Virus record (IMG/VR): IMGVR_UViG_3300037067_015007
Location: 1 to 64,000 of that record
Direction: 5' to 3' (one strand)
DNA from: a virus
Lineage: Duplodnaviria; Caudoviricetes
Length of the DNA stretch: 64,000 nucleotides
How positions within the stretch are numbered: position 1 is the first letter of the stretch; each line of letters starts with the position of its first letter. Position numbers and translations under genes: made by a program. Below the pieces are notes generated by a model. That model saw only the letters and a program-made list of their open reading frames with translations. It was not told where the DNA came from and did not search any database. Below, in pieces: positions 1-64,000 of this stretch.

Positions 1-201
1 GACGATGTACGATAAGGAAGCAGTAAAGCATGAACATGGCTAGACCCCAAGGCCTTCACGCACAGACTTGCAACAACTGCCGAATCAAGACCGCCTGATA
101 CACCTAGGATGGCATTCTTGTATCCGTTGCCGTGAACATATTTCTGAATAAAATCAACGATATTTTTTTCCACTTTCTGAACATCAATTTGTAAATTCAT
201 T

Positions 202-564
202 TTATTTCTCCTTCAATCTTTTTGCAAAGTTATATGCCTCATCGATACCTTCTTCTGTTGGCTCAAATCTTGCGAATGGTGAAATATGATTATCGCAAAA
301 GTGAGGGTCAAGAAAATTCATTTTTTTAATCTCAGAAGCCTTCACATTACGATAGACCATTACTTTCTTTCCTTCATAATTTGTGCAATCAGGATATTGA
401 ACGACCAACAAAACATTTTTTCCTACTTGGGTAATTTGTAGAATTTTGAAATTCTTTGGATTAGGATTAGGAAATTTTTCTACAATTTTCTCTACAATCC
501 TTTCTATAATTTGCGGTTGTGGCGTAGAGCACCTACAACTTGACATTCCAAATCCTAGTCCCAT
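202..564 (-). CDS. hypothetical protein
   Basis: 120-aa ORF, GAGG SD, directly follows pncB. Confidence 0.65.
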   Translation of the reverse strand: MGLGFGMSSCRCSTPQPQIIERIVEKIVEKFPNPNPKNFKILQITQVGKNVLLVVQYPDCTNYEGKKVMVYRNVKASEIKKMNFLDPHFCDNHISPFARFEPTEEGIDEAYNFAKRLKEK

Positions 565-565
565 T

Positions 566-1735
566 TTATCCTCTTTTCAAAACGCCCTTCAACATCTTCA
601 AATAATCTTCGTCCTCACACATTCCCTTGCCATTGTTGTCAGAAATCTTGGCAACGGGCTGACCGTTGCAATGCGTCATTTTGATAACGATGTTCAAAGG
701 CTCCCGCACCAAGTCATTCGTCAGGTTCGTCCCGATGCCAAATGAAACTTTGATGCGACCTTTGAAATGTTTGTAAATTTCAATAGCCCTAGGAATCGTC
801 AGGCTATCGCTGAAAACAATACTCTTGGTCATGGGGTCAATTTTGAGTTTCTCATAATGAGCAATGACCTTCTCTCCCATTTCAATAGGGTCTCCGCTGT
901 CGTGCCGAACTCCATCGAACAACTTGGCAAAATAAGAATCGAAATCCCGAAGGAATACATCGATGCCGAGTGTATCGCTCAGGGCAATACCGAGTTCACC
1001 CCTGTATTCATCGGCCCATTTCTGAAGCATAAACTTCTGACTGTTTCGAAGATTCGTCAAAGCCTGACCTGCCTGAATCCATTCGTGGGCCATTGTCCCT
1101 ATTGCTTTAACATTGTGCTTGTATGCGAAACAAACATCAGATGTTCCAACAAAATTCTGCGGCACTAAAGTGGCTAAACTTTTAACAACCGTATCATGCC
1201 ACCGCATGCCGTATCTTCGCCGTGCTCCAAATTCGCTGAATTTGAAATTCGGGTCATTCAGTTGCTTGATGATATCGATTTTATCCGACAATTTTTTGGA
1301 GCCTTCAATCAGGTCGTTGACGAGTTTATTTTCGTCCCAAAAATAAACTTCATTCACAATCGCAAGCACGGGAGTTTCAAACAAAATCGTATAAAGCCAC
1401 GGGCCGCTGATGCGAATTATCAATTCCCCATCCATCCAAGAGATATCGATATATTTTCTGTCCATTTTGAACAGACGAAGAAAATCAATGTAATCAGGCT
1501 TCAAAAAATAAATCGTTCTAAGATAAGCCAATTCATCTTCAGTAAAATATAAAGAACAAAGATGATTGACTTGTCTGCCGATTTCGTAAAACTGTTCTTT
1601 GGTAAACTTGACTCCCTTGTTACGGCATTTGAATTTGAATCGGGCATCGACCGAAGGGAACTGATGGAGCACGGCCTGATGCATCGTCAACTTGTACAAA
1701 TCCGTATCAAGCAAACTTTCAATAATAGGTTCCAT
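566..1735 (-). CDS. pncB: nicotinate phosphoribosyltransferase
   Basis: SLLDTDLYKLTMHQA, FSEFGARRR, GTMAHEW, RHDSGDP, FGIGTNLT, KISD motifs of NAPRTase. Confidence 0.95.
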   Translation of the reverse strand: MEPIIESLLDTDLYKLTMHQAVLHQFPSVDARFKFKCRNKGVKFTKEQFYEIGRQVNHLCSLYFTEDELAYLRTIYFLKPDYIDFLRLFKMDRKYIDISWMDGELIIRISGPWLYTILFETPVLAIVNEVYFWDENKLVNDLIEGSKKLSDKIDIIKQLNDPNFKFSEFGARRRYGMRWHDTVVKSLATLVPQNFVGTSDVCFAYKHNVKAIGTMAHEWIQAGQALTNLRNSQKFMLQKWADEYRGELGIALSDTLGIDVFLRDFDSYFAKLFDGVRHDSGDPIEMGEKVIAHYEKLKIDPMTKSIVFSDSLTIPRAIEIYKHFKGRIKVSFGIGTNLTNDLVREPLNIVIKMTHCNGQPVAKISDNNGKGMCEDEDYLKMLKGVLKRG

Positions 1736-1736
1736 G

Positions 1737-2372
1737 TTATTTCACCAAAAGGCCAATTGATTTTGTGCTCACTATAATGTAAACATTTTTTTCATTCAAA
1801 TAGGAGCAAACTTCAGAAATCTTGGTAGGGTCAACGGCTCTTGTTGCAGACAAATTAACAAAAACCATAAATCCTGCCTTCGCCAACTGAATCGCCGTGG
1901 TCTTGACACAATAATCAAATGCCAAGCCGCCGACAATCACAGTATCAATACCTTGACTTTTCAGGTATTCAATAACACCCGTGGACATCTTCTCTTCCAT
2001 GTCGTGATAGCAAGCACCGTAAGGATGAAGGTCAGGCTCCACACCTTTAAAAACGAAAAAGTTGTATTCCCTCACCTTCGGCAGACCGTCAAGCAGTTCG
2101 TTTCCCTTCGTGCCGACAACACAATGGGCGTTCCAATGAATGTCCACATTTGCACCACCGTTCTCCACGGGGCTGAACTGAGGATGTTCCGCATCGGCAG
2201 TCCACAAAGCCTTCGGAGGGTGGCAATCTTTTGAGCCGACACGAATGACAGCATGTTTGGCTTGGGCATTCAATTCATCCACAATTTCATCACCACCCTT
2301 GACAGGCAGTTCATCGGGGCATATCGGCGTGAAACCTTTCTGTGCATCAACGTCAAAACTTGCTATTTTCAT
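1737..2372 (-). CDS. pncA: nicotinamidase (isochorismatase family)
   Basis: DVDAQKGF, KDCH, HCVVGTKG, VFKG, GLAFDYCVKTTA catalytic motifs; start moved to MKIASF after GGAG SD. Confidence 0.9.
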   Translation of the reverse strand: MKIASFDVDAQKGFTPICPDELPVKGGDEIVDELNAQAKHAVIRVGSKDCHPPKALWTADAEHPQFSPVENGGANVDIHWNAHCVVGTKGNELLDGLPKVREYNFFVFKGVEPDLHPYGACYHDMEEKMSTGVIEYLKSQGIDTVIVGGLAFDYCVKTTAIQLAKAGFMVFVNLSATRAVDPTKISEVCSYLNEKNVYIIVSTKSIGLLVK

Positions 2373-2391
2373 TTTTATTTCTCCTTTACTT

Positions 2392-2673
2392 CTATTGTCC
2401 ATAATATTGCCATAGAACAGCATTGCATTGACAATGTACTGCGCCGATAGTCATTCCCGTTTCGTGGTCATGATGTAAATGTACGGGGGTCGCAAAAAAA
2501 TTCGGCGGGAACAAACTGATTTTTATATATTTTTTCAATATATCAATACTTGGGCCGCTTTTGAGATATTCGCCACAATGACTGCATTTCCCGCCCTGTA
2601 ATTTGATGTATTCTTCACGAACCAATCTTCTCTGTTTTGGCGAGAGTGTTGTATAATCTACAGGTAGATTCAT
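2392..2673 (-). CDS. endonuclease VII-like HNH protein
   Basis: CSHC ... LHHDHETGMTIGAVHCQCN resembles the EndoVII DHDH..G..RG.LC..CN motif. Confidence 0.65.
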   Translation of the reverse strand: MNLPVDYTTLSPKQRRLVREEYIKLQGGKCSHCGEYLKSGPSIDILKKYIKISLFPPNFFATPVHLHHDHETGMTIGAVHCQCNAVLWQYYGQ

Positions 2674-2675
2674 AC

Positions 2676-2993
2676 TTAATCCTTTTTTAATTTTCCTTTC
2701 TCCATCTTTTTAAATTCTTTATCCATCACAGGACTCATGGCATACATTCTTGCAAAAGCCATTTGTAAACCTATCCAACTTTTGACAAAACTTTCCAAGA
2801 CTATGCCGCAAGTAACCCAATCCTGACTAGAGGTAAACCCGTTACCACTTTTTTCAATGAGGGCTTTTGCGCCGAATTTCTTGGAAAACTTTTCGGCGGC
2901 TTCCTGTATCATTTTCTTCGCCAACTCTTCCAATTCTTTTCTATGCTTGTCCTCTACTGCTCTAGCGATTGAATAAATTTCATTCTTTTTCAT
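2676..2993 (-). CDS. hypothetical protein
   Basis: ORF in tightly packed operon with SD. Confidence 0.6.
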   Translation of the reverse strand: MKKNEIYSIARAVEDKHRKELEELAKKMIQEAAEKFSKKFGAKALIEKSGNGFTSSQDWVTCGIVLESFVKSWIGLQMAFARMYAMSPVMDKEFKKMEKGKLKKD

Positions 2994-3247
2994 ATTACCT
3001 TCCTTTTCAATTCTTCAATTTCCATTTCTAGTTCTTTTATACGGGCTTCGGCTTTTTCCAATAATCGGTATGGATTTCTTTCCAATTTTTCTCTATATAT
3101 CCGTTCAGATTTTTCTTCTCTTAGTTTTTGTGTTTCAGGATGATGTTGTTTACAATAACCATCTTTCCATTCAAAACGATGGCATCTATGTCCGTGAAAT
3201 GAACCGTATCGTTCTTTGGGATATACCGTTGCTTTACATTTTTCCAT
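2990..3247 (-). CDS. hypothetical protein (Cys/His, coiled-coil C-terminus)
   Basis: ORF, ATGA overlap with next gene. Confidence 0.6.
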   Translation of the reverse strand: MEKCKATVYPKERYGSFHGHRCHRFEWKDGYCKQHHPETQKLREEKSERIYREKLERNPYRLLEKAEARIKELEMEIEELKRKVI

Positions 3248-3249
3248 TT

Positions 3250-3495
3250 TTATTCCTCTTTAGAAATCATTTTTGAAATTGGTTTTGGTTTAGGCCAAGC
3301 AGAACTCAACTGCTCTTTGGTAGGTAAATCAAATCCATATTCTCTAGGGTCAGCATTAAATTCTTGTGCCCTATTTCTACTACCTAAATTATAAATATCC
3401 TGACTTGGAAAAGATTTCCAAAACAGAGTGAATCTGCATTTGTTGTCTTTGTCAGGCATCGAGTGATACTCAATTGTCATTTTTATCTTTTTCAT
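3250..3495 (-). CDS. hypothetical protein
   Basis: ORF immediately downstream of consensus sigma70 promoter, GAGG SD. Confidence 0.6.
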   Translation of the reverse strand: MKKIKMTIEYHSMPDKDNKCRFTLFWKSFPSQDIYNLGSRNRAQEFNADPREYGFDLPTKEQLSSAWPKPKPISKMISKEE

Positions 3496-3510
3496 TCTTC
3501 CTCAAAAAAC

Positions 3511-3539
3511 ATTATATCACAAACTTTTCAGTTTGTCAA
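3511..3539 (-). promoter_or_regulatory. sigma70-type early promoter
   Basis: minus strand TTGACA-17 nt-TATAAT with extended TG. Confidence 0.85.
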
Positions 3540-3629
3540 TACTTTTTCTTTTTGTAAGTTTTTTTATTCCATAGACTATGGAACCGATGATAATTGTAAC
3601 TACCCATCCAAAAATCAATTCTCTAAATG

Positions 3630-4166
3630 TCATTTTAATAAACCCATCCACCACGAGTATTCGGGACAAGTCTCTTTCCAATTATACCAAACAGAAAGAT
3701 AATCTCTAACAATACCTGATAAGTATTTAGGATAAGGGAAATGAGCGAAATCATGAAATGAAACAATCAGTTGGTCTGCGGGTGGTTCTTTAAGTGAAAA
3801 GAGTAAAGGATATTCAGCACCTTCAATATTCATTTTCAATATGCTCGGCAAAGGAAATTCATCCAATACGGATTCAAGAGATACTGATTCTATTTCCTTT
3901 CCCTGACTATTGAAAGTCGGCATGACTGTTGAATCAACTTCATTAAAACCTCTCACGCTAAACTTGTTGGCAAAAGGCATAACTGCGACTCGCCTCAGCT
4001 CGGCTCCTTGTGGTTGATTAATTTCATTCAAATCGAAACCGATTACTTTTTTCTTATCAAAAAAATATGAACTCCAATCCCAACTGTAGCATCCCAAATC
4101 CAAAATTACGCCTGGGTGTCCGAAGCACCTGTCGTCAAATTGAAACCAATTGTCTCTTAATATCAT
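3630..4166 (-). CDS. FkbM-family methyltransferase-like protein
   Basis: VILDLGC SAM-binding loop and LKMNIEGAEY motif. Confidence 0.65.
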   Translation of the reverse strand: MILRDNWFQFDDRCFGHPGVILDLGCYSWDWSSYFFDKKKVIGFDLNEINQPQGAELRRVAVMPFANKFSVRGFNEVDSTVMPTFNSQGKEIESVSLESVLDEFPLPSILKMNIEGAEYPLLFSLKEPPADQLIVSFHDFAHFPYPKYLSGIVRDYLSVWYNWKETCPEYSWWMGLLK

Positions 4167-4615
4167 GTTTTAATTTCAGGTTTCAAATATAAATGAATAC
4201 ACTTTGAATCCATTTCTAAAAATATTCTTGTACCTTTACGAAACCCCGACTTGCGATTTTGTGTCCAATTGTTAAATGCCCGATTGATTACATTCATCAA
4301 TGAAATGGAAAATTCAAGAACTTCACTTTCATGAAAAAATATCTGAAGGTCATTCATATCTATTCCCAACAGAGTATTGATGAAGTCATAAATATCGGAA
4401 TATGAAAACAGTTCTCTTTTGGAAGTGTCTATTTTCCGATTGATGAACAAATCCTGATACACTTCCTCAAACTGCTCACCAACTAAAGTCTTGATATTGT
4501 CAATACCAAATAAATTTTCCAATACAAGTTCGCTGTCGCCTAAATTAATTTGACGTTTTGTCCGTGCATAAAAAGCACGTAACTGAGTACCTAGTTCTTC
4601 TTTACTCATTAACAA
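4163..4615 (-). CDS. hypothetical protein
   Basis: 150-aa ORF overlapping neighbours. Confidence 0.6.
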   Translation of the reverse strand: MLMSKEELGTQLRAFYARTKRQINLGDSELVLENLFGIDNIKTLVGEQFEEVYQDLFINRKIDTSKRELFSYSDIYDFINTLLGIDMNDLQIFFHESEVLEFSISLMNVINRAFNNWTQNRKSGFRKGTRIFLEMDSKCIHLYLKPEIKT

Positions 4616-4800
4616 CCATGCCCATATGCTCTTGCAGAAGTATCTTCTGTACGTTCATCATCAAGTATGAGTTCCGCATCTGTACGAAGTTCCTGTAAAA
4701 GCCCTATTGCTTTTGTGGTATCATCATAACCTTCTCTTTTTGCTTGCATGAGAACCTGTCGAATAGTGTCAATTTTATCAAAAAATTCTTGTTTTTTCAT
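4609..4800 (-). CDS. hypothetical protein
   Basis: 63-aa ORF with GGAG SD. Confidence 0.55.
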   Translation of the reverse strand: MKKQEFFDKIDTIRQVLMQAKREGYDDTTKAIGLLQELRTDAELILDDERTEDTSARAYGHGC

Positions 4801-4899
4801 TTTCTTCTCCTTTTCGTTTTGATTTACGAGCCACTATCAATGTAACGATTATCCCCACTAATCCAACAACAAAACAAATATTCATTATGGTTTCAGTAA

Positions 4900-5121
4900 T
4901 CATTTTTTGATTTTTAGATAAATACGCATCAATTTCCAAAATTCTTTAATTTCCATACGATGTTGTTCTTCAAGAGTTTTCAATAATCGCTCAACTGTGG
5001 AATTACCATGTAACTTGTCTGTTATCGAAAGATAACAAGGGCGGCATAAATTGCCGACAAAGGTTCCTGCATCACTTTTATTGGTACAAGTAGGAATCAA
5101 GCAAGTTTTTACTTTTTTCAT
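4900..5121 (-). CDS. hypothetical Cys-rich protein
   Basis: 73-aa ORF, CxxxxC...CxxC. Confidence 0.55.
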   Translation of the reverse strand: MKKVKTCLIPTCTNKSDAGTFVGNLCRPCYLSITDKLHGNSTVERLLKTLEEQHRMEIKEFWKLMRIYLKIKK

Positions 5122-5291
5122 TTTATATCTCTTTCAAAATCCTTACAATCATGATTTCTATTTTTTTCATAAGTTTTTCTCATGATGAAGCGTTTTTTCT
5201 TTTTAATAATAACCTTTTCTATCAATCGACACAAATTTTCACACCTAAGAAAATATTTACAATATTGACAATATATAGGTTCCTTGTTCAT
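5118..5291 (-). CDS. small Cys-rich hypothetical protein (57 aa, not in ORF track)
   Basis: MNKEPIYCQYCKYFLRCENLC...NRNHDCKDFERDIK; ATGA overlaps at both ends. Confidence 0.5.
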   Translation of the reverse strand: MNKEPIYCQYCKYFLRCENLCRLIEKVIIKKKKRFIMRKTYEKNRNHDCKDFERDIK

Positions 5292-5620
5292 TTCTCACAA
5301 ACCTTCACCAAGAATATACGTTTGGAAAAGCCGCCTCGTTCAGTCAACTTCTTTTGTCGTATGGCTTCGATTTCCGAAAAGGGTATATTCCTGATTCTAC
5401 ATAACTCCATCAGGACTTCCAAGATGTCAGCAAGTTCTTCAGGGTTTTTACTTTCCAAGTATTCCCCTGATTCTTCTTGAAGTTTCAGGATTACTTCATT
5501 CTCATAATCCTGTTCAGGCAAGATATAAAAATCACCTTCTTGGTCGTTGGCTGATATCAATTCAGGAATCTTATCTCGTACCAATTTGTTGTAAATTCTG
5601 TATTCTTTTTCTTTATCCAT
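5288..5620 (-). CDS. MazG-like nucleoside triphosphate pyrophosphohydrolase (PRA-PH family)
   Basis: YNKLVRDKIPELI, KLQEE..EY, EELADILEV motifs. Confidence 0.8.
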   Translation of the reverse strand: MDKEKEYRIYNKLVRDKIPELISANDQEGDFYILPEQDYENEVILKLQEESGEYLESKNPEELADILEVLMELCRIRNIPFSEIEAIRQKKLTERGGFSKRIFLVKVCEK

Positions 5621-5630
5621 GTTGTTTTCC

Positions 5631-5651
5631 TCTACCTAAATTATACCACAC
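5631..5651 (-). promoter_or_regulatory. extended -10 early promoter (TGTGGTATAAT-N-TAGGTAG class)
   Basis: gtgtggtataatttaggtag; related motif at 10434, 12930, 24947. Confidence 0.65.
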
Positions 5652-5666
5652 CTTGTTATGAAAAAT

Positions 5667-5674
5667 AATAAATA
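5667..5674 (+). promoter_or_regulatory. late-promoter-like AATAAATA motif
   Basis: T4 TATAAATA-like motif about 20 nt upstream of the ATG; recurs before structural genes. Confidence 0.5.
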
Positions 5675-5693
5675 AGAATAGAGGTAATACACA

Positions 5694-6479
5694 ATGATAG
5701 AAAAGCATCGCTTATATGAGCAACAATATTTACATAACATCGTAACGTCAGATTTGGCGTGGCATACATTGAATTATGGCTCCATAGCATGCCGTGCAAG
5801 TGGAAACTTTGACCCTACATGGATTGTTAACCCAGGTTGGTTAGAAGTCCTTCCTTGGAGAAAGGCTGTTTATTTGAAAAACCAAGGCGACACCAATGAT
5901 AATTCCACAGACCTTTCACTTGAAGTGTATTTCAACAACTATACAATCAATAAATTCAAATCCGTAGGTTGTGCAACTCCTGCACTTGCCACTACAACTA
6001 CTCATGGATTAGGTTATAACCCAACATCAGGATTATTTGTTCTCAATACGGGCGGCACGTTCACACCTGTTACGGGAAGAACTCCTAATCGCATGTATTT
6101 GGAACTGATGCCGTTTGGCCCACAAGATTCCAATATGTCTGACCATGCTTATCTATCAGCAGTATGCACGGATGTTACTCTCATAGGCGGTAATGTTTAC
6201 AGTTTTGATATTGCTACTTTGGCCTTGCCATACACGGGTCCAGAGCAAGTGAAGCAAATGATAATCAGCAACCTGACTATTCCTAGAGCAAACAATGTAA
6301 GTTTTCATGCTCCTACATTTTATCAATACGAAGCAGTTACTCCTACAACTGAAAGAGGACTTATTTTAGATTTGGGTGAAACTTATTTTGCTGAATTGAC
6401 ATATGATATTTGCATTTGGTATCGTGCTATAGCAACAGCAGATATTGGGGCAACCTTAGTTCTTCAGCAATTGAGGTAA
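5694..6479 (+). CDS. hypothetical, probably virion-associated protein
   Basis: 261-aa Thr/Asn-rich ORF behind a late-type motif. Confidence 0.6.
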   Translation: MIEKHRLYEQQYLHNIVTSDLAWHTLNYGSIACRASGNFDPTWIVNPGWLEVLPWRKAVYLKNQGDTNDNSTDLSLEVYFNNYTINKFKSVGCATPALATTTTHGLGYNPTSGLFVLNTGGTFTPVTGRTPNRMYLELMPFGPQDSNMSDHAYLSAVCTDVTLIGGNVYSFDIATLALPYTGPEQVKQMIISNLTIPRANNVSFHAPTFYQYEAVTPTTERGLILDLGETYFAELTYDICIWYRAIATADIGATLVLQQLR

Positions 6480-6480
6480 C

Positions 6481-6771
6481 ATGAAATTTAGAATGATGGA
6501 AAATGTCGGGCCTGTAGAATGGTGGGATAAAAACCTCGGTGTTTTAGAACAGTTAAAAATGGCAATAGCAAAATCAAACTTCAGGCAACTATGGAAAGAA
6601 AATGATAAAGAAGGTTTGTTTGAACTTTGTAATAAAATAAGAGAAAAAACAGGTGCGCCGCCGTATAGTTATGAAAAGTTTGATGATGGATGGCAATATA
6701 GAAGAGTTCTAGCAGATAAATTAAAAGATGCAAAAAACGAATTCTTAAATCTTGTTTTTGGATGGTGGTAA
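6481..6771 (+). CDS. hypothetical protein
   Basis: 96-aa ORF, operonic. Confidence 0.6.
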   Translation: MKFRMMENVGPVEWWDKNLGVLEQLKMAIAKSNFRQLWKENDKEGLFELCNKIREKTGAPPYSYEKFDDGWQYRRVLADKLKDAKNEFLNLVFGWW

Positions 6772-6772
6772 T

Positions 6773-7192
6773 ATGATACTTTCAGAAGGCGTAATTATTG
6801 CAACATTATTTACAATGGCTTTCACCACATTCATGCGGTGGTTGAAAGATAAGGTTATCAAAAATCCAAAAATCAAACTTTATATTCCAAACGGATTTTT
6901 ACTTTCACTTATTTTTGGGTTGGCTTCCATACCTATCCTGATTCATTTCAATCTTTTAGGTGAACTGAAAGAACCTCTTTGGGAATTTCTAGGAGCCTGG
7001 ATTGTGATTGTCGGTTTATCAGGTGGTGGAAAGATTGCAGGTCAGCGATTGCTTGTTTTTGTGAAAGCCCTGCTCTCGGACAAACAGACCCAAATTGCTC
7101 AGGCTGAAGAAGAACTGAAAACTCTTAAAAATCAGGTTAAGGATAAAAAGGAAAAACTTAACTACTTGACCGAAAGAGAAAATCTCAAATAA
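6773..7192 (+). CDS. membrane protein, possible holin
   Basis: three hydrophobic segments plus charged coiled-coil C-terminus. Confidence 0.5.
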   Translation: MILSEGVIIATLFTMAFTTFMRWLKDKVIKNPKIKLYIPNGFLLSLIFGLASIPILIHFNLLGELKEPLWEFLGAWIVIVGLSGGGKIAGQRLLVFVKALLSDKQTQIAQAEEELKTLKNQVKDKKEKLNYLTERENLK

Positions 7193-7496
7193 CAAAGGGC
7201 TTCAGCAGTTTATCTCCAATCGATTTGAGCCGTTCATCGGTATAGGAATTGTCCTTGAAATTCTTGATGATGGGCTTGTCGATTTTGGCAACACGGCCCT
7301 CATAAACATTGTAATATAAATCACCGTTGTTCCTGATGTAGTAGAAAATGGTAATTTTCTCATTCTTCTTGAACATGATGAATCGACCGATTTCATCGTA
7401 TTCAAGTTTCGGGCGATAGTTGGGATTCTTGTAGAGAAAGTAATGATAAAGTTTCCCGATGTTGGAATCACCAAGTTTGAATTTAAAAACTCTCAT
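7185..7496 (-). CDS. hypothetical protein
   Basis: 103-aa ORF with GGAG SD. Confidence 0.6.
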   Translation of the reverse strand: MRVFKFKLGDSNIGKLYHYFLYKNPNYRPKLEYDEIGRFIMFKKNEKITIFYYIRNNGDLYYNVYEGRVAKIDKPIIKNFKDNSYTDERLKSIGDKLLKPFVI

Positions 7497-7666
7497 TTTT
7501 TCTCTCCTATTTTTATCAAGAAAATTTTTTTACGAAGCGGACAAGCATAGGGTAAATTGTCTTTTGTAAAAAGATAAAGTTCGGGGTCGAACCCACAATA
7601 GTTTCTTTCACCTGCTACGCAATCCATACATTTAGTAACGATTTTTTCTTCAGTTTTTATTTTCAT
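7493..7666 (-). CDS. small Cys-rich hypothetical protein
   Basis: start moved to MKIKTEE; CxxC...C...CPL. Confidence 0.5.
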   Translation of the reverse strand: MKIKTEEKIVTKCMDCVAGERNYCGFDPELYLFTKDNLPYACPLRKKIFLIKIGEKK

Positions 7667-7844
7667 TTTTCTTCCTTTTCTTTTTCCCAAATGATAATTT
7701 CCATAAATGAGCAAATGCTTTTCTAACCTCTTTATCTTTATGAATCGGTTGGACACTAGCAAGTTCTTTCATTATTTCATTGGCTATATCCCTTGAATTT
7801 AACACAGGGATGCCATTTTTATCTTTGTAAATGAAAACGCTCAT
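7650..7844 (-). CDS. hypothetical protein
   Basis: 64-aa ORF, ATGA overlap. Confidence 0.5.
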   Translation of the reverse strand: MSVFIYKDKNGIPVLNSRDIANEIMKELASVQPIHKDKEVRKAFAHLWKLSFGKKKRKKNENKN

Positions 7845-8257
7845 TTGTTAAACCACATAACATGCGTAAAGCGGTTGTCGAAGAAGCCACAATGAAGCAT
7901 GGGAATAATGATTTCAATATTCGATTGAGAATCCTTGAAGGCATAATAGCCTGAGCCATCATCAGAAACAAATAGGCCATCATCAATCGCCTGAAGGAAT
8001 TCTTCCTTTGTGAACAGTTCTCCGTACTCAGACAAGGGCTTCAGTTCAACATCAAGCAATCGGTTCAAAACCTCTTGAAATGAGGTCGCTACGGCTCTCA
8101 AATACGTTGCCCTCATATTATCCTTGTCTTTATAAAGGGCATCGTAAAATTGATTCCAAATTTTAGTGATATCCCGTTTCAGTTTGGCAATGACATATTC
8201 CTTTGGTTGAACTTTTACCTTATTCATTTTTATCTCCTGTATTCCAATCCTCTTCAT
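7841..8257 (-). CDS. hypothetical protein
   Basis: 138-aa ORF ending FTHVMWFNK. Confidence 0.6.
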   Translation of the reverse strand: MKRIGIQEIKMNKVKVQPKEYVIAKLKRDITKIWNQFYDALYKDKDNMRATYLRAVATSFQEVLNRLLDVELKPLSEYGELFTKEEFLQAIDDGLFVSDDGSGYYAFKDSQSNIEIIIPMLHCGFFDNRFTHVMWFNK

Positions 8258-8564
8258 CTTCCCTGCGGAAAGTGCTTTGACGATAGACGTTCAACTGCTT
8301 GGCGAAGGATTCCCGAAAAGCAGTATCCGTTTTATAACCTAGGTACTTCAAAATACTCTGCCGATTGCTTTCAGGTATAGCATAAAAAATCTTGATGTAA
8401 TCCTTCGGCGGCTTTTTGGTATGCTGTAGAATATAACGGTAAACCTCAAAATCGATTTGGGTCTCCGAATAATGGTGAGCACGTTGAAGCGTTCCTTTCA
8501 ATTTTTTATAAAACGCTTCTAGAATTTTTCGCTCACCCTTTTTAAACTTCATTGGGTTTTTCAT
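8220..8564 (-). CDS. hypothetical protein
   Basis: 114-aa ORF. Confidence 0.55.
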   Translation of the reverse strand: MKNPMKFKKGERKILEAFYKKLKGTLQRAHHYSETQIDFEVYRYILQHTKKPPKDYIKIFYAIPESNRQSILKYLGYKTDTAFRESFAKQLNVYRQSTFRREDEEDWNTGDKNE

Positions 8565-8925
8565 GTTTAAACTTCCTTGTTTTGAATTTCAGCGACTCCA
8601 CTTTAAGATAATAAGGTACGGGCCGACCATGTAGAATAAGCCATAATCTGAATTTACGCTTCCATCTTTTTTCTAGCCTGTTAAATTTTCTCCATTTTAT
8701 GATTCCAAAAATAATGGAAATTATAGAGATTGTTAAAACTATTCCTAGCCTTAAATTACTGTACGGACGAAGTGTTGCCTTACTTCCTGCATAGAAAGCA
8801 ATGAGGGAGCCTTCGATGAGAATGGAAGGTATAAGGATAAGACCTAAAAACACTAGGTTCTTTTTATCAGGATAATGATTGGGTTCCACGCCGCCAATCA
8901 TAGCATCTTTTTCGTCTTGTGTCAA
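8542..8925 (-). CDS. hypothetical membrane protein
   Basis: two hydrophobic helices followed by basic tail. Confidence 0.55.
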   Translation of the reverse strand: MTQDEKDAMIGGVEPNHYPDKKNLVFLGLILIPSILIEGSLIAFYAGSKATLRPYSNLRLGIVLTISIISIIFGIIKWRKFNRLEKRWKRKFRLWLILHGRPVPYYLKVESLKFKTRKFKHEKPNEV

Positions 8926-10220
8926 ATTTCACTCGCCCTTTTGTATGTATTGATGATAACGGAAAGATTGTTGTTGAAAACATTGTCTATGTACTGAATC
9001 ATTTCGCTGAGATTGGCGACCTTTTTGCTAGTCGAATTGAACAGGCTGACATAGAAAGTGATAGTATCCCAACTGTCCGTATCCCGCCGAATGTCAATCA
9101 GTTTAACCCTGTTCGAATTACCCCTGAACTCAATTGCAAATCCACCTTCGTCAAAATTGCAGTTGATGTTCTTGATAAAATCGGTAGGTACTAAAGGAAT
9201 GAGATTTTGTGAAAGATAATCCTTGACCCTAATTTCCTCGGCCTTATTCTCTTCCAATTTTTTAGGAAGATTTTTGAAATGCTCTTCATTCTTCAGATAT
9301 GTATTGTTGTTGTTTTCGTAGGCCTTGTTGACAATTCCAAAGAAAACGTTTTCCTTCATACCCTTCAGCATCTTGACATCTTTCGGATATGTTCCACTAG
9401 CAGAGGAAGAAGAAATACCAATTCTTTTTGAGGACAGGAGATAATACTTATTCCAACGGGAACTTTCTACCCTGTCTAATGATGAATACCAACAAAGAGT
9501 GATTTTGGCCCAACTCTGTTTGTTCATCGATTTCATATTTGCATCGTGGATATTGTTGACTAAAATATACTCGGTAAAAATCTTGGCGGTGGTTTCGGCA
9601 CCATCAGGCTTGTCAAACCTTTCATTGAAAACATAAAACTTGATGCCCTTCGAATTTAAAGACCCCTCAAAAAGTTGCTTGTAGGAAGTGAATATATCCT
9701 TGGCAATTTTCAAAGTGCTTTCGTTGGAATTACGAAGAGGTATAGGGTCTTTGATATTGTGCATCTTCTTGATGAACTCTATCCTCTTTTTGGTTCTTTC
9801 CTTCAACTGCGGGAACTCCAAGTTCTCAGGGTCAATTTCCCTTTTGGGTTTTCTCGTCCTGCGAACGACAGGAGCATTCGGGTCAACAGGCTTACGGGTG
9901 TAAGTTCTTTTGGTCTCCGTGTCCACGAACTTGAAGAAAAAGTTGGAACATTCGTAGTTATAAGAATCTCGGAAACGGTCGTAGTTCAAATCAGGGGAGT
10001 TGCGGACGAACGCCCTCAACTCTGCGGAAAAATCGTTATCTTCAATCAAGGCCGATGAAATATGGCCTTCAGGACGTGCCCCATAAAAGTTGTGATACTT
10101 GATGGTTTCCTTCGTGTGGTCGGGGTACTTGTTGATGTATTCTTGGGGAACGGGAAACACGACATGAAACTTACCTTTCAAACCATAACGGTAAAAATGT
10201 ATTTCGTATTTCATACCCAC
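8922..10220 (-). CDS. hypothetical protein (432 aa)
   Basis: long ORF directly behind a consensus sigma70 promoter. Confidence 0.75.
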   Translation of the reverse strand: MGMKYEIHFYRYGLKGKFHVVFPVPQEYINKYPDHTKETIKYHNFYGARPEGHISSALIEDNDFSAELRAFVRNSPDLNYDRFRDSYNYECSNFFFKFVDTETKRTYTRKPVDPNAPVVRRTRKPKREIDPENLEFPQLKERTKKRIEFIKKMHNIKDPIPLRNSNESTLKIAKDIFTSYKQLFEGSLNSKGIKFYVFNERFDKPDGAETTAKIFTEYILVNNIHDANMKSMNKQSWAKITLCWYSSLDRVESSRWNKYYLLSSKRIGISSSSASGTYPKDVKMLKGMKENVFFGIVNKAYENNNNTYLKNEEHFKNLPKKLEENKAEEIRVKDYLSQNLIPLVPTDFIKNINCNFDEGGFAIEFRGNSNRVKLIDIRRDTDSWDTITFYVSLFNSTSKKVANLSEMIQYIDNVFNNNLSVIINTYKRASEI

Positions 10221-10249
10221 ATTCTACCAAATTTTTTGGCATATGTCAA
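10221..10249 (-). promoter_or_regulatory. sigma70-type early promoter
   Basis: TTGACA-17 nt-TAGAAT with TG extension. Confidence 0.75.
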
Positions 10250-10452
10250 TAGTTTCTACGATATTTTTTAATTTTTTTAATGGCCAGGAATTGAACGATG
10301 CACCCTATATCAGCCAACAAAAACGCCGTCATTATTATATACAAATGTGCAAATAAAAATATAAGACTAAAGAAAGAATAATATAGTATTAATAATATAA
10401 GTATTATCCTTAATATATTCATCAATTTTCTCCTACCTATATTATACCACAT
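10246..10452 (-). CDS. small membrane protein
   Basis: hydrophobic 68-aa ORF; true start probably MNILR after GGAG. Confidence 0.5.
   Translation of the reverse strand: MWYNIGRRKLMNILRIILILLILYYSFFSLIFLFAHLYIIMTAFLLADIGCIVQFLAIKKIKKYRRNY
10434..10451 (-). promoter_or_regulatory. extended -10 early promoter
   Basis: tgtggtataatataggtag. Confidence 0.65.
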
Positions 10453-10470
10453 ATAGGTATAAAAAAATGT

Positions 10471-10811
10471 CGAGCGAAGCGAGACCCGAACGAAGTGAGG
10501 CGGGAGGTAATCTTTATGCTCAAATAAAATTTGAGCAGACTTCTAACGTCCACCTTTTCTTTTTTTCATTTTTTAAGAACCGAAAAGTTTTGAATTTTTG
10601 AACCCAAATCCTAACACTTAAAAATTTTAATAACTTACAACTTTTGAGCAGAATACAATCATTAGGGTAAAATGAAAAATTTACTTACAACGTATTTCTA
10701 TGCGACACATCCACATAGCGGAGCTTTGGAACACCAACCTGACAGACCAACTGCTCCTTTAGCGAACTTGTAATTAGGAAAGTGGTTGCTCAGACCACTT
10801 GTTACCTAATT
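10471..10811. other. non-coding region with GCGAAGC-type motifs and hairpins (possible origin or ncRNA)
   Basis: CGAGCGAAGCGAG / CGAACGAAGTGAG at 10471-10500, hairpin 10517-10537, long stem-loop 10772-10811, no ORF. Confidence 0.4.
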
Positions 10812-11468
10812 TATTTGTTCATAATTCTGATGTATTTGTTTTTTTTTATTACTTATTTTTGTTTTCCATTCTTGTAATTTATTATTTGCTATTTTTCCCC
10901 CATATTTTTTAAACCAAATACTATAAAGTGATTTACCAAACATAGGATTATTTTTTCCTTTGTATTTATTTTTTATTATTATTGATATTTTTTCTTTAGT
11001 TTCTTTACTTAAATGAGTTCCAAACATATGATTTTTTTCACCAAGTTTGCCAAACATAGGATTTTTATTACTTTTAAGAGCCTTACTTAATTTTATTTTT
11101 GTTTCTTTTGTAAGAGGTTTTCCAAAATTATGATTATTTTCACCACTCATTTTTTGTTTTGATATTTCATTATGATGTTTATGTTTATGCCCACCCGTTT
11201 CAAGATTATATCCATTTGGGGCTAACGTATTAAATTCTTTTATTAGAAAACTTTCTGTCCAATCTAAATTTTCTTCGGGACAGGAAAATGAAATCCACTT
11301 GAAATTTTCTATATCATATTTTTTAATAGCATTATTGAATGCACAACAAAAAGTAGATTTTTTATGTTTTCTTATTCTTTCCCTTAATATTTGTGTAGTT
11401 TGTCCTATATACTGTTTTCCATTGACTAAATTGGTGGCTATATAAATTGTTCCGTTGTCTTGATTCAT
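10806..11468 (-). CDS. GIY-YIG homing endonuclease with NUMOD3 repeats
   Basis: GTIY..TN.VNGKQYIGQT, E..I, PNGYN, NPMFGK repeats. Confidence 0.9.
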   Translation of the reverse strand: MNQDNGTIYIATNLVNGKQYIGQTTQILRERIRKHKKSTFCCAFNNAIKKYDIENFKWISFSCPEENLDWTESFLIKEFNTLAPNGYNLETGGHKHKHHNEISKQKMSGENNHNFGKPLTKETKIKLSKALKSNKNPMFGKLGEKNHMFGTHLSKETKEKISIIIKNKYKGKNNPMFGKSLYSIWFKKYGGKIANNKLQEWKTKISNKKKQIHQNYEQIN

Positions 11469-11567
11469 CTTTAACCTCTTCTACAAGTTAGAATTTTAGT
11501 GAGATAATTCAAAGTGGTAGAAGCACTTTGAAAAGGTAGCGAACCCTGTCTCTCACTATTATTTATT
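11469..11567 (-). ncRNA. endonuclease-associated pseudoknotted leader RNA, copy 1
   Basis: P1 UAGUGAGA/UCUCACUA, P3 CAAAGUG/CACUUUG, loop CUUCUAC pairs with GUAGAAG at the SD. Confidence 0.8.
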
Positions 11568-12929
11568 GTTTTCATAATATCTATTCATCCTTTTGTTTAA
11601 AATAATTTTTTTATTAATTTTAGATATTTTTTCAAATTTTTCCTTGGTGTCTGCTGTTGATAAAAATTTAAAAATTGCGTCTAAGACAAAATGATTTGTC
11701 CAATATAAATTCGTTAATTGAGTTGTTTCCTTATTGCGAAAATCTTTCCTGATATTTAATCTTCTTTCAATCATTATTTGTGTGGGTTGAGTTATTTTAA
11801 ATTTATCCTCAATATTTTTTCTTGATGGATTTTTTTCCTGCCATAGATACCATTCATAGAAAGGGTCAAAAAATTCCAACCTTCTCTGCTTGATGTATTC
11901 CAACAAAAATGTGATATCAACCTCAATCATTTTGTCGGATGTACTACTCAATGAATCGGTAAATTTTTGAGTTAGTGAACGAACTTTGTTAACCTCTGTA
12001 GTTTGTTCTAAAGTTCCAATCAAATTCAAATTTTTTAGAGTTTTAAAATGTCTTTCAAAATCAATATCAAGTTCTTTCCATTTTTTCTGAAGTAGTTTTA
12101 AATCAAAGGTGAGAGACTTACCTAACAGATAAGTCATAATAAGGTCGCCTGGTTTTTCTTGTTGCATTAGAATATCTAACACATATTTTAACACACTCTG
12201 TTTTAATTTAGGTTGATATTTTACCTGTTCAAAAATTTTCTCATAAATTGAATATTGCCAATCGTCTAATTTTTTCCAAGTCTTATCATTCTTGACAGGC
12301 GGCAACTCTTTCAATATTGGTGGTTTGATGAAGTTTTTATAGAGGAAGGAACTTTTTAAAAATCCTCTATCCATTTCTCTAGAATGGTTCCAATCAAAAT
12401 AAACCTTTTCATCATCGTATGATGTCATATCAGTATAAGTCAAGATGTAATTAATTTCATTTTGATAAAAAGCACACCATTCTGACATTTTGCATGTGCT
12501 TTCACACCGCAAATTTTTTCGTAATTCATTATCTTCTTTTATCCATTCTCTATATTCAGGAGTTTGTTCATAAGTTGGTTCTTTGGATAGGTGTTTATGA
12601 ATTTCCCACGAGGCCCGAAGAATTTCTTCCAAATGACTATCTCTACAAAGCCGCTCCGTCATGGGATGATATTTTTCAGGCTTGTCAATATTCTTATCCT
12701 TGAAAATTCTTATTAGTTCCTTTTCAAAACAGGATAAATGAGTAGCCTCATAAAACCTACAACGTTTATATTTCCCCATTTCTGCACATGGTTCGCATTT
12801 GTACTTAATTAATTGAAAATCAGAAAGATAGGGATAGAAGCATGCCTTTTTTATTTTCCTAAGTTGAAACAAGAGTGGTTCCTTGGGGTTCAACAAAAAA
12901 TCGAAACTTTCCCTAAATTTGAAATTCAC
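11559..12929 (-). CDS. hypothetical protein (456 aa, Cys-rich N-terminus)
   Basis: long ORF behind an early promoter. Confidence 0.75.
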   Translation of the reverse strand: MNFKFRESFDFLLNPKEPLLFQLRKIKKACFYPYLSDFQLIKYKCEPCAEMGKYKRCRFYEATHLSCFEKELIRIFKDKNIDKPEKYHPMTERLCRDSHLEEILRASWEIHKHLSKEPTYEQTPEYREWIKEDNELRKNLRCESTCKMSEWCAFYQNEINYILTYTDMTSYDDEKVYFDWNHSREMDRGFLKSSFLYKNFIKPPILKELPPVKNDKTWKKLDDWQYSIYEKIFEQVKYQPKLKQSVLKYVLDILMQQEKPGDLIMTYLLGKSLTFDLKLLQKKWKELDIDFERHFKTLKNLNLIGTLEQTTEVNKVRSLTQKFTDSLSSTSDKMIEVDITFLLEYIKQRRLEFFDPFYEWYLWQEKNPSRKNIEDKFKITQPTQIMIERRLNIRKDFRNKETTQLTNLYWTNHFVLDAIFKFLSTADTKEKFEKISKINKKIILNKRMNRYYENNK

Positions 12930-12947
12930 TACCCGTATTATACCACA
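12930..12947 (-). promoter_or_regulatory. extended -10 early promoter
   Basis: tgtggtataatacgggtag. Confidence 0.6.
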
Positions 12948-12982
12948 AGGTGTAATAAAATTCAGAGATAAAAATAAAAAAA

Positions 12983-13369
12983 TTATCCGATACGGATTTT
13001 AAACACTTCTTCGCCGTATCTGTCGTTGGCATCCCGTGCAGTAATCTTGGCAGTATAAAGGCCTGAAACCCCACAAGAATATCCGCAGGTTCCTGACCAT
13101 CCTGAATAAATGACAGGCCCACCAGGAGTAGGATTATTATAGGCTGAATATGCAGACCATCCCGAAAATCCTGAATATCCAATTCGGGTATCCCAAAAAT
13201 ATTTATATTTTTGATTTCCTGCTTCTTGCATTTCGGTTCCTGAAACCGCTACGGCATCTGTAACGCTGTGGCGAATTTCAATATCTACATCAGAGATAGA
13301 GGAATCAATACCTTCCATCTCGGCCTCAATTAAAACGGTTTCATTTAACCTGAAGCTAGTACCTGTCAT
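12983..13369 (-). CDS. virion-associated protein with Ser-Gly-aromatic insert
   Basis: Ig-like context (Y.WDT...GLYTAKITA) containing SGFSGWSAYSAY repeats. Confidence 0.6.
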   Translation of the reverse strand: MTGTSFRLNETVLIEAEMEGIDSSISDVDIEIRHSVTDAVAVSGTEMQEAGNQKYKYFWDTRIGYSGFSGWSAYSAYNNPTPGGPVIYSGWSGTCGYSCGVSGLYTAKITARDANDRYGEEVFKIRIG

Positions 13370-13380
13370 TTTATTTTCTC

Positions 13381-13509
13381 CTAAAAATTCCCGCCTAAAC
13401 TTTTAACCTGAACAGCAATACGAATCGCCTTTCTTGTTGTAACCTGTATAACCATTAGGCTCTTTACCCTGTAGGCTATACGAATTGCTTTTCTTACTGT
13501 TATTCTCAT
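13381..13509 (-). CDS. 42-aa ORF with internal RKAIRIA repeat
   Basis: MRITVRKAIRIAYRVKSLMVIQVTTRKAIRIAVQVKSLGGNF; fills the gap between genes. Confidence 0.4.
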   Translation of the reverse strand: MRITVRKAIRIAYRVKSLMVIQVTTRKAIRIAVQVKSLGGNF

Positions 13510-13520
13510 ACTTCTATTTA

Positions 13521-13703
13521 TTATTCATAGACTAAGGTAATTCTAGTTCCCGCACCTGTTGTTGTTATTGTCAACCCGTCATAAAAATCTAATTCAAAAT
13601 CTATAGAACCTAGAATGGCAGTCAGGTCTATCGTGGCTAGTGTGTTTGTTGCTGTTACAGCATCGTAAATTACTAAGGTTCCCACATTATCCCCATTTAT
13701 CAC
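13521..13703 (-). CDS. small virion-type protein, probably N-terminally truncated
   Basis: frame continues upstream as GAGTLHRV-INGDNVGTLVIYD until a TAG inside the upstream gene. Confidence 0.5.
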   Translation of the reverse strand: MINGDNVGTLVIYDAVTATNTLATIDLTAILGSIDFELDFYDGLTITTTGAGTRITLVYE

Positions 13704-13704
13704 C

Positions 13705-13974
13705 CTATGTAATGTTCCTGCCCCCTACAGGCATGGCGTTGGTTTCTATATGGGATAATGCCAATTGACTGACACCATGCGTAGGGTCAGTATGACTTGT
13801 GATTATTTTTTGAATAATGGCTTGGTCATCAGGGTCAGTAATATATCTTTTGGCTGTAAAATAAATCGTCCAACCTGTTATATTTTCTTCAACACCTGCT
13901 GATGTAAAGTGAAATTCCCAACTGTAGTTATCTCCACGGTAGATATCAAGATTTAAAGTGGTAGGTTTACTCAT
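13705..13974 (-). CDS. BppU-N-like structural protein, probably C-terminally truncated
   Basis: LDIYRGDNYSWEF...NITGWTIYFTAK motif; late motif and GGAG SD upstream. Confidence 0.55.
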   Translation of the reverse strand: MSKPTTLNLDIYRGDNYSWEFHFTSAGVEENITGWTIYFTAKRYITDPDDQAIIQKIITSHTDPTHGVSQLALSHIETNAMPVGGRNIT

Positions 13975-14023
13975 TGCAGTCTCCTACCATTATTTAGGGA
14001 AATAAATCAGGGGAAGTTAGATA

Positions 14024-14161
14024 TTACTTCTGTTTATCTTCTTTATCTTTTTCTTCTTTTTTTCTTTTCTCTTCCATCAATTTAAGTTTCGTTTCTGTAT
14101 CTAAAACTTCAACAAGCAATTTTGCTTTCGGTTGAGTCTGTGGGGTTTTGAGTTCCGACAT
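14024..14161 (-). CDS. 45-aa hypothetical protein (not in ORF track)
   Basis: GAGGAGG SD then MSELKTPQTQPKAKLLVEVLDTETKLKLMEEKRKK... Confidence 0.5.
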   Translation of the reverse strand: MSELKTPQTQPKAKLLVEVLDTETKLKLMEEKRKKEEKDKEDKQK

Positions 14162-14357
14162 TTTTGGCCTCCTCTTGAATTTGTTTTGCTTCTTTTTTCA
14201 AAACTTCTTCCAATGCCGCAATTCCACCCAATAGTTGTTGGATTCCTTGTTCTTGTTGATTTAACATTTGAGCCAATTGGTCTCTGCGTTGAACGGCCCT
14301 GTCAATATCTGTGCGGTATTGCTGAATCTGTTTTTGTAAAATTTCCACATTTATCAT
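14109..14357 (-). CDS. coiled-coil hypothetical protein
   Basis: Gln-rich heptad pattern. Confidence 0.6.
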   Translation of the reverse strand: MINVEILQKQIQQYRTDIDRAVQRRDQLAQMLNQQEQGIQQLLGGIAALEEVLKKEAKQIQEEAKNVGTQNPTDSTESKIAC

Positions 14358-14887
14358 CTTTGTTCTCCCATAGTATTTATTGAATCTTCAATGGCTTTGA
14401 TTACATCTTCAGGTTCTACAAAGGCATCTTTATCGTATGTTGCCTGTTCCCACATTTCAAACTGCTTGGGTCGCAGATATTTTTTGTCTTTCAATAAATT
14501 AAAATTTTCCTTATGTCCGAAAATTTCAGGGTCGGATTGAGACCAAATAACAAAGCCTGGCTTCTTCACTTGTAACAAGGCGAAATGATGGAAAAAATTA
14601 TCCACACTAATCCAAGTAACACAATTTTTAATATCTTCTGCCAAGGCCCAAAGGTCTTTATCCCAAAGATGACGGTCAATAAATTTCAGTTTGATTTCTG
14701 CCCCTTGTCCGCATTGCCAAATATCATACCCTTTATCCTTTAGTAATTTGGTTATTTTATTCCACCATTCTTTCGAAGGATTTTTGGCATTCCACCCCCC
14801 GCTACGTAAAGGCTTGGCCCAACAACTGATTAATATTATTTTACTTTGTTCCTTTGTTTCCATCGTTATCATTTGCGACAAAATCAC
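14354..14887 (-). CDS. GT9 (heptosyltransferase)-like C-terminal domain protein
   Basis: K....EWW.K....L...GY...QCG, ISVDNFFHHFA, P..VIW...P..FG pattern. Confidence 0.65.
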   Translation of the reverse strand: MILSQMITMETKEQSKIILISCWAKPLRSGGWNAKNPSKEWWNKITKLLKDKGYDIWQCGQGAEIKLKFIDRHLWDKDLWALAEDIKNCVTWISVDNFFHHFALLQVKKPGFVIWSQSDPEIFGHKENFNLLKDKKYLRPKQFEMWEQATYDKDAFVEPEDVIKAIEDSINTMGEQR

Positions 14888-15524
14888 AACTCATGGTCGC
14901 CGCATAATTGTAAGCCGCATTTACTGTGCGAAGTCCTGAATATCCTGAGTATCCATTGAATCCTTTTACATTCAACGTAGTTGAAATATTTTGCATTATG
15001 TTTTGAGTGAATGCATCGGCTGATGCTCCAATATAAGCAACTTTCCAACCTGTTTTGTCTTGTAGTTCTGTCAATTTGTCTTTGATTTGTTGTGAAGTAT
15101 ATTCATGACTTGAATTTTCCCCACCGTCTGTCAAAATCATCAACAGGGTTCTCGGTGCCTTTTTCATTTTACCATGACGCTCTAAGACTAGGCCGACCGT
15201 TGTACCAATGGCATCAAACAACGCAGTCATACCATCTGGAACATAAGTTTGTTCGTTCAACGGCTCCACTTCTGTAATCTTTACACCGTCATAAAGCAGT
15301 TTTTTCTCAACAGGCGCATTGAAAAACATGGCAGAAATCAAAGTCTTTTTGGATAACTTTTTTTGTTTTTCTAAAAAGGCATTGAACCCGCCGATTGCGT
15401 CCGCTTTCGTTGAATCCATCGACCCGCTTCTATCGATGACACAAATAATTTCAGCCGCTTTGATATCTTTTGTTTTTTTGGCTGTTTTCTTTTTTTCTGT
15501 TTTTTTAGTTTTTTTCAGTTTCAT
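14841..15524 (-). CDS. von Willebrand factor A domain protein
   Basis: IDRSGSM MIDAS, T.L.DAIG, ILTDGGENSS. Confidence 0.85.
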   Translation of the reverse strand: MKLKKTKKTEKKKTAKKTKDIKAAEIICVIDRSGSMDSTKADAIGGFNAFLEKQKKLSKKTLISAMFFNAPVEKKLLYDGVKITEVEPLNEQTYVPDGMTALFDAIGTTVGLVLERHGKMKKAPRTLLMILTDGGENSSHEYTSQQIKDKLTELQDKTGWKVAYIGASADAFTQNIMQNISTTLNVKGFNGYSGYSGLRTVNAAYNYAATMSCDFVANDNDGNKGTK

Positions 15525-15771
15525 ATGAAACCTCCTTTAATTTTTTTTCCATTTCCTTTTCTACAGTTTTCAGGATAACTGTCAGAATTTTCGGGCTTTT
15601 GATTTCTTCCATAGTAAAGTATCCTGTAAGCCCATCGATATGTTTAAATTTGACTGTGATATTACCATCCACTTTTATAAAGATAAAATTTTCAGTCTCC
15701 ATTTTTTGTATTGTTGGGTCTGCTACAAGTTGTCTTGCACATTGCTTGAATTCTTTTTTGGCAATTTTCAT
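15505..15771 (-). CDS. hypothetical protein
   Basis: 88-aa ORF with GGAG SD. Confidence 0.55.
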   Translation of the reverse strand: MKIAKKEFKQCARQLVADPTIQKMETENFIFIKVDGNITVKFKHIDGLTGYFTMEEIKSPKILTVILKTVEKEMEKKLKEVSYETEKN

Positions 15772-16427
15772 ATTTTATCCTCCAAAGTTATCTTTCTCTT
15801 TTTACATAATTGTTTGTATTTTTCTATGGCTTGTATCCAAATTTCAGGATGTTCTTGATGATGTTTTTTTAATCTTTCTCCTGAATTTTTATTTCTTTCT
15901 GCTAATTTTTTTCTTGCTTCAGGATGTTCATTCCACCATTTTTTTCTTTTTATACTCATTTCTTTTTTCATTTTTTCTGTCTTCATAGGATGTAATTCTC
16001 CATATTTTTTCAAGGAAGTTTGTTTCTTTTTTTCTTTTGTTTTTTCGGAAGGATGAGTTCCATATTGAGGATGATTTTCTCCTGAAAAATTTGCATGATT
16101 TTTTCTCATTTTCTTTTTTGTTATTTCCGTAATTATTTTGTTCTTATTCCCACCACCTTCAATATTATACCCGTTCGGAGCCAAAGTTTCTAACTCCTTT
16201 ATTAAGAAGGTTTCATGCCAATCCAAATCTTCTATAATACAGGAATAAGAAATCCATTTAAAATTTTTTTGTCCATATTTTTTAATTGCTCTATAAAGAA
16301 GAATACTGTCTCCTTTTCTATGATGTTCTTTTTGTCTTAAATCAAAATTTCTTATCGTTTGTCCCACATACATTTTTCCATTTAGTAGATTGATAACTAT
16401 ATAAATAGTTCCAACTTCTTGATTCAT
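15768..16427 (-). CDS. GIY-YIG homing endonuclease
   Basis: GTIY...N.LNGKMYVGQT, PNGYN, NUMOD3-like; start placed at MNQEV after GAGGAG SD. Confidence 0.9.
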   Translation of the reverse strand: MNQEVGTIYIVINLLNGKMYVGQTIRNFDLRQKEHHRKGDSILLYRAIKKYGQKNFKWISYSCIIEDLDWHETFLIKELETLAPNGYNIEGGGNKNKIITEITKKKMRKNHANFSGENHPQYGTHPSEKTKEKKKQTSLKKYGELHPMKTEKMKKEMSIKRKKWWNEHPEARKKLAERNKNSGERLKKHHQEHPEIWIQAIEKYKQLCKKRKITLEDKI

Positions 16428-16528
16428 CTTCAACTCCTCACATAAGTTAGATTTATTAGTGAAGTAATCCAAGATGATGTGAGCATCTTGGAAGGGTAGC
16501 GAACCTTGTCCTTCACTAATATTTATTA
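16428..16528 (-). ncRNA. endonuclease-associated pseudoknotted leader RNA, copy 2
   Basis: P1 UAGUGAAG/CUUCACUA, P3 CAAGAUG/CAUCUUG, loop CUCACAU pairs with AUGUGAG at the SD. Confidence 0.8.
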
Positions 16529-16530
16529 TT

Positions 16531-19500
16531 TCAATCAAAATTATCTTCTAAAAACATTTCTTGATATGCTTCAAGTAAGGTAAGTTTTCGTCCTTTATCA
16601 TGGGCCGTCCACAATTTTCGATAAACATTTTGTAATTCTGCTGCTTTTTCCGAAATAATATCTTTTACCTGAAATGGGTGCATGACTTGAATAGGAAAAT
16701 TTTTAAAAAGAAGTGCATAATAAGTTCCTACTATAACTTTTTTATATTTTTCAATAAGTTTTGGAAGTATTTCCATGAATACTATAGTATCGCCTATTCC
16801 CGCATCAATCTGAAATATTTTACCTTCTATGGGAATAGACCAACTTGCCAATTTACGTTTGAATATCTTATCATCGTTTGACCAAAAATCAGGATTGGCA
16901 TGGTCTCTGATGCCGCCCTGCGGATTGCGGAAGTGCCAAGTGATAGCATCTGTCGTTACGAATATTTTCCACCCCTTGCGTACATATTCATGACTGAATA
17001 ATGTTTCTTCACGGTGAGCTGCGGGAGACAATTCCAAGCAATATTTGATATCTTCAACTTTTCGGTATAAGAATGAAGAATACAAATGCTCAACAGGAAT
17101 GACTTTACCTTTTGGATGATAAAGCCATTGCATATTTTCTCTTGTGTCAATATCTGATAATTTATTCGTATTGAAATAATTCGGCGGGGCCATTTGCGAC
17201 AATTTAGGGTCAAGTACAAGACCCGCAACTGCACCAACCCCATCAGTCATCAAGTTGACTAAATCCTGCAATACATTAGGCTCAGCGTATTCATCATCAT
17301 CCAATCTCCAAATGAAATCCGTCTTGGCTCTATCCAAAACAATTTGATGATTGTGATGTTGTCCTTTTTTCGGCCCGAATAAAACTTCCCATTCAATGCC
17401 TTTTTTGGAAATCATGCTGAACAGGTATTGATACATCGGGTCATTGCGAAGGTCAATCATTTTCCCATCAGGGCCATTGTCAGAGTCGTCAACGATGATG
17501 ATTTTTTTGATAGGGTGAGTCTGCATCAAGACGGAAAGTATTGTCAAAGGAAGCGTAGAGTAATAACGATTTTTCGTGGCGATGTCAACGGTAACATCAA
17601 CTTTCCTATTTGATGTTTTTGATACTTCAGGAGTTAATCTTGTTTGTATAGGATTCCAATTTTTCATGGTGCGGTATTTTTCCATTGCCGCTTGCCTACG
17701 TCTATTGAAATCGTTTAGGTTCTTTTCCAAATAATCTTTATCTTCCACTCCCCAACTCGTTTTAGTCGGGTCAGTCCAGATTTTTACATCTTCCCATTTT
17801 CTAGCATGCAATGCTCTGATTCCCAATCCCGCTTCAGGTCGGGTATTCGACCAAATATGTCTGTCATTGTCAGGCAATGCAGAAACAACTATTTTTACAT
17901 CGGTGTATTTTTTCAAGGTGTATGCAAAATGTAAATCATCACCTTCTGTTTCTAAAAGTACGGGTTCACGGAAGAATGTAGAAAACCATTCCTTTCTTCC
18001 AAACCAACTATGACCGCCGACATCTACTTCAACGGCTTCTTCTGTTTTATCTCCGTTATCCCCATATCTTTTTGCAAGACCATCATTCAACTCATTTTCA
18101 TAATACATTCCATATGCAGAGACGACAGCATGTTCTCGTTTTGAAACTTTCAATGTTTCTTCCAAGTATCCTTCAGCGGGGAATACATCATCATCTAATA
18201 AAAGAACATAGTTAGTTTTTGCAAAAAGAGCCGCAGCAAATCGAGCAGGAAGTTTCAAGTCTTGTTCAGTTGATACGAGTGTAACTCCTTCGGGAATATC
18301 AAAATGAGTTTCGACCCACCCCTCTCCTTTTACGACTTCATTATCTGCATATTTCCATTCCCCTTCTTCCCAATGTTTCGACTTCGTAAGCCATACGATA
18401 ATTTCCTTTGGCTTCAATGTCTGCTTCTTGATGGCCTCTACCTGGTCCTTCAAAAGTTCAGGACGGTTGAATGCCGAAATCACAACGGTGATATCGTCAT
18501 CAATCGGTTTCATTCTGTCGTAACGAACCAATTTGACTTTATCTTCTAAATAATCCTGTTTGAAGGTTTCTTCGAACCCTAAAGCCATGAGATAATTGCA
18601 CAGTTTATCAGCAAGACCTTTCTTTCCTTCCCAACGGAAAATATCTTCATGAGTTTCCATGACAATAGTGTGAATTTTACCAAGTGTTTTCAGCGATGCG
18701 CCGTAGAATAAATCATACTCCGCACCTTCGCAATCAACTTTCAATAGAATAGGTTTACCGTCATCAATAGATGCAACAAGATGGTCTAATCCGATTGTTT
18801 CGGTTCCTGACAATGATGGACGTGAATACATTCTTCCATCAGTCGGGCTGAACTCAGGACGATTGACCATTTCAACCCATTCCCCATCTTTCTTCCCCAC
18901 GGCTTTATCAATAACAAGTATTGACCTTCCTGCTACATTTTGTTTTAAAATTTGCAAGGTCGGTGGTTGGGGTTCAACGGCGACAATTCGCTCAGCTCCA
19001 TATTCATCAGCCAATAAACTGAATATGCCAATGTTTGCCCCTACATCGATTACATTTTTTCCAATGAAATCTTTTTTGAAAACTCTGTATTGGTTGGTTT
19101 CAACTATTTCATAAAAAATGGAACTGTTCTGTGCTTGTAAATCCCTTCGGGCAATCAATGGATTGGATGTTGGCGCATCGTCTAAAATAAATGATGCTTT
19201 CTTTTTCAGTTGGCGAAATTCCTCATATGTCATTTGTGCATCTCTTGCATAATGAAATGCCCAATTATTTTTCTTATCTTCATCGCTAACCCTATCTGCC
19301 ATTCTTTTGTTTCTTTCTATGAACTCCGTGTATCCTGCAAACTTGAAATGAAGAAGATATAATGCTTCGCCTGATTTTACAACAGTTCCAATTGGGTTTG
19401 CTTGATGGCATCCCATAGCATAGCGGATGTCAACACATTTCGGATTGAATATCATCGATTTATTCAAATGTTCAGGGTCAGGGAATCCTTCACGAACACA

Positions 19501-21291
19501 ATCATACAATTGCATAATTTGATTATCAGGAAATGTATCGGAAATCATCTGAAATCCAACTACTGTTGGAACGGTGATTCTTGCGCTCCGAAATTCTTCC
19601 AATTTTCCTTTCAGGTTTTTATGCCATAAAAACTCATCCATATCGCAAACGATAACCCAATCGTAATCTTCCCGATATTCTTTCCATGCCTCGTTTCGAA
19701 TTCTCATCAGTTCAAGATTATTCATCTTGTCGTTTGGCACGGGAACGATTTCAACTTTATCACATGCCCGAAGCAGTTCCAAACTCTTATCAGTCGAACC
19801 GCCGTCATAAACAATAATCTTATCTGCGAAAGTCAAATAATGACGAAGGAAAAACGGAATCATTTTTTCTTCATTCCAACATACTGCTTGAACGAGAATG
19901 CTCATAGGTTGTCCGTGGCTTCCTAATACTTCATCTACAAATATCCAAGGTTTTTCTTCAAAACAAGCCTTGGCAAAATCGAAATCATGGGTAACGAGAC
20001 CTGAAGTAACAGGCCCGACTTTTGGCCCTGTTGTTTTATGCCGCCATTTTTCCGCATGCTTTTTTGCGATATCTGCACGAACCAAATAATTTAAAGAATC
20101 GATATGTGTCCATACGGGGAAATTTTGAAATCCAGGTTCAGGTAAATCTTTGTTTTCTTCCAAATGTCTGATTTTACCCCAAGCCCCGCCGACATTTTTC
20201 AAAAATGTTGCTTGCCAAAGTTTCAAAATCCAATCAGAATTTGCTAAATTGTCGCTGTCATGAAAACAAACCCATTCTTTTTCGGTGGAAGGTAGCGAAT
20301 TTAAGACTGATATTCTTGGCCCCCCGCCGTATGCCCCCTCATGTTCAACAAAGGTATATTCTATTTCAGGAGGATTTGGTTTATTTGACCTAATAGGCCA
20401 TTCTCTATTTTTCTTTTCAACCAACTCTTGTACCTTTTCATCATGTCCATCAGAAACAACATGAATTTTAACGTTGGTATAATATTGATTATATAAAGAC
20501 TCCAATGCCTTATCGAGTTTCGTATATCGTTTATAAACAGGGACAATGACATGAACCTTTTCCCAATATTTTTCAGCAAGCAGTAGTCTGTTTTTATAAG
20601 TCTGTGTATTCCATTCGTCCAAAGAAAATAATTTGCCCGAATGCATCGTATTTTCACCAACATGACTGAGAGGAAATGAACCAACTGATGTATGTGTTTT
20701 TCTATCCCATCCATTCACATAGGAATGAATATGATATCCTGCGTTGATTGCCCGAATGCAAAAGTCAGTATCGTCCGCATAGCCTAAGCCCCAAGCAGTA
20801 TCCAATACTCCTATTCTTTCGAACACTTCCCTCTTTATCATTACACACCAACCGAGCGGGAAGTCAACTCCCGTTATAGGGCAAGGTAATGATTTGGCAC
20901 CAACCAATCCCATCAATGGGTCATTCTCAAATGGAGTCTGAAGAATTTCTAACCATCCACGGTCATGAACGATTACATCGTCATTTAAAAAAACAACATA
21001 ATCGGGATTATCATTTGGCCCTAAAATATTTTTTAGACCTTCATTAATGGCCCCGACATATCCTAAAGGTTTGTCATACCAAAGGTAACTTACAATTAAC
21101 CCTTGTTCTGCTAAAGGATTTAAGAATGCATCAAATTTTGCTCTATCTTCCATGCCGTTCATAACAATCAAAATTTTACTATTTATTTTTGGATTGTTGT
21201 TGAGATTCAGGCTTTCAATACATGGTTTAAGAGCATTGTCGAAATTAATCCCTGCGGATGGAATAAGAATAGTTATTTTCTTATCGTTCAT
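16531..21291 (-). CDS. multi-domain glycosyltransferase/methyltransferase (1586 aa)
   Basis: several GT2-like domains (VFLNDDV, CFHDSD, VCDMDE, LLLDDD, WRLDDDE), FkbM domain (IDVGANIG...LKVDCEGAEY), C-terminal GT9-N-like GIGD motif. Confidence 0.85.
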   Translation of the reverse strand: MNDKKITILIPSAGINFDNALKPCIESLNLNNNPKINSKILIVMNGMEDRAKFDAFLNPLAEQGLIVSYLWYDKPLGYVGAINEGLKNILGPNDNPDYVVFLNDDVIVHDRGWLEILQTPFENDPLMGLVGAKSLPCPITGVDFPLGWCVMIKREVFERIGVLDTAWGLGYADDTDFCIRAINAGYHIHSYVNGWDRKTHTSVGSFPLSHVGENTMHSGKLFSLDEWNTQTYKNRLLLAEKYWEKVHVIVPVYKRYTKLDKALESLYNQYYTNVKIHVVSDGHDEKVQELVEKKNREWPIRSNKPNPPEIEYTFVEHEGAYGGGPRISVLNSLPSTEKEWVCFHDSDNLANSDWILKLWQATFLKNVGGAWGKIRHLEENKDLPEPGFQNFPVWTHIDSLNYLVRADIAKKHAEKWRHKTTGPKVGPVTSGLVTHDFDFAKACFEEKPWIFVDEVLGSHGQPMSILVQAVCWNEEKMIPFFLRHYLTFADKIIVYDGGSTDKSLELLRACDKVEIVPVPNDKMNNLELMRIRNEAWKEYREDYDWVIVCDMDEFLWHKNLKGKLEEFRSARITVPTVVGFQMISDTFPDNQIMQLYDCVREGFPDPEHLNKSMIFNPKCVDIRYAMGCHQANPIGTVVKSGEALYLLHFKFAGYTEFIERNKRMADRVSDEDKKNNWAFHYARDAQMTYEEFRQLKKKASFILDDAPTSNPLIARRDLQAQNSSIFYEIVETNQYRVFKKDFIGKNVIDVGANIGIFSLLADEYGAERIVAVEPQPPTLQILKQNVAGRSILVIDKAVGKKDGEWVEMVNRPEFSPTDGRMYSRPSLSGTETIGLDHLVASIDDGKPILLKVDCEGAEYDLFYGASLKTLGKIHTIVMETHEDIFRWEGKKGLADKLCNYLMALGFEETFKQDYLEDKVKLVRYDRMKPIDDDITVVISAFNRPELLKDQVEAIKKQTLKPKEIIVWLTKSKHWEEGEWKYADNEVVKGEGWVETHFDIPEGVTLVSTEQDLKLPARFAAALFAKTNYVLLLDDDVFPAEGYLEETLKVSKREHAVVSAYGMYYENELNDGLAKRYGDNGDKTEEAVEVDVGGHSWFGRKEWFSTFFREPVLLETEGDDLHFAYTLKKYTDVKIVVSALPDNDRHIWSNTRPEAGLGIRALHARKWEDVKIWTDPTKTSWGVEDKDYLEKNLNDFNRRRQAAMEKYRTMKNWNPIQTRLTPEVSKTSNRKVDVTVDIATKNRYYSTLPLTILSVLMQTHPIKKIIIVDDSDNGPDGKMIDLRNDPMYQYLFSMISKKGIEWEVLFGPKKGQHHNHQIVLDRAKTDFIWRLDDDEYAEPNVLQDLVNLMTDGVGAVAGLVLDPKLSQMAPPNYFNTNKLSDIDTRENMQWLYHPKGKVIPVEHLYSSFLYRKVEDIKYCLELSPAAHREETLFSHEYVRKGWKIFVTTDAITWHFRNPQGGIRDHANPDFWSNDDKIFKRKLASWSIPIEGKIFQIDAGIGDTIVFMEILPKLIEKYKKVIVGTYYALLFKNFPIQVMHPFQVKDIISEKAAELQNVYRKLWTAHDKGRKLTLLEAYQEMFLEDNFD

Positions 21292-21342
21292 AAGAAACTC
21301 CTTTGTTTTTCAATCTTATTTTTATTCGTTTTTACTACACTT

Positions 21343-21672
21343 CTATTTATGATATCTCTTATAACTGTTCTCTTTTATGATTTCTTTTGGTTTTGAAAAG
21401 GTCGTTGTTTCTGTTCCTTGATTTTTCTTGAAACAAGAGGTAATCTCAGAACAAAGTTCCCAATTTTTACAGATATGTTTTTTTGATTTGGTGCCATCCA
21501 ATCTTGATACATAAACCATGACAGGAAAAAAATCGGCTTTCGGGCAAGCGGCTCTCGCCTCTCTGTTCATGGAATGTTGGCATGTCAAACATACCCCTTC
21601 ATAATAAGAAACTTTTGCCACACCTTTTTCTTTTTCTTCTTTTATCAATTTTTTTTCGTTTATATGGAACAT
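21343..21672 (-). CDS. Cys-rich hypothetical protein
   Basis: CLTC...CP...C..W motifs. Confidence 0.55.
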   Translation of the reverse strand: MFHINEKKLIKEEKEKGVAKVSYYEGVCLTCQHSMNREARAACPKADFFPVMVYVSRLDGTKSKKHICKNWELCSEITSCFKKNQGTETTTFSKPKEIIKENSYKRYHK

Positions 21673-21674
21673 TT

Positions 21675-22424
21675 TTAACTCTTGACAATAAGATTTGCGG
21701 CTTCGGCTTCCAATTCTTCAGGTGATGCATAACCTTGTTTTATCAATCCTGATACATCTTTGACATTTCTATATCCTGCTCCAATCCATCTTGCGGCTTC
21801 ACGAGGATAAACCACAACTTCTTCCCATTCTTTTGCATCAGCAGGTTTCATATGCAATGCTTTCCATGCTTTCACCAAAGAAGGATATTTGAATCCTGCT
21901 TCTAACCAACTAGCTAGTTCCTGTAATACCACACCTGCCTCTAACCATTTTGGCACATCGGTGAGTTCTATCAGTTCCTTATTGACAAGAGGTTGAACAT
22001 ATTTGCTTAAATTTTCTAAATCGATTTTTAAATCTTCAGAAAAGCGTATCATTACATCGGGGTCTTGTACTCCAATTTTTGCCCATTTTTCATAAGTATC
22101 AGGATTGACTCCTTTCTCTTTGAATGCCGTGGCAACTTCAGGCTGAGCCTGGACCCGATGCCATCCAAGAACTTCTTTGTAGTCTTGAATACCTGCTTCG
22201 TGATAACCTTGAATATCATAAGGATTTAATTTTTGTTTATGATATATCGCCGCAACACTTGGCTCAATGCCAGGAATCATATCTCTCCAATAAGCGGCCT
22301 CTTCTGCCGCTTCTGCATTTTTTCCAAAATTAGTCTGCCATCTTTCACGGTCTATTTCATCGTCAGGAAAAAATTCACCCCAAGCCGCATCATCAGGCGA
22401 CTCTAGTTTAAAATCATCAGCCAT
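21675..22424 (-). CDS. hypothetical protein with W..AG helical repeats
   Basis: KWAKIG, KWLEAG, SWLEAG, RWIGAG repeats. Confidence 0.7.
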   Translation of the reverse strand: MADDFKLESPDDAAWGEFFPDDEIDRERWQTNFGKNAEAAEEAAYWRDMIPGIEPSVAAIYHKQKLNPYDIQGYHEAGIQDYKEVLGWHRVQAQPEVATAFKEKGVNPDTYEKWAKIGVQDPDVMIRFSEDLKIDLENLSKYVQPLVNKELIELTDVPKWLEAGVVLQELASWLEAGFKYPSLVKAWKALHMKPADAKEWEEVVVYPREAARWIGAGYRNVKDVSGLIKQGYASPEELEAEAANLIVKS

Positions 22425-22552
22425 TATTTAGTTCTCCTTCTAAAGATTCTTCTAATCCATCCTAATAAAAGAAAGGATATACCTGTGCCGTAACAAGAAG
22501 CGGCCAGAATTAACATCATCACAATTAGTAGGTTGGAAGCCTTATTCATTCT

Positions 22553-23218
22553 TCACCTACTGTTATTTAGTGTTTTATTACTTTTCATTAAATTTTCCCC
22601 CGCCCATAAAGGTTGAAGATTTGTGTAATGACATGCTTTTAGAAACTCTTTCCTGTTTTGAAGATTGAAAGAGTCTAAAGGTATAATGTGGTCAATATGC
22701 CATCCATAAAATCCGTAGTTATCCCAATTCATACCCTCTTTCCATTTAGATTCCAAATAAGTTTTGAATTCAGGAATAGAACATCCGAGGTCTTTAACTG
22801 CGGAGCCTGATTTTTGATTATTTTTTATTGCTAAACGAATTCTGCTTCTTAAATAATGAGCGAGTTTAAAATGAATATCAGTTTTTAGTTTATTATTAAT
22901 TTGTGTATATATTTTTTCTTTATTATTTTGATAATATTTCTTTTTTTCTATTTTTATTTTCTCTTTGTTGTTTTGCCGATATAATTTTTTTCTATTTTTT
23001 ATCTCTTTTTTATGATTTTCATAATATTTTGTTTCTTGTATAATTATCTCTTTTTTATGATTTTCATAATATTTTTTTTGACGTTCTTTTTGTCTTTTTA
23101 ATTTTTCTTCTTTAGATAATGTTATTCGGGGTAAAATTCCTTTTTTTCTACGATATTTTTCTCTTCTTTTCTTTATTGCTTCTTTTCTTTCTTCATCAGT
23201 AAAGTATTTTTTCTTCAC
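22553..23218 (-). CDS. HNH homing endonuclease
   Basis: WHIDHIIPL...CHYTNLQPLW..EN; KKYYENHK repeats in N-terminus; GTG start after GGAGG. Confidence 0.9.
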   Translation of the reverse strand: MKKKYFTDEERKEAIKKRREKYRRKKGILPRITLSKEEKLKRQKERQKKYYENHKKEIIIQETKYYENHKKEIKNRKKLYRQNNKEKIKIEKKKYYQNNKEKIYTQINNKLKTDIHFKLAHYLRSRIRLAIKNNQKSGSAVKDLGCSIPEFKTYLESKWKEGMNWDNYGFYGWHIDHIIPLDSFNLQNRKEFLKACHYTNLQPLWAGENLMKSNKTLNNSR

Positions 23219-23320
23219 TTTAACCTCCACCAAAGTTTAGTTAGTGTAGGTAATCCGAAAAGTGGTGGCTTTTCAGAAGGGTAGCAACTCCTTGTCCCTA
23301 CACTATTATTTAGTGTTTTA
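22563..23320 (-). mobile_element. leader RNA + HNH cassette bounded by a 15-bp direct repeat
   Basis: TAAAACACTAAATAA at 23306-23320 and 22563-22577. Confidence 0.55.
23219..23314 (-). ncRNA. endonuclease-associated pseudoknotted leader RNA, copy 3
   Basis: P1 UAGUGUAGG/CCUACACUA, P3 GAAAAG/CUUUUC, loop CCACCA pairs with UGGUGG at the SD. Confidence 0.8.
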
Positions 23321-23602
23321 AGAGAGTTCTTGTTGTAAATATTTCCAAAGAGCAGATATTTTTTCTTTATTATTTTGCCAACCAAAGGACAAAATAGCAT
23401 CCCCTACATAGAAAAACTCCTGCTCGGCTATTAGTTTTAGTTGTTTTTCTATATTGCCGCTTTTGTCAATTGTCCGAATCTTGCGTAATTCGACAAGGAG
23501 AACTTGAATTTTTTCGAACTCTTCTTCGCTAAAGTTCTCGGTCAATTGGGTTAAATCTTCTTGCGTTGGCTTTCCTAATTTTCTTTTGGATTTCTTTTTC
23601 AT
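23318..23602 (-). CDS. hypothetical protein
   Basis: 94-aa ORF. Confidence 0.6.
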   Translation of the reverse strand: MKKKSKRKLGKPTQEDLTQLTENFSEEEFEKIQVLLVELRKIRTIDKSGNIEKQLKLIAEQEFFYVGDAILSFGWQNNKEKISALWKYLQQELS

Positions 23603-23744
23603 ATCTTCTGCGTTTCTCTGATGGCTTCATAAAAAAGGTATGTTCACGAAACTCTGCAACTATTTTTTCATCGATGACTTTCTTGCGAAAACGGCGGTAG
23701 AGCGACTCAAACCCTTCTTTTTCCTTTGCGATGACGTATGCCAT
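23529..23744 (-). CDS. rpsU: ribosomal protein bS21
   Basis: E.FESLYRRFRKKV......EFREHTFFMKPSEKRRR signature; GGAG SD. Confidence 0.9.
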   Translation of the reverse strand: MAYVIAKEKEGFESLYRRFRKKVIDEKIVAEFREHTFFMKPSEKRRRYEKEIQKKIRKANARRFNPIDREL

Positions 23745-24004
23745 TTTTTTTCTCCTATTTTATCCATTATGTGTTTTTTAAAACAATGTTGACAAATATC
23801 TACTTCTATTTTTTGACCATCTTCAAAGATGGTGTTATACCCGCATAATTTTTCAATATGAACAAATTCTTGGGCTTCTAAAAATTCCTTCTGACCTAAC
23901 GAAATATCCCATGAATATTTCTTGCCGCAAACATCACAAGTTACGGAATCCAATTTATTAATTTTCGATAATACAAGTTTATAATTTTTCATATTTTCCT
24001 CCAA
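23660..24004 (-). CDS. zinc-finger hypothetical protein
   Basis: CDVCG ... DICQHC. Confidence 0.6.
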   Translation of the reverse strand: MEENMKNYKLVLSKINKLDSVTCDVCGKKYSWDISLGQKEFLEAQEFVHIEKLCGYNTIFEDGQKIEVDICQHCFKKHIMDKIGEKKWHTSSQRKKKGLSRSTAVFARKSSMKK

Positions 24005-24618
24005 CCTTTGTAAAGGGGAACACCTAAAATTTCAAGTTCTCTTTCTCTTTTTGGTATGTAATCAATCAAATCATAAATTATTTTTGTCTGTTCAGGGGTG
24101 AACATCCATCGCTTATTCACGTTTTTGTCAGCCCAAAATTTCGCTGTGTTGGTTCCTCTTTCTGAAGCCGTGGCAAACCAATCGGCTACCATTTCACCGA
24201 TATAAAGTACAGGCATTTTAGTTGCATCGATGGTTTGAGACATTTCATATAATGCATCAGGATTCACCAAGTTTGTTGTTAGCGGACACCAATATTCAGG
24301 ATGGTGTTTATTGGTTTTTATGTGATGAGCCATAGCATCAACCATAGGCTTTTTCATGCAGTCGGGCGGCGACCATTCTATTCCTTTTTTCTTTCTGTTG
24401 TGGCCCCAAGTGATAAAAATATAAGGCTCTCTTTCTTCTTCGTCAAAAAATTTGGAAATGTCATGCGGTGGGTCAATATCACCCTCGGATATTTGATGTA
24501 ATCCTTTGAACATGGGGTCTATTTTTTCGATGAGAGAGCAATAAGATTGAACGGTATGAATATGATTCCAAGTACGCCCAATGAAATAATCTTCCATTTC
24601 GTCTGTGTATTCTTTCAT
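23989..24618 (-). CDS. HD-like protein (DUF5662-type)
   Basis: HD.SKF...E, H.K.NKHHPEYW, EMVADW motifs. Confidence 0.7.
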   Translation of the reverse strand: MKEYTDEMEDYFIGRTWNHIHTVQSYCSLIEKIDPMFKGLHQISEGDIDPPHDISKFFDEEEREPYIFITWGHNRKKKGIEWSPPDCMKKPMVDAMAHHIKTNKHHPEYWCPLTTNLVNPDALYEMSQTIDATKMPVLYIGEMVADWFATASERGTNTAKFWADKNVNKRWMFTPEQTKIIYDLIDYIPKRERELEILGVPLYKGWRKI

Positions 24619-24929
24619 ATCTTACCTTTTTCTATGATGCGGTATTCGTATTGTTTCTTGAACTCAGGATATTTTCTTTTGTCATTTTCCATCGCAACTT
24701 TTGCGGTTTCATAATCGTAATATTTTCTCATCGTTTCCCATTCATTTTCCTTGTGAAAAAACATAGTTGACCAAGAGGTTTTCCATTTCTCCCATGCTTC
24801 AGCAGTATAACGAGTTTGTACCAACCATTTTTTCGGTTGTTTGTGATGAGATTTTGGTTTAGGAATTTCGGGAGCCAACATCCTTTTCTTTCGTTTGTAC
24901 TGTTCTCGCTCAAATGCTCTTTGAGTCAT
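24615..24929 (-). CDS. hypothetical protein
   Basis: 104-aa ORF behind an early promoter. Confidence 0.6.
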   Translation of the reverse strand: MTQRAFEREQYKRKKRMLAPEIPKPKSHHKQPKKWLVQTRYTAEAWEKWKTSWSTMFFHKENEWETMRKYYDYETAKVAMENDKRKYPEFKKQYEYRIIEKGKI

Positions 24930-24946
24930 TTATAACCTCATTATTC

Positions 24947-24965
24947 CTATCTATATTATACCATA
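24947..24965 (-). promoter_or_regulatory. extended -10 early promoter
   Basis: tatggtataatatagatag. Confidence 0.6.
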
Positions 24966-24972
24966 ACCTGTA

Positions 24973-25809
24973 CTAAATCCAATACCTCACAAATCTTTTA
25001 AACAGGTCTTTTATTTCACTCTTCTTCAATTCCTTGTCTTTCAATTCATCTTTGAAAATGGCTTGCCATTTGAAGTAAAGCCACTTCGTCAGGAGTTTGT
25101 AAACAATGTTCCACGGCAAAAAATTTCTACTGCGATATTTTTGCACGATGCCTAAGTCGGCACCTTCAAGACTTTTTGAAAATTCATCGATTCTTTTTTT
25201 ATGGATGGAATCCAACTGATTGATGTAAGTATCCAATTCAAGTTGTAGATAATTCAATCTCTCATCAAAATTCAAATCTGATTTATCGTAATCAGTTACA
25301 AGTCCCTGGACCATTTCTGCAATTTCATCTAATTGAATATCCAATCGTTTTGCAATTTGGGCGGCAAGTTTTTTGGGATTGGCTAACACAGCTTCCACTT
25401 CGTCCACTTCAGCAGGTTCCTTTATCCATTTATCCTGCAATAAATCATAGATGCCGTCAGCCAATGTTTCCATATCTTTCACTTCATCATTGCGGTAATA
25501 AAAATTGATTGGGAAAGGCCCGAAGAAATGACGCTCGTTGATAACCCTTGTGGTCTTGCCATAATTTTTCAAAGTGTCCGCATCGACATCACAAAATACA
25601 TTGCAATCAATGTCGGATTCTTGCGACCAAAATTTTCCCGTAATGGAACCTACGATTATCAATTCACGATACACAATTTTTAGTTCACGAAGAATATCTA
25701 TAATCCGTATGCGAATCAAAGGGTTGATTTTTTTGTCTTTCCACACATAGGGATTTTCCGATTCTTGTGCGGGGTCAATAATAGATTCACGCAAGGTTTT
25801 GAAGTTCAT
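24973..25809 (-). CDS. Pol-beta superfamily nucleotidyltransferase
   Basis: IVGSITGKFWSQESDIDCNV (GS-x-D-x-D) plus third acidic motif. Confidence 0.7.
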   Translation of the reverse strand: MNFKTLRESIIDPAQESENPYVWKDKKINPLIRIRIIDILRELKIVYRELIIVGSITGKFWSQESDIDCNVFCDVDADTLKNYGKTTRVINERHFFGPFPINFYYRNDEVKDMETLADGIYDLLQDKWIKEPAEVDEVEAVLANPKKLAAQIAKRLDIQLDEIAEMVQGLVTDYDKSDLNFDERLNYLQLELDTYINQLDSIHKKRIDEFSKSLEGADLGIVQKYRSRNFLPWNIVYKLLTKWLYFKWQAIFKDELKDKELKKSEIKDLFKRFVRYWI

Positions 25810-25810
25810 T

Positions 25811-26224
25811 TTAAGTTGAGGGGATACTAGAAGTAGTGGTTTCCTGAAATTTAACGATAGTGTCCATTAATTTTTCTACATCCTCATCGTTATAAGTCAT
25901 TCTTTGGTTTCCGACATTACCCAATAATTTAGCCAATTCTAATTTTTCATTTTGAGTCATTGATTCTCTATTGGTTCTCAATTTGTGAATCAACTTTTCT
26001 ATTTTTCCCGCCTTTGGGGATGATACTACTTTATGGTACTCATCTAAATATTGTAAAAAATAATTTTTAAATCTTTCAAAATCAGTTTTTTCCATACCGT
26101 CAATCCCACCAATTATTTTTTTTCTATCTTCTTTAAAGTTGTTTATTAATTTTTTAACTATTGCCAAAACTTTATCTTCTTGAAGTCCCACCATTGCATA
26201 AAAATCGGTATAATCTGCTTTCAT
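25811..26224 (-). CDS. hypothetical protein
   Basis: 137-aa ORF. Confidence 0.6.
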   Translation of the reverse strand: MKADYTDFYAMVGLQEDKVLAIVKKLINNFKEDRKKIIGGIDGMEKTDFERFKNYFLQYLDEYHKVVSSPKAGKIEKLIHKLRTNRESMTQNEKLELAKLLGNVGNQRMTYNDEDVEKLMDTIVKFQETTTSSIPST

Positions 26225-26225
26225 T

Positions 26226-26645
26226 TTACTTCCTCTTCTTTGCTTTTGCTATTTGTTTGTTTCTTTGTGCTAAAAGCGCAGCAAACTCTTCATCTGTCCA
26301 AGGCTTATTCCTATCTTGTTTTTGTTGTCGTTTTCTCTTTGGTTTTGATACAGAGGTTTCCGAAAGACCTAAACTTCTTTGTATAATACCGTTTACTTGG
26401 GGGCTGTTGCTAATCAAACCTTTGATTACTTTTTGCTCATCATCGGTATATTCTTTTTTGTGTTTAAATATTGAGATAACACTACTTACCAAATTTGTCA
26501 TGTTTGTGAGAAACTCTGTTTTTACCCCAAACAACCTACCAATATTTGCAAGATTCTGAATGACATCTGCTGTTTTCTTACCTATTTGTTCTGCTTTGGT
26601 ATCTTCTTGAATTTTTCGTTTGGGTTCTATTACTTTAAATTTCAT
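26226..26645 (-). CDS. hypothetical protein
   Basis: 139-aa ORF behind a late-type motif. Confidence 0.6.
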   Translation of the reverse strand: MKFKVIEPKRKIQEDTKAEQIGKKTADVIQNLANIGRLFGVKTEFLTNMTNLVSSVISIFKHKKEYTDDEQKVIKGLISNSPQVNGIIQRSLGLSETSVSKPKRKRQQKQDRNKPWTDEEFAALLAQRNKQIAKAKKRK

Positions 26646-26661
26646 AATGCTTCTCCATCCT

Positions 26662-26684
26662 TATTTATTATAAATCAATAAATA
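26662..26684. promoter_or_regulatory. back-to-back late-promoter-like AATAAATA motifs at the strand switch
   Basis: tatttatt 26662-26669 (minus) and aataaata 26677-26684 (plus). Confidence 0.55.
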
Positions 26685-26687
26685 GAA

Positions 26688-26924
26688 GTGATGGCTTTAT
26701 ACAAATTTTCTAAGCAACAAAAATATTGCGGGACATGCGATTATTGGTATGGTTGCAGAAAACTCGATTCTATTTGGAATCCAATGTTTGTTATTGTTGA
26801 AGGAGCAGGTGCCGAAGAAATGGGAGTTTGTGGACATCGCCGCAGCGGTTGGTGGAATCAGAAGAAAAAAGCAAATATGACTTGTCCGAAATGGGAATTG
26901 TTTGCAAGGTTGAAGAATCTCTAA
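26688..26924 (+). CDS. small Cys-rich protein
   Basis: CGTCDYW...C...CPKW. Confidence 0.5.
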   Translation: MMALYKFSKQQKYCGTCDYWYGCRKLDSIWNPMFVIVEGAGAEEMGVCGHRRSGWWNQKKKANMTCPKWELFARLKNL

Positions 26925-26926
26925 AA

Positions 26927-27640
26927 ATGGGAACAATATATATAGCAACTAACTTGACAAATCAAAAGCAATATGTGGGTAGAACTGTACAAAATTTTAA
27001 AAATAGGAAAAATAGTCATATAAAATTGAGCAAAGAAGAAAATCCAAAATTCTTTTTTCATAAGGCTATTAAAAAATATGGAGTAGATTCTTTTAAATGG
27101 ATATGTATAGAATATCCCAAAAAAGAGTTGAATGAAATGGAGATGTTTTGGATAAAGACTTTGGGCACAAAGGCACCAAATGGTTACAATTTAACTGACG
27201 GTGGAGAAGGTACTTTCAACCCATCAAAAATAACAAGAATGAAAATGAGTGAAAAAAGAAAAGGTATGTATGAAGGAGAAAAAAATCCTTTTTTCGGTAA
27301 ACATCATTCTACTGAAGTTTGCCAATTTTTATCTGATATCAATAAAGGTGAAAATCATCCGCATTGGGGTAAAAAACATTCTGAAAAAACCAAGCAACTA
27401 CAATCTTTAAATATAAAAAATCATCCACAAAGAAAAGAGATAAATGAAAAAATAAGAAAAGCCAAGTTAAAAATGTTCAAATTCCTATCTCCTAAAGGAA
27501 AAGAAGTTATTTGGAAAAATGGTATCAATAAATTTTGTGAATATTATCAACTAAACTATCATAGTATTTGTGCTATTATGAGCAATCATTGGAAACGAAC
27601 CGAATATAAAGGTTGGAAGTTTTTAGGGATGGTAGAATAA
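26927..27640 (+). CDS. GIY-YIG homing endonuclease with NUMOD3 repeats
   Basis: GTIYIATN...YVGRT, PNGYNLTDGGEG, NPFFGKHH; no leader RNA upstream. Confidence 0.9.
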   Translation: MGTIYIATNLTNQKQYVGRTVQNFKNRKNSHIKLSKEENPKFFFHKAIKKYGVDSFKWICIEYPKKELNEMEMFWIKTLGTKAPNGYNLTDGGEGTFNPSKITRMKMSEKRKGMYEGEKNPFFGKHHSTEVCQFLSDINKGENHPHWGKKHSEKTKQLQSLNIKNHPQRKEINEKIRKAKLKMFKFLSPKGKEVIWKNGINKFCEYYQLNYHSICAIMSNHWKRTEYKGWKFLGMVE

Positions 27641-28794
27641 TGCTACAATTTTCCTCAAATATATATTATTATAATAAAAATATCAAGTCGATGTTGATAG
27701 GATTTCTCAACATATTTCCGCAGATGCAGGTAAAAACCTACAATTCCGAAACAGGCCAACCTGAATCGACAATGACTGTTCCTATCATGTTCGGCCCGAT
27801 TGAAAGAAGCACTTATATGAATTCTGAAGGGCAAAGTGTAAATCGCACAGTTCAAATGCCATTGCTTCATTTTGAATTGACCAATATGGAACTCGACAAG
27901 AACCGTGCCTTTGCAATGAAAAGTTTGCATGCGATAGGTAGTCGCTCAGGGGTTGATATCGATAATCTAATGCCTCAACCTTGGAACTTCACTATTATCA
28001 TGAACATCTATGCGAAGTATCAAGAAGAGTTGATGCAGTTGATTGAACAAATTGTCCCTCTGTTCAATTATCATAGAGTTTACTACACCTATCATCCCAT
28101 TTTTTCAGAGACCATTACATTGCCGCATTGGGCGAACATTACGACATATCCAAATTTTGCATTCAACTATGATTATCCTGCGGACGAACGCCGAGGAATT
28201 CTTGCTGTTCCCGTTACGTTTTTGATTGAAAGTTGGTTGGTTCGTGAGTCTTATGAATCGTATGGATTGGTTAAGGAAATTATCACCAATTACCAAGATT
28301 ACGCAACGCAAAAAGGTTTATCAAAAGTTAGGCTCCTGGCTGACCCGACAATTCGTGAAGTGATTTATACGGCGAACCCTTTATACACTCCTGCACTTGG
28401 ACAGTTACTTAGTGGCTCACATTTTACAGGAACTATCGTTGATGTTGCATCGGGGTTTTCGGGGGTTTCTTCTTATTATTCTGACGGGTCTGCATCGGGT
28501 TGGTCTGGATATTCGGATGGAAAATTAGTTGTAAAATTCAATACGGAAAAAGAAGTCTTTCTCAAAAACGAAGGAATACGGGTTGGACTTTCTGCCGTTG
28601 GCACAACTTGTTCTTGCGAACCATACAAACCTTTTGTACAATCAGATTATGGTTGGTCTGCATATTCGGGGGTTTCTGCTGTCAGCGGATGGAGCATGTA
28701 TTCAGGTGTCAGCGGTTATTCGACATATGTTGTTCACCCGTCTTACTCAGGTTATTCGGAGATAAAAACGGATGGGGTTTCGGGTATTATATAA
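27640..28794 (+). CDS. tail completion / sheath stabiliser (T4 gp15-like)
   Basis: YYY...IK.....F...F, VPI.FGP, P.PWNF...MNIY.KYQE...Q.IEQI.P.F; Ser-Gly tail. Confidence 0.75.
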   Translation: MLQFSSNIYYYNKNIKSMLIGFLNIFPQMQVKTYNSETGQPESTMTVPIMFGPIERSTYMNSEGQSVNRTVQMPLLHFELTNMELDKNRAFAMKSLHAIGSRSGVDIDNLMPQPWNFTIIMNIYAKYQEELMQLIEQIVPLFNYHRVYYTYHPIFSETITLPHWANITTYPNFAFNYDYPADERRGILAVPVTFLIESWLVRESYESYGLVKEIITNYQDYATQKGLSKVRLLADPTIREVIYTANPLYTPALGQLLSGSHFTGTIVDVASGFSGVSSYYSDGSASGWSGYSDGKLVVKFNTEKEVFLKNEGIRVGLSAVGTTCSCEPYKPFVQSDYGWSAYSGVSAVSGWSMYSGVSGYSTYVVHPSYSGYSEIKTDGVSGII

Positions 28795-28856
28795 AATATA
28801 AAATTATGAAACATGATAAAATTCAAAACAATAAATAAGTATGATGGAGGTACAAG

Positions 28857-29168
28857 ATGAATGCAGAAGCAAAAGTAACTATTGTAAATAAGAGTGCTAG
28901 TTTACAAACGGTAACTTATACGAATTGGACATATGCGAGTCCCTCGACATCCCGTTCGGTAGTTATTCCCGCAGGTTCTAGTTTCGTTACTTACAATTGG
29001 TGGGAACTTGACCCCGATGATGGCGTAACTCATGTGGCTGTAACGGAAAATATTTTTAATCTTCCTATTGATGAAGGAACCACCTTGACTAAAATTCTTA
29101 TTCAAGATTTTGCATATGATAAAGACAGGGTGTCAATCACATTAACAGCAGGTAGTTACAGCGCATAA
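28857..29168 (+). CDS. small virion protein
   Basis: late motif, GGAGG SD, precedes sheath. Confidence 0.6.
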   Translation: MNAEAKVTIVNKSASLQTVTYTNWTYASPSTSRSVVIPAGSSFVTYNWWELDPDDGVTHVAVTENIFNLPIDEGTTLTKILIQDFAYDKDRVSITLTAGSYSA

Positions 29169-29179
29169 GGAGAATCACA

Positions 29180-31645
29180 ATGGCAGAATATATTAAACCT
29201 GGAATTTATATCAATGAGTACGACAAGTCCTCATATATTACGGAAGGCCCAACTACAATTACAGGTATTTGTGGAACCTCGGCAAAAGGACCAGCAAACG
29301 AAGTAACCTTGATGACCAACTATTCCGAATTTGTTACGACATTCGGACAGGATAGTGGTTATCTAGATTTTTTTGCTAGATTCTTCTTCAAATATGGTGG
29401 AAATAAATTACTCGTTGTCCGTGCGACTGACCAATTCAGTTTCGCAGGTATCACCAACGGTATTGAGTCGATTTATCAAGTTAAAACAACATTAGCACCT
29501 AGCGATACAGAAATTGATATCGAATATGTTTCGGGAGCCGATTATACATATTGGCCCGATTCAGGACTAGTTCGTTTAGACTACAATGGGGATACTGAAT
29601 ATATTGTCTATCGTGAATTGTATCATCTTTCAGGAGCAAGCAACCTTCAGTTACTTGGTTGTCATAGGGCAGTAGATAGCACAACCGCAATCACGATTAG
29701 CACTTGGGGAATCTCAGTAACTCCAGATGCAACTACGGATTATTTTACCTCAGTAACACCACACGGACTTGTAAATGGACAAAATGTCCGCTTTACAGGA
29801 GTAGGTGGTGGTGTATCAACGGGAACGGATTATTGGGTTATTAATAAATCATCATATAGGTTCCAAATCACCGCAGTTAACGGTGGAACCACCCCATTTA
29901 ATTTGACAGACGCAACAGTAAATACTGCTCAAAAATATCCTGTTCCAACAAAGTATATCCATGTTGTAACACCTGTAGTTTGTGGAAATATTGTTTCAGG
30001 AGAAGGCACAGCGTCAATTGCTCTTGATGGTATGAAATATGGTCAATTGCTTGTTGGTCAGACTATAAAATTTGCAGATATATCAAATACTGAAAGAGTA
30101 ATTCGTGGAATTACCACAGCATTTAGCGAAAGCGCAAGAACACAAGCAATAACCCTTACGGGGTCGGCTCCTGCGGCAGTAGATGCAACTTGGGCATGTG
30201 TGGTTCCAAATCCGTTTTATGGGGAAATGGGAGCATATACTTTACCGATGTATTCAAACTATGATGCATGGGCTTTGCCGAAGTATGATGAAAATGGTTA
30301 CGTAACAAAAGGCGCAGGAATCTCAGACCCAACTGAACCCGCAATTTTCATGAACATTTATGCTCGTTCATGCGGTGCATGGGCAAACACGGACGTTCGT
30401 GTAACAGTTTACACTCATGCAACATGGGATTCAGCAACCGTTACTCCATATTTTAAAAACAAAGTAGATTTCGCTCCATCAACCGATGATGAACTTTTGG
30501 TTATCGTTGAAAGCGTAGCAACAGGAAATATCGAAGAATCTTGGTTGGTATCATTGATTCCAACAAAGGTCGATTATTGGGGTAAGGCAATGTTTATTAC
30601 CGACCTCATCAACGACTATTCAAATTGGATTCGTGTATTCGTGAACCCACAGTATATTGCCGCAACAGGAAGTGCATATAATACACCAACCTCAATCACT
30701 TATCTTCCTCATTCATTTGAACGGTATTATCTTGGTGGTGGGACGGATGGTGCATCAAGCATCACTTCTCTTGGTATTTACAGCACACCACAAGTTAGAG
30801 AATTTAAGATTATGGCAGGATACGACTTGTTTGCCGACAAGAATAAGGTGGACGTTGACCTTATTTCGGCAGGTGGAAATCAATCGTTAGCAATTCAGGC
30901 TAATATCAAGTCTATCTGCGAAACAAGAAAAGACTGCGTAGGTATTTTGAATATTCCTTGGGGCTTGTCAATTACGGATGCTGTTCGTTACAAGAACCTT
31001 TTGGGAAGCACCACATATTCAGCAATCTATTGCAACGGCTCAAAGGTTTTGGATGCATTCACGGGGTCTTATGTAACCCTTCCACCTGCAATTCAGGTAA
31101 CTCCATTGATTGTTAAGACAGACCTCATCAGAGACCCGTGGTATGCCGTGGCAGGTGTCAACCGTGGTATGTTGAATGAAGTTATCGAACTTGAAGAAGA
31201 TATCACCGAAGGTGATTTTGAAACGCTTTATGGTGCAGGTATTAACCCGATTATCAATGATGGCGATGGCCCTGTTATTTACGGTATCAAAACCATGTAC
31301 ACAGGTTCGTCTGCTTTCAATAAACTTCCAATTCGTAGATTGATGTTGAAGATGGAGAAGGACATCAAGAATAGCATGAAGGCTTTCTTGTTTGAACCGA
31401 ACACTTTCGATACGAGATTGAGAATTGTTAGAACGGTCGAGCCTTACCTTGAATCAATCAAAGCAAGAGATGGTATCGAAGATTTCCGTGTAGTCTGCGA
31501 CTCTACAAATAATACCAATCAGACTATAGCACAGGGTCAAATCATTGTTGACATTTACATCAAGCCTGTATTCGCCGCAGAATACATCATCTTTAACTTC
31601 ACGGTTACAAAGGATGAAATTAGCTCGATTATTAACAATGCATAA
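29180..31645 (+). CDS. tail sheath protein (T4 gp18-like)
   Basis: PGIYINEYDKS N-terminus; PWYAVAG.NRG, GINPI, IRRL, FLFEPN..T C-terminal sheath motifs. Confidence 0.95.
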   Translation: MAEYIKPGIYINEYDKSSYITEGPTTITGICGTSAKGPANEVTLMTNYSEFVTTFGQDSGYLDFFARFFFKYGGNKLLVVRATDQFSFAGITNGIESIYQVKTTLAPSDTEIDIEYVSGADYTYWPDSGLVRLDYNGDTEYIVYRELYHLSGASNLQLLGCHRAVDSTTAITISTWGISVTPDATTDYFTSVTPHGLVNGQNVRFTGVGGGVSTGTDYWVINKSSYRFQITAVNGGTTPFNLTDATVNTAQKYPVPTKYIHVVTPVVCGNIVSGEGTASIALDGMKYGQLLVGQTIKFADISNTERVIRGITTAFSESARTQAITLTGSAPAAVDATWACVVPNPFYGEMGAYTLPMYSNYDAWALPKYDENGYVTKGAGISDPTEPAIFMNIYARSCGAWANTDVRVTVYTHATWDSATVTPYFKNKVDFAPSTDDELLVIVESVATGNIEESWLVSLIPTKVDYWGKAMFITDLINDYSNWIRVFVNPQYIAATGSAYNTPTSITYLPHSFERYYLGGGTDGASSITSLGIYSTPQVREFKIMAGYDLFADKNKVDVDLISAGGNQSLAIQANIKSICETRKDCVGILNIPWGLSITDAVRYKNLLGSTTYSAIYCNGSKVLDAFTGSYVTLPPAIQVTPLIVKTDLIRDPWYAVAGVNRGMLNEVIELEEDITEGDFETLYGAGINPIINDGDGPVIYGIKTMYTGSSAFNKLPIRRLMLKMEKDIKNSMKAFLFEPNTFDTRLRIVRTVEPYLESIKARDGIEDFRVVCDSTNNTNQTIAQGQIIVDIYIKPVFAAEYIIFNFTVTKDEISSIINNA

Positions 31646-31657
31646 GGAGAGTAAAAC

Positions 31658-32212
31658 ATGGCTAATGCAGTAATCCCACCGACAGCGTTTTTTGATAGAA
31701 CAATTCCGAAAACGGATTATCACCGTCAGTATTTGTTCAAGGTCGTTCTTGACAAAATTGCGGGAGCCGCTGATGAATCGTTAATTACGTATTTTGTTGC
31801 CAACACATCTTCACCTACTGAAACTACAGGTATGATTCCTGTCGATTGGATGAACTCCCAACTCAAACTCGGTGGCAGAACCATCTATGCAGAATGGACA
31901 GTAACAGTTAGAGACGATACAGATTCGAAGGCTTATCAATATTTCAAGTTATGGAGACGTTTGGTTTACCAAACCTCCGACCAAGGTGGTGTAGCAGGTG
32001 GCGGTGGACAATCAAGCCTTCCTTGGGAATATAAAAAGAGCATCAGCCTCTTTCTTTTGGATAATCGTGGAGACGAAACCAAAAGAGGGTATGTTTTGAA
32101 AGGAGCATTCCCAACAGTTATCGGGGCGATGACTTTAGATTATTCGACAGAAGGAATTGTTACCTTCCCTGTTACCATACAGTATGACGAGTTCTTACCA
32201 TATCCTCTATAA
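31658..32212 (+). CDS. tail tube protein (T4 gp19-like)
   Basis: R.YLF.V, KLGGR..Y.EWTVT.RDD, Y.L.GAFP..IG...LDY, F.VT.QYD. Confidence 0.85.
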   Translation: MANAVIPPTAFFDRTIPKTDYHRQYLFKVVLDKIAGAADESLITYFVANTSSPTETTGMIPVDWMNSQLKLGGRTIYAEWTVTVRDDTDSKAYQYFKLWRRLVYQTSDQGGVAGGGGQSSLPWEYKKSISLFLLDNRGDETKRGYVLKGAFPTVIGAMTLDYSTEGIVTFPVTIQYDEFLPYPL

Positions 32213-32259
32213 TTGATATAAATTTTATATTTGGTACAGGGGGTAAGGAACAAAACTAA

Positions 32260-33066
32260 ATGGAAAGATTATCCCCGAAAAGTTTTAGTACAATCATTGA
32301 TTCTATTGAGTATCAAAAAGCCTATCTATTTCGTATTCTGCTTCCTGAAGTTGACTTGATTGATAGTTCAGGAAATAGAGGGGCCACGAAACTAAAACCA
32401 TTTGAAAAATTCGAATTATGCACTTCAGCAACAGCATTGCCTGGTTTACAAACGGATGTTCAACCTATTCCTTATTACAATGGAGAATTGAAGATTGCCA
32501 CTAAAACCAAATATGGAAATTGGGGTGCGACATTCAGATTGGATATAAACAAACAAGCGGCAGGGCATGGACTTGGGCCTATAACTAAAGTCTCTAGTCC
32601 TCTTTTAAGTTATTTTTTTGGAATCAATGCCAATATCCCATTAGACGCTACGAGCACATATCAATATTTTTACAATTGGGCTAGGGTCGTTTACAATATT
32701 AAGACCCGTGTTTCTTATTTACCAATAGTTTATAAACAACCGATAGATTTATTTTTACTCAATGAGCAAGGTCAAGACATTTTGAACTTTACATTGTATG
32801 GAGCATTTCCTGTCAATATTAGTGGTGGAAATTTGGATTATGCCAATGATGGTCTATTGACTTATAATGTTGATTTCGCATTTGATAGTTTTGAGTTAAA
32901 AGATGTAGGCACGTCTCAATATGTATCGGCATCAACAGCGGCAGACCAAAGAGCGACACAACTAAAGGCCATTGAAAATATTAAGAATTCTACTGTAGAA
33001 ATTGTGAAAGAGGGAATAGAAGGTGTTAAAAACGAATTGGAAGCGATAGCAACAATATTCAAATAA
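32260..33066 (+). CDS. tail tube-like paralog
   Basis: KAYLFRI, LPG, YGNW..TF, L.GAFP.NI....LDY, V.FAFD. Confidence 0.75.
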   Translation: MERLSPKSFSTIIDSIEYQKAYLFRILLPEVDLIDSSGNRGATKLKPFEKFELCTSATALPGLQTDVQPIPYYNGELKIATKTKYGNWGATFRLDINKQAAGHGLGPITKVSSPLLSYFFGINANIPLDATSTYQYFYNWARVVYNIKTRVSYLPIVYKQPIDLFLLNEQGQDILNFTLYGAFPVNISGGNLDYANDGLLTYNVDFAFDSFELKDVGTSQYVSASTAADQRATQLKAIENIKNSTVEIVKEGIEGVKNELEAIATIFK

Positions 33067-33067
33067 A

Positions 33068-33577
33068 ATGGCAAACATATTCACTATCAAACAATTTAAT
33101 GAAATAGCAATCAAGGATTATCTTCGAACCTATCTTTTTCAAGTGGATATATCTTATCAAGGTTCGGCTCAATTTAACTGTCAATGGATATCAAATACAG
33201 CAACTCCTGTCGTGGTTACAAGTGCCCAAGTTATCGATTACATGCACACCCAAGTTAGAAGAGGCGGCAAAACCATTCCCCAACAATGGCAAATTACTGT
33301 AAGAGATGATAGTATGGGAGAAGCATTTTCTTTTTTTAATACATGGAGAAATTTGATATATCCTCATATGAAAACATCCGTCCCGTTTGATTATAAGGGG
33401 TTTGCTACGTTGAGATTGATGAACCCTTCTTTTGAATTGGACAGGATTTATAAACTTTATGGTGTATGGCCTATGGAAATTGGTGCTATCACATTGGATT
33501 ATGAATCAGATAATATCAGTACATTCCCCGCAACCTTATCTTTTGATTTTTTTGAAACAGGAAGTATATCAACATGA
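33068..33577 (+). CDS. tail tube-like paralog
   Basis: RTYLFQV, WQITVRDD, LYGVWP.EIG.I.LDY. Confidence 0.75.
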   Translation: MANIFTIKQFNEIAIKDYLRTYLFQVDISYQGSAQFNCQWISNTATPVVVTSAQVIDYMHTQVRRGGKTIPQQWQITVRDDSMGEAFSFFNTWRNLIYPHMKTSVPFDYKGFATLRLMNPSFELDRIYKLYGVWPMEIGAITLDYESDNISTFPATLSFDFFETGSIST

Positions 33578-34158
33578 TGCCGATGTCGCCTTCAGAATTC
33601 CAAAATACTTTAAACAAATATTTAGATTTTCATAGAGCATATTTGTTTAGAGTTCTATTTTTTGATAACATTGTTGGAACCGTAGGCGGCATTTTAGTAA
33701 CTGAATTAATCTCCGCAACAGATACTCCATCTTCATCAACAACTCAAATTAACGTTGGGTGGATGGGAAGTAAATTGAAATTGGCGGGTAAGACTGATTA
33801 TGTAAATTGGAAAGTGAGTGTTCGTGATGACGCTAGAAATGTGGCCTTTTCTTATTTTCAGGATTGGCGGGAAAGGGTATATAGCATCAAAAGCGGACGA
33901 AGTTATAGAGAATCGGGGTCTTTATCAAAATTGGGATATAAAAGGTCAGCAGTAGTTGCCTTGATAGGAAATAGGCCAACAGATTTGACAATTGCAAGAG
34001 CATATATTTTACGTGGAATATGGCCTACTGATGTCGGCCCTGTTTCGCTTGATTATTCTACAGAACAATTATCAATTTTTCCTGTGAATTTTTCGATGGA
34101 TTATTTCGAACCTTATTCTTTAACTTCCGAACTTAGTAAACTAATCACAAAAGTATAA
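33574..34158 (+). CDS. tail tube-like paralog
   Basis: HRAYLFRV, WKVSVRDD, L.GIWP.DVG.V.LDY. Confidence 0.75.
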   Translation: MMPMSPSEFQNTLNKYLDFHRAYLFRVLFFDNIVGTVGGILVTELISATDTPSSSTTQINVGWMGSKLKLAGKTDYVNWKVSVRDDARNVAFSYFQDWRERVYSIKSGRSYRESGSLSKLGYKRSAVVALIGNRPTDLTIARAYILRGIWPTDVGPVSLDYSTEQLSIFPVNFSMDYFEPYSLTSELSKLITKV

Positions 34159-34230
34159 ATCTCAAAAAACGAAATAATCAACATTTTACATAAATAAAGG
34201 TGTCCAAGTACAAAGGAGGATTTTATACAA

Positions 34231-35148
34231 ATGGAACAACCAAAAAATTTACAACAAATTGCGAAGGAAAAGGCTCAGGCGCAGATGCCTAATGCCCCAA
34301 CCCCCGCACCTACAGTTCCCAACGTGGAAGCTGAGGGGATGGAAAAGTTAAATGCTTTACCATCCAATCACATCATGAATGTTATCAGGTCGTTGAAGGA
34401 AAACCAAACAAGACCGACCGTATGGTTTGATTTTGAATTACCTTCAAATGGGAAATGCGGTTATCCGAAAGACATCAAATTGAGGGAGTTAACAACTGAA
34501 GATGAGAAAATTCTTATCAAAGAAATGTTTGCTTCAAAGGACAATTCACTCTTGGATGTTATCAAAAAATGTGCCAAGTTTGAGACCATGCCGAACTTCG
34601 ATTTTGAAAACTTGACGAATTTTGACCAAGACTTCATTATTATTGAATTGTCGGCAATCACTTTCCCAGGTGAAAAAGACATCACCATTACGGATGATAA
34701 GAACCACAAAATCGGAATCAAATTGAACAAGGAAGATTTATCTTTTACTCCTGTTCCTGCCGATTTAGAATATCCGTTAAAAGTGGTCTTGCCTTCAACT
34801 AAAATCGAGTGGTATCTCAATTTTATTACTTTGAAAAAAGTGAAAGAAATTGATAAGGCTGTAAAGTCTTTATCTGCCGATGTCTTGACCCGCTTGCTCG
34901 TTTCTATTGCTCTTTCAACAGAGAAAATAGAGAAAAACAATCAACCGATTACGTCTGAAAACTTTTATGAACTCGTAAAGTTGCTTGACAGCCTTCCCCC
35001 GACAGATTTGAAAAAAATCATCGACTCGTATAATGAAATGAGTGAAGCGTATGGTTATAAACTGACCAAAGACTATTACTGCACCGAATGCGGTAAGGGA
35101 GGGCAGATGGAGCTTGAACCGCTCAACTTTTTTCGGATTACAATATAA
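34231..35148 (+). CDS. baseplate hub / tail assembly chaperone (T4 gp26-like)
   Basis: LPS.G, I.LRE.T..DEKIL, C-terminal CTECG...LNFF. Confidence 0.7.
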   Translation: MEQPKNLQQIAKEKAQAQMPNAPTPAPTVPNVEAEGMEKLNALPSNHIMNVIRSLKENQTRPTVWFDFELPSNGKCGYPKDIKLRELTTEDEKILIKEMFASKDNSLLDVIKKCAKFETMPNFDFENLTNFDQDFIIIELSAITFPGEKDITITDDKNHKIGIKLNKEDLSFTPVPADLEYPLKVVLPSTKIEWYLNFITLKKVKEIDKAVKSLSADVLTRLLVSIALSTEKIEKNNQPITSENFYELVKLLDSLPPTDLKKIIDSYNEMSEAYGYKLTKDYYCTECGKGGQMELEPLNFFRITI

Positions 35149-35341
35149 CGCTTCAAAACTAGTCAGTCGCTACAAGGATTTATTGACGGAAGTTTTTAAC
35201 CTTAGTTATTTGGGGCATTTAGGCGGTATTAACGATATTTTTGCTTTATCAGTAAACGATAGAATCATATTTTTAGATATTTTGAATAAGACGCTAAATG
35301 CAGAGAAAAATAGTCAAAACGCTATACAACAAATACGATAA
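35114..35341 (+). CDS. small tail assembly ORF (gp51-like or frameshift extension)
   Basis: overlaps the previous gene across TTTTTTC; no internal ATG. Confidence 0.5.
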   Translation: MNRSTFFGLQYNASKLVSRYKDLLTEVFNLSYLGHLGGINDIFALSVNDRIIFLDILNKTLNAEKNSQNAIQQIR

Positions 35342-35342
35342 C

Positions 35343-35441
35343 AATAAATAGTAGTGAAGGACAGGGCTGACGAGCCTTTTTGAGATGCCTTAATCATTTC
35401 AAATTACTTCATTTATATTTTGACCGATTAAGGAGGGCAAA
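35343..35441 (+). ncRNA. endonuclease-associated pseudoknotted leader RNA, copy 4
   Basis: P1 AGUGAAG/CUUCAUU, P2 GGCU-GACG-AGCC, P3 UUGAGAUG/CAUUUCAA, loop CCUUAAU pairs with AUUAAGG at the SD. Confidence 0.75.
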
Positions 35442-36011
35442 ATGAATTATAAACATCTTACTGAAGAAGAAAGAAAACAATCAAAACAAAGAAGAAATCA
35501 TAGATATTATGAAAATAATAAAAAAAAGATAATTATAGAAGTAAAAAAATATCGTAAAAAACATAAAGAAATTTTACAGAAGTACAGTAAAAATTATTAT
35601 CAAACTCATAAAAAGGAAATAAATACTAATCATAAAAATTATCGTGAAAATCATAGAAAAGAAATGTCCAAATATATTGTAAATAGATTAAAAACAGACA
35701 TAAATTTTAAACTTGCCCATAATTTACGAAATAGATTGAGAAAGGCTTTACATCGTAACCAAAAATCGGGTTCCGCAGTTGGAGATTTAGGTTGTTCTAT
35801 TTCTGCCCTCAAAACATATTTAGAATCCAAGTTTCAAGAGGGAATGGCTTGGGAGAATTGGAGTAAAACAGGTTGGCATATAGACCATATTATACCTTTG
35901 GATTCATTCAATCTTCAAAATAGGGAAGAATTTCTAAAGGCTTGTCATTACACAAATCTTCAACCACTTTGGGCTGAAGAGAATATTACTAAAGGAAACA
36001 ATTTATTATAA
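35442..36011 (+). CDS. HNH homing endonuclease
   Basis: WHIDHIIPLDSFNLQNREEFLKACHYTNLQPLWAEEN. Confidence 0.9.
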   Translation: MNYKHLTEEERKQSKQRRNHRYYENNKKKIIIEVKKYRKKHKEILQKYSKNYYQTHKKEINTNHKNYRENHRKEMSKYIVNRLKTDINFKLAHNLRNRLRKALHRNQKSGSAVGDLGCSISALKTYLESKFQEGMAWENWSKTGWHIDHIIPLDSFNLQNREEFLKACHYTNLQPLWAEENITKGNNLL

Positions 36012-36064
36012 TAAATAATATTGAAAAGGATTTTCTCTTTCACTTTCAATAAGGATTTCACAAT

Positions 36065-38785
36065 ATGGCAGAAGTTAATTTAAAAGACCTCGAAGCAATT
36101 CAAACCTCTCTGAAAAGCATTTCAAGCAAGACAACTTTTGATGAAGTCAAAAAATCCATTGTTAATCTTGCTGATTCCTTAAAAGACAGTTTGGAAGAAT
36201 TTCAAAAGAATGAAGCCAAAGCCCGACAGAGAAGAACCCAACTGAATGCAACCCATTTACAAGAAGAATTGAAAAAAAGACTTGACCTTAATAAAAAAAT
36301 AATGACTTGGGAAGCAAAACAGTTTGACGAAAGATTTGAATTGAACAAGCGTTATCATACAAGAGTAGTCAATGAACTGAAGAAGCAACATAAGGAAAGA
36401 GAGTTTCTTGAAAAAAGGATGTTCTTGCGCCAAGCCGCAATGAATAAAGAATTTTACGGAAAGATAGATGAGAGTTTTAAAAAATTAAACGATAGGACTT
36501 CAAAACTTGCAGGAAAACTTGACTCTGTTTTTGGTACAGGATTTTTTACTTCTCTTCAAAAAATTTCAAGTTTAATTACAGGATTCACTAAAAATGCTTT
36601 GAAACTAACACTTGGGGGCTTACAATTTATACAAACAGCAAAACAAGGTGGGATAAAAAAAGCCTTTGCACAAACCAAAATAGGTAAAGGAATTCATACT
36701 GCTAAACGAACAGTAAGACGAGCCGCAAGCACTATTAGAAAGATTACAGGTGCAGGGGTTAGTGGAAGAATAGAAAGTAGAAAGGAAAAAGAAGAAGCAG
36801 AAAAATCCCAATCAGGTATAGCCAAAGGAATAGGAAAAACAGGAAAGACACAAGAAGCCGCACTTATAGGCCAAGTTAAATTTTTTGAATGGTTTAAAAA
36901 ATTTGCAATATTTAAATGGCTTTGGGAAAAAGCAAATTTCGCCGCTGATAAATTATCCAAACTATTAGGCCTTGGTGGTGAAGGTGGGATTAAAGGTTTA
37001 TTCAAAGCAGGATTAGGTAAATTTTTTAGTACGGGAATAGGAAAATTTATAGGCGGTACTTCAGGCGGTCTCTTACAAAAAACTCTCACATCAATAGTGG
37101 GCCTAGGCGGGGCCATCGGCGGCATCAAAGGAGCCATCAAAGGAATAAGCCAATTTGGAGCTGTATCAAAAAAATATGGTGGGGGTGCTGAAGGCGATGC
37201 TATGGGTGTCGCTTATACTGCCAAAAAAATATCAAGTGGAATTTTATCAGGATTGACGTTGGGGTTAGTTTCTCCAAAAAGCATGGATAAACTAATCAAT
37301 GCTGGTAGTAGAATAACTGAAAAATTTGTGGATGCTTTATCTCCTAATCAAAAATTTTATGATAAACTCAGTCAAGCAAAAACAGGATTAAGTAAACGTT
37401 CAATAGATATAGGAAAGACATTGGATTCCATTATGGAAAAAACAGGGACAAAAGGCACGGGAGCCTCCCAAATGAAAGCAATTATGGCTGACAAGGAAAA
37501 ATGGAACAAACTCAATAAAGAAGAACAAGAACTTGTTAGAAAAAAAGTAGAAGGTGCCAAAAAACTTCAACAAGTTGCCCAACTCCCTGCAAATAAACCT
37601 GTAGAAAAGAAGGCCGCACAAGGATTCCCTGGTATTAAAACACCAACAAAACTTGGAGACCTTTTTGGAAAAATTAGTAGGCAAACCAATCTTACTGTAG
37701 GTGAAGGTGGTGAAGAATACTTAGCGGTTTTGAATAAAGAGCAATATAACGATATAAAAGGCTTACTAGGTACAAATTTACAATCTTTCAATTTATCGCA
37801 AAAATTAAAACCAAAACCAAAAACATTTATGCAAAATTTAGTTGATAAATTTAAACTATCAAAAAAGAAAGAATCTCCATTAGAAGATAAACCAAAAGAC
37901 CAACAAAATATGGCCCCTAGTGCGAATATTGATTTGAGTTCTTTCACCATTCCTAATATCAACACAAGTATTCAAAAATTACAACCAACATTTAAAACTA
38001 AATTACTTGGAATGTTAGGAGAATATAAAAAATTATCAGGAAAACAAGCTCCTGTTAATGAGGCTTATCGTGATACGGAATATCAAAAAAAATTATATGA
38101 AGCAGACATTGCCAAAAAAAGATTAAATCCTGCTCATAGAATGAAAACAAATAAACCAGGAACATCTCCTCATGAAAAAGGCATCGCTGCCGATTTGAAT
38201 ACTGCTGATTTGGATGCGATGGATTATAAGTATGGTTTAATAGATAAATATAAACTTAAAAGAGCATCAAGTTATTCTCGAATTGGTCCAGGTAAGAGAC
38301 ATGAAAGTTGGCATGTCCAAGCCGCAGAAGGTGCGGCATTTGATAAAGCACCTAAAGATTTCATGATGAAGGGTCATGCAGGAGAAGGGGCATTTGTTGC
38401 CAAGTCTAAAGAATTTACAACCGTATTCAAATATTTTGAAATGGGTAAGAAACTTGCGGAAGAGGCTTCAGGTGCGGTTAAAGATGTATCGATGGCATTT
38501 GCTAAGGATAAGCCAGGACAAGCATTGAAAAATATGCAAAAAGAACAAGGCATAGGAGAAGGTAAAGATTCAAAAATTGTTAAATTACTTTCCGATATCA
38601 AAACAGGAATTGAAAAAGGAGCAAAACCTTCTGAAGAAAAAGAGGCTTCAAAATCCTCACCATCTGTTCCACCGTCAACAAAAGGCGGCGAGGCCAACTA
38701 TAAATCAAGAAGTGATGTCTTTCCATCTGATACGATGTTTACAAATATGTACGCTCTAGTTTCGCAATTCAGCGGAGGATATTAA
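36065..38785 (+). CDS. tape-measure-like protein with M15 peptidase domain
   Basis: coiled-coil then Gly/Ala-rich helices; AYR...YQ, GTSPHEKGIAADL, ESWHVQ. Confidence 0.7.
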   Translation: MAEVNLKDLEAIQTSLKSISSKTTFDEVKKSIVNLADSLKDSLEEFQKNEAKARQRRTQLNATHLQEELKKRLDLNKKIMTWEAKQFDERFELNKRYHTRVVNELKKQHKEREFLEKRMFLRQAAMNKEFYGKIDESFKKLNDRTSKLAGKLDSVFGTGFFTSLQKISSLITGFTKNALKLTLGGLQFIQTAKQGGIKKAFAQTKIGKGIHTAKRTVRRAASTIRKITGAGVSGRIESRKEKEEAEKSQSGIAKGIGKTGKTQEAALIGQVKFFEWFKKFAIFKWLWEKANFAADKLSKLLGLGGEGGIKGLFKAGLGKFFSTGIGKFIGGTSGGLLQKTLTSIVGLGGAIGGIKGAIKGISQFGAVSKKYGGGAEGDAMGVAYTAKKISSGILSGLTLGLVSPKSMDKLINAGSRITEKFVDALSPNQKFYDKLSQAKTGLSKRSIDIGKTLDSIMEKTGTKGTGASQMKAIMADKEKWNKLNKEEQELVRKKVEGAKKLQQVAQLPANKPVEKKAAQGFPGIKTPTKLGDLFGKISRQTNLTVGEGGEEYLAVLNKEQYNDIKGLLGTNLQSFNLSQKLKPKPKTFMQNLVDKFKLSKKKESPLEDKPKDQQNMAPSANIDLSSFTIPNINTSIQKLQPTFKTKLLGMLGEYKKLSGKQAPVNEAYRDTEYQKKLYEADIAKKRLNPAHRMKTNKPGTSPHEKGIAADLNTADLDAMDYKYGLIDKYKLKRASSYSRIGPGKRHESWHVQAAEGAAFDKAPKDFMMKGHAGEGAFVAKSKEFTTVFKYFEMGKKLAEEASGAVKDVSMAFAKDKPGQALKNMQKEQGIGEGKDSKIVKLLSDIKTGIEKGAKPSEEKEASKSSPSVPPSTKGGEANYKSRSDVFPSDTMFTNMYALVSQFSGGY

Positions 38786-38786
38786 A

Positions 38787-39608
38787 ATGGCAGATAATTT
38801 TGTAGCCGCAGATGAAAGGAATATGACATATGCGGAAAGAGCAAATATCAGATTGGATTTTCATAGATGGATTCCGTCCAAAGAAAATCAAACACAAGAA
38901 GTAGAGGAAGATGTTTCTTCTCCTGCGGATGATATAGAGAGGTCATCTCAATCAACAAGCACTTGGTATCATTCTCTTTATGGATTTTTAAAAGACGAAG
39001 GTTTATCTTTAACACTCAATAATAAATTTGAAGTTGCTTTGAATTTAGTGGGTGGATTATTGGGGCAATTGGGTGAATTGACTGCGGGAGTTACTGCTCT
39101 TGGAAAAGCAATAACAGGTAATCAAACCCAAGGATATATTACAACAGGATTTGGAGAAAATGCAAGCATTATTTTGAATACACCTTTGTTTTGGCAAGGT
39201 ACAGACCCTATAGAATTTTCAGTTTCATTATTTCAAATTGCAGATAAAGAAAATCAAATCATAGAAAATTATCAAAGGATTTTAGAAGTTCTATCTCCAT
39301 CTACAGGCCAAGGGGCTATGACAGCCACTTTATCAGGAGAAGGGCCAGGAATTATATATGTGCATTATTTTCCTGAAGTTCAAAGTGGGACAGGAAACGC
39401 CGCCGCAGGACAAGGTAAAATTATATTCGGCCCGTGTCTTTGTAGAAGAGTAGATATGAGAATTGCGCCGCCATATTCATTTCAGTTTATGCCGATTGTA
39501 GGAGAATATACTTTCACTATGGTAACATCCAGAATACTTGACAGGTCTCAAATTCAATCACTTTTTAATAAACAGTTTCCATATCCAAAAACAGGAACCA
39601 TAACATGA
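38787..39608 (+). CDS. baseplate tail-tube cap/initiator-like protein (gp48/gp54-like)
   Basis: position after tape measure; P..W.G..P..F.....F, F.PCLC..V motifs. Confidence 0.55.
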   Translation: MADNFVAADERNMTYAERANIRLDFHRWIPSKENQTQEVEEDVSSPADDIERSSQSTSTWYHSLYGFLKDEGLSLTLNNKFEVALNLVGGLLGQLGELTAGVTALGKAITGNQTQGYITTGFGENASIILNTPLFWQGTDPIEFSVSLFQIADKENQIIENYQRILEVLSPSTGQGAMTATLSGEGPGIIYVHYFPEVQSGTGNAAAGQGKIIFGPCLCRRVDMRIAPPYSFQFMPIVGEYTFTMVTSRILDRSQIQSLFNKQFPYPKTGTIT

Positions 39609-39991
39609 AATACACATATACTAAAACTACAAAAAATATTTTAGATTTTTTCGGTACGAAAATAAGATACACTTATTCTAAACTTGACGGACTCATCTAC
39701 AAAGATGTAGCCAATAATACTTATTTTCAAACTGTGGATATGGAGTTAAAAATCGATAAAGGGACATATCGTGATTCTCAATTTTATACTATTACCGAAG
39801 AAACTAAATACCGTCCCGACCGCTTGGCTTATATTGCTTATGGGGATGAAACGCTTGCTTGGATAGTCTTGCGTTTCAATGACATCACAAATCCGTTTGA
39901 ACTTGAAGTTGGTCGGATAATAGAGATACCATCTCTCACTAGAGTAAACAATACCCTCCAAGCAAAGAGACAAAAATTGCAATACCGTTAA
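39605..39991 (+). CDS. baseplate wedge protein (T4 gp53-like, LysM-like)
   Basis: YRPDRLAY.AYGDE.L.W.VL.FNDI.NPF. Confidence 0.8.
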   Translation: MKYTYTKTTKNILDFFGTKIRYTYSKLDGLIYKDVANNTYFQTVDMELKIDKGTYRDSQFYTITEETKYRPDRLAYIAYGDETLAWIVLRFNDITNPFELEVGRIIEIPSLTRVNNTLQAKRQKLQYR

Positions 39992-40000
39992 CATGAAAAC

Positions 40001-40103
40001 AATAAATAATAGTGTAGGGACAAGGAGTAATTACCCATTCAGAATACCTCGTATATTCTGGATTACCTACACTATTTTAATAATTTTACGAGGGGGTTAT
40101 TGA
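40001..40103 (+). ncRNA. endonuclease-associated pseudoknotted leader RNA, copy 5
   Basis: P1 UAGUGUAGG/CCUACACUA, P3 CAGAAUA/UAUUCUG, loop CCUCGUA pairs with UACGAGG at the SD. Confidence 0.8.
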
Positions 40104-40685
40104 ATGTCAATACAAAAATATTTTACTAAAGAAGAAAGAAGAATTGCACACAATAAAACTAATGAAAAATATCGTAGAAGTAAAGAAATAGTAGCAAGAA
40201 AAAAATTCAATACGGAAAATGAAAGAATAGCAGCAGGAATAGAATATCAAAAACAATATTATCAAAACCACAAGAAAGAAAAATTAAAAAAAGAAAAAGA
40301 ATATCGTAAAAATCATAAAGAAGAAAGAAATTTATGGGCAAGAAAACATGATAATGAAAAATATGAAACGAATATTAAGTTTAAACTTGCTAAAATTTTA
40401 CGAAGTAGAATGCGTTTGGCAATTCACAATAATCAAAGAGCAGGTTCAGCAGTTCGAGACCTTGGATGTTCTATTCCTGAATTAAAAATATATTTAGAGA
40501 ATAAATTTCAAGAAGGAATGACTTGGGAAAATTGGAAACATAATGGTTGGCATATTGACCACGTTATTCCCTTGGATAACTTCAATCTTCAGAACAGGGA
40601 AGAGTTTCTAAAAGCATGTCATTACACTAATCTTCAACCTTTGTGGGCTGAAGAAAATTTAAGTAAACATAATAAGGTGATATAA
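40104..40685 (+). CDS. HNH homing endonuclease
   Basis: WHIDHVIPL...CHYTNLQPLWAEEN. Confidence 0.9.
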   Translation: MSIQKYFTKEERRIAHNKTNEKYRRSKEIVARKKFNTENERIAAGIEYQKQYYQNHKKEKLKKEKEYRKNHKEERNLWARKHDNEKYETNIKFKLAKILRSRMRLAIHNNQRAGSAVRDLGCSIPELKIYLENKFQEGMTWENWKHNGWHIDHVIPLDNFNLQNREEFLKACHYTNLQPLWAEENLSKHNKVI

Positions 40686-41954
40686 ATGCAAGGAATTGGG
40701 GATGCTCCAAAGATTACAATAAAAGGACATAAACAAGATATTAGTTTATCAAATTGGCACTTCGAAAATTTTCGTTATGTTGAAGATATCAACCTTGGAT
40801 TCCCAACGATTGAGTTCGCTTTGAGAGATAATACATACAAACTTTTACGAGAAGGATTATTCGGAGATGAAGAACTGATTGTCGAGGAATTCGTAAGAGA
40901 CCAATTTAAATTTGATAAAAAAAGTTTTACGATAAAGTCAATAGGGTCATTGGGTGAAGAACCAAAACCAATGGCAAGTCAAGTTGTCAAACTATTGGCA
41001 ATCGACAAAAATTATGATTCTATTTTAAAAAATCAAAAATCTGTTTATTTTCTTTCTAGCGAAAAGAAGAAAATTTCTGATTTATTGAAGAAACTTTTGA
41101 CACAAGTTGGTATTGTGGAAGCAGAAAATTTCAAACTAGTTATTGAAGAAACAGCACCTTTACTTGACCAAGGATTTCAAAATTTATTTATACCATACAG
41201 CAGAGACCCAATGAAGGTGATGAGAAAACTTTCCAATTACGCAATGACTCCTGATGGGACAGGAGCCTTTACGTTTTTCATCAATCGCAGAGGGTTAAAT
41301 TTCGTTCCTGTTAGTAAGTTATTTGTGGATATCGTTAAAGATAAAACGCCATATTTAAGAATTTCAGATATTCGTCAAACTTACGGAATCAGTAGTGCTA
41401 AACTTTCCACTTTCAATGCATTTTCGAATTTCATTACAGGTCATGAAAAGAAAATCATGGGGTTCAACCTGTACGAAAAGGAATACAACTCGATATGGTA
41501 TAAACCGAATGCAAAATACATCGAGCATTCAGAATATATAGATAAACCCGAAATCGTATCAAATGTCAAAACCATGCCATTACCCCAAGTTGCCAATAGT
41601 AATGCTATTCCTTTTTCGAAAGATTTCATTACAGGGAATATCAAAACATATTACACCCCTCTTGACAATCCAATGGCTCTGAAGGCATTTGGTGATAGAT
41701 TGTATTATTCACAAATGTTCAACTATGTATTAGAACTAAATGTGGACTTGATACAAACCATGCCCGATTTTGCTATTGGGGAAATGGTTGATGTAGAATT
41801 TTTTGTTACTGATAAAGATTCATGGTCAGCCTTGAATGGTGGTTGGCTTTTAAAAAGTTTCGCATATACATATCCTGGCGATAATGTAACTTTGAAGTTG
41901 ACAAGAATTGGGATTGGTACTCTTCCCGAACAGTACATAAAAGTGGGTGAATAA
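40686..41954 (+). CDS. baseplate hub protein (gp27/gpD-like)
   Basis: position between gp53 and gp5; Y.EDI, FAIGEMV..., G.WL.K.....Y......L.L.R. Confidence 0.6.
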   Translation: MQGIGDAPKITIKGHKQDISLSNWHFENFRYVEDINLGFPTIEFALRDNTYKLLREGLFGDEELIVEEFVRDQFKFDKKSFTIKSIGSLGEEPKPMASQVVKLLAIDKNYDSILKNQKSVYFLSSEKKKISDLLKKLLTQVGIVEAENFKLVIEETAPLLDQGFQNLFIPYSRDPMKVMRKLSNYAMTPDGTGAFTFFINRRGLNFVPVSKLFVDIVKDKTPYLRISDIRQTYGISSAKLSTFNAFSNFITGHEKKIMGFNLYEKEYNSIWYKPNAKYIEHSEYIDKPEIVSNVKTMPLPQVANSNAIPFSKDFITGNIKTYYTPLDNPMALKAFGDRLYYSQMFNYVLELNVDLIQTMPDFAIGEMVDVEFFVTDKDSWSALNGGWLLKSFAYTYPGDNVTLKLTRIGIGTLPEQYIKVGE

Positions 41955-43800
41955 GATGTTTGATTTGGACAGCATTAAATCCTTAGAAGATACACAACGC
42001 AGTAATTTTTATCGTGCCCAAGTGATATCTTTGGACGACCCTTTAAATTTGAACAGAATACAAATTAATATTTTTGGCTTAACGGATGATATCCCAAGCG
42101 AAAGTTTGCCTTGGTGTGAATTGCAATTTACAGCAGGATTTTCAACTTACCCTATTCTTAATGACATTGTTTGGCTCTTTTTTGAAGGCGGTGATATTTT
42201 TCGTCCTGTATATTTAGGTACAATTTATGCGGGGCTTGATATCGATACGGATACAGGTTATGAGAAATTTTCTTTAGCAGCAGGAAGTATAACGGAATCC
42301 GCAACAGGGGTATTAGGTATAGGATACGATTTTAAAGGTATTGATGATAAAGACTCTTATCGTTCAGCCTTGCGAACTGTAAACAATGTTGAGGAAGATA
42401 AACACTTGACATTGAAAGATACAATTTCCCATTACGATGCCATTTCTTCAGGAAATACTTGGTGGAGAAAATTTTCAGGATTAGATTCTGTTAATACTGA
42501 TGATATAGCACCAGGACAAACTTTATGGCTTTCAGGGGTTGACCCCACTTATGGTAAATGTCCCTTCAAAGAGAAAAAAGTTTATCCGTGGTATGAACTT
42601 CGAGAAACTAATCAAAATAGTTGGAAATCAATTTATGGTGGATGGAGATTTTTTACAGAGACAGACTTAATTAATGGTTTAGGTTCTTTCCCTGACAATA
42701 TTCGCCGTACATATATGAAGCGTGTAAGAAATTGGGCAAATTGGACAGTTTGGAAATCACGAAAAGAAATATGGGTTCCTGAGTCGGGTCTTTATAAAAA
42801 TGCAGTTCCTAAAAGTTGGAATTTTATTCCTATGTCTGTTACTCTTTATTCCGACCCTGAATTATTCAGCGTATCTTTTTCTAGAGATGCAATAAACACC
42901 GACCCCGAAACATTAGATGAGCGTCCTGGTGGGGATTTACATACTGAAGAAATGCAGGGATTTGTCAACATTAAACCGTTCCCATTAGGGACAATGAAAA
43001 TAAAAAATCGCAAGTTTTATAAGCAATCTACATGGATGAGTTATGATGGAAAATCTGCAATAGAACTAGATGATAATGACAACTATGAACGATTAAGATT
43101 AGATTATAACTACAGCGAAGGCGGTCTTGAATTTTCCCGTGTCGGTTGGCATGGCTTGAATATATGGACAGAAGGTTCATTCATGATGAGAGCATGGGGC
43201 AGACAAGGAAATGGTAAAGGGGAAGGAATGTTTGTTGATAGTGCTATTGAATGTATTGACCATTCTCTTCTCATTAGTTCCAATAAAGCATTAATGCTTG
43301 GTGGAGATAGTTCAGCATCTTTGACATCTCTTGGCCCTGCGGGTGTCAGGTCAAAAATGAATGTAACTTCCATCACAGGTGGTGGTGGAGTAGTTATTCA
43401 AACAGAAGCAGGATTATCAACAAGAGAAGGAGTAAGTGATTTTAATAGAGGTATTTGGATGGGTTCACCTATTATTGGTGGTAATGGTCAAGCAGGTGGA
43501 GATGGTGGAATGAACGGGTGGATGCCTGTGTTATGTGATAAAGATAAAGGTGAAGCAGAAAAATATTTCAGAGCACTTAATAGTGTATTGCTTATGGTGA
43601 GAAAATTAGCGTCTATGTGTTATCAACAACCAATGGTTACAGACCAATATACAGCAGTTCCACTTGCCGTCCAACTGCGGACTTGGGCAATAGGAGCCAT
43701 GCAAGTTGTTAAAGATATTAAAGAAGGTTCCCTTTCAGCAGTATCAGTTATGGCAGGAAGTGAAAAAATTAACATAGAGGGTGCCGTAAAAGGTAAATGA
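41947..43800 (+). CDS. baseplate central spike (gp5-like)
   Basis: OB-fold YRAQV...DDPL.L.RIQ...LPW...P.LND.VW.FFEGGD..RPVYLG. Confidence 0.8.
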   Translation: MNKMFDLDSIKSLEDTQRSNFYRAQVISLDDPLNLNRIQINIFGLTDDIPSESLPWCELQFTAGFSTYPILNDIVWLFFEGGDIFRPVYLGTIYAGLDIDTDTGYEKFSLAAGSITESATGVLGIGYDFKGIDDKDSYRSALRTVNNVEEDKHLTLKDTISHYDAISSGNTWWRKFSGLDSVNTDDIAPGQTLWLSGVDPTYGKCPFKEKKVYPWYELRETNQNSWKSIYGGWRFFTETDLINGLGSFPDNIRRTYMKRVRNWANWTVWKSRKEIWVPESGLYKNAVPKSWNFIPMSVTLYSDPELFSVSFSRDAINTDPETLDERPGGDLHTEEMQGFVNIKPFPLGTMKIKNRKFYKQSTWMSYDGKSAIELDDNDNYERLRLDYNYSEGGLEFSRVGWHGLNIWTEGSFMMRAWGRQGNGKGEGMFVDSAIECIDHSLLISSNKALMLGGDSSASLTSLGPAGVRSKMNVTSITGGGGVVIQTEAGLSTREGVSDFNRGIWMGSPIIGGNGQAGGDGGMNGWMPVLCDKDKGEAEKYFRALNSVLLMVRKLASMCYQQPMVTDQYTAVPLAVQLRTWAIGAMQVVKDIKEGSLSAVSVMAGSEKINIEGAVKGK

Positions 43801-43819
43801 TAAATATATTGGAGGGAAA

Positions 43820-43984
43820 ATGTCAGAAATCACAATTATTTCTATAGATGCCTCAGAAATTGAGGGAGCATTTAATGCCGCCGCTCATACCCCACCTTTT
43901 GCGGGAGCAAATCAATTAAAAAATCAATTGGAAGCAGATATTTTAGAACTTTTAGAAGATAATGGGTTTACCCCCGTAGAGTAA
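43820..43984 (+). CDS. 54-aa hypothetical protein (not in ORF track)
   Basis: GGAGG SD, MSEITIISIDASEIEG...FTPVE, fills the gap. Confidence 0.5.
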   Translation: MSEITIISIDASEIEGAFNAAAHTPPFAGANQLKNQLEADILELLEDNGFTPVE

Positions 43985-43987
43985 AAC

Positions 43988-44416
43988 ATGGCAGAAAAAA
44001 CACTACAAAACTATTACAACAATAATATTGTTGTTGATAAGGATATTAAGAAAATTTTTGCATTTTCTATGGGTGATTTACAGACCGTAACAAACTACAA
44101 CTCTATAGTTCAATCCATAAGAAATATACTAAATACAAGAAAGGGTGAATTGATTGGACTAATCGAATACGGTTGTTCAGTTTACGAATTTTTGTTTGAA
44201 CAAATGAGCGTGGCTAATATTGAAGGGTTACGGGCTATATTGATTTCTGAAATCCAACGATGGGAAAATCGGGTTAATATAGTAGATTTTCAATATGAAA
44301 TGAACAATCCGATTGGAACTTTGAAATTGGATATGATTTTCAGCATTAAGGCTTTAGGAGCAAATCAACTATTTCGTGAAGAGTTTCTTTTGAGCAATTC
44401 GGCTGAAGCGAGGTAA
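43988..44416 (+). CDS. baseplate wedge protein (T4 gp25-like)
   Basis: SI.QSIRNIL.T.KGE.....EYGC....FLFE, I..WE.RV. Confidence 0.9.
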   Translation: MAEKTLQNYYNNNIVVDKDIKKIFAFSMGDLQTVTNYNSIVQSIRNILNTRKGELIGLIEYGCSVYEFLFEQMSVANIEGLRAILISEIQRWENRVNIVDFQYEMNNPIGTLKLDMIFSIKALGANQLFREEFLLSNSAEAR

Positions 44417-44419
44417 AAC

Positions 44420-45922
44420 ATGGCTGATAGAATAAATGTATTGGCAGGAGATTTTGATACAATCCGTTCCGAACTGAATGCCAAATTATCCGTCCTTCCT
44501 GGTTGGAAAGACAATGTGGAAAGCGGAGTTGGTTCTAGTTTGGTTCGTATGTTTTCATATGTTGCAGATTTACTAAACTATCGTGTCAATGTTTTGGCAA
44601 ATGAAAACTATTTAGATACAGCACAAATAAAAGAAAACATGATGAAGATTATCAAACTCTTGAACTATAAAGTAAAGAGAGCGGTTCCTTCTCATGGAGA
44701 CCTTACCTTGTGGCTGAAAAATGTTTCGGCTAACAATATCGTTATCCCACAAGGAACACGGTTATCAACCGCCGATAATACTCTCTTTTATACGGTTTAT
44801 GAAAATGAAATCATAGCAGGTGATAAAGAAATCAGCGTAAAGGCAGTTCAGGGAGTACAAAAAGAAATTAGTTATGTGTCAGATGGTTCGAAAAATCAAG
44901 AGTTTCTTTTGAACTCCGATAGCAAGAACTATTACATAGGTGGTGCAATTTGGCCCAATTCAGAATATGAATATTCAGGGCTGACGGTTTATGTCGATGA
45001 CGTAGAATGGACGGAAATAGATTCGTTGGTCAATGCAACCGCTACCGATATGGATTATTATGCGGAACAATATTCTGATTATGCGGTTCGAATTGTTTTC
45101 GGAGATGGAGACTTAGGGAAAATCCCGCCATCGGGTTCTATCATCAAGTTTGTATTCAACTTGAATATTGGAAAATTCGGGAACATCAACGCAGGCTCCA
45201 TTACTCGTGTTCTCGATACTATCAATGACACGGAAGCAAATCCTGTAACGGTTTACGTTACCCAATCACAATCATTCTTGAATGCAGGAGACCCTGAAGA
45301 TATAGAATCAATTCGTTCCAATGCCCCAAAATATTACACGACAGGAGACCGTGCAATTACCAATGATGATATCACAGCACTAATCAATGCCAACTTTTCA
45401 AATATTCTTGATATTTATATTCTTTCAGAAGAAGATAAAAACCCGCCTAATTTCAAGGAGTTCAATCAAATCACTATTGGTTTGTTACTGCAAGATACAG
45501 ATGGTGCCCCGCTTATCCCATCATCAAATGGGGAAAATTATCTTTCCTATTATGAATCTGTTGATGAGTTGATAAAGAAAAAGAGGTCAATTACCGTTCA
45601 TCGCAAATACATCATTCCTGCTCCTGTAGAAATACTTTTCAAAGTAACCTATAAAAAATATGACGGCTATACAGATTCATCAACTAGAGCCGCTATTCAA
45701 GGAGCCATTGAACAATATCTTTTGAATTATGGTCGATTGGGGGCAACCGTGAAATATTCAGATATAGTGTATGCCATTGAATCGCTTAGCAGTATTGATT
45801 GGTGTTACCTTGAAATGAAAAGAAGCACGGATGCAAGTTATTCAAATCAAAATATCGTTTGTGGAGAAACAGAATTTCCCGTAAAAGCAACAGGAACATA
45901 TCTAACACTCACAAGGTCGTAA
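44420..45922 (+). CDS. baseplate wedge protein (T4 gp6 / baseplate J-like)
   Basis: DFD.IR..L, E.YLDTA, I.FGDG.LGKIP, E.IESIR.NAP, RAIT..D. Confidence 0.9.
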   Translation: MADRINVLAGDFDTIRSELNAKLSVLPGWKDNVESGVGSSLVRMFSYVADLLNYRVNVLANENYLDTAQIKENMMKIIKLLNYKVKRAVPSHGDLTLWLKNVSANNIVIPQGTRLSTADNTLFYTVYENEIIAGDKEISVKAVQGVQKEISYVSDGSKNQEFLLNSDSKNYYIGGAIWPNSEYEYSGLTVYVDDVEWTEIDSLVNATATDMDYYAEQYSDYAVRIVFGDGDLGKIPPSGSIIKFVFNLNIGKFGNINAGSITRVLDTINDTEANPVTVYVTQSQSFLNAGDPEDIESIRSNAPKYYTTGDRAITNDDITALINANFSNILDIYILSEEDKNPPNFKEFNQITIGLLLQDTDGAPLIPSSNGENYLSYYESVDELIKKKRSITVHRKYIIPAPVEILFKVTYKKYDGYTDSSTRAAIQGAIEQYLLNYGRLGATVKYSDIVYAIESLSSIDWCYLEMKRSTDASYSNQNIVCGETEFPVKATGTYLTLTRS

Positions 45923-45925
45923 AAT

Positions 45926-48900
45926 ATGGCAATAAAGTTCGTCAATCTTTTATCAAAATATCTTCCAGCACATTTCAAGATAGCCCCAAAAGATGTAGAA
46001 GTATATCTTGATGAACCCCTTGAACTTGTTCCTATTGAAAGAAACAAATATCTTGTAGGAACATTAAACCCCGATTCAACAGAAATCGAATACAATATGG
46101 GAGATAATACTTATCTTCTAAAAGATAAAGGGGTTGTAAAAATTGAAAACGAATATATCAAATACGACACAAATGACCTTGTAGAGCACAAACTTAAAAA
46201 TCTTGAACGTGGATTTTTTGGAACAGAAGCAACAGCCCATTGTAATGAAGTATTATGGGGTGCTCTATTAGCAGAAGAAATAGATGCTTATACCACAACT
46301 GTAAATTTTACTTCAATTTCTGATGTGTCTGCAATTCCAAAACAAGGAAAGTTTGCACTATTTTCAGACAATAATGACCTTGAAGTTATTTCATACAGCG
46401 GCTATAATCAATGGCTGAATGGATATCAATTTACAAATGTAACAAGAGGGGATGATGGTACTACTGCCAATAATCACGGCAAAGGAGCATATCTTCAAGA
46501 ATATTCCGATTTGTTAATCAGCGAAGTTGAAACCATAAAGTATGATAAAGGATTATGGTCTGCTACTCTTGCAACAGCCTTGACAGAAACATCAACCGAA
46601 GCCGTCATTGCTTCTAAGTTTGTTGCCGCCTTGGATTCAGCCATGTCAGCGGTTGATAAAATCGTTTATTTAAAAAATATAGTAGGTACAGTTCCGAAAA
46701 ATGGATATATTTTAATTGATAATGAAATCATCCGTTATGGAAAATTCACAGCAGACCCGTTTATAGCAGATAGTGGATATCTCGAACAATGTATCAGAGG
46801 AAGTCAAAGTACCACAGGCGTTATTCATTTAATATCTGCTGTAGTTTATTATACTTTCCCGCAGAACGGAGAGTTTCTTGTTGATAATGAATATATCAGA
46901 TACACGGCCTATGATAAAATCACAAGAACATTTTCAGGATTGCTCCGTGGACGATATGAAACAACTCCTGATACACATACTGTTGGTACTTCTTTAACCG
47001 AACGCCGCCATACGGAATTGGAACCTATGGGAGTATTTCGTATTGGAAATGAATATTTCAAATATTGGTATTTGGATAATGAATATTTTTATATTGACAA
47101 ACGCCCCGCTCTTAATGCCAAAACATATTATCACACTACAGGAGCAAATGTTACTTCAATTATCGAGGCACACTATGAAGGAGAAGTTATAACCACATAC
47201 CATTTTGATGATGAGAATTCATATTTGGTGGATTTTATTCATACAGTTGCAGAACATTTGGACTTGGCAATCAATACAAAAATTGACTCTTTTGAAAATT
47301 TCTCCGATGTGGATACTGTTGATGCAAATTATCTAAAATATATCGTCAAGGAGTTGGGTGAAAATTTAGAGGATTATCAAAACCTACCATTCTTTACAGG
47401 GGCCAATAGCGATTATCGCACTCGTTTATTTACAAAGGAATTGGTCAATATATACAAAGAAAAAGGATTGCTTGTGGCTCTGAAGTTATGGCACACAATC
47501 ATTTCAGAACCTTTGACTTCATATCAGGATTTGTGGACATTCAACTATTGCAGTTTTTATTCATTACCTTTCTTGGTTTTACTGCTTTACGAACCATTGA
47601 GAACATTTTATCCAAGCAATGAAAATTTCTTTCGTCCTCAAATTTCAAAAGCCTTGCAGGAAGAATTGGCTGAGTTTTATGAAGATGAAAAAATAAAGGA
47701 TGTGGCAACGACTCTTTCTTATGCTGTTCCTGATTTGAAACTTCTTGTTCATGAATGGAACTATTTTCGTAGAACAGATGATGATTTAAAAAGTTCGGGC
47801 GGCGGCAGTTTTGATGATAAATTAGTTCCTTGTGATTCTGCAAATGACCTCGGAATCAATTTTGACCAAACAAACGTGGAACTTCAGGTGCGGGATACTT
47901 CAACCACACTTCCACTTCCTTTTTATGTAGAAGATTACGATGTAGATTTATTCAAATTTGAAGAAGAACTAGATGCAACGAAAGATGAAATGCCGACATC
48001 TTCAACAGTATGTGAGCCTACAAAAACTGATGAAGGACTTATTTCAGATTATTCTTTTGAATGGATTAGGGATATTTATGGTGAAGATATTTTTGATTAT
48101 TGCACTCTATCTGACAGACTTGAACCTATCCGTACTGATTTGAATGTTCTTCGGGATTTGACTAGTGATATCAGTAATGCTTCTTTGGAACTAGACCATA
48201 ATATCGGAGCGGATGATACCGAAATAATTGTAAAGGTCATCGATGGTAAACTTTATGACCCTGCTGACCATATTATTACGAACACTAATCCCAACATTGT
48301 TCCAAAAGGATTTGTTAAATTCGGAAATGAAATCATTTCATATACAGGCGTTGAATTTTACGACCATCACGAAGGAACGTTTACGGATAAGAGATACAAA
48401 CTCACGGGATGCACAAGAGGAGTAAACAGCACAACCGCATCTGCTTATCAGGTTAATATTTATGAAGGAAACGAAAGATTATTAGCAGGAAATTATATTG
48501 AAGTGGTTTATGACCCGCACGTACTTTATTGTTCAGTAGATATTATTGATAATATTTTAACTCATGTCAATCATGGATTAGTAACAAATGATATTATTTT
48601 ATTTGACCCATCTGTTAGCGGCGGCGGGATTATTGGTACAAAAACAACAGATGCCATTCCGTCTTATTATTATGTTTATAAAATCAATGCAGATTCATTT
48701 AAGATTTCTTTGACACCAATCACAGGAACTTTAACCCCTGTTGATATTACATCCAATACCCCTGTTACCTGTCATAAAATTTATTTTAGACTGTTGTTGA
48801 CAAGAGACCCTAAAGGATATGGAATTTCAGTAGGTGATTATCTGCAATTGGTACAAACAGGATACAATTATCAGCATCTCATCACAGCAGTTATTAGTGA

Positions 48901-50413
48901 ATATAATTATTGCACATTAGAACATACTTATGGAATCGATTTTGTAACAGGCGTATTACCTATCCCAACGGTAAAAACATTGGGTGCGGCAGGACTACCT
49001 TCTCTAGCCCCAATCACAACCTTCGATTGTAGAATCGATGAAGATAATTTTACTATAAATTATATCGATTCTGATGGCAATACCATCGTACATGGATTAT
49101 CAGATGCGGACGTAATCTATTTCCTAGCAAGCGTGGGAAATATTGATGCATATACTAATTATTATGTGAAGGTTCCCGCTCCTGATTATTTTGAAATAAC
49201 AGCATCGATGACCCCGTGGGGAGTTGCTGTTACTTCCACAGCTTCTAACACTTTTAGCAGCGGGGCAACAGCACACGGATTAAATGATGGAGACTTGATA
49301 GTTTTTTCAGGAACAGGTGGAAATATTGACTCAGGTAAACACTATCTCGTAGGTAATGTTACGACTTACACTTTTAAAATCAGGGATATTCTAACAGGAG
49401 AATTGATTACACTAAATCCACTAGAAGCCAATACGATTTCATATTCATCTTTGGCTTTGACAAATATCAATAATCCATTAAACACATATATGATTTCAGG
49501 AACAAGAGTGATTTCAACAGAAGAAGGATATCAGCATCGGTATTCCTTGATTCAACATCTTTTGTGGAGATTGGATAATGAAGTGAATGGTAATGATTTA
49601 TCTTTGGTTTATGGGTTCACTACTTCAGAATTAAAAACCAAGAAATTGAATTCTTACACAGGAGTTCGTGATGGCATTATTTGGCCCACACCACATTTCA
49701 AATATGGATTTGAAATATCGACAGCAGATATTGGTAATTTCCCGCCTGATGAAGTTGTTGAATTAGTGTTAAGAAAACTTAAACAATATAAACCAAAACA
49801 CACAGTTGCCGATTTGACAGTTGATTATCCGTTGGGTGGAAACCAACTTGCAATGACCCCAATGATGGAAAATTTTGAAACAGAAAATCTTATGAGTGAT
49901 GCTTATAGGACTTTCAATGGCACCACCGATAATATAACGAATACTATAACGGCATACAATCACGACCTTCGTGAAGCCGAATCAATTTATATCGAAGGTG
50001 GGGATGGAGTTGGGTTAACTTTTGGAACCATTTATTATGTGAAATATGTAGATGCCAACTCATTTCAAGTTTCGACATCGACAAGTGGAACACCACCCGA
50101 TGTTATTTCTGGACCTGCCGTAACTTTAACGGGGGTAACAACGGTGGTAATCACCCAAGCTCCTGTAGCAGAATATCGCATTGAACTTGACCATGATGTA
50201 ACAGATAGTGTCATTGACAAGACTTACGATTTACCAATAATCACTTTAGATGAAGTGGTAGATTATGGAAGTACCGCAGATTTCTTTTATATATGGAAAG
50301 ACGGAACCTCTGAACAAACAACTTTCTATTATTCCCCTTTCGTGGCATATCCGTATGGGTTAAAAACTGATGTGTACAGGAATAGAAAGAGATTTTTGAG
50401 TTATGTTGACTAA
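45926..50413 (+). CDS. large baseplate wedge protein (gp7 / P2 gpI-like core with repeats)
   Basis: LKYIVKELG...R...KELV.IYK.KG core; six G.I.ID.E.I.Y...RG..GT repeats; HGL..GD modules. Confidence 0.7.
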   Translation: MAIKFVNLLSKYLPAHFKIAPKDVEVYLDEPLELVPIERNKYLVGTLNPDSTEIEYNMGDNTYLLKDKGVVKIENEYIKYDTNDLVEHKLKNLERGFFGTEATAHCNEVLWGALLAEEIDAYTTTVNFTSISDVSAIPKQGKFALFSDNNDLEVISYSGYNQWLNGYQFTNVTRGDDGTTANNHGKGAYLQEYSDLLISEVETIKYDKGLWSATLATALTETSTEAVIASKFVAALDSAMSAVDKIVYLKNIVGTVPKNGYILIDNEIIRYGKFTADPFIADSGYLEQCIRGSQSTTGVIHLISAVVYYTFPQNGEFLVDNEYIRYTAYDKITRTFSGLLRGRYETTPDTHTVGTSLTERRHTELEPMGVFRIGNEYFKYWYLDNEYFYIDKRPALNAKTYYHTTGANVTSIIEAHYEGEVITTYHFDDENSYLVDFIHTVAEHLDLAINTKIDSFENFSDVDTVDANYLKYIVKELGENLEDYQNLPFFTGANSDYRTRLFTKELVNIYKEKGLLVALKLWHTIISEPLTSYQDLWTFNYCSFYSLPFLVLLLYEPLRTFYPSNENFFRPQISKALQEELAEFYEDEKIKDVATTLSYAVPDLKLLVHEWNYFRRTDDDLKSSGGGSFDDKLVPCDSANDLGINFDQTNVELQVRDTSTTLPLPFYVEDYDVDLFKFEEELDATKDEMPTSSTVCEPTKTDEGLISDYSFEWIRDIYGEDIFDYCTLSDRLEPIRTDLNVLRDLTSDISNASLELDHNIGADDTEIIVKVIDGKLYDPADHIITNTNPNIVPKGFVKFGNEIISYTGVEFYDHHEGTFTDKRYKLTGCTRGVNSTTASAYQVNIYEGNERLLAGNYIEVVYDPHVLYCSVDIIDNILTHVNHGLVTNDIILFDPSVSGGGIIGTKTTDAIPSYYYVYKINADSFKISLTPITGTLTPVDITSNTPVTCHKIYFRLLLTRDPKGYGISVGDYLQLVQTGYNYQHLITAVISEYNYCTLEHTYGIDFVTGVLPIPTVKTLGAAGLPSLAPITTFDCRIDEDNFTINYIDSDGNTIVHGLSDADVIYFLASVGNIDAYTNYYVKVPAPDYFEITASMTPWGVAVTSTASNTFSSGATAHGLNDGDLIVFSGTGGNIDSGKHYLVGNVTTYTFKIRDILTGELITLNPLEANTISYSSLALTNINNPLNTYMISGTRVISTEEGYQHRYSLIQHLLWRLDNEVNGNDLSLVYGFTTSELKTKKLNSYTGVRDGIIWPTPHFKYGFEISTADIGNFPPDEVVELVLRKLKQYKPKHTVADLTVDYPLGGNQLAMTPMMENFETENLMSDAYRTFNGTTDNITNTITAYNHDLREAESIYIEGGDGVGLTFGTIYYVKYVDANSFQVSTSTSGTPPDVISGPAVTLTGVTTVVITQAPVAEYRIELDHDVTDSVIDKTYDLPIITLDEVVDYGSTADFFYIWKDGTSEQTTFYYSPFVAYPYGLKTDVYRNRKRFLSYVD

Positions 50414-50432
50414 ATAATATGGAGATATAAAT

Positions 50433-50930
50433 ATGGCAACGGTAAATAGCATACAAGTGGCTGTTACTACTGAAGGGTTAGAAAGTATAGCGGCAATGAT
50501 AGCGGAAGGAACAGTTTTTACAATTGCAACTTTTCGTCTATCAAATTTAGGAAATGAAAGTTATTTTGAAGCACAAAAAAGTTATACAGGCCTTGACCCT
50601 GATGCATTTTATATGCCATATACAGCGGATGATTATGACATAAATGACGATGACCCCGCTATTGACGCACAACTTTATGCGGCAGGATTAGCCGATTCTG
50701 ATGGTTATGTAACGGTCAATTCAATCAGTTTGGCTGACCATATTACAGTTGAGATAGATTGTTATATTCCACCTGCGGTCGGAACTGCTTTCACTTCTAA
50801 CGAAATCATGATTTATACGGGTTCAGGAACATTGGCAGACCCTTATAAATCTTTTATATGGGGAATTTTTCCTGAGATTACAAAACAGGAAAAATACGGA
50901 ATCAATTTCAAAGTATTATTACAATTCTAA
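50433..50930 (+). CDS. baseplate/tail fibre attachment protein
   Basis: V.VTTEGL, EI.IY, F..ITK pattern of tail-fibre N-terminal domains. Confidence 0.55.
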   Translation: MATVNSIQVAVTTEGLESIAAMIAEGTVFTIATFRLSNLGNESYFEAQKSYTGLDPDAFYMPYTADDYDINDDDPAIDAQLYAAGLADSDGYVTVNSISLADHITVEIDCYIPPAVGTAFTSNEIMIYTGSGTLADPYKSFIWGIFPEITKQEKYGINFKVLLQF

Positions 50931-50942
50931 TATGATAAAAAC

Positions 50943-51039
50943 AATAAATAATAGTGTAGGGACAAGGAGTAGCTACCCTTTCAAGATGCCTGTTCATCTT
51001 GGATTACCTACACTATTTTTGACCGAACAGGAGGGCAAA
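50943..51039 (+). ncRNA. endonuclease-associated pseudoknotted leader RNA, copy 6
   Basis: P1 UAGUGUAGG/CCUACACUA, P3 CAAGAUG/CAUCUUG, loop CCUGUU(C) pairs with GAACAGG at the SD. Confidence 0.8.
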
Positions 51040-51639
51040 ATGGAAGAAGTAAAAAATATTATTTACAAAGCAAAGAATGAAGAAAGAAAATGTTTTTATG
51101 TTGGAAAATCTGTTTATGGATTAACTGCAAGAAAACATCAGCATAAACATCGATGTTTTAAGACGAATTCAAATTATAAACTTTACAATTTTATCCGAAA
51201 ATACGGTTGGGATACTTTTACTTGGGAAATATTAGCAGTTTATTCCACACCTGAAGAACTACCACAAGCAGAGATAGATTGGTTAGTAGAACAAAAGAAA
51301 GAGTTTTCGGATTGGAAGTGTTTGAATTTGACAGATGGTGGAGATGGAAATTTAGGATGGAAACCTTCGGAAGAAATAAAAAGAAAAATTAGTGTTTCTA
51401 ATAAAGGAGAAAAAAATCATAATTTTGGGAAAACAATGACAAAAACACAAAAAGAAAAAATAGGTAAAAAATTAAAAGGCCGAATATTATCTAAAAAAAC
51501 AAGAGAAAAAATGTCAAATTCAAAAAAAGGTAAAAATAATCCTATGTTTGGAATCCATCGTTTTGGGGAAAATGCTCCTAATTTTGGTCGTTTGAGAACT
51601 GATGTATCCACTTTGGAGAGAATAAAAAATGCCTGTTAA
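51040..51639 (+). CDS. GIY-YIG homing endonuclease with NUMOD3 repeats
   Basis: IIYKA.N.....YVGKS, E..W, NLTDGGDG, NPMFG. Confidence 0.85.
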   Translation: MEEVKNIIYKAKNEERKCFYVGKSVYGLTARKHQHKHRCFKTNSNYKLYNFIRKYGWDTFTWEILAVYSTPEELPQAEIDWLVEQKKEFSDWKCLNLTDGGDGNLGWKPSEEIKRKISVSNKGEKNHNFGKTMTKTQKEKIGKKLKGRILSKKTREKMSNSKKGKNNPMFGIHRFGENAPNFGRLRTDVSTLERIKNAC

Positions 51640-53194
51640 TTTTGGTATTGATGGTACACAAGTAGTAAATTATCATTATAAAAATAGACTTATTTCAAGT
51701 ACGTCTAATAAACTTCTTTTTAATATATTTAATAAGGGTGTAATTCCTGAAAGTGGAACACCCACAATAGTTGATATAAATGGTGATGTTAGCATCCAAG
51801 GAATACAAATAAAAATTCCATCAGGATTCTCATTCTTCATTTCTCCAAACAATAGATATAAAACAGGAGTCATTCAAGACGATTTTAATTCTCTTTCTAC
51901 ATTAGAACAAGCCATTCTCGAAAGACAGATTTTAAAATGTGATATTGTGAAAGATTTTTTTGTAACTCCAAAAAATTTTACGGGAACAACTGATGTTATA
52001 AATAAAAGAATTGTAGCCGCTGACCACGGATTTAATGCAGGTGATATTATTTTTATCAAAGGTGGAGAATCCGCAGGTTTAACTTATGGAACCCGATATC
52101 GAGTATTGGCAGGAGTAACTGAATACGATTTTCAAATTTCGGAATTTCATGACGACCCCGCCGATGATGAAGTTTTTGAATTTACTACAAATGTCGAAAT
52201 AACTGTTATTCAAGCATTTGGTGGTTGGTTGGTTGCGGAATATAACTATTTGGAATTTGCGGATTTACCTGTAGAATTTAGTGTTCTTACAGAAGCCATC
52301 AAACCATCAGATAATAAAGTGGTTTTGGGAGAAATAGCAGGAGACCCAATTAACGGATATATTCAAACTATTTCCACTATTCAACAGGATATTACACAAC
52401 TAAGTTCAAATATTTTTTATGAAATGAATGTTGATAGGGTTGATGGATACCATGCAGGAAATGAATCAGGATATATTCCTATATCAAATAGCGGAGTGTG
52501 TTATGGTTTAAATGCCGAAATGATAAATGGATATTCAGGATATGAAGCCGCAGAAAAATGGACACAAAATTTAGGTTTAAATGCGGAATACATAGCCGAT
52601 GAATTTGGTCGATATTATCAACCAGGAAATACTTCTGTAAAAATTCCATTAAGTAATACATTGATGAATCGGGATTTGAATGCTGAATTTGTTGGTGGGT
52701 CAGGATATACAACATTAGAAAGTGCAAAACACACACATTCTCTTGACAATATCACAGACGGCCCAACATTTAAAAAACCACTCAATGTCAATATCAATCA
52801 ACACTTGACGCATGACTCATTCAAAAATAGAGCAATCACAAAAGATAAAATACATAATGAATGTTTCTTTGCTCGTAATGATGACCTTGGTGGAAAACCA
52901 ATGATAGTTACGGGACAGGAAACATTGACGGCAAACTATTCACATATTTCATTTGACCCTGAACATCAATTTGATGCTTCGTTCACAGAACCGCCTGATA
53001 TCATGTTACAGATTATTGACACAGCGGGAGATTTTGGAGCTTGGAGTCATATTAAAGTCAAAGCGGCTGATATCACACCATCTCATTTTACTGTTGAATA
53101 TACAGGATATTCGGGTCTTGATGCGGGTCAATATTCAGGAGTTAGTTTATCAAGTTTGACAATACAATATGTTGCATTTGGATATGGGGCATAG
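51629..53194 (+). CDS. tail fibre / baseplate protein, paralog 1
   Basis: GTQVVNYHY, LNAE.., HTHSLD.ITDG motifs shared with the next paralogs. Confidence 0.7.
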   Translation: MPVNFGIDGTQVVNYHYKNRLISSTSNKLLFNIFNKGVIPESGTPTIVDINGDVSIQGIQIKIPSGFSFFISPNNRYKTGVIQDDFNSLSTLEQAILERQILKCDIVKDFFVTPKNFTGTTDVINKRIVAADHGFNAGDIIFIKGGESAGLTYGTRYRVLAGVTEYDFQISEFHDDPADDEVFEFTTNVEITVIQAFGGWLVAEYNYLEFADLPVEFSVLTEAIKPSDNKVVLGEIAGDPINGYIQTISTIQQDITQLSSNIFYEMNVDRVDGYHAGNESGYIPISNSGVCYGLNAEMINGYSGYEAAEKWTQNLGLNAEYIADEFGRYYQPGNTSVKIPLSNTLMNRDLNAEFVGGSGYTTLESAKHTHSLDNITDGPTFKKPLNVNINQHLTHDSFKNRAITKDKIHNECFFARNDDLGGKPMIVTGQETLTANYSHISFDPEHQFDASFTEPPDIMLQIIDTAGDFGAWSHIKVKAADITPSHFTVEYTGYSGLDAGQYSGVSLSSLTIQYVAFGYGA

Positions 53195-53197
53195 AAA

Positions 53198-54517
53198 ATG
53201 AAAACACTAAATGATGGGACACAAGTTTTGAACATTCATTATCGCCAAGAATTAGCCCCTGACGTTCTCAATAAAATATTTTATAAAGTATTTACCGCAG
53301 GGGTAATTGAAGGAACCTTTGAGTTTGGTTTAGATTCCGTTACAATTTCTTCTGTAAGTTTTTTGATTGCTCCGCAAAATCAATCAGATTTATTAGTTCG
53401 TATCGATACAACAGAACCAATAACCATAAAAAATACTTCTCCGACAAATGTTTATTTGACAGCACGATATCGTTGGGAAAATGAAAACACAGGCGCAGAA
53501 TTTTTATTTGCTGATGATTCAACAATTGTGGAAACAGACGTGATTCTTGTTGGCTTGGTTCTTGATGAAGATGGAAAAATATCTTCGCTTGATTATGACG
53601 TACAGGAACGAGCAAAATTGAAACTTATTCAGACTAATACAGCATTCCCGCTGATTTCTAAATTGGATGGTTATGGTGTTGGGCATGATTATGGACAGAT
53701 TCCTGTTTCCGATGGAATATTAAACTCCTCTCTCAATGCTCAATATTTCAATGGAAAAGAAGTAACAAAGTTTGCAGTCTCAAAACAACTTCCACAAATT
53801 GTAACAGGTGGGGATATTGCTACTATTATTGAACCTACTCTTCCTGAATGGATGGATGGTGTAGCGGTCGGAAAAGGAGAAGGCGTTACTGCTGAGTTTG
53901 TAATGGATAAAAAAGTTCAACCACAAGACGGAACAACAAAACCAGGAACGCAAAACCAAATTCCTGTAGCCAATACCGTTTTACAAAAAGATTTGAATAT
54001 TGAATTTTTAGGTGGGCATCTTCATACAGAGTTTGCAAAAACAACACATTCACATTCTTTGGATGAAATTTTTGACAATGGCAACCCTTCAGCACCTAAT
54101 TATATTCGGATACTTGCCGTCAAAAACAATCTAGCCACGGGCGATTCAATCGAAGAAGATGATATCGAATATACCAATGTCGATATGATTGCTTATGACC
54201 CAACAATTTCTAACAGATTTCAACCCGTGTATGAAACAGGAGATTTTGATTTAGCAGGGGCGGTAGAAGGAACTGTTACATTTCAAAGACCAATGAAAAA
54301 CGCTCGTATCATTTTACAGAGGGCACCAAAATCAATAGAAACGGTTGTTGCGGGGGCAGAAAAAAGAACAGCACGAATTACCGAAATTACAAATGCGGGG
54401 TTCAAGGCAAAACAGATGGGTAGTATAATAAAATCAGGAGCCACTTATATAAGAACAGATGCTTCAGATGCGGCGGCTAATCAATATTATTGGTTTGCGA
54501 TTGGGGAGAAGGTATAA
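53198..54517 (+). CDS. tail fibre / baseplate protein, paralog 2
   Basis: GTQVLNIHY, LNAQYFNG, HSHSLDEI, YYWFAIG end. Confidence 0.7.
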   Translation: MKTLNDGTQVLNIHYRQELAPDVLNKIFYKVFTAGVIEGTFEFGLDSVTISSVSFLIAPQNQSDLLVRIDTTEPITIKNTSPTNVYLTARYRWENENTGAEFLFADDSTIVETDVILVGLVLDEDGKISSLDYDVQERAKLKLIQTNTAFPLISKLDGYGVGHDYGQIPVSDGILNSSLNAQYFNGKEVTKFAVSKQLPQIVTGGDIATIIEPTLPEWMDGVAVGKGEGVTAEFVMDKKVQPQDGTTKPGTQNQIPVANTVLQKDLNIEFLGGHLHTEFAKTTHSHSLDEIFDNGNPSAPNYIRILAVKNNLATGDSIEEDDIEYTNVDMIAYDPTISNRFQPVYETGDFDLAGAVEGTVTFQRPMKNARIILQRAPKSIETVVAGAEKRTARITEITNAGFKAKQMGSIIKSGATYIRTDASDAAANQYYWFAIGEKV

Positions 54518-54518
54518 A

Positions 54519-55136
54519 ATGTGGGGATTTATTTACGCTTATACCATAAAAAATAAAAAATATATTGGTCAGGCTATTAATTTAAAAGATAGAATGAAAA
54601 AACATTTTAAAGAAACAGCAAATCCTTATTTCCATAATTCTTTACGAAAATATTTTAAACCTGGCGATTTTCGTATTTTGGAAGCACATTATGATACTCC
54701 TGAAAAACTTAAAATTTTATTAGATAATAGAGAAATTTTTTGGATTGATAAATTAAATACTTATGACCCTAAACAAAAAACAGGTTGGAATTTGACGAAA
54801 GGTGGTAATGGACAGTTAGGATGGGTGCCTAATGAAAAAACAAGAAAAAAAATGTCAGATATTAAAATAGGTAAACCCACATGGAGTAAGGGCCAAAAAT
54901 TTACCACAAAACACAAAGAAAATATTTCAAAAAATCATGCAAATGTTGCTAATGAAAATAATCCACGGGCGAAATCAGTTATATTAATCTCTCCAAATAA
55001 TGAAAAATATCAATTAGAATGTTATGCTCCTTTTTGTAAAAAAAATAAATTAAGTCCAGCGTCTATTTGTTTTGTTCTTCAGGGAAAACAAAAACATCAT
55101 AAAGGATGGACAGGGAATTATATAAATGCAAGGTAA
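54519..55136 (+). CDS. GIY-YIG homing endonuclease
   Basis: GFIYAY...KKYIGQA, RE..WI, GWNLTKGG; no leader RNA upstream. Confidence 0.85.
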   Translation: MWGFIYAYTIKNKKYIGQAINLKDRMKKHFKETANPYFHNSLRKYFKPGDFRILEAHYDTPEKLKILLDNREIFWIDKLNTYDPKQKTGWNLTKGGNGQLGWVPNEKTRKKMSDIKIGKPTWSKGQKFTTKHKENISKNHANVANENNPRAKSVILISPNNEKYQLECYAPFCKKNKLSPASICFVLQGKQKHHKGWTGNYINAR

Positions 55137-56805
55137 AATAGGAACTGCGGGGCAAATTATTAATTTTAATTATGTCCACGAATTTATTGCACAAAATTTG
55201 AATAAGATTCTTTATTCAACTTTCACACCAGGCGTTTTAAAATTAGTTTTATCTGATTTTTCAGTAATCACAACAAAAGTTGAAATTCTTGAATTTTCAG
55301 GATTAATTAGACCATACAATAAAAACTTCATTGTAAAAGTAGATACAATGAACACTATAACGGTATTAACAGATTCTACAAAACCATATTTAGTAGCTCG
55401 TATGGATTGGATAACGCCGCCTGATGGATATGATTATGAAACGGCAACTTATGGAGTATCAGGATATTCTGGATATTTTGAAGATACTGCAATATCTTGT
55501 GAATCATTTGACCCTGTTGGAGATAAAATAATTTCAACAGACCATAAACTTGTGATAGGAGATGTGATTCGTTTTAGTGCAACGGTCGGCGGGGTTACAA
55601 AAGATGTAGATTATTATGTAGTCAATACCGATTCAAACTCATTTCAAATTTCTACGACAGCAGGTGGGACTGTTCTTGATATCATTAGCACTTTGTCAAT
55701 TACCAATACATATCGAAAAATGAATTCTCATATTGTGAGATTTGATATGGTTGCTGAAAATGACATCAATCCCGATTATGATGTCATTTTAGTGAAATTG
55801 GATTTCGGCCCTGGTGGAGCGAAAGTGGTACTTAATTATGCGGAACAAACCCAAGTTTATTTGAATGATTATTGCATAAATTATAATTTAGTTCAGCGGT
55901 CGGGAGTTCGAACTTTAGAAGGAACCAATACAGACTATATTGGCATTTTAGGATTTAGTGGGACATCAGGAATATATGATTCAACAGATGAAACAATCGA
56001 ACGTCATGTGGGCCACGCTTCAGGGCACATTCCTTGGAGTGAAGTATCGGGTTATACACCTGTAATGAATTATGGCCTCAATGCTCAATATGTAAATGGA
56101 ATAACAGTAAGTAATGCGGATAATAGTATCGGATTAAAAAATAATATTTTGTCAAAAAATATGGTCGCCGCTAGATTATTTTTAAATGGATTCGAATATG
56201 CAATAGGACAATCAGGAGTAACAACCTATTCGGGATTTTCAGGCTATACAGGAATTTCGGGATGGAGTGGCGTTTCGGGATATTCGGCTTATTCAGGATA
56301 TTTGCCCCTCAACAATGCCGTGTTGCAGACTTCATTGAATGCGGAATATTTCGGGGGATATAAAATTTCAGACTTTACTCCCGCAGGGCATACCCATAAT
56401 CTTGATGAAATTGCCGATGGAGTATCATATATAAGAATGAGAGGAGTAGATGTTGACGGTTTGGTAACAACCGATGGTCTGACTGATGGGGCATTGGAAT
56501 ATCGGCATCAAAGTATTTCCGTTCCATTTCGCTATGATGGAGCAACAGAAAAGAAAATGTTCGCATTGGCAGGAGAAATAATGAAGAATGGTTCGACAAC
56601 AGTAGCATTTAGAAAAACTTTCACTTCAGCTCCACGAGTGTTTATTCTAAATAATGAAAGTGATGAATGGAAAGCTGTAGATGAGGTATCAATAACTACG
56701 ACAGGATTTGTAATTCATCACCATGAAAATACTTCAGGTACTTCATTAGTAGCAGACACAACACTTTTTAGAACTCATTGGATTGCGATTGGAGAGTTGT
56801 CTTAA
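55126..56805 (+). CDS. tail fibre / baseplate protein, paralog 3
   Basis: GQIINFNY, LNAEYFGG, HTHNLDEI, SGYSG inserts, HWIAIG end. Confidence 0.7.
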   Translation: MQGKIGTAGQIINFNYVHEFIAQNLNKILYSTFTPGVLKLVLSDFSVITTKVEILEFSGLIRPYNKNFIVKVDTMNTITVLTDSTKPYLVARMDWITPPDGYDYETATYGVSGYSGYFEDTAISCESFDPVGDKIISTDHKLVIGDVIRFSATVGGVTKDVDYYVVNTDSNSFQISTTAGGTVLDIISTLSITNTYRKMNSHIVRFDMVAENDINPDYDVILVKLDFGPGGAKVVLNYAEQTQVYLNDYCINYNLVQRSGVRTLEGTNTDYIGILGFSGTSGIYDSTDETIERHVGHASGHIPWSEVSGYTPVMNYGLNAQYVNGITVSNADNSIGLKNNILSKNMVAARLFLNGFEYAIGQSGVTTYSGFSGYTGISGWSGVSGYSAYSGYLPLNNAVLQTSLNAEYFGGYKISDFTPAGHTHNLDEIADGVSYIRMRGVDVDGLVTTDGLTDGALEYRHQSISVPFRYDGATEKKMFALAGEIMKNGSTTVAFRKTFTSAPRVFILNNESDEWKAVDEVSITTTGFVIHHHENTSGTSLVADTTLFRTHWIAIGELS

Positions 56806-56812
56806 ATGAAAA

Positions 56813-56910
56813 TAATAAATAGTAGTGTAGGGACAGGGAGTCATGACCCTTTCAAGATGTCCACTCATCCTGAATTACCTACACTATATTTTGACCAAGT
56901 GGAGGGGCAA
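56813..56910 (+). ncRNA. endonuclease-associated pseudoknotted leader RNA, copy 7
   Basis: P1 UAGUGUAGG/CCUACACUA, P3 CAAGAUG/CAUCCUG, loop UCCACU pairs with AGUGGA at the SD. Confidence 0.8.
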
Positions 56911-57456
56911 ATGGATAATCAAAACGGAACGATTTATATAGCCACCAATCTAATCAATAGAAAGCAATATGTGGGGCAAACTATTAGAACTTTGAAAGAA
57001 AGAATAAACTGTCATAAATCTTCTCTTTCTTATTGTTTTGGAAATGCTATCAAAAAATACGGAATTCAAAATTTTAAATGGGTTCCTATTGAATATCCTA
57101 TTGAAGAATTAGATAAAATGGAGTGTTTTTGGATTCAAACACTAAACACCATTAGGCCTAATGGATATAATTTACAATATGGTGGACAAAAATCTCATTC
57201 TTATTCAGAAGAATTAAAAAGAAAAATGAGAGAAAATCATACAGATTATTCAGGAAAAAATCACCCTCGTTTTGGTTTACATTGGGATGAAGAACACAAA
57301 CAAAATCAAAGTAAAAAATTAAAAGGTAGGTTTATAGGTGAAAAAAATCCTAATTTTGGCAATAAATGGACACAAGAACAAAAAGATGCATTGAGTAAGA
57401 AAAAGAAAGAAATGCATCAAAATAAGATACAAAGAATAAATAATATAGAGGAGTAA
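56911..57456 (+). CDS. GIY-YIG homing endonuclease with NUMOD3 repeats
   Basis: GTIYIATN.IN.KQYVGQT, PNGYN, NPNFG. Confidence 0.9.
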   Translation: MDNQNGTIYIATNLINRKQYVGQTIRTLKERINCHKSSLSYCFGNAIKKYGIQNFKWVPIEYPIEELDKMECFWIQTLNTIRPNGYNLQYGGQKSHSYSEELKRKMRENHTDYSGKNHPRFGLHWDEEHKQNQSKKLKGRFIGEKNPNFGNKWTQEQKDALSKKKKEMHQNKIQRINNIEE

Positions 57457-57462
57457 GATAAA

Positions 57463-58566
57463 ATGGCAAAATATAAATCAGTTGCGGGTTATACAGGAAC
57501 AAATTATGACCAAAGTGTTATCTGGTCATATAAAACGGACATAGATAGAAATGTTCTTGCAAGATGGTTTGTTAATATTTACGAACAAGGGGTATTAAAA
57601 TACACTCCATCGGCTACAGGCCAAGTGGGGCCGACTATTGCGGCAGGAACATCTTTCTTGATTAAACAAAAAGATGCAACAAGTCCAAATGAAAAAATAG
57701 CCAAAGTCGATATGATTTATGACTATACTCTTCCTGTTTATGGTGATGCTGCGGGGTATGCTTTAATTGCTATGTGGGAAAACGCCGCAGACGAATATCG
57801 AGGCGTTGAATTTTATTTAAAAACCCCTGCTGAAATGGTATTAATAGTTGCCGCAGGATACAATTATGTTCAGTTCGGAACAGTAGAAATAGATTCAACG
57901 GCAGGGGCACCGACCCCAGGTTGGGTGGTTTCAAACACTACAGTTGGAATGACCCAAGCAGGTATGTCATCAGGATTGTTAGGTTATTCAGGATATAGCG
58001 GTATAGGTTTATCGGGATTCTCAGGTTATTCAGGAGACCCTGCCGCCAATTCAGGATTCTCAGGCTGGTCAGGAACATCGGGAGAAAAAGGTGATATCGG
58101 TCCAGGCGGTGGAGATTCAGGATTTTCAGGATGGTCGGGTGTATCAGGATATAGTAGTACAGTCCCAGGAAGTCAGGGAACTTCAGGATATTCAGGAAGG
58201 TCTGGCTTTTCAGGACTCACAGGTTCAGAATGTATTCTATTGACTTGTTCAGACGAAACTACTCCTTTGACGACAGGGACAAAAATAACATTCAGAATGC
58301 CTTATGCTATGAGTTTCTTATATGGTAGAGTCAAAGCAAGTTTAACAACTGCAAGTAGTGTAGGTATTACTGATATCGATGTCCGTAAGGCAGGACTGAC
58401 TATTTTATCAGCGTCAATATCTATGGGGCCAACCGAAGAAGTAAAAACAGGTGCAGGATTTTCTACAACTTCTTTAGTTGAAAATGATAAAATAACTGTT
58501 TATTTATCTTCAGTAGGAACAGGGGCAACGGGACTTAAAGTTTATTTGATTGGAAACAAGGCATAA
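57463..58566 (+). CDS. tail fibre-like protein with Gly-X-Ser collagen-like segment
   Basis: SGYSG/SGFSG run, then TTGTKITFRMPY...GLKVYLIG C-terminal domain. Confidence 0.7.
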   Translation: MAKYKSVAGYTGTNYDQSVIWSYKTDIDRNVLARWFVNIYEQGVLKYTPSATGQVGPTIAAGTSFLIKQKDATSPNEKIAKVDMIYDYTLPVYGDAAGYALIAMWENAADEYRGVEFYLKTPAEMVLIVAAGYNYVQFGTVEIDSTAGAPTPGWVVSNTTVGMTQAGMSSGLLGYSGYSGIGLSGFSGYSGDPAANSGFSGWSGTSGEKGDIGPGGGDSGFSGWSGVSGYSSTVPGSQGTSGYSGRSGFSGLTGSECILLTCSDETTPLTTGTKITFRMPYAMSFLYGRVKASLTTASSVGITDIDVRKAGLTILSASISMGPTEEVKTGAGFSTTSLVENDKITVYLSSVGTGATGLKVYLIGNKA

Positions 58567-58582
58567 AAATGGAGATTGAAAT

Positions 58583-59794
58583 ATGATTGGATTTGTTGAC
58601 CCTTATCAATTTACTAATGTTCCTGTAGGAGTTATTATTCCTTGGGCATCGGGAGCGCATATACCGCCTACGGGTTGGACTTTCTTTACTGCTCCAAATC
58701 CAGGTGTTGGTGGATTTAGCGGATGTTACATAAGAGCCGCAGGGGGAACAGTAGGTGTAAATACAACGGGAATTGGAGGCACTCCTGCGGGGCATGTAAG
58801 ATTTGATTCACAACCTGATGGGACACATCTTGGTACAGGCGGGGCAGCAAACCAAGCAGAAGCATATACGCAAGATGTACAATGCCCTGCCCATAATCCT
58901 TCTTGGAGATTAGAAGGCGGCGAAGAATCTGGAAATCATACACATACTTTAGATGCAACACCTGTAATGGGATATACACAATTTCAATTTATTAGGGCTT
59001 CAGTACAAGTTGAAAAATTTCCGATAAACGGTGTTCTCCTAAACACTACACACTCTGCAAGTTCTCTTCAATCAATTTATACTCAAATAGCAAGTACAGG
59101 AAAATATCTTCGAGCTGCCGATAGATATTCTTCCGCAGAAACTTCATGTCCGACAACAATGGACAATACTCTTGATAATGGAAAACACAGACATTATTGG
59201 TGGCCAGCATATTGGGCTTTAGGCCCAGGTGGGACAAATAGCCAAAATATTTTTTATAGTTCTGTTGGGCCAAATTGGGACGGATGGACAGGATATCATT
59301 TGCATACAATCAACTCAGTTAGTTTAGTAGATAATATTAAAAAAATATATACAACTGCATGGACAAATCAAACAACAGAATTTACAGGATTCAGAGGAAT
59401 GCTTGCATTTTGGGATGGAATAACACCTGCAACTTGTCCTGATGGATGGTCTCTCTGCGATGGTTCTAATGGAACAATTGATATGAGGGAATATTTTATT
59501 ATGATGGGTGGTATAACAGAAACAACGCCTTTGGGATTCAAAACAGGAACTAACCAAATTAATGTTGTACCCGCATCGGGAAATATGTTAGCGACTCAAA
59601 ACTTTACCAATCTTCCTGGTGGTCAGGGTCATAGGCATACTGAAAATGAATATGTAGATATTAGTGGTGGTTATAGATTAACAAGTGCATGGCATATGCC
59701 TTTTGATGTGAACCATTGGCACGGTTCAACACAAGGACTTAGCCTATCATATTATCCACAATATTATGGACTTTATGTTATTCAAAAATTATAA
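58583..59794 (+). CDS. tail collar-domain fibre protein
   Basis: VPVG.I..W....IPP.GW and P.GW.LCDG.NGT.D.R collar motifs. Confidence 0.75.
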   Translation: MIGFVDPYQFTNVPVGVIIPWASGAHIPPTGWTFFTAPNPGVGGFSGCYIRAAGGTVGVNTTGIGGTPAGHVRFDSQPDGTHLGTGGAANQAEAYTQDVQCPAHNPSWRLEGGEESGNHTHTLDATPVMGYTQFQFIRASVQVEKFPINGVLLNTTHSASSLQSIYTQIASTGKYLRAADRYSSAETSCPTTMDNTLDNGKHRHYWWPAYWALGPGGTNSQNIFYSSVGPNWDGWTGYHLHTINSVSLVDNIKKIYTTAWTNQTTEFTGFRGMLAFWDGITPATCPDGWSLCDGSNGTIDMREYFIMMGGITETTPLGFKTGTNQINVVPASGNMLATQNFTNLPGGQGHRHTENEYVDISGGYRLTSAWHMPFDVNHWHGSTQGLSLSYYPQYYGLYVIQKL

Positions 59795-59795
59795 A

Positions 59796-60338
59796 ATGAA
59801 AAAGAAATATTTTACAGAAGAAGAAAAAATAATTGCTAAAAAAGAATATCAAAAGAAGTATAAAAAAACGCATAAAGAAGAAAGAAAAAAATATGATAAA
59901 AAGTATTGTCAAAATCACAAAGAAAATATAGCCATAAAGAAGAAAGAATATTATGAAAACCATAAAGAAAAAACAAATATATATCAAAAAGAATATAGAA
60001 ATAATAGATTAAAAAAAGATATTAATTTTAGAATGATTTGCTATTTACGAAGTAGAATGTATTGGTCAATTAGAGGAAACTATAAATCAGGCTCCGCAGT
60101 CAGAGACCTCGGTTGTCCTATTTCTGAATTTAAGACCTATATAGAATCAAAGTTCCAAGACGGAATGACTTGGGAAAATTGGAGTAAAACGGGTTGGCAT
60201 ATAGACCATATTATACCTTTAGATTCTTTCAATCTTCAGAATAGGGAAGAATTTCTAAAAGCCTGTCATTATACAAATCTTCAACCTATGTGGGCTGAAG
60301 AGAATTTGAGAAAAGGGGGTAAAGTATGCCGAACATAA
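59796..60338 (+). CDS. HNH homing endonuclease
   Basis: WHIDHIIPLDSFNLQNREEFLKACHYTNLQPMWAEEN; no leader RNA upstream. Confidence 0.9.
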   Translation: MKKKYFTEEEKIIAKKEYQKKYKKTHKEERKKYDKKYCQNHKENIAIKKKEYYENHKEKTNIYQKEYRNNRLKKDINFRMICYLRSRMYWSIRGNYKSGSAVRDLGCPISEFKTYIESKFQDGMTWENWSKTGWHIDHIIPLDSFNLQNREEFLKACHYTNLQPMWAEENLRKGGKVCRT

Positions 60339-61165
60339 ATGCCCGTGAAATCATGGGGCTAGGAGCCGTATCAGGAATATCAGGATACAGCGGAAAAGTT
60401 GGAACATCAGGATATTCAGGAATTTCAGGAATATCAGGATGGAGTGGGGAAAATCCTGGTGCATCGGGACTTTCAGGATATAGTGCATGGTCAGGATTTT
60501 CAGGAATAAGTGCATGGTCAGGATTTTCAGGAATAAGTGCATGGTCAGGATTTTCAGGAGCAACAGGGGCATCAGGTTTTTCAGGAGTAGCAAGCGCAGC
60601 AACTTCAGGATGGTCTGGACCAAGTGGATTTTCAGGTTACTCAGGTAAAAGTGGATTCAGCGGCTACTCAGGTGTCTCAGGATTTTCAGGAGCAGGTACA
60701 AGTGGATTTTCTGCATGGAGTGGATATAGTGGATATAGTGGGTATAGTGGTAAAAGTGGGTATAGTGGCCCTTCAGGATATTCAGGCCCAAGCGGATATT
60801 CAAGTATAAGTGGATACAGCGGCCCTTCAGGATTTTCAGGATATAGTGCCGCCAACCTTGGATATTATTCAGCAACTTTTGATGCCTCTGCTTCTTGGTC
60901 AGATGCAACAACTTATTACAGAGTTGATTTTACTCACAATCTTAATTCACAAAAACTTCTCGTTCAAGTTTGGGATGAAACTATTTCACCAGGAAATTCG
61001 GGATATGACCCTGTTCCTGTAGCACCATATTATGAAACACAAACAATTCCTAAACCGTTCCAACTTGTAAAAAGAGGAGCAAATGTTCTCAGATTGCAAG
61101 TAAACCAAACACCAGGAGTTGATGGACGTTTTGCAGGTAGAATTGTTATTGTAAGTGTACCGTAA
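60326..61165 (+). CDS. collagen-like (Gly-X-Ser)n virion protein
   Basis: about 165 aa of SGYSG/SGFSG/SAWSG, then F.HNLN...LVQVWD domain. Confidence 0.8.
   Translation: MPNINAREIMGLGAVSGISGYSGKVGTSGYSGISGISGWSGENPGASGLSGYSAWSGFSGISAWSGFSGISAWSGFSGATGASGFSGVASAATSGWSGPSGFSGYSGKSGFSGYSGVSGFSGAGTSGFSAWSGYSGYSGYSGKSGYSGPSGYSGPSGYSSISGYSGPSGFSGYSAANLGYYSATFDASASWSDATTYYRVDFTHNLNSQKLLVQVWDETISPGNSGYDPVPVAPYYETQTIPKPFQLVKRGANVLRLQVNQTPGVDGRFAGRIVIVSVP
60482..60559 (+). repeat. 27-bp tandem repeat x3
   Basis: agtgcatggtcaggattttcaggaata repeated, encodes SAWSGFSGI. Confidence 0.85.
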
Positions 61166-61191
61166 TTTTTCGATAAGGATAAATAATTTAG

Positions 61192-61515
61192 ATGGGCTTA
61201 CAAGCAGGAGAGATACTTCTAAACAATAATCAATCAGCATATGCTGACCTGCTAACCTTCTACACTTTAACTTTCAAAGGTGCGAAAATAGCATACACCA
61301 TAATTCGAGGCGACCTAGTTGAACAAGGCGATATTTATTTATCATACAATCGATTTGCTGATACTGCACAAATAACAACAGAAGCAAATTTTGACGATAC
61401 AGGTGTTCAATTTTGCGCTTCAGTTAATGAAGGGTATATTCGTCTTTTGTACACATCGACAAATACGGGAATAACTCCCATTTTCAAACATAACATAACA
61501 TTCTTTCCACTATAA
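61192..61515 (+). CDS. small virion-type hypothetical protein
   Basis: 107-aa ORF behind a late motif. Confidence 0.65.
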   Translation: MGLQAGEILLNNNQSAYADLLTFYTLTFKGAKIAYTIIRGDLVEQGDIYLSYNRFADTAQITTEANFDDTGVQFCASVNEGYIRLLYTSTNTGITPIFKHNITFFPL

Positions 61516-63125
61516 TGAGCAAGAGAATATTTCAAAACTGCGGTAAGGTTTTTACAATAGAAGATAGTGGTCTAATTACCGCAGGAGATACTTCTCAATA
61601 TGACACATTAGTAACAAGCGATAATGATATTCCAAATAAAGCATATGTAGATTCTCATGGTGCTGGTGCATCAGGATGGTCAGGATATTCTGGACCAAGT
61701 GGTTATTCTGGACCAAGTGGGTATTCAGGTATATCAGGATTTTCAAGTCAAAGTGGCTATTCAGGAGTCAGCGGATTTACAGGTTATTCAGGAGTTAGTG
61801 GTTATTCAGGATATTCAGGAGTAAGTGGATATTCAGGATATTCAGGAGTCAGCGGTTATAGTGGAACAAGTGGATATTCAGGCTATTCAGGCGTAAGTGG
61901 TTATTCAGGGGTAAGCGGTTTCTCTGCCTACAGCGGAATAAGTGGATATTCAGGCGTAAGTGGTTATTCAGGTAAAAGTGGATATAGCGGCTACAGCGGG
62001 GCTAGTGGTTTTAGTGGATTGGCTTCAATTGGGGGAGCATATGTTTACACTAAACTAGTTGGTGATGCAAATGCCACTTGGACTATCGTTCATAACTTAG
62101 GTCAACAATATGTTAATGTACAATTAATTAATGGAGCAACAGGAACGGCATTTGATGGAACTTATGATTTTCCAACAATAACTTTTGATAATGCAAACCA
62201 ATTAACAGTTACATTTGGTTCTGCACAATATGGTTGGGCTTCAGTTGTATCAGGCGGCGGCATTAGTGGATACTCAGGTTCAGATGCACAGCAATCAGGA
62301 TATAGCGGTGTTTCAGGATATAGTGGAGTAAGTGGATATAGTGGAGTCTCAGGATTTTCTGGAACAGTAACAAAGGGAAATACAGGAGATTCAGGATATA
62401 GCGGTTATTCAGGGGTCAGCGGTTACAGCGGAGTCAGCGGTTATTCAGGTAAAAGTGGATATAGCGGTTACTCAGGCGTAAGTGGTTACTCTGCATACTC
62501 AGGCGTAAGTGGTTATTCAGGCTATTCAGGGACTAGCGGTTATTCAGGCAAAAGTGGATATAGCGGTTACTCAGGCGTATCAGGCACTTCGGGTTGGAGC
62601 GGTACTTCAGGCACAAAAGGCAATACAGGCGCAACAGGCACATCGGGCTACTCAGGCACATCAGGCGCAAAGGGTGCATCAGGCGCAAAAGGCACATCGG
62701 GCTACTCAGGCACATCTGGATACTCCGGAGTTGGTACTACGACAGGAACTTGGACTCCAACAATTACAGGGGGCACTACAGAAGGAACAACGACTTATAC
62801 TATTCAAGATGGTTATTATATTCAAATAGGAAAATTAGTATATGCAACTTGTAGGGTAACTTGGACAAATGCTACAGGCACAGGCACAATAAAGTTAGAT
62901 GGTCTTCCTGCAACAGTTAAAAATGTTACAAACGGAACGCAAGTTATAACGATATATGCTCAAAGTGGGATTGCACATACTGCGGGAAATTTAATACAAG
63001 GATATTTAGTTCCTAATACAACTTATGGACTTATGACCCAAGTGGATAAAGATGGAGTACTTGATAATTTATATATAGTTACAGCAGGTTCATTCAGACT
63101 TGGGATAACATATTTGGCAGAATAG
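61515..63125 (+). CDS. collagen-like (Gly-X-Ser)n tail fibre
   Basis: two long SGYSGVSGYSG blocks, W.I.HNLG domain, C-terminal GTWTP...Y.QIGKLV fibre domain. Confidence 0.85.
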   Translation: MSKRIFQNCGKVFTIEDSGLITAGDTSQYDTLVTSDNDIPNKAYVDSHGAGASGWSGYSGPSGYSGPSGYSGISGFSSQSGYSGVSGFTGYSGVSGYSGYSGVSGYSGYSGVSGYSGTSGYSGYSGVSGYSGVSGFSAYSGISGYSGVSGYSGKSGYSGYSGASGFSGLASIGGAYVYTKLVGDANATWTIVHNLGQQYVNVQLINGATGTAFDGTYDFPTITFDNANQLTVTFGSAQYGWASVVSGGGISGYSGSDAQQSGYSGVSGYSGVSGYSGVSGFSGTVTKGNTGDSGYSGYSGVSGYSGVSGYSGKSGYSGYSGVSGYSAYSGVSGYSGYSGTSGYSGKSGYSGYSGVSGTSGWSGTSGTKGNTGATGTSGYSGTSGAKGASGAKGTSGYSGTSGYSGVGTTTGTWTPTITGGTTEGTTTYTIQDGYYIQIGKLVYATCRVTWTNATGTGTIKLDGLPATVKNVTNGTQVITIYAQSGIAHTAGNLIQGYLVPNTTYGLMTQVDKDGVLDNLYIVTAGSFRLGITYLAE

Positions 63126-63136
63126 GAGATAAAGAA

Positions 63137-63223
63137 ATGGCAACAACTAAACTAAACAATTTCTATCGGGGTGATACACGGTCATATGCTTTAACATTCA
63201 CAAGCAATAGTGTTTGCCTATGA
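63137..63223 (+). pseudogene. truncated BppU-N-like gene start
   Basis: GGAG SD, MATTKLNNFYRGDTRSYALTF then frameshift; homologous to the N-terminus of 13705-13974. Confidence 0.5.
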
Positions 63224-63740
63224 TATTACAGGTGCTGCGGGAACAGGTAACACAGGCGCAGGTGGAACTTATTGTTTTTCAGTTCCCGCTACAGGAGCGC
63301 ACAGCGACCATTCTTGCTCAGCAGTCCTCAATAACGATGCGGTTAAAAAAGCAATATTGACAGCATGGAGTAATGCTTCAGCAGATTTTAGTGCGGTCGC
63401 AGGAATGATAGCAATGTACGAAAGTACAACCCCCCCTGCGGGATGGTCTCTTTGTAATGGTGCTGGAGCCACGATGGATTTACGGGATTACTTTGTTTAT
63501 ATAGGCACAACAGGAACACACGGAACGAGGTCAGGAACTAACAGAGTATCTGTTGATATTACTATTGGTTCATCTAGCAACACCCACAATCACCAATCAG
63601 GAGGGCATTTAGAAGAAGGAGACACCTTTGTTCGCCACGGCTCATATTCTAACACTCATTCGCATGATGGAACAATTACAGGCTCAATTCATAATTTTAT
63701 TCCTGTTTATTATGCCTTAGCATTTATTCAAAAAGATTAG
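63210..63740 (+). CDS. tail collar-domain fibre fragment
   Basis: GMIAMY...PP.GWSLCNG.G.T.DLRDYF, resembles the C-terminal half of 58583-59794. Confidence 0.6.
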   Translation: MFAYDITGAAGTGNTGAGGTYCFSVPATGAHSDHSCSAVLNNDAVKKAILTAWSNASADFSAVAGMIAMYESTTPPAGWSLCNGAGATMDLRDYFVYIGTTGTHGTRSGTNRVSVDITIGSSSNTHNHQSGGHLEEGDTFVRHGSYSNTHSHDGTITGSIHNFIPVYYALAFIQKD

Positions 63741-63748
63741 GAGGAAAA

Positions 63749-64000
63749 ATGAACAGCAAAATGTTTTTAATTGAAAAGGGGAAATTCGTTGTGATTAGAG
63801 ACAACAACGACAACGAAATCTCATTCAGTACGATAGAAGAGTTTAAAAAATTCTATCCTGAAATTGGGACTTTTATTGATAGTAAATGGTATGTTGACTA
63901 TGAACCAAATCGATATTGTCATTTTATTATCATAGATAATAATACAGAGAATATTTTTAAAACCAATCCGTTTGTTCAGGAATACGAACAGGCCATTGTC
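63749..64000 (+). CDS. hypothetical protein, partial (possible fibre assembly protein)
   Basis: GGAGG SD, ORF runs off the window end. Confidence 0.5.
   Translation, partial: MNSKMFLIEKGKFVVIRDNNDNEISFSTIEEFKKFYPEIGTFIDSKWYVDYEPNRYCHFIIIDNNTENIFKTNPFVQEYEQAIV

Follow-up and report, generated by a model that had tools for sequence, protein, structure and literature searches.

A predicted cis-acting RNA leader encloses the Shine-Dalgarno sequence of homing endonuclease genes in T4-like phages and might link their translation to upstream structural genes

In a clade of large T4-like phages, sequence comparison identifies a cis-acting RNA leader of about 95 nt that travels along with free-standing genes for homing endonucleases. 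Its fold, the pairing between two of its loops, the position of the Shine-Dalgarno sequence (SD) within this fold and its exclusive link to endonuclease genes are established by comparison of the copies. The copy described here (39993-40103) is located between a gp53-like baseplate gene and an HNH-type nuclease gene. According to the preferred reading, to which a probability of about 0.5 is given, the leader is a conserved cis-acting RNA whose fold masks the nuclease SD, and a 36-codon pass-through frame lets ribosomes coming from gp53 open this fold. Homing endonucleases need low and late expression, as they otherwise harm the phage that carries them. To our knowledge, control of free-standing endonuclease genes is known for a few T4 genes only, each of which possesses a hairpin of its own. 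In this clade of large environmental T4-like phages, one portable RNA module appears to serve unrelated nucleases of at least four families. The leader displays textbook covariation, yet it is absent from Rfam.

The analysed stretch of DNA, called the window, comprises positions 1-64,000 of record IMGVR_UViG_3300037067_015007. The whole contig has 89 kb and originates from an uncultured T4-like phage. The neighbouring genes are of T4 type and include gp53-like and gp5-like genes. A blastn search with 38787-43800 against 50,697 phage records yielded one 86-nt match at chance level only and, therefore, no cultured relative. The locus comprises the following features:

39605..39991, plus strand: gp53-like baseplate wedge gene, a 128-aa ORF matching Pfam PF11246 (Phage_gp53, E=2.3e-5)
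39993..40103, plus strand: 36-codon leader frame from ATG 39993 to TGA 40101-03, crossing the whole RNA fold
40001..40008, plus strand: AATAAATA, a T4-type late-promoter-like motif; TAAATA (40003-08) is invariant in alignment A1
40104..40685, plus strand: HNH-type homing endonuclease gene, 193 aa (PHROG phrog_1035; HNH-type motif)
40686..41954, plus strand: downstream baseplate-module gene, 422 aa (from the ORF list; directly behind gp53 in the nuclease-free relative L092)

The first-pass annotation had placed the leader ATG 1 nt past the gp53 stop and had described a 36-codon frame whose TGA abuts the HNH ATG. Both are found in the sequence: the gp53-like gene ends with TAA 39989-91, C 39992 follows, the leader ATG starts at 39993, and TGA 40101-03 is directly adjacent to ATG 40104. 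The HNH TAA (40683-85) in turn adjoins the ATG of the next baseplate-module gene, for which an SD (AAGGTGA) is encoded by the last HNH codons. The present junctions are TAA-c-ATG at the leader, TGA-ATG at the HNH gene and TAA-ATG at the next gene. For the 422-aa downstream gene, no family match was found. In L092, the gp53-like gene is followed directly by the next gene and overlaps it as TAATG. From this junction without nuclease, the inserted cassette can be delimited as 39992..40685, and the overlap indicates that the baseplate module is normally translationally coupled. By this comparison, the cassette sits exactly at a translationally coupled junction. At L092:1780-1795, the nuclease-free junction between gp53 and the next gene has the sequence TATAAATAATG. 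ATAAATAAT is common to this junction and the cassette's 5' end and might have served as microhomology during insertion.

The element 39993-40103 had been annotated as copy 5 of a repeated leader, and it does belong to a repeated family. Seven copies are present in the 64-kb window and 11 in the 89-kb contig. Further copies were found in a complete 223-kb relative (7), in a 169-kb relative (5) and elsewhere. The family was searched with a short DNA pattern, then with a covariance model (R1) and then in a metagenome scan, which together gave about 75 distinct leaders across related phage and metagenome contigs. The IMG/VR contigs stem from landfill and groundwater samples. Numbers reported below refer to an alignment of 50 copies (A1), to a tally of 56 copies or to the set of 75 copies obtained after the metagenome scan. 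Rfam 15 at gathering score gave no match in the whole 64-kb window, riboswitches, ribozymes and HEARO included. When 39900-40200 was searched at E≤10, the sole match was a miRNA with 11.9 bits on the other strand, which is due to chance. A literature search did not find the leader family described.

Leader copies are always located directly before homing endonuclease genes, which belong to at least four families. All ten downstream proteins sampled match endonuclease families, and several of these are named homing endonuclease. The downstream genes are of the GIY-YIG/NUMOD3 kind, of the HNH/EndoVII-like kind, of a kind combining DUF7487 and DUF559, or belong to a second HNH group. The 193-aa ORF at 40104 matches PHROG phrog_1035 ('endonuclease VII', E=2.6e-9) and phrog_28061, and its translation displays an HNH-type motif (HIDH...NLQPLW...N..K) at the C-terminus; no sequence match was obtained in Pfam, NCBIfam or PDB. 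The closest relative of the copy 5 leader, L020, precedes a different nuclease and has different flanks. Compared across contigs, the leader is a separate module that is not bound to any single nuclease family. The possibility that it is an intrinsic part of the HNH gene family was rejected: at E≤0.001, none of nine HNH homologues from other contigs has a leader. With E up to 5 and filters off, the same nine give weak partial matches only, the best one with E=0.033. Besides the gene at 40104, the window contains these HNH paralogues:

35442-36008: leader-bearing HNH paralogue
22556-23218, minus strand: leader-bearing HNH paralogue
59796-60338: leaderless HNH paralogue

The DNA of the third paralogue (ATG 59796) is 76-78% identical to the copies at 35692 and 40366. 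Its ATG is located 1 nt past the TAA of a 403-aa upstream ORF (TAA-a-ATG, 59792-98) and has no SD. It looks like a natural leaderless comparator, apparently coupled directly to the upstream gene. One of the nine leaderless HNH homologues, in L075, overlaps with its upstream gene in an ATGA.

The fold of the leader is composed of the following elements, with coordinates given for copy 5:

40008..40076, plus strand: three-way junction (RNAalifold consensus and pair counts, 50 copies)
40008-18 with 40066-76, plus strand: P1
40024-25 with 40034-35, plus strand: P2 core
40038-46 with 40054-62, plus strand: P3
40047..40053, plus strand: P3 loop CCUCGUA, 5' side of the pairing between the two loops
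40076..40104, plus strand: hairpin P4 (40076-87 with 40093-40104; MFE fold)
40087-93, plus strand: arm UACGAGG in the P4 loop, complementary to the P3 loop
40090-96, plus strand: SD GAGGGGG, in the P4 3' strand and the loop-loop arm

In P1 and P3, 97.7% of the alignment cells are paired, compared to 88% with shuffled partners and 41-53% with slid partners. Eleven pairs have changes on both sides (117 cells). Within these helices, about 25 cells contain G-U versus 3 with A-C. This excess means that the folded RNA is the sense strand of the mRNA. The junction bases GACA (40019-22), GG/CC and AUUA are invariant across the 50 copies, GACA and AUUA strictly or nearly so. Folded alone, copy 5 has -27.6 kcal/mol (z=-3.0). 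The P4 3' strand comprises the SD along with the spacer, the leader stop codon and the first base of the HNH start codon, and both prediction and comparison place the SD in base pairs of a stable RNA structure.

The P3 loop (6-7 nt) is fully Watson-Crick complementary to the arm in 50/50 copies, which together have 40 distinct loops; a control with mismatched partners gave a mean of 3.6 nt. The arm is located just 5' of the SD or overlaps it. All 11 loops of the 89-kb contig are mutually different. The complementarity CCUCGUA:UACGAGG (40047-53 and 40087-93), which had been noted before, was recovered as the single match of the paired pattern CCTCGTA/TACGAGG in the window, compared to none in 100 shuffles. 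The first-pass annotation had called it a pseudoknot. The pairing itself is perfect in all 50 copies; since the 3' partner resides in the P4 loop, a loop-loop (kissing) contact between P3 and P4 describes it better. A P4-like stem with at least 6 pairs is present in 90% of the copies and exists in several covarying types. The excess over the mismatched-partner control is modest (7.6 pairs versus 6.3), as the linkers are rich in U and resemble each other within a subfamily. Due to this high control value, P4 is less secure than the other helices.

Three copies (L010:8596, L034:8854 and L039:9167) are truncated or decayed. Their 5' half with TAAATA, P1, P2 and part of P3 runs into nuclease-like coding sequence or into the contig end, which suggests deletions removing the part with P4 and SD.

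Each leader copy begins with TAAATA, mostly in the form AAAACA(A/C)TAAATA. The same motif is present 20-30 nt upstream of several ordinary ORFs and is enriched 3.7-fold within 120 nt upstream of co-oriented ORFs. Late promoters of T4 have the consensus TATAAATA (PMC2988022), and gp55, the late sigma factor of T4, has a homologue in related genomes (E about 5e-7). Based on the likeness to this consensus and on the gp55 homologue, the TAAATA motif is a probable late promoter. The leader ATG (39993) lies 10 nt upstream of TAAATA. This means that only read-through transcripts would carry the ATG. Between a promoter-like motif at 36011 and the leader, no terminator-like site was found on the plus strand (36011-40104), so that read-through transcripts with the leader ATG are plausible. 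TAAATA is located 5' of the entire fold. A transcript with T4 spacing is predicted to lack outer P1 pairs only and to keep P3, P4 and most of P1.

On the minus strand, a sigma-70-like site (TTGACA-16-TAAAAT, 11/12) at 40110..40083 is directed antisense into the leader and is the best one in 34-44 kb. It is probably a chance site, because the DNA is AT-rich and the site is neither conserved (only 4/50 copies score ≥10/12) nor are such sites enriched over shuffles. A conserved antisense promoter of the kind that would match plasmid antisense-RNA systems was rejected on the same count of 4/50.

Two near-identical leaders, L070:1501-1607 and L066, differ in the promoter motif (TAAATA versus TGAATA). 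The variant motif gains an in-frame ATG within the old motif, and both leaders are fused in frame to a GIY-YIG-like ORF. In addition, a repeated motif of about 32 nt (CTACCTAnATTATACCACA...) is found in intergenic regions at positions 5632, 10433, 12929 and 24947 of the window and at 77170 of the genome, and once directly upstream of a leader copy without start codon. This motif might serve as a promoter (early or middle) or as a different signal.

The open frame of copy 5 taken alone is weak evidence; 5% of the dinucleotide shuffles of the same 105 nt are stop-free, too. The pattern across the family exceeds chance. TAAATAATAG is crossed without a stop in one frame only, and this is the frame of the 36-codon ORF. 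In 24/50 copies, an ATG or GTG in this frame is located at exactly -10 or -13 nt from TAAATA, and the neighbouring offsets have almost none. Such a start is present in 29 leaders of the 75-copy set. In 24/29 leaders with start versus 20/46 without (p=0.0008), no stop interrupts the frame until 5 nt or less before the nuclease start, and the frame reaches the arm in 27/29 versus 24/46 (p=0.0003). For the two remaining frames, the stop-free share is 9-19% of the copies, and 13% and 9% among those with start. Upstream of ATG 39993, no SD-like motif was found.

In the 56-copy tally, 25 copies have a start. In 10 of them, or 12 if TTG starts are counted, the frame continues in frame into the nuclease. 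The other endings are a stop-ATG as in copy 5 (3 copies), an ATGA (2) and a stop 4-5 nt before the nuclease start (5). In L020, the frame is kept and ends at the same codon as in copy 5, with TAA instead of TGA. On the upstream side, 13 leader starts are located -4 to +1 nt relative to the stop codon of a long ORF in the same orientation, and 7 lie within the upstream ORF 17 nt before its stop, a position less canonical for reinitiation. An abutting upstream ORF was found in 21/25 copies with start versus 18/31 without, which is a modest difference (p=0.045). A conserved role of the TGA in ATGA/GTGA as stop of the upstream gene was rejected, as it is used this way in 3 copies only.

Variability at the three codon positions is 0.69/0.69/0.71, i.e. 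without periodicity. If the frame is used, it is therefore the passage of the ribosome that matters and not the peptide. A protein-coding leader was rejected, since codon periodicity is missing, changes that preserve pairing rewrite the peptide, and every aligned copy contains an internal SD-ATG. Sequence searches of Pfam, NCBIfam and PDB gave no match for the 36-aa product.

The association between start and open frame was also examined with independent pairs on the tree. Using 75 copies and well-supported branches, 8 pairs differ in their start state, and the result is not significant: on average, 3.2 pairs differ in the expected way, 0.6 in the opposite way, and 4.2 show no difference. With 50 copies, there are 4 pairs and the test is underpowered. 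For both the start state and the open-frame state, the tree implies 17 or more changes. In 46/75 copies (about 60%), an ATG/GTG start is absent and the fold is kept perfectly. Consequently, the frame is an optional add-on and neither the core mechanism nor essential for the family, and the startless copies argue against a general need for leader translation in nuclease translation. Frame 0 is open in about 42% of the startless copies; thus, the signal may in part be due to inheritance or to constraints of the RNA sequence.

According to the preferred reading, the fold would block direct binding of the 30S subunit and keep the nuclease scarce, in analogy to the RBS hairpins of T-even endonuclease genes. 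The 36-codon frame would serve as a pass-through frame and not as a peptide gene. On late read-through transcripts, a ribosome would terminate gp53 translation at TAA 39989-91, restart at ATG 39993 without an SD and unwind P1, P3 and P4 in turn. It would then terminate at TGA 40101-03 directly on ATG 40104, where it could reinitiate. Nuclease output would be a small fixed fraction of structural-gene translation, and transcripts from the leader's own TAAATA late promoter would lack the ATG and stay masked. Translational coupling of the nuclease to the structural gene had been proposed in the first-pass annotation. It is in accord with the recurrent start, the open frame and the abutting stops; the non-significant independent pairs and the roughly 60% of startless copies speak against it. 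Because of this test and the location of the ATG upstream of a probable late promoter, coupling is only considered plausible. The leaderless HNH paralogues in coupling layouts, TAA-a-ATG at 59792-98 and ATGA in L075, speak for it.

Several other explanations share parts of this scheme. It is possible, although somewhat doubtful, that the fold masks the SD while the 36-codon frame is incidental, being the 5' edge of the cassette and free of stops due to RNA sequence or shared ancestry; nuclease would then be made when the fold opens on rare occasions. This agrees with the startless majority that keeps the fold, with a frame 0 that is stop-free in startless copies well above frames 1 and 2, with the outcome of the independent-pair test, the lack of codon periodicity, the ATG upstream of the promoter-like motif and the ease with which a single frame of this length stays open in shuffles. 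An incidental frame is harder to reconcile with a start tightly fixed in position and frame amid otherwise unrelated flanks, with two states that changed so often and are still associated in raw counts (p=0.0008), and with stops clustering at the nuclease start or no more than 5 nt from it. Moreover, the frame is open across the hypervariable loop, the arm and the AT-rich linker, in which the other frames have 1.4-1.8 stops. A leader that encodes an N-terminal extension of the nuclease or a functional small protein, with the RNA structure being secondary, is very improbable. In-frame fusion in 10-12 copies with start would suit it, as would the finding that leader frame and nuclease frame coincide in 13/20 open copies with start versus 1/3 expected (p=0.004). 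Against this stand the stop that separates both frames in copy 5, the 40 different loop-arm pairs that alter the peptide freely while pairing is kept, the equal variability at the codon positions, an SD suitably spaced from the internal ATG in all aligned copies, and a 36-aa product without NCBIfam match.

The direction of control has also been considered. Plasmid replication initiators are translated in a leader-peptide-dependent and pseudoknot-assisted manner in IncI-alpha (repY/repZ), IncB (repB/repA) and R1 (tap/repA), according to the passages of PMC8053102 on these plasmids. The same passages, which cite Asano and Mizobuchi (1998) and Praszkier and Pittard (2002), state that the IncI-alpha/IncB pseudoknot activates translation. 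As in these plasmids, the leader frame ends at or over the main start, the RBS is located in a hairpin, the main product would be made by reinitiation, and the loop of a distant hairpin has its complement immediately 5' of the RBS, here in 50/50 copies. No sequence or family relationship exists, and the leaders have no conserved promoter for an antisense RNA. Since these plasmids are the closest mechanistic precedent and their loop-to-RBS pairing is activating, which runs against the masking direction, an activating role has to be weighed for the leader: after a leader ribosome has opened P4, the refolded P3 loop would capture the arm and prevent P4 from forming again, the SD would stay free and reinitiation at the abutting start would be promoted. 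The parts are the same (leader frame, RBS hairpin, distant complementary loop), and the plasmid pseudoknot is described in those passages of PMC8053102 as essential for initiation. Nonetheless, activation is unlikely here. The 3' partner is hidden in a stem in the plasmids, whereas the arm of the leader is in the P4 loop, so that pairing can form without opening P4. Copies without leader frame keep the pairing equally strictly. Furthermore, the pairing often covers the first bases of the extended SD, e.g. GGAG or AAGG, and a conserved antisense promoter is missing (4/50 copies with ≥10/12). Still less probable is a sensor function of the three-way junction, in which binding of a small molecule or of a protein from phage or host would shift the contact between the loops and thereby time nuclease synthesis, with the frame being secondary. 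The invariant unpaired junction bases in 50 copies exceed what a plain RBS hairpin needs, and one shared regulator would predict an element common to unrelated nuclease families. However, these bases fit equally well to a tertiary packing that joins the P3 and P4 loops, searches up to E=10 revealed no riboswitch or other family in Rfam, and no candidate ligand or binding protein emerged.

The preferred reading, a masking fold opened by ribosomes in the leader frame, has its nearest relatives in T-even phages. RBS-sequestering hairpins combined with late promoters are found at I-TevI, I-TevII, I-TevIII, segB and mobE of phage Aeh1 (PMC2988022). Like these, the leader belongs to a T4-type phage, precedes a homing endonuclease gene, is predicted to bury the SD in RNA structure and has a late-promoter motif immediately upstream, presumably for low and late nuclease expression. 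The T-even hairpins are single and gene-specific, whereas here one conserved fold of about 95 nt is used for at least four nuclease families at about 75 loci. Unlike the hairpins, it comprises a three-way junction, P4 and a loop-loop contact of 6-7 bp. In T4, the late promoter resides inside the hairpin so that late transcripts escape it, whereas the motif of the leader precedes the whole fold. A leader reading frame is not described for the T4 cases in PMC2988022.

Coupling of free-standing endonuclease genes to their neighbours is documented as well: nrdA and mobE overlap in UAAUGA, and overlaps exist at segC, segF and mobA (PMC2988022). The leader resembles the nrdA/mobE type in that neighbouring stop and start codons overlap or abut and that low nuclease synthesis via reinitiation is proposed. 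The leaderless HNH paralogues of this phage clade have exactly such an nrdA/mobE-type layout. In contrast to nrdA/mobE, coupling at the leader would proceed via an intermediate 36-codon frame over structured RNA with two stop-start junctions (TAA-c-ATG and TGA-ATG). HEARO, the IscB omega RNA (an Rfam family), is likewise a structured RNA beside HNH nuclease genes on mobile DNA. Unlike HEARO, the leader has no Rfam match, lies in the leader region of an mRNA, overlaps with the SD and is also found with GIY-YIG and other nucleases; nothing suggests a role as guide RNA. Among known cases of RBS masking or coupling, the leader stands out, as far as can be judged from comparison, by a multi-helix fold that is conserved, by its set of different loop pairs and by its association with unrelated nuclease families.

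Taken further, and more tentatively, the leaders might represent a class of cis-regulatory RNA, a 'ribosome-relay gate', in which distinct loop addresses avoid cross-pairing and the frame meters nuclease by ribosome flux; this is rather doubtful at present. If it applies, 40 or more distinct loop pairs of 6-7 nt would keep up to a dozen paralogous leaders apart. Where a cassette follows a translated gene, the sequence-indifferent frame would allow ribosomes coming from this gene to open the gate, the nuclease dose would be set by the ribosome flux on the late structural gene, and the coupling of the interrupted operon would be preserved. Should the relay operate, a selfish cassette could enter the stop-start overlap of two baseplate genes and leave coupling unbroken. 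The mutually distinct kissing-loop pairs are a possible parts list for engineered translational control.

Some further observations concern the surroundings of the endonuclease genes. TAAATA promoter-like motifs together with an SD for the next structural gene were observed at 57436-57465 and 36011-36067, inside or directly past the 3' ends of endonuclease genes. This has a parallel in T4, where promoters that serve downstream genes lie within seg and mob genes. In the tail-fibre region of the window (56200-62750), long arrays of 9-nt periodic repeats encode collagen-like tracts of Gly-X-Ser/Tyr, and endonuclease cassettes are located between the genes that carry these tracts.
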